In this document: positions 1 through 42,508 of the stretch, piece by piece
How positions within the stretch are numbered: position 1 is the stretch's first letter
Layout of the letters: the number at the start of each line of letters is the position of its first letter
Assembly: GCA_964016885.1 (NCBI GenBank)
Contig: CAXHJY010001434.1
Location: 1-42,508, forward strand
Source of the DNA: Eledone cirrhosa
Lineage: Eukaryota
Direction: 5' to 3'
DNA length: 42,508 bases
Position numbers and translations under genes: made by a program
Notes under the pieces: generated by a model
Told to the model about the DNA's origin: nothing
Database searches by the model: none
The model's input: only the letters and a program-made list of their open reading frames with translations

Positions 1-2937
1 GGGGTGTATTTTGTTAGAGATGCCTACTGGCTGGAGTAGGTTTTACTATATATTTAGTAAGGCGGGTCTTCTCTGTACTGAGTACCGCCAAAGGTCTCGG
101 TCCAGTGACATTGTCTTGGAGAGTGTAAGTGTGTGATGTCGGAGTTTATCAGCTCGTCCCAGGTTTTTCTAGGTCTGCCTATCCGTGACTACCGTCTATC
201 TTTATTGCCCTGCACTTTGTTATACAGCTATCGACTTTCATGCGCATCACGTGTCCATACCAACGTAGCCTTCTCTCGAGTAAACAACATCTGATCCCTC
301 TTATCTCTAATTTATTCCTTAGTTCGTTTATGCTTTGCCGTTCACGTATATTAATGTTACACATCCAGCGGAGCATGCAAGCTTCGTTCCTCTCTAGTCT
401 GCGTATATCCTCTGCACACAATGCCCAGGTCTCACTGCCATGCAGCATTGCTGTTCGTATGCAGGCATCGTACAACCTGCCTTTCATTTTTAGTGAGAAC
501 CTTTAGCAGCTAATAGTGGTATAAAGCTCTCTGAACTTTTATCCAACCAGTTCTGACTCTAGCTACAGTACTTTCAGAGCACCCTTCCCCACTGCTGATT
601 TTATCGCCTCAGGTAACGGAAGCTGTCCACTATTTCTATAGAACCCTCTGCGCAATGAAAGAGCTAGTAGTTTGTGGGCACTTGCTGCTACTTATTGCAC
701 CAGAGCACCGGCCACATGTAAAATCTATGTTCTTAGTTAGCCTACCTGTGATCCCACTACATCTTTTATGCACCCATACTTTGCATTTAGGACATAAAAA
801 TGGAGTTTCTACCTACGCCTTACCTACACACACCCGAGCACAGACCATTCCCAGAAGGGACCGCGCTACATTTTTTCAACAACCCCATACAATACTAGTA
901 CTTTGACTAGCCTACAAAATCACACACTCTATAACCCTAAGTTGACTCAAGCCAATTCTTCCAATCATTGAGTTCAGCTCTACTCGCCTATAGATTCACA
1001 CTGCTGAAGCCATGTCCTCATAGAACAATCCCCAATCAGCCTTCGACTCCTTGCCTGAAGGGCAATAATAAATAGTAGTGGACTGAGAACAGAGCCCTGA
1101 TGGACGCCCGACTTTACGCTAAACTCTTCACTATATTCGTTGTTAATTCTAACCTTGCTGACTGTTTCTTTATACATGGCTTGTAGACCCTCAAAGCCTC
1201 AATAGCCATCGTCAACTCCTAGTTTTCCAAGATCCATATGAGCGGGGGACTCCTGTCGAAGGCTTTCTCCAAGTCTGAAAAGCTAAGTAGAGGGGTTTAC
1301 CTTTAGCTAGGTACTTCTCTTGTAGTTGTCGTACTATGAAAAGAGCGTCTGTGGTACTTTTGCCTGACACGAACCCGAACTGCATTTCATCTAGGTCAAT
1401 TCTCTCTCTGATTAGTTGCGCTATTACTCTTTCCGTGACCTTCATGACCTGGTCGATTAATTAATGCCTCTATAGTTACTCCTATCTAGGGCGTCTCCTT
1501 TACCCTTTATAACAGTTAACGATGATGCTGCTATGCCAGTCCTTCGGAACAACCCCGTTCTGTACGACTTGGTTAACATATGCGGGTGACCATGGTGTGT
1601 CCCACCGTGCCAGATGCCTTCAGCATCTCAGCAACTATTTCCGAAGGCCCAGCCGCCTTACCAGTCTTCATATCCTTGATTGCCTTACTTATTATACTCC
1701 CTCGACTAACACTGCTGGTCCCTCTATTGGGTCGATATGGGGGGAGACTGCCTTTCTCCCAATTATTCTCCTCATTTAGAAGCCTTTCATAGTGACACTT
1801 CCAAGCTACCTTCTTATCAGCGTCGGTGATGGCAAGTGTGCCATCGTCGTTTAGTACACACTTCTCCCCGGACAATATCACGGTTTTCCTTGACGCATTG
1901 CCTAGCAATCCTGAACACCCTCACGTTTTTGGTCATCGCCGTTGTAGAACATGCTTGAACTTTCTTCCTCAGCTTCCCTTCTTGCTAAGTACACTTGTCT
2001 CCTAGCTTCCCTCCTGGCCACTTGAATAGTCCTCTCTACTTCCCCCATCCCGCCATACTTTCCAAGCCTGCTTTTTGGCCTTAATTGACCCCTCCACCTT
2101 ACTGTTCCACCACCATGTTACTCTCCTCCTGCCTACAGGCCTGCTCCAGCCACAGACCTCGTCTGTCGCCAACAGCAGGTTTGCTTTCAGAAATTCCCAC
2201 TCTCCTCTATTTGTCCGACTCTAAATGTTCTTCCTACTGTCGAAAGCATCAAGTAATATGCTTTGAAATTTATTCCTGGCTGTGGGGTCCTTTAGCTTCA
2301 TATTTTCCTCCTGAGGATAGTCCTCTTCTGTTGTCGAGTACGTCTCGTCCTGACTATGAGGTCGCTAATTATCAGTCTATGTTGGGAGGTGCATTCTTCA
2401 TGGGGGAGGATTTAGTGTTAACAACAGACACTCTGTCACGTCTTCGGTAAGGATATAATCTACCTGGCTTGTGTGTTCCCCGGATCTATAGGTGATCAGG
2501 TGATTGTCACGTTTTTTGAAGTTAGTGTTACAGATAGTTAGGTTATTTGCATCACAGAATTCCAGGATTCTGGAGCTTCCTCATTTCTAGTACCAAACCC
2601 ATAGCCTCCATGGATTTCGTCGTAGCCGTCACAATGTTGTCCAACGTGACCATTTAGGTCGCCTGCGATAATTATATAGTCACCTGTCGGATATTTGGGA
2701 GGTAGTTAGCATCAGTGTCTCATAGAATCTGTCTTTTATAGTGCCGGGCAGTCCGGATTGGGTGCGTACGCAGATATTACTGTCACCGTAGTTCTATTGA
2801 GGACAAGTCGTATTTTAATTATTCTGTCGTTCACTCTATTTACGTCTATTATCTTATCTGCCCACTTTTCTGCTACCATGATTCCTACTCCACCCAGCCC
2901 ATCGTCGTTTCCCACCCAGAAAAGCTTATAACAACGT
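1..2937 (-). mobile_element. RTE-clade LINE, family A copy 1. 5'-truncated within the APE endonuclease and heavily frameshifted; the 3' UTR runs off the window edge
   Basis: ORF fragments 2736-2937 (WVGNDDG..ISAYAP), 1573-1908, 1212-1445 (QFGF..STTDA), 980-1177 ([13 protein letters not shown]) and 179-487 match the copy at 40044-42508 in reverse complement. Confidence 0.93.
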
Positions 2938-2945
2938 TTTTTTTT

Positions 2946-3268
2946 ATATACATATACATATATATATATACATTTTATATATATATACATTTTATATACA
3001 TATACATATATTATATACATTTTATATATACATATTATATATATACCTATATATATATATATACATATATATATATACATAATATATATACATATATATA
3101 TATACATATATATATATACATATATTATATATATATATACATATATATATTACATATATATATATACATATATATATATACATATATATATATACATATA
3201 ATATATATACATATATATATATACATATATATATATATACATATATATATATACATATATATATATAC

Positions 3269-3321
<53 letters not shown>

Positions 3322-3364
3322 ATATACATATATATATATAATACATATATACATATATATATAT

Positions 3365-3395
<31 letters not shown>

Positions 3396-3405
3396 TACAT
3401 ATATA
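2946..3405. repeat. (TA)n microsatellite with TACA interruptions
   Basis: Read directly. Confidence 0.97.
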
Positions 3406-3620
3406 GTATTTACGTATCGAGAAAGAGAGAAAAAAAGGAGGGATAGGTGATACATATAGTTATTTGCCAAGTAGCGTATGCCAAAGGTGCTCGATACTAG
3501 TGCCGGCAGTATTAAATATTCGAAGTGTTAATATTTAGTGGGCTAGAGAGTTAGCAGAGCGTAAGCACGTGGGAAAGTGAAAAATCGGAGAATAGACCGT
3601 TAAAACATGTTTATTGAAAA

Positions 3621-3665
3621 TATCACCTACGTACGTTTCGCCCAGTTGGACTTCTCAAGGGCATA
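3621..3665 (-). ncRNA. Minimal type I hammerhead-like motif with variant core
   Basis: Minus strand TATGCC-CTTGAGAA-GTCCAACTGGGC-GAA-ACGTACGT-A-GGTGATA. Palindromic stem III and a GUA site are present, but the core deviates from CUGANGA. Confidence 0.5.
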
Positions 3666-3911
3666 AACAGTCACAAGTGTTCCTTATATAGTTTGGAAAG
3701 AGATTTGGGGGTTTAATCGACATCAAGATTCATTGTTCGCAAAATATCTTGTTTTGATTTTGCAGCAGGTCAAGGGAGGTAACTTTGGCCGTATTAGGGC
3801 AGTCTTTCCCGGATAATTTTTGGTATGCAGGGATCGTTTTCTGGGTGTTATTTTGCTGCGCCTGCCCGCCGGGGTGTTAAGACTTGTTGCAGGGAGATCC
3901 AGTGTGTTATT

Positions 3912-4448
3912 TCACTCTCCATTCTTAACCCATCTAAAGAAGGATATTTTTAAGCGATGTGTACAACTTATCGCTGTTTCAGCTCTGCTGTTGATGAGCT
4001 CGTGGGGTGCAGTTATGATGTGGTAGAGCTCCATGAGGCAAAGATCGCATTTCCTCATGAAGTTGTACGGTGCAGCCCTGTCGACAATCTCCCAGTGCGT
4101 GGAGAAGCTAATGTTTAAGTCCTTTAGTGATGTGATGTAGTCCGCGAGCAAGGTGGAGTGCCTTAGTTTTCTATTTGTGAAAGAGTGGAGATGTGTTCGA
4201 AACCTAATTTTGAACGGGCCGGAGGTGGCCCCTATATAATGTTTAACGCTATTGTGGCTAGTAATAGTGCATCTATATATAACCCTATCGGTCAAGCAGT
4301 ATCCTCTAAGGGGGCACCGTCCTCTGTCGCGGCAGTTGCAATTTCTGTCGCTGTTCCGTCTATTTCCCACGATAAGGCTATCATTGTTGCTGCCTACGTT
4401 GTTAGCTGCGCTACCGCAGCTGTCGTTAGCACAATTACAACCCACAGC
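3912..4448 (-). pseudogene. C-terminal GIY-YIG endonuclease domain of a Penelope-like element (RT lost by 5' truncation)
   Basis: [51 protein letters not shown]. The annotated start at 4490 lies in the microsatellite and is spurious. Confidence 0.88.
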
Positions 4449-4455
4449 ATATATG

Positions 4456-4487
<32 letters not shown>

Positions 4488-4520
4488 CATATATATACAT
4501 ATATATATATATTATACATA

Positions 4521-4554
<34 letters not shown>

Positions 4555-4599
4555 CATATATATATATAGATATATATATATATATACATATATATATAC

Positions 4600-4638
<39 letters not shown>

Positions 4639-4851
4639 CAACATATACACATATATATATATATATACAACATATACACATATATATATATATATACAAC
4701 ATATACACATATATATATATATATACAACATATACACATATATATATATATATATATACAACATATATATATATATACATATACAACATATATATATATA
4801 TACATATACATATATATATACATATACATATATATATACATATATATATAC

Positions 4852-4886
<35 letters not shown>

Positions 4887-4918
4887 CAACATATACACAT
4901 ATATATATATATATATAT

Positions 4919-4961
<43 letters not shown>
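4449..4961. repeat. (TA)n microsatellite with higher-order CAACATATACACATATA.. units
   Basis: Read directly. Confidence 0.95.
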
Positions 4962-4962
<1 letters not shown>

Positions 4963-6369
4963 CATCATCATCATCATCATCAGGTTTAGCGTCCGTGTTC
5001 CACGCTTGCATGGGTTTGGACGGGGGTTTTCCCACTTGAGGCAAGAGTGGTTGTCTTGCTCGCATAGGACTGTCTGGCGGGTTTTCTACAGTTGGATGCC
5101 CTTCCTAACACCAACCACATTTACAGTGTGGGGCTGGGAGGTTTTTACCGTGTTGCCTACACGGCCACATTACAGCGTGGACTGTCTGGCGGGTTTTCTA
5201 CAGCTGGATGCCCTTCCTAACACCAACCACATTTACAGTGTGGGACTGGGAGGTTTTTACCGTGTTGCCTACACGGCCACATTTACAGCGTGGACTGTGT
5301 GTTTTTTTTGTCGTGACACCTACACGATCTCATTTGTTTCGGCCTGGATGTTGTGGGACCAACATAACTTTACATTGACAGGGGCGGTGTGGGTGGGGTG
5401 GAGGTGGTGGGACGGGGGTGTGTTTTGATAGAGATGCCTACTGACTGTAGTAGGTTTTTACTTTGTATTTAGGTAAGGCGGGTCTTCTCTATTACTGAGT
5501 ACCGCCAAAGGTCTCGGTCCAGTGACATTGTCTTGGAGAGGTGTAAGCGTGTGAGGTCGGAATTTATCAGCTCGTCCCATGTTTTTCTGGGTCTGCCTAC
5601 TCCGTGGCTACCGTCTATCTTTATTGCCCTGCACTTTGTTATACAGCTGTCGTCTTTCAGGCGCATCACGTGACCGTACCAACGTAGCCTTCTCTCGAGT
5701 AAACAACATCTGATCCCTCTTATTTCTAATTTTTTCCTTAGTTCGTTTATGCTTTGCCGTTCACGTATATTACTGTTACACATCCAGCGGAGCATGCAAG
5801 CTTCGTTCCTCTCTAGTCTGCGTATATCCTCTGCACACAATGCCCAGGTCTCACTGCCATGCAACATAGCTGTTCGTATGCAGGCATCGTATAACCTGCC
5901 TTTCATTTTTAGGGAGAACCCTCTAGCGGCTAATAGTGGTATAAGCTCTCTGAACTTTTTCCATCCAGTTCTGACTCTAGCTACTGTACTTTCAGAGCAC
6001 CCTCCCCCACTGTTGATTTTGTCACCCAGATAACGGAAGCTGTCCACTATTTCTATAGAACCCTCTGCGCAGTTGAAGGAGCTAGTATTTTGTGGGCACT
6101 TGCTGCTACTTATTGCACCAGAGCACCGGCCACATGTAAAATCTATGTTCTTAGTTAGCTTACCTGTGATCCCACTACATCTTTTATGCACCCATACTTT
6201 GCATTTGGGACATAAAATGGAGTTTCTACCTACGCCTTTCCTACACACTGAGCATGGTCATTTCCCGGATGGGACCGCCGCCTTATTTTCTTTCCTACAA
6301 ACTAGAACTTTAGTCTTAGCCAGGTTAATTTTAAGGCCTTTTGATTCTAGGCCGTGCTTCCATGTTTGG

Positions 6370-6373
<4 letters not shown>
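4962..6373 (-). mobile_element. RTE family A copy 2. 5'-truncated just after the RT catalytic motif; complete 3' UTR and (GAT)n tail
   Basis: ORF 5469-6248 (PHD-like finger, FRYLG, GRPRKTW), duplicated ~111-nt unit in the 3' UTR, (ATC)n at 4962-4982. Confidence 0.95.
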
Positions 6374-6427
<54 letters not shown>

Positions 6428-6434
6428 GGAATTA

Positions 6435-6468
<34 letters not shown>

Positions 6469-6561
6469 CATATATATATACATATATATATATATACATA
6501 TATATATATACATATATATATATATACATATATATATACATATATACATATATATATATAC

Positions 6562-6624
<63 letters not shown>

Positions 6625-6956
6625 CATATATATATATACATATATATATATATACATATATATATATACATATATATATATATACATATATATATATACA
6701 TATATATATATATACATATATATATAATACATATATATATATACATATATATATATACATATATATATATACATATATATATATATACATATATATATAT
6801 ACATATATATATATATACATATATATATATACATATATATATATACATATATATATATACATATATATATATATACATATATATATATACATATATATAT
6901 ATACATATATATATATACATATATATATATACATATATATATATACATATATATAC

Positions 6957-6991
<35 letters not shown>

Positions 6992-6992
6992 C

Positions 6993-7041
<49 letters not shown>

Positions 7042-7072
7042 TATATACATATATATATACATATATATATAC

Positions 7073-7137
<65 letters not shown>

Positions 7138-7219
7138 CATACATATATATATACATACATATATATATACATATATATTATACATATATATATACATACA
7201 TATATATATACATATATAT

Positions 7220-7268
<49 letters not shown>

Positions 7269-7438
7269 TATATACATATATATATACATATATATATATA
7301 CATATATATATACATATATATATATACATATATATATACATATATATATACATATTATATATACATATATATATATATATATACATATATATATACATAT
7401 ATATATACATATATATATATATACATATATATATATAC

Positions 7439-7469
<31 letters not shown>

Positions 7470-7808
7470 CATATATATATACATATATATATACATATAT
7501 ATATATATACATATATATATATACATATATATATACATATATATATACATATATATATATATACATATATATATACATATATATATATACATATATATAC
7601 ATATATATATACATATATATATACATATATATATATACATATATATATATATGTATATATATACATATATATATATATATATACATATATATATACATAT
7701 ATATATATACATATATATACATATACATATATATATATATACGTATATATACATGTATACATATATATACATATATATATATACATATATATATACATAT
7801 ATATATAC

Positions 7809-7857
<49 letters not shown>

Positions 7858-8230
7858 CATATATACATATATACATATATATATATATACATATATATAT
7901 ATACATATACACATATATATATATACATATATACATATACATATATACATATACATATATACATATATACATATATATATATACATATATATATATATAC
8001 ATATATATATATACATATATATATATACATATATATATATACATATATATATATACATATATATATATACATATATATATATACATATATACATATATAC
8101 ATATACATATATACATATATACATATACATATATACATATACATATATACATATATACATATATATATATACATATATACATATATACATATACATATAT
8201 ACATATATACATATACATATATATATATAC

Positions 8231-8261
<31 letters not shown>

Positions 8262-8306
8262 CATATATATATATACATATATATATATACATATATATAT
8301 ATATAC

Positions 8307-8401
<95 letters not shown>

Positions 8402-8448
8402 CATATATATATATACATATATATATATACATACATATATATATATAC

Positions 8449-8479
<31 letters not shown>

Positions 8480-8512
8480 CATATATATATATACATATAT
8501 ATATATACATAC

Positions 8513-8545
<33 letters not shown>

Positions 8546-8617
8546 CATATCAATATATACATATATATATATATATATACATATAAATATATATATATAC
8601 ATATAAATATATACATA

Positions 8618-8653
<36 letters not shown>

Positions 8654-8816
8654 CATATAAATATATACATATAAATATATACATATATATATATACATAT
8701 ATATATATATACATATATATATACATATATATACATATACATATATACATATATATACATATACATATATATATATATATATACATATATATACATATAC
8801 ATATATATATATATAC

Positions 8817-8869
<53 letters not shown>

Positions 8870-8882
8870 CATATATATATAC

Positions 8883-8913
<31 letters not shown>

Positions 8914-8919
8914 CATATG
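6374..8919. repeat. ~2.5-kb (TA)n array with C interruptions on the + strand
   Basis: Read directly. Confidence 0.97.
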
Positions 8920-9040
8920 TAGGAGGTGAGTTTTATTGTAGTACAATAAAGCAATGCAGATATCGGATAATAAGCACTCTACAGTTTGTAGGACTGGAGT
9001 ATACATAATATATAAGAACAAAAGATGGTTAAAAGAGTTC

Positions 9041-9117
9041 CATGTATTTTATTATGCGCATTTCAAAAACAAATATCATCATGCAATAATATTTGTGTTT
9101 TCATCAGATAAAACATG
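9041..9117 (-). ncRNA. Type I hammerhead ribozyme
   Basis: Stem I CATGTTTTAT/ATAAAATACATG, core CTGATGA, long stem II (AAAC..AAATAT/ATATTTGTTTT), GAAA, palindromic stem III ATGCGCAT, AUA cleavage triplet. Confidence 0.85.
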
Positions 9118-9909
9118 AAGACATGATATGAAGGTTAAAAAACACTTGTGGATAGTTCAGTTTTAAATCAACATATGAGAAGTAGTTTTAGATTGATGTG
9201 TGATATTAGAAAAAATATTTTATTTAGGGGGGGGGGGGTGAAAAAGAGGAGGAGATGAGAGTAAAAAGTGGAGAGGGAGGAGTATAATGAGGAAGGATGA
9301 GATAGGTGGAGAGATGGGTGATAGATAGAGAGAGATAGCTTTTATAACTGAGAAAGATATATTGTTTTACATAGAGAGGTTGAAAACCGTTGGAAGATAA
9401 TGAATAAATTAAAAGAATTTGAAAATTAACGAAGAGAAAAATAATGTAAAGTTAAGGTTTGTATATTGAGGGGTTGATAATATGTGCGATGAAAAAAGAA
9501 AATGTTAATATGTATTGAGAATAATGTTTAAGGGTTTAATAATATGTGCGAGTTAAGTAAGGAAATATTGTGAGATGAATGAGTTAGATGAAAGGGAGAA
9601 AAGAATAATGAATTGAGGATGAATAATCTAACGTCAAAAAATGTATATATTTACGAAGGATTTTTACAAGGTGATATAGAGTAAGAATGTATTGTATTAT
9701 GTAATAATTGATTCTATGTTAGGCAAGAGTGAGAAAAGGTACAGATTAGGGGTTAGACATTAAAAGAAGAAGAGAAGAATGATTAACAAGTATTATAGAA
9801 TGTATAATAACCTTTGAAATAAGGTAGAAAGATGGGTATATTTTTAAAAGAAGTGTATATATATATGTGCCTTTGAGAAAAAGATTCTAAATTGATAAAG
9901 AATTGAATA

Positions 9910-10398
9910 TTAGCTGTATACTTTGTGAAATGTTTTATGGAATTTATGCAGGCAGATAGAAAACAAGTCAGTGCGTCTATTTATTATAGAATCTAAATTA
10001 GAAATAATGGTAAATTTTTCATTTAGGCAGAGATTGCAAATTTTGGATAGAGAACTGTTCAAGTATGGAGACGCAGAAGAAACCTTCTTCCAAAAGATGC
10101 TATATTTAATATTTTTGTCTTTCAAGGACCATATGAGTTCTGAGAGAGCCGTGTTGGTTCTTTTAAGTTTGTATTTAAAAGACGAATGATGGTTATAAAG
10201 ATGAGCTTTAAAAGAGGTGGAAGTGGAGCCAAAATAGGTGAAGGAATTGGTGTCAGTTATAACTTTACATTCGTAAATTAAGTTTTTATCAAGACAATGG
10301 TTGTTGAGAGGACATTTATTTTTAATAGGGCAATTGCAATTGCGATTAGAGAGATTATTAATGAGTGACCTAGTGTTATCTATAGAAGGAATTGGTGA
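9910..10398 (-). pseudogene. GIY-YIG endonuclease domain (Penelope-like)
   Basis: Manual translation upstream of the listed 71-aa ORF: RNCNCPIKNKCPLNNHCLDKNLIYECKVITDTNSFTYFGSTSTSFKAHLYNHHSSF..TALSELIWSLKDK..CNLCLNEK..INRRTD..CLH. Confidence 0.87.
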
Positions 10399-10415
10399 CA
10401 GTCAAAATTGCAAAC

Positions 10416-10626
10416 TTGACTGTCACCACACATTGTGAACCTGAAGATTGCGAAAGCATGAAAGTACTTGTTTAATTAACACTTAACATTTAATATTCTG
10501 CCATACTATTTCATTCTAATACCATTATACATTTTAAAGGATTGTAAATAAAACGAGTAAATCAGACAAAGTTGGAATTCCTTTTATTAATATAATCTTC
10601 TATACACAATCATACACACCCGTGTA

Positions 10627-10635
<9 letters not shown>
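10416..10635 (+). mobile_element. Short hammerhead-containing pseudo-LTR fragment, head-to-head with the Penelope-like element
   Basis: Hammerhead at 10436-10474, about 160 nt before a (TA)n junction; joined to the neighbour through a 13-bp inverted repeat. Confidence 0.55.
10436..10474 (+). ncRNA. Minimal type I hammerhead ribozyme
   Basis: TGAAC-CTGAAGA-T-TGCgaaaGCA-T-GAA-AGTACT-T-GTTTA; palindrome AAGTACTT; CUU triplet. Confidence 0.72.
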
Positions 10636-10678
<43 letters not shown>

Positions 10679-10703
10679 CATATATATATACACATATAAA
10701 TAC

Positions 10704-10776
<73 letters not shown>

Positions 10777-11047
10777 CATTATCGGAGGAAGCTTTTAGCG
10801 ATACTCCAGCCAAATCCCAACTCACTCAACAAACATTAGGAAATAAGTGAGTATATTCCTAATTAAACGTTTGGGGTGCTAACTAATTGTATTGTGTGGA
10901 AAATTGGCTGTATTATTTCATATGAGATATATCAAATATATCTCTTCCCAGACAGACGTCTCGTTTCATTATAAGATTCCTACAATTAGGGTGAAATTAT
11001 ACCTATTTATGTAGAAGCTTGTATAAGATCAACAGATGCTTATTCAA

Positions 11048-11303
11048 ATATATATATACATATATATACAAATACATATATATATATACATATATATACA
11101 CATATATACATACATATACATACATATATATATATACATATATATACATATATATATATATATATACATATATATACATATATATATATATATACATATA
11201 TACATATACACACACACATATACATACACACACATATACATATACACACACACATATATATATATACACACACACACACATACATATACATATATATATA
11301 CAT

Positions 11304-11334
<31 letters not shown>

Positions 11335-11366
11335 CACATACATAAATAAATATTTATATATATATA
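11048..11366. repeat. Mixed (TA)n/(CA)n microsatellite
   Basis: Read directly. Confidence 0.95.
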
Positions 11367-11749
11367 ATTAAATGATCAAAGACCATAATCAGTTGATTCA
11401 GGTTTATTTAAAACTCTGTTATATATATTTCACTGAGGACTATCAGACGGCGAAACCTATAAAAACTTGAGAACATTGAAAGTTCCTCAAAAAAATCTTT
11501 AAATTTTAAAAATTTTAAACCTCCTAAAAAAGAAAAAAAATTTTTTTTATTTTTTTCTATGAAGTTTTTGGATTTTTTAAATTCTTCAGGTCTGTGGTGA
11601 GGGAAGGTAGGCATGAGAGTCAGGATCACACAGACAGATGGGCGCCTTCTTCTCCACGTTCATTTCATCCTACATGTCTGGGAAGGTGAGTCTTATTGCA
11701 GTACAGTATGTCACTAGTCATCTCGATCCTCTCTACTTCTCAAAGCCAG

Positions 11750-25700: not shown

Positions 25701-25911
25701 CTCTAGCAGACCCTCCTCTCCATCTAGTCTCTTGCACACAGCATACATCAACTTCCTTTCGCTCTAGCATTTCTACGATTTCTCCTGCTCTTCCTTTCAT
25801 CGAGCCTACATTGATGGTACCAACTCGGAGTTTTGGGCATTTGTCGACACTCGTAGGGGAGGGTCTCTGGGTTGGCGCTTCACGTGGGTGCTTGGTAGCT
25901 CGCAGATTCAT
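22792..25911 (-). CDS. RTE ORF (1039 aa): APE endonuclease, reverse transcriptase and inserted PHD-type finger
   Basis: EN motifs GTINVGS, VQETRW, SAYAP, GDFN, LDFIL, SQH; RT motifs [36 protein letters not shown]; C-terminal GRPKMTW. Confidence 0.96.
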   Translation of the reverse strand: MNLRATKHPREAPTQRPSPTSVDKCPKLRVGTINVGSMKGRAGEIVEMLERKEVDVCCVQETRWRGGSARVLVGKSQCYKFFWVGNDDGMGGVGILLADKWVDKVISVYRVNARIIKLRLVLNKTITTIISAYAPQSGLPDELKDRFYESLIHTTALTDDKDFLIIAGDFNGHVGKHCDGFNRVYGGHGVGTRNEEGFRLLEFCDANDMSICNTNFKKPDNHLITYRSGEHSSQLDFILIRGRDRWTVVNTKAFPSEECTSQHSLVVSDLTVRARRTRKQRPTWRRKIWKLKVPSTSNRFKDILLNAYDSKEEQIETFNVEENWEFLKNNLLEATDEVCGWSKTSSRRRVTWWWNNKVDEAVKAKRQAWKEWKNGGSRVHYIETKREARRQVYLARREAEDRKFKHVLQREDQKQEVFKIARQCVRDSCDVIGEKCIRNDKGEIALTSAEKKDAWKSHYDRLLNEENAWEEETLPQVDPIEGPAVQVSGSVVSKAIRDMKMGKATGPSGIAAEMLKASGSVGHTITTRIVNQVILEGAIPKDWCSSIIVNCYKGKGDALDRGNYRGIKLMDQVMKVTERVIAQLIKDRVNIDEMQFGFVPGRGTTDALFLVRQLQEKYLAKSKPLYLAFVDLEKAFDRVPRAVIWWALRKLGVDEWLVKAVQAMYRGAVSKVRISNEYSEEFSVQVGVHQGSVLSPLLFIIVLQAITEEFKTGCPWELLYADDLALIAESMVELENKFQTWKQGLERKGLKVNMTKTKVLVSRRENRTQIPSGKWPCSVCRKGVGRNSILCPKCKQWVHKRCSGISGSLIKNVGFTCSSCAETASKQPQETSTTNLWEGPVETVDSFCYLGDRISNGGGCSESTITRVRTGWKKFRELLPLLAAKGFSLRMKGRLYDACIRTAMLHGSETWALKVEDLRRLERNEACMLRWMCNSNIRERQSIKELRERLSIRGIKCCVQQRRLRWYGHVMRMKDDSCIKRCRALEVDGNRGVGRPKMTWDEVIKADLTQLHLSKTMTHDRDFWRHAVIQGTRPPMGTC

Positions 25912-26159
25912 ATTTCATCTATTGATTCAGAGTTGCTCAAATGTATTCTCAGCTCATCCATCCATAACGGTGGGAAAATTGAGGGCTAGAAGAACAGTGG
26001 TGGTGGGGTAATGGCAGGGTGTGTTGGGATGCGCCAGAGGAGGAGAGAGTTAGTTAGGCAGGTAGTAGCAGCAGCAGTGGAAATGGCATGCGAGGTTTGA
26101 TTGGTCGAATAGACTATGGTGGTGTGTGGGGGTGGGGGGGAGGGAGTTTGTGAGGTCGG

Positions 26160-26808
26160 AACTGAGGATCGCATGGTAAATAACAGAGAGATACAATAGA
26201 ATTAGAATACCGCATGGTAAATATACAAGTTAATACTACATCAGTAAAATTAACAATAATAACGTCATGAAAACTACCAAGAGAAACCCTCGAAAATTTA
26301 TCGCTAATACAGCAGGGAACATCATAATATTAACAACAATATGTAGGCTAAAATACCTTCGGAGATTAGTGAGAATGGATGGATGGCTGGACAATTGGAA
26401 TCAACTCTAGTGATACATTTTAGCAGAGAAGAATGGGAAAGTGTCTTATCTCTTCAATATTTCAAATTGAATGAATTAGGTTGAATAGGTTAAAGACAGG
26501 GTAGTAAACCTTAAAGAGATGCATAGAGAGGAGGGGGGAGGGGTAGGAACTGAGAGTCGCATGGTAAATAACTGAGAGAGATATAATAGAATTAGAATAC
26601 CGCATGGTAAATATACAAGTTAATACTACATCAGTAAAATTAACAATAATAACGTCATGAAAACTACTAAGAGAAACCCTCGAAAATTTATCGCTAATAC
26701 AGCAGGGAACATCATAATATTAACAACAATATGTAGGCTAAAATACCTTCGGAGATTAGTGAGAATGGATGGATGGCTGGACAATTGGAATCAACTCTAG
26801 TGATACAT
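26160..26808 (-). repeat. Direct repeat with 390-nt period at the 5' end of RTE family B (26160-26418 ~ 26548-26808)
   Basis: A near-identical ~260-nt block ending TCAACTCTAGTGATACAT occurs twice. Confidence 0.92.
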
Positions 26809-26819
26809 ATATATATGTA

Positions 26820-26896
<77 letters not shown>

Positions 26897-26950
26897 GTAT
26901 ACATATATATATACACATATATATATATACAAATATATATATTTATATAC

Positions 26951-26981
<31 letters not shown>

Positions 26982-27058
26982 CATATATATATATACATAC
27001 ATATATACATACATATATACATATATATATATATACATATATATATATACATATATAC

Positions 27059-27107
<49 letters not shown>

Positions 27108-27196
27108 CATATATACATATATATATATACATATATACATATATATATATATATACACATATATATATATATATATACATATATATACATATATAC

Positions 27197-27229
<33 letters not shown>

Positions 27230-27244
27230 GATACATATATATAT

Positions 27245-27275
<31 letters not shown>

Positions 27276-27298
27276 GATACATATATACATATATATAT

Positions 27299-27329
<31 letters not shown>

Positions 27330-27384
27330 TAGATACATATATACATATATATATATACATATATACATATATATACATATATAC

Positions 27385-27461
<77 letters not shown>

Positions 27462-27494
27462 CATATATACATATATATATATATACATATATAC

Positions 27495-27525
<31 letters not shown>

Positions 27526-27646
27526 CATATATATATACATATATACATATATATATACATATATATATATATATACATATATATACATATATATATATAC
27601 ATACATATATATATATACATATATATATATATACATATATATATAC

Positions 27647-27677
<31 letters not shown>

Positions 27678-27736
27678 CATATATATTTACATATATATAT
27701 ACATATATATATACATATATATATACATATATATAT
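26809..27736. repeat. Interrupted (TA)n array
   Basis: Read directly. Confidence 0.97.
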
Positions 27737-28133
27737 AAAATATTAAACAAATAATGAATAAACAATTCCTTATATTAAACAAAAAAAGTTCATTATTTAA
27801 CGATCGTTTCTAGGATATATATGTGTTAGAGTTGGCATGCATATTCAACAGATCTATGTACAAAATTATACAAAATTATACAAACTATCAAGATTAAATA
27901 TACATACCAACACAAACTCTTGGTAGATTTATCTACATATATATATATATATATTTACATATATATATATATATACATATATATTTACATATATATATAC
28001 ATATATATATATACATATATATATACATATATATATATATACGTATATATATACATATATATATACATATATATATATATACATATATATATATACATAC
28101 ATATATATATAGGTTAATACATATATATAAAGG

Positions 28134-28320
28134 CTGATGAAAACAAATATTATTGCATGATGATATTTGTTTTTGAAATGTGCATAATAAAATACATGGA
28201 ACTCCTTTAACCATCTTTTGTTCTTATATATTATGTATACTCCAGTCCTACAAACTGTAGAGTGCTTTTTATCCGATATCTGCATTGCTTTATTGTACTA
28301 CAATAAAACTCGCCTCCTAC
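28134..28320 (+). mobile_element. Solo ~190-bp 3'-end fragment of the Penelope-like element at 8920-10405, starting at the hammerhead core
   Basis: Reverse complement of 8920-9107 with a few substitutions; CTGATGA..GAAATGTGCATA; flanked by (TA)n. Confidence 0.88.
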
Positions 28321-28330
28321 ATATATATAC

Positions 28331-28365
<35 letters not shown>

Positions 28366-28417
28366 CATACATATATATATATATATATACATATATATAT
28401 ACATATATATATACATA

Positions 28418-29248
28418 TTTATTCAGGTTTGTGGTTCACCACTGTATAGAGCTGGTCTATTCCGTATGGTCAATCGTAATGTAATAATATAGAGAGTACT
28501 CAACATAAAGCAGTTCAACCGTCTTTGTTTTTGTAGTTGGTGGTGCTATTACGGAGTTAAATATTATAATGAAATGATAGGAGCCTGGATTTGTGTAAAT
28601 CCTTGAAAGGTTTATTATACTATGATCATTTCAATGACCGGCTTCCATATGAATCCGGTGATATCATCAGGTATTCGAAATATAATACGTGAATGTAACA
28701 GATAAAATCCATGGGGCTGAAAATCGAGGACCTGAGGGCGACCGCTATCTTGCACCCTCTATCTTAGCCGGTCGCCCTCGAGTGACGTGGCTAAGGCTCA
28801 CAGTGTGCTACTACCGGTCAGATAAAGGAAAACAGAAAGGGATGGGAACATAAGTTACAAGACAAAAGAAAGAAAGAAAGGAAGGAGAGAGAAGAAGGGG
28901 GAAGGAAGAAGAGGAGAAGCCTTATTTATATATTAATATATTTATATATTTATACCTTTGCTTTATCAATGTGCTTTTCCACGTATTCCACTTCTATGTA
29001 TCCATGTATTTCTACTCCTCCTATTGGGACTTTTGCTCACTTGTCCCCATTAGCACACGACACTAGAATGTCTCCCCCTGAGAACAAAAATAAATATTAC
29101 CCGACTATATCCCGTACTCTACATGCGACTAGGATAAATTATAGATCTACATAATACAACACTGTACGGCGTAAATCAGGCTGTCCGTTTGTTTACAAAC
29201 GAACAAAGCGAGCATTATAATAAATGTTCGGTAAACTGATACGTGCAT
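28418..29248 (-). mobile_element. Non-coding hammerhead-bearing island (probable Penelope-like 3' UTR/pseudo-LTR or non-autonomous element)
   Basis: Hammerhead at 28617-28674 followed by AATAAA, GC-rich hairpin, purine tract; TA on both sides. Confidence 0.6.
28617..28674 (-). ncRNA. Type I hammerhead ribozyme
   Basis: ATAC-CTGATGA-tatcACCGGattcatatggaagCCGGTcatt-GAA-ATGATCAT-A-GTAT; palindromic stem III; AUA triplet. Confidence 0.83.
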
Positions 29249-29262
29249 ATATATATGTGTGC

Positions 29263-29312
<50 letters not shown>

Positions 29313-29484
29313 GCTACTGTACGTCTGTATACATATATGTATGTACGTATACATACATACTTGCATTTAAGTAAGTGCCGTACTAAGAGTGAGAAATGAA
29401 ATTTCGTTTCATTCTATTCCATTTATACATATATATATATACATATATATATATACATATACATATACATATATATACATATAC

Positions 29485-29515
<31 letters not shown>

Positions 29516-29533
29516 CATATATACATATATATA

Positions 29534-29617
29534 CAAGTGGGAAAACCCTCCGTCCAAACCCATGCAAGCGTGGAACACGGACGTTAAATGATGATGATGA
29601 TGATGATGATGATATAC

Positions 29618-29674
<57 letters not shown>

Positions 29675-29772
29675 CATATATACATATATATACAAGTGGG
29701 AAAACCCTCCGTCCAAACCCATGCAAGCGTGGAACACGGACGTTAAATGATGATGATGATGATGATGATGAT
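29534..29772 (+). mobile_element. Two tandem ~80-bp 3'-terminal stubs of RTE family A with (GAT)n tails (159-nt period)
   Basis: CAAGTGGGAAAACCCTCCGTCCAAACCCATGCAAGCGTGGAACACGGACGTTAAA(TGA)n at 29534 and 29693. Confidence 0.92.
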
Positions 29773-31246
<1,474 letters not shown>

Positions 31247-31344
31247 GGAACGATCGACTTTCGTCAAATCGAACCGAGGGAACACTTTTTCCGTTGGTCT
31301 TTCCAATTGCTAATAGTATCTATCGGTCGCAACTCCAGGTAGAA

Positions 31345-31461
31345 GGAGCAACGTGAAATAAAGTGTCTTGCTCAAGGACATAACGCATCGCCTGGTCCAG
31401 GAATCGAACTCACAACCTTACTATTGCAAATCCAATTCTCTAACCACTCAGCCACACGCCT

Positions 31462-31465
<4 letters not shown>
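31345..31465 (-). mobile_element. 5' part of a tRNA-derived SINE
   Basis: Pol III A box TGGCTGAGTGG and B box GAGTTCGATTCC, followed by the SINE-type body GTCCTTGAGCAAGACACTT. Confidence 0.85.
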
Positions 31466-31517
<52 letters not shown>

Positions 31518-31608
31518 TACATATATATATACATATATATATACATATATACATATATATATACACATATATATACATATATATATACACATGTATATAC
31601 ACATATAT

Positions 31609-31639
<31 letters not shown>

Positions 31640-31644
31640 CAAAT

Positions 31645-34194
31645 GAGGAGTCAATTAAGGCCAAAAAGCAGGCTTGGAAAGTATGGCGGGATGGGGGAAG
31701 TAGAGAAGACTATCAAGTGGCCAGGAGGGAAGCTAGGAGACAAGTGTACTTCGCAAGAAGGGAAGCAGAGGAAAGAAAGTTCAAGCATGTTCTACAACGT
31801 GAGGACCAAAAACGTGAGGTGTTCAGGATTGCCAGGCAATGTGTCAAGGAAAACCGTGATATTGTCGGGGAGAAGTGTGTACTTAACGATGATGGCATAC
31901 TTGCCATCACCGACGCTGATAAGAAGGTAGCTTGGAAGTGTCACTACGAAAGGCTTCTAAATGAGGAGAACAAATGGGAGAAAGACAGTCTCCCCCAGAT
32001 CGATCCAATAGAGGGACCAGCAGTGTTAGTTGAAGGTAGTATAATAAGTAAGGCAATCAAAGATATGAAGACGGGTAAGGCGGCTGGGCCTTCGGAAATA
32101 GTTGCTGAGATGCTGAAGGCATCTGGTTCGGTGGGACACACCATGGTCACCCGGATAGTTAACCAAGTCGTACAGAATGGGGTTGTTCCGAAGGAATGGC
32201 GTAGCAGCATCATCGTTAACTGCTATAAGGGAAAAGGAGATGCCCTAGATAGGAGTAACTATAGAGGCATTAAATTAATCGACCAGGTCATGAAGGTCAC
32301 GGAAAAAGTAATAGCGCAACTAATCAGAGAGAGAATTGATCTAGATGAAATGCAGTTCGGGTTTGTGTCAGGCAAAAGTACCACAGACGCTCTTTTCATT
32401 GTACGACAACTACAGGAGAAGTACCTAGCTAAAAGTAAACCCCTATACTTAGCTTTCGTCGACTTGGAGAAAGCCTTCGACAGAGTCCCCCGTTCCATTA
32501 TCTGGTGGTCTCTTAGAAAACTAGGTGTTGACGAATGGCTTGTGAGAGCTATACAAGCCATGTATAAAGAAACAGTCAGTAAGGTTAGAATTAACAACGA
32601 ATATAGTGAAGAGTTTAGCGTAAAAGTTGGTGTCCATCAGGGCTCTGTTCTTAGCCCCCTACTATTTATTATTGCCCTTCAGGCTATAACAGAGGAGTTC
32701 AAGACCGGCTGCCCATGGGAACTCCTATACGCAGATGATCTAACGCTCATAGCTGAATCAATGACCGAACTAGAGAAGAAATTCCAAACGTGGAAGCACG
32801 GCCTAGAATCAAAAGGCCTTAAAATTAACCTGGCTAAGACTAAAGTTCTAGTTTGTAGGAAAGAAAATAAGGCGGCGGTCCCATCGGGGAAATGCCCATG
32901 CTCAGTGTGTAGGAAAGGCGTAGGTAGAAACTCCATTTTATGTCCCAAATGCAAAGTATGGGTGCATAAAAGATGTAGTGGGATCACAGGTAAGCTAACT
33001 AAGAACATAGATTTTACATGTGGCCGGTGCTCTGGTGCAATAAGTAGCAGCAAGTGCCCACAAAATACTAGCTCCTTCAACTGCGCAGAGGGTTCTATAG
33101 AAATAGTGGACAGCTTCCGTTATCTGGGTGACAAAATCAGCAGTGGGGGAGGGTGCTCTGAAAGTACAGTAGCTAGAGTCAGAACTGGATGGAAAAAGTT
33201 CAGAGAGCTTATACCACTATTAGCCGCTAGAGGGTTCTCCCTAAAAATGAAAGGCAGGTCATACGATGCCTGCATACGAACAGCAATGCTGCATGGCAGT
33301 GAGACCTGGGCATTGTGTGCAGAGGATATACGCAGACTAGAGAGGAACGAAGCTTGCATGCTCCGCTGGATGTGCAATAGTAATATACGTGAACGGCAAA
33401 GCATAAACGAACTAAGGAAAAAATTAGAAATAAGAGGGATCAGATGTTGTTTACTCGAGAGAAGGCTACGTTGGTACGGTCACGTGATGCGCATGAAAGA
33501 CGACAGCTGTATAACAAAGTGCAGGGCAATAAAGATAAGACGGTAGCCACGGAGTAGGCAGACCCAGAAAAACATGGGACGAGCTGATAAATTCCGACCT
33601 CACACGCTTACACCTCTCCAAGACAATGTCACTGGACCGAGACCTTTGGCGGTACTCAGTAATAGAGAAGACCCGCCTTACCTAAATACAAAGTAAAAAC
33701 CTACTACAGTCAGTAGGCATCTCTATCAAAACACACCCCCGTCCCACCACCCTCCACCCCACCCACACCGCCCCTTTCAATGTAAAGTTATGTTGGTCCC
33801 ACAACATCCAGGCCGAAACAAATGAGATCGTGTAGGTGTCACGACAAAAAACACACAGTCCACGCTGTAAATGTGGCCGTGTAGGCAACACGGTAAAAAC
33901 CTCCCAGCCCCACACTGTAAATGTGGTTGGTGTTAGGAAGGGCATCCAGCTGTAGAAAACCCGCCAGACAGTCCACGCTGTAATGTGGCCGTGTAGGCAA
34001 CACGGTAAAAACCTCCCAGCCCCACACTGTAAATGTGGTTGGTGTTAGGAAGGGCATCCAACTGTAGAAAACCCGCCAGACAGTCCTATGCGAGCAAGAC
34101 AACCACTCTTGCCTCAAGTGGGAAAACCCCCGTCCAAACCCATGCAAGCGTGGAACACGGACGCTAAACCTGATGATGATGATGATGATGATGA
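31645..34194 (+). mobile_element. RTE family A copy 4. 5'-truncated; RT intact; +1 frameshift near 33538; duplicated 3' UTR unit; (GAT)n tail
   Basis: ORF 31591-33546 (real from SIKAKKQAW), YADD, tail at 34172-34194. Confidence 0.96.
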
Positions 34195-34319
34195 TATACA
34201 TATATATATATATACAAATATATAGATATATATATACATATACATATATATATACAAATATATACATATATATATATATATACATATACAAATATATACA
34301 TATATATATATACATATAC

Positions 34320-34354
<35 letters not shown>

Positions 34355-34478
34355 CAAATATATACATATATATATATACAAATATATACATATATATATA
34401 CATATACATATATACGTATACATATATATATACATATACATATATATACATATATATATATATGCATATATATATATA
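34195..34478. repeat. (TA)n spacer between tail-to-tail RTE copies
   Basis: Read directly. Confidence 0.95.
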
Positions 34479-36419
34479 CATCATCATCATCATCAACGTT
34501 TAACATCTGTGTTCCACGCTTGCATGGGTTTGGACGGGGGTTTTCCCACTTGAGGCAAGAATGATTGTCTTGCTCGCATAGGACTGTCTGGCGGGTTTTC
34601 TACAGCTGGATGCTCTTCCTAACACCAACCACATTTACAGTGTGGGGCTGGGAGGTTTTTACCGTGTTGCCTACACGGCCACATTACAGCGTGGACTGTC
34701 TGGCGGGTTTTCTACAGCTGGATGCCCTTCCTAACACCAACCACATTTACAGTGTGGGGCTGGGAGGTTTTTACCGTGTTGCCTACACGGCCACATTACA
34801 GCGTGGACTGTGTGTTTTTTTGTCGTGACACCTACACGATCTCATTTGTTTCGGCCTGGATGTTCCAACATAACTTTACATTGAAGGGGCGGTGTGGATG
34901 GGGTGGGGGTGGTTGGACGGGGGTGTATTTTGTTAGAGATGCCTACTGGCTGTAGTAGGTTTTACTATGTATTTAGGTAAGGCGGGTCTTCTCTGTTACT
35001 GAGTACCGCCAAAGGTCTCGGTCCAGTGACATTGTCTTGGAGAGGTGTAAGTGTGTGAGGTCGGAATTTATCAGCTCGTCCCAGGTTTTTCTGGCTCTGC
35101 CTACTCCGTGGCTACCATCTATCTTTATTGCCCTGCACTTTGTTATACAGCTGTCGTCTTTCATGCGCATCACGTGACCATACCAACGTAGCCTTCTCTC
35201 GAGTAAACAACATCTGATCCCTCTTATTTCTAATTTTTTCCTTAGTTCGTTTATGCTTTGCCGTTCACGTATATTACTATTGCACATCCAGCGGAGCATG
35301 CAAGCTTCGTTCCTCTCTAGTCTGCGTATATCCTCTGCACACAATGCCCAGGTCTCACTGCCATGCAACATTGGTGTTCGTATGCAGGCATCATACAACC
35401 TGCCTTTCATTTTTAGGGAGAACACTTTAGCGGCTAATAGTGGTATAAGCTCTCTGAACTTTTTCCATCCAGTTCTGACTCTAGCTACTGTACTTTCAGA
35501 GCACCCTCCCCCACTGCTGATTTTGTCACCCAGGTAATGGAAGCTGTCCACTATTTCTATAGAACCCTCTGCGAAATTGAAAGAGCTAGTATTTTGTGGG
35601 CACTTGCTGCTACTTATTGCACCAGAGCACCAGCCACATGTAAAATCTGTGTTCTTAGTTAGCTTACCTGTGATCCCACTACATCTTTTATGCACCCATA
35701 CTTTGCCTTTGGGACATAAAATGGAGTTTCTACCTACGCCTTTCCTAGACACTGAGCATGGCCATTTCCCGGAAGGGACCGGCGCCTTATTTTCTCTCCT
35801 ACAAACTAGAACTTTAGTCTTAGCCAGGTTAATTTTAAGGCCTTTTGATTCTAGGCCGTAGTTCCATGTTTGGAATTTCTTCTCTAGCTCGGCCATTGAT
35901 TCAGCTATGAGCGTTAGATCATCTGCTTATAGGAGTTCCCATGGGCAGCCGGTCTTGAACTCCTCTGTTATAGCCTGAAGGGCAATAATAAATAGTAGGG
36001 GGCTAAGAACAGAGCCCTGATGGACACCAACTTTTACACTAAACTCTTCACTATATTCGTTGTTAATTCTAACCTTGCTGACTGTTTCTTTATACATGGC
36101 TTGTATAGCTCTCACAAGCCATTCGACAACACCTAGTTTTCTAAGAGCCCACCAGATAATGGAACGGGGGACTCTGTCGAATGCTTTCTCCAAGTCGACA
36201 AAAGCTAAGTATAGGGGTTTACTTTTAGCTAGGTACTTCTCCTGTAGTTGTCGTACAATGAAAAGAGCGTCTGTGGTACTTTTGCCTGACACAAACCCGA
36301 ACTGCATTTCATCTAGATCAATTCTCTCTCTGATTAGTTGCGCTATTACTTTTTCCGTGACCTTCATGACCTGGTCGATTAATTTAATGCCTCTATAGTT
36401 ACTCCTATCTTGGGCATCT
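34479..36419 (-). mobile_element. RTE family A copy 5. 5'-truncated; nonsense mutation at the Y of YADD; PHD cysteines mutated
   Basis: ORFs 35927-36601 (real from DRSNYRG) and 34973-35896 are separated by TAA at 35927-35929; (ATC)n tail at 34479-34494. Confidence 0.95.
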
Positions 36420-36488
36420 ACATATGCATACTGAAATACTAGTGTGTATATGAATACACACACGTATACATATGTATACATATGTATA

Positions 36489-37242
36489 TGGCTTTCTGGA
36501 GAATAGAGGGAAGGTGTTTCCTCGAAAACCAGTATGACTCTAAAAACCGGTTTGTCTGTGTGTTTACATACAGAATAGCTGGGTTGCTCACAGTAAAGCA
36601 ACCAGTGAAAGACTTGTTACATCTACATATGTATACGTGTGTGTATTCATATACACACTAGTATTTCAGTATGCATATGTAGATGTACATTTTTAACTTA
36701 ATTGTTTAAGCGTCAGTCATACAAAAGTGAGTTACAAACGAAACGAAATTTAATTTCGTTTCGTTATTTGTTTTTATCGTCTCCGCTGAACCGGTGCGTA
36801 CTCACACTCTATGCAAATTAGTCTGCCCACTACTAATTTTCATAGAAAAAGCATATAACGATATGTACTTTTACAATTCTCCAGAAAGGCCGGTAGATAG
36901 GTAAATATTGCTGATGAGTTGTAACAACAACGAAACTAGTTCAATATTCCTTGTCTGGCTTTCTGTAGAATAGAGGGAAGGTGTTTCCTCGAAAACCAGT
37001 ATGACTCTAAAAACCGGTTTGTCTGTGTGTTTACATACAGAATAGCTGGGTTGCTCACAGTAAAGCAACCAGTGAAAGACTTGTTACATCTACATATGTA
37101 TACGTGTGTGTATTCATATACACACTAGTATTTCAGTATGCATATGTAGAGGTACATTTTTAACTTAATTGTTTAAGCGTCAGTCATACAAAAGTGAGTT
37201 ACAAACGAAACGAAATTTAATTTTGTTTCGTTATTTGTTTTT
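36489..37242 (+). mobile_element. Partial-tandem hammerhead element with 467-bp period (Penelope pseudo-LTR or retrozyme-like)
   Basis: 36489-36776 ~ 36956-37242; hammerhead at 36904-36948; 3' end joined to (TA)n; inverted fragment at 36415-36476. Confidence 0.78.
36904..36948 (+). ncRNA. Minimal type I hammerhead ribozyme
   Basis: AATATTG-CTGATGA-GTTGTaacaACAAC-GAA-ACTAGT-T-CAATATT: 7-bp stem I, 5-bp stem II, palindromic stem III, GUU triplet. Confidence 0.88.
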
Positions 37243-39394
<2,152 letters not shown>

Positions 39395-40010
39395 GTCAGG
39401 TCACCAGTGGTGCTACTGGTAACATGTATCCCAGTACAACCTGTCTCATGGTCGGGTCGTTGGCGACTAAACTGGCAACCCCACCAAGGTTCCTTGGTGA
39501 GGAGGGTGACTTTGGACATCCTGCAGGACTAAAAACAAAACCTGTCAAAGGGCAAAGGAGCTCTTAAGAGTCAATGGCCATCCAAAATCACCGGGAGAGA
39601 TGACCCCTTAGCCTTTGTCAAGGCAGAATTCTAGGAGAAGGAAAACTCTGATATAACACCTGCAACTCTGATGGTATCCAATGATGTTGACATGTTCTTC
39701 TTTTTGGTAAATATCATCTTGGTTAAGAGAGTGGGACTGGCTTTGTGCAGTGCCTTTGCTCACTATAAAAGCTTCACGGCACAGGCATTGCTTTATATCT
39801 GGAGATCTCTCTACACTTGCCATCACATGGTACCATGGGCCCAGCACTATGTGTCAATAATTGTCACAAGTGTAGTGTTTGTACCAGAGTTTTCAAGTCG
39901 CTGGCCTGACTAAAAAGTCACACTTGTTTAGCGCATCAGTAGGGGTTCTCCTACATGGATATAAAGTAGTGGCCGTACTCGAAAACGAGTTGGCAGCCAC
40001 CATATATATG

Positions 40011-40043
<33 letters not shown>

Positions 40044-40045
<2 letters not shown>

Positions 40046-42508
40046 TAGCGACCTCATAGTCAGGACGAGACGTACTCGACAACAGAAGAGGACTATCCTC
40101 AGGAGGAAAATATGGAAGCTAAAGGACCCCACAGCCAGGAATAAATTTCAAAGCATATTACTTGATGCTTTCGACAGTAAGGAAGAACATTTAGAGTCGG
40201 ACAATATAGAGGGAGAGTGGGAATTTCTGAAAGCAAACCTGCTGTTGGCGACAGACGAGGTCTGTGGCTGGAGCAGGCCTGTAGGCAGGAGGAGAGTAAC
40301 ATGGTGGTGGAACAGTAAGGTGGAGGGGTCAATTAAGGCCAAAAAGCAGGCTTGGAAAGTATGGCGGGATGGGGGAAGTAGAGAGGACTATCAAGTGGCC
40401 AGGAGGGAAGCTAGGAGACAAGTGTACTTAGCAAGAAGGGAAGCTGAGGAAAGAAAGTTCAAGTATGTTCTACAACGCGATGACCAAAAACGTGAGGTGT
40501 TCAGGATTGCTAGGCAATGCGTCAAGGAAAACCGTGATATTGTCGGGGAGAAGTGTGTACTAAACGACGATGGCACACTTGCCATCACCGACGCTGATAA
40601 GAAGGTAGCTTGGAAGTGTCACTATGAAAGGCTTCTAAATGAGGAGAATAATTGGGAGAAAGGCAGTCTCTCCCATATCGACCCAATAGAGGGACCAGCA
40701 GTGTTAGTCGAGGGGAGTATAATAAGTAAGGCAATCAAGGATATGAAGACTGGTAAGGCGGCTGGGCCTTCGGAAATAGTTGCTGAGATGCTGAAGGCAT
40801 CTGGCACGGTGGGACACACCATGGTCACCCGCATAGTTAACCAAGTCGTACAGAACGGGGTTGTTCCGAAGGACTGGCATAGCAGCATCATCGTTAACTG
40901 TTATAAGGGTAAAGGAGACGCCCTAGATAGGAGTAACTATAGAGGCATTAAATTAATCGACCAGGTCATGAAGGTCACGGAAAGAGTAATAGCGCAACTA
41001 ATCAGAGAGAGAATTGACCTAGATGAAATGCAGTTCGGGTTTGTGTCAGGCAAAAGTACCACAGACGCTCTTTTCATAGTACGACAACTACAGGAGAAGT
41101 ACCTAGCTAAAGGTAAACCCCTCTACTTAGCTTTTGTCGACTTGGAGAAAGCCTTCGACAGAGTCCCCCGCTCCATTATCTGGTGGGCTCTTAGAAAACT
41201 AGGCGTTGACGAATGGCTTGTGAGGGCTATACAAGCCATGTATAAAGAAACAGTCAGCAAGGTTAGAATTAACAACGAATATAGTGAAGAGTTTAGCGTA
41301 AAAGTCGGCGTCCATCAGGGCTCTGTTCTCAGTCCACTACTATTTATTATTGCCCTTCAGGCTATAACAGAGGAGTTCAAGACAGGCTGCCCATGGGAAC
41401 TCCTATACGCAGACGACCTGACACTCATAGCGGAATCAATGGCCGAGCTAGAGAAGAAATTCCAAACATGGAAGCACGGCCTAGAGTCAAAAGGACTTAA
41501 AATTAACCTGGCTAAGACCAAAGTACTAGTTTGTAGGAAAGAAAACAAGGCGGCGGTCCCTTCTGGGAAATGGTCGTGCTCGGTGTGTAGGAAAGGCGTA
41601 GGTAGAAACTCCATTTTATGTCCTAAATGCAAAGTATGGGTGCATAAAAGATGTAGTGGGATCACAGGTAAGCTAACTAAGAACATAGATTTTACATGTG
41701 GCCGGTGCTCTGGTGCAATAAGTAGCAGCAAGTGCCCACAAACTACTAGCTCTTTCGATTGCGCAGAGGGTTCTATAGAAATAGTGGACAGCTTCCGTTA
41801 CCTGGGCGATAAAATCAGCAGTGGGGGAGGGTGCTCTGAAAGTACTGTAGCTAGAGTCAGAACTGGTTGGAAAAAGTTCAGAGAGCTTATACCACTATTA
41901 GCTGCTAAAGGGTTCTCACTAAAAATGAAAGGCAGGTTGTACGATGCCTGCATACGAACAGCAATGCTGCATGGCAGTGAGACCTGGGCATTGTGTGCAG
42001 AGGATATACGCAGACTAGAGAGGAACGAAGCTTGCATGCTCCGCTGGATGTGTAACAGTAATATACGTGAACGGCAAAGCATAAACGAACTAAGGAATAA
42101 ATTAGAGATAAGAGGGATCAGATGTTGTTTACTCGAGAGAAGGCTACGTTGGTATGGACACGTGATGCGCATGAAAGTCGATAGCTGTATAACAAAGTGC
42201 AGGGCAATAAAGATAGACGGTAGTCACGGAATAGGCAGACCTAGAAAAACCTGGGACGAGCTGATAAACTCCGACATCACACACTTACACCTCTCCAAGA
42301 CAATGTCACTGGACCGAGACCTTTGGCGGTACTCAGTAACAGAGAAGACCCGCCTTACCTAAATATATAGTAAAACCTACTCCAGCCAGTAGGCATCTCT
42401 AACAAAATACACCCCGTCCCACCACCCCCACCCCCACCCGATCCACACCACCCCGTTCTATGTAAAGTTATGTTGGTGCCGCGCCATCGAGGCCGAAACA
42501 AATGAGAT
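40044..42508 (+). mobile_element. RTE family A copy 6. 5'-truncated at the end of the endonuclease; frame open to the stop at 42362; the 3' UTR runs off the window
   Basis: Real part of ORF 39879-42362 starts at [10 protein letters not shown]; all RT motifs and the PHD-type finger are intact. Confidence 0.96.

Follow-up and report, generated by a model that had tools for sequence, protein, structure and literature searches.

A hammerhead-bearing, non-coding 467-bp repeat with Penelope-type insertion features: a probable retrozyme-like element next to a TA microsatellite

Animal non-LTR retrozymes have been described as short, low-GC, non-coding and self-paired units with one type I hammerhead each, present in many copies and co-occurring with a Penelope-like element (PMC7229834; 10.64898/2026.07.22.740005). 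Unit lengths are given as 150–450 bp by Cervera & de la Pena (2020, PMC7229834) and as 51–972 bp by Li, Clavereau & Pollet (2026, 10.64898/2026.07.22.740005). In the sections of these two papers cited here, the mechanism of retrozyme mobilisation is called unresolved, and the link to Penelope is one of co-occurrence, shared hammerheads and relatedness. The 2026 preprint makes the case for animal retrozymes as non-autonomous derivatives of Penelope, reserves the word “active” for copies in which two or more units with complete hammerheads follow one another, and reports that 8 of 9 Xenopus retrozyme dimers failed to cleave in vitro (10.64898/2026.07.22.740005).

Penelope insertions, for their part, show a characteristic pattern of a partial tandem, an adjacent inverted, 5′-truncated copy and a bias towards (TA)n (PMC8557442). 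A purified Penelope-like protein was reported to cut AT-rich DNA and extend both strands, to begin copying the RNA internally, at a stem-loop lying downstream of the hammerhead, and to need no hammerhead cleavage in vitro (PMC11167929). The minimal Penelope hammerhead has a helix II of 7–8 bp and a helix I of 4–5 bp, and is distinguished from a canonical metazoan form (Cervera & De la Pena 2014, PMC4209133). Non-autonomous relatives are also described: non-autonomous Chlamys elements such as MRC1 are algal, non-coding and of Penelope type, have pseudo-LTRs and head-to-tail copies, and generally share 3′-end sequence with an autonomous partner (PMC8557442). The axolotl hammerhead HHR_Amex1, like the newt satellite-type hammerhead, has a very weak helix III with a palindromic tetraloop and normal stems I and II, and cuts poorly as a monomer, but efficiently as a dimer (PMC7229834).

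Here, we analyzed a 467-bp repeat unit within a window of 42,508 nucleotides, the whole stretch of DNA under study (Table 1). The initial annotation had described about 1.6 tandem copies of a unit devoid of coding potential, and both descriptions were borne out. The repeat extends over 754/467 = 1.61 units, arranged head to tail, and 284 of the 287 bases are identical between 36489–36775 and 36956–37242, with mismatches at 36499/36966, 36684/37151 and 36757/37224; 467 was the sole fitting period of 15 tried (460–474). No ATG ORF longer than 20 aa exists on either strand of the cyclic unit (the longest being 19–20 aa), and its longest stop-to-stop frame is 62–70 aa. Both repeat copies finish at one and the same unit position, 300 nt from the predicted ribozyme cut. 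By arithmetic on the 467 period, the upstream copy starts 14 nt 3′ of the cut-equivalent position 36475. This proximity gives a hint only, from a single copy, and a reverse transcriptase could also stall there, since the start falls within the stem I rod.

Table 1. Features of the 467-bp repeat locus and of a Penelope-like element in the same window.
Feature	Coordinates	Strand	Evidence
Truncated Penelope-like element, candidate helper kind	8922..10401	-	GIY-YIG-like ORF 9913-10401, hammerhead 9107, like 3′-end layout
5′-truncated APE-type LINE fragment, outside the element	34482..36419	-	RVT_1 match
5′ inverted truncated unit piece, reverse complement of 36624-36685	36415..36476	-	62/62 identical
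Junction filler of 12 nt, a local 10-bp duplication belonging to 24-nt palindrome 36465-36488	36477..36488	.	Self-comparison
Upstream copy, 5′-truncated, pseudo-LTR equivalent, 287 bp, without hammerhead	36489..36775	+	Self-comparison
7-bp hairpin, two of its pairs compensated elsewhere in the family; second copy 37049-37070	36582..36603	+	Folding, variants
70-nt interrupted hairpin; second copy 37085-37154	36618..36687	+	Folding
Terminal hairpin, 13 bp, 3-nt loop; second copy 37204-37232, one G-U	36737..36765	+	Folding
Complete 467-bp unit, 35.8% GC, non-coding, strongly self-paired	36776..37242	+	Self-comparison, folding
Predicted long rod extending hammerhead stem I; most pairs p>0.9	36876..36972	+	MFE
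Type I hammerhead, predicted cut 36941/36942 after GUU	36895..36956	+	Descriptor, Rfam HH9, folding, covariation
(TA)n microsatellite, 2.1 kb, likely insertion target	37244..39394	.	Adjoins unit 3′ end; (TA)n behind 36777 in other copies

The flanks of the repeat resemble those of EN+ Penelope-like elements (Craig et al. 2021, PMC8557442; PAc, Frangieh et al. 2024, PMC11167929), with the same partial tandem and inverted copy, the same (TA)n or AT-rich target, and an insertion end located 3′ of, and not at, the hammerhead cut. As for the inverted piece, its final 90 nt were presumably lost through insertion of the neighboring LINE or a later deletion. In contrast to the EN+ elements described in these papers, the unit carries no RT or GIY-YIG ORF, and its hammerhead is of the canonical form and present in one of the two repeats instead of both. 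The EN+ elements have a 30–40-bp tail at one end; both copies here end alike, and the other (TA)n junctions listed lie about 70 nt upstream. An insertion end 300 nt from the cut, together with an inverted piece, is accounted for by the mechanism described for the purified protein (PMC11167929), and the unit was likely pasted into the TA microsatellite by a Penelope-type element. Retrozyme and Penelope pseudo-LTR had been offered as alternatives in the initial annotation; the layout does favor a Penelope-type insertion, and the two are not exclusive.

The hammerhead was found with the same predicted cut site as originally annotated. It has the core boxes CUGAUGA (36911–36917) and GAAA (36932–36935), a stem I of 7 bp (36904–36910/36942–36948) plus a UA bulge, a stem II of 4–5 bp with a UAACAA loop (36918–36931), and a 2-bp helix III enclosing the palindrome CUAG, within the longer palindrome AACUAGUU. 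Two window sites, 36911+ and 9107−, matched the full type I descriptor, as against no match in any of 200 local shuffles; the scan found the minus strand of the unit free of hammerheads. Rfam HH9 aligned end to end at the 36911+ site with 38.6 bits (E 4.3e-8), against a gathering score of 52, and at gathering level there were no Rfam matches anywhere in the window. The alignment of the UA bulge and the UAACAA loop to HH9 suggests a loop 1–loop 2 contact. (Matches to miRNA families in Rfam, far under the respective gathering scores, were attributed to noise from TA-rich hairpins, and an apparent decayed hammerhead at about 28475–28536 was rejected, with a score of 32 against a shuffle mean of 41.)

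The geometry is thus that of the canonical metazoan hammerhead rather than the minimal Penelope form (PMC4209133), and the very weak, palindromic helix III between normal stems I and II is shared with HHR_Amex1 (PMC7229834). The predicted minimum free energy structure of the monomer mispairs the core, while two hammerheads cofold into an open-core dimer at −30.2 kcal/mol, compared to 2 × −13.4 kcal/mol, in line with the reported weakness of HHR_Amex1 alone and its efficiency as a dimer (PMC7229834). The 467-bp unit differs from HHR_Amex1 in its invertebrate-like host context and, in this copy, its GUU triplet, and its activity is putative. GUU ranks among the poorer NUH triplets (PMC8879150). 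The hammerhead sits in the 180 bp outside the duplication, so that the locus has a single ribozyme and could not release a unit-length RNA alone; with a lone hammerhead, and one of the GUU type, such a copy is a predicted dead end. It is a monomer-type copy, not an “active” one in the sense of the preprint (10.64898/2026.07.22.740005). The lone ribozyme, its GUU triplet, the inverted 5′ piece and the adjoining (TA)n array are additions to the initial annotation.

We consider it probable that the 1.6 units at the locus derive from a non-autonomous element of the non-LTR retrozyme kind, which would have been mobilised by a Penelope-like RT/GIY-YIG protein starting inside the RNA. Short size, low GC content, absence of coding sequence, self-pairing, one type I hammerhead per unit, presence in multiple copies and co-occurrence with a Penelope-like element are all shared with the animal non-LTR retrozymes of the cited papers, and 467 bp lies just above the range of the 2020 paper and inside that of the preprint.

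To place the locus within a family, one unit (36560–37026) was compared with four of 23 listed sequencing runs, three of them as Logan contigs (X1, X5 and X6) and one as raw reads (X21). X1 and X21 are from organism A, but from different studies, X5 is from organism B and X6 from organism C. The stretch or part of it occurred in 20 runs from 16 studies, with at least half of its words in 4, and parts of the unit under 17 organism labels, three of which were compared here; the runs richest in the stretch may be the window's own source, and none was recorded as RNA. Matching pieces numbered 946 contigs in X1, 3445 reads in X21, 11 contigs in X5 and 32 contigs in X6, and covered 30, 30, 30 and 29 of 30 unit bins, respectively. 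The locus is one dispersed copy of a multi-copy, non-coding 467-bp family, which is common to at least three organism labels, mostly at 90–100% identity. Retrozymes are described as species-specific in the cited papers, whereas this family, known here from DNA alone, is shared. Scans with unit patterns gave no matches in metagenome contigs and none in viral contigs.

The 3′ end seen at the locus recurs in other copies, with (TA)n directly behind 36777 in 12 contigs of X1 and 1 contig of X6. Secondary (TA)n junctions were present in X1 about 70 nt before the main 3′ end, behind 36703 (3 contigs) and 36708 (5 contigs), and are possible alternative start sites of reverse transcription. Past the 3′ end (36776–36900), the summed depth, which is not a copy number, fell from about 690,000 to 250,000–270,000 in X1 and stayed level in X21 and X6. 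With coverage persisting beyond this end, the head-to-tail junction is likely to be frequent. Among the records listed, none bridged 36775/36776 with 31 letters on each side, and none spanned the whole unit, the contigs being short. The X1 depth also dips at 36560–36607 and 36864–36895, plausibly due to variants and an indel. Deep loose ends and start/stop piles in X21 were discarded as library artefacts (6 of 6 listed piles fall on AATT sites); two opposite-strand joints in this run (5 reads each) may likewise be artefacts and were not counted as evidence, and a joint that “goes back 467” merely reflects the cut point of the query unit.

The same data bear on the possibility that the repeat represents the truncated end of an ordinary autonomous Penelope-like element, i.e. 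a pseudo-LTR tandem with ORF-bearing copies elsewhere. Both the layout and the presence of a hammerhead are shared with Penelope-like elements, and X5 has long unlike flanks, with a share of 0.7 running on into unlike sequence. In X1, however, this share was 0, which weighs against a dominant ORF-bearing partner, an argument weakened by the short contigs. No ORF branch was found among the loose ends listed, a minority of the total. Furthermore, the unit passes in 166 nt from its 3′ end to the hammerhead and back into the repeat without an ORF, and in X1, X21 and X6 the depth over these 166 nt is comparable in magnitude to that of the remaining unit. The hammerhead, with a stem I of canonical length and a short stem II, also departs from the minimal form expected of such an element. 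We therefore regard a terminal fragment of an autonomous element as improbable. The retrozyme part of the initial annotation has gained from this comparison, which yielded a hammerhead-bearing, non-coding unit of canonical geometry, nearly fully covered in three organisms and with no listed ORF branch.

The unit is predicted to be strongly self-paired. Compared with 60 dinucleotide shuffles, it folds at −148.4 kcal/mol as a linear molecule (z −8.9) and at −141.8 kcal/mol as a circle (z −8.3), with 66% of the bases paired in the circle. The circular fold is stronger for the plus strand than for the minus strand (−141.8 vs. −116.6 kcal/mol). An annotated hairpin of about 70 nt (~36618–36688) was recovered with pairing at 36618–36687, and includes an inner hairpin and a 10-nt bulge. 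The 14-bp palindrome noted at 36737–36765, before the unit end, was equally recovered; arranged as 14-T-14, it folds into 13 bp closed by a 3-nt loop, stops 10 nt short of the unit end and has one C>T change in the second copy.

Variants among copies were set against the predicted fold. Of 67 variant places in one run, 40 were listed; the variants are unphased, and related copies are not independent. None of these 40 fell in the catalytic core, 14 were unpaired, 15 singly kept a pair, 4 were compensated (3 pairs) and 7 broke a pair. With the same substitutions placed at random, 12.7 ± 2.2 broken pairs (P 0.010) and 0.72 compensated changes (P 0.006) would be expected. It should be noted that 11 of the 15 singly kept pairs were A>G or C>U changes, which are unable to break pairs; the other paired changes comprised 7 that keep and 7 that break. 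The compensated changes include 36919 T>A (413/588 reads) with 36930 A>T (405/561), which together retain a stem II pair, and two pairs in the hairpin 36582–36603 also swap in other copies. At the cleavage site, 36941 T>C yields GUC in 187/533 reads, and the loop 3 palindrome is broken in 185/537 reads. Overall, the variation tends to preserve the predicted fold of the unit.

The compensatory changes, the core that is intact among the listed variants and the strand asymmetry in folding together point to constraint on an RNA, and so argue against a hammerhead-containing satellite that spread by DNA-level duplication or unequal crossover, its ribozyme no longer relevant. The GUU triplet and the lone hammerhead at the locus would fit such a satellite, and Li et al. 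(2026, 10.64898/2026.07.22.740005) allow for local tandem amplification from a terminal repeat. However, the partial tandem, the inverted 5′ piece and the common 3′ end at (TA)n are signatures of insertion, and this explanation appears very improbable.

The adjoining LINE offers another source of mobility, of which the unit might be a SINE-like passenger. This LINE lies next to the element, is the most repeated element of the window and also ends at TA tracts. However, it is on the opposite strand and meets the 62-bp inverted piece head to head with an overlap of 5 nt, and by self-comparison the unit has neither a (GAT)n tail nor similarity to the LINE 3′ end. A tRNA scan found no tRNA gene, and a pattern scan found no Pol III box and no TATA match within the unit, leaving a passenger origin with hardly any credibility. 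The adjoining RT was also rejected as helper or as the element's own ORF, as it belongs to an unrelated APE-type LINE (86% identity over 159 aa to the APE-RT-PHD ORF at 22795–25914), whose family has further copies in the window that lack the unit. Descent from a self-replicating, viroid-like circular RNA that became endogenised would explain a hammerhead on a circle predicted to be highly self-paired, and RNA-to-RNA replication has been raised as a possibility for retrozymes (PMC7229834), but this origin is exceedingly unlikely for a unit with many genomic copies common to at least three organisms, a branched, not rod-like, fold and no opposite-strand hammerhead.

We thus return to a non-autonomous, retrozyme-kind element mobilised by a Penelope-like helper, for which we infer transcription, cleavage, circularisation, the identity of the helper and the priming site. 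Copies with at least two units would be transcribed from the plus strand, and adjacent hammerheads may pair through the AACUAGUU palindrome and cut at sites equivalent to 36941/36942, giving monomers, which may be ligated into circles. The helper would nick the (TA)n tract and begin to copy the RNA from an internal site 10 nt beyond the terminal hairpin. The partial tandem would then arise as copying ran on past one unit, and the inverted piece through priming on the opposite strand. The initial annotation had taken the partial tandem to be the result of reverse transcription more than once around a circular RNA. This stands in part: a circle-derived tandem is allowed, but a linear multimer explains it about as well, since internal initiation on such a template also gives a partial tandem (PMC11167929), and the locus has one hammerhead. 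We rate the chances of a circular and a linear template as about even.

Taken as a single locus, the 467-bp copy is ordinary mobile-element debris. As a family, it combines Penelope insertion scars with an ORF-less unit bearing a canonical hammerhead, and offers a candidate start signal for reverse transcription and a genomic test of circle versus linear template. Retrozymes are an established kind, for which descent from Penelope has already been argued in the literature, and the 467-bp family would be a new member. A literature search, with subscription journals, Repbase/Dfam and supplements outside its scope, returned no earlier description of the family among the records listed.

A candidate for the kind of helper is present in the window as a truncated Penelope-like element. 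Its GIY-YIG-like frame (163 aa) is followed by a 3′ region of about 800 nt. Atlas places the frame among GIY-YIG-bearing clusters (0.95–0.96; family on 22% of members), while it had no Pfam match and no longer homologue among 311 candidates, with one relative at 45%. We take the frame to be putatively akin to Penelope endonucleases, partly on the basis of its motifs. The hammerhead of this element, about 130 nt before its end, is of type I with an AUA triplet, a long stem II and a palindromic UGCGCA helix III, and a second terminal piece of the element at 28134–28317 (+) is 97% alike, with stem I lost. Like the Chlamys elements, the 467-bp unit is non-coding and of Penelope type, with pseudo-LTRs and head-to-tail copies; unlike what is generally described for these (PMC8557442), it has no sequence match to the Penelope-like element, the one candidate partner in the window.

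What the two families share is the layout of their ends. Both ends of the Penelope-like element have a perfect 8-bp stem, a 3-nt loop and 10 nt before the TA tract, and the 467-bp unit ends with a 13-bp stem, a 3-nt loop and 10 nt, followed by (TA)n. Such a hairpin at a distance of 8–12 nt precedes 103 of 58,954 unmasked positions (0.17%, these cases included), and the likeness is a post hoc observation on two families. It is conceivable, if rather doubtful, that the unit recruits the Penelope helper by shape rather than sequence, and that hairpin, 3-nt loop and 10 nt mark the internal start of reverse transcription on a hammerhead-made RNA circle. If true, the shape would be the missing cis-signal for retrozyme mobilisation, and circle-templated retrotransposition would become directly testable.

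Several other elements of the window were noted. A partial tandem at 26154–26800 (+) has a period of about 388–390 bp, with 259 bp repeated at 97%, and ends at a TA tract; no hammerhead was found in it, and it is possibly a hammerhead-less Penelope-type element. The element end at 29340–29425 (+), before a TA tract, weakly resembles the 3′ end of the unit (score 42, 0 of 500 shuffles) and is possibly an older relative, this being 1 of 11 ends tested and of low complexity. At 14332–15165 (−), a low-complexity open frame of 277 aa resembles a large host exon; it had no Pfam match, and its Atlas leads were weak and gave no usable lineage. The host is accordingly taken as an animal, with the TA-rich landscape giving a faintly cephalopod-like impression. 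The APE-type LINEs are present in at least seven copies (1–2923, 4968–6365, 18156–21014, 22494–25914, 31646–34187, 34482–36419 and 40050–42508), with a PHD finger after the RT domain and (GAT)n tails at TA tracts. Some of their 3′ regions contain a 112-bp duplication, and the 1040-aa open frame at 22795–25914 represents a second LINE subfamily.
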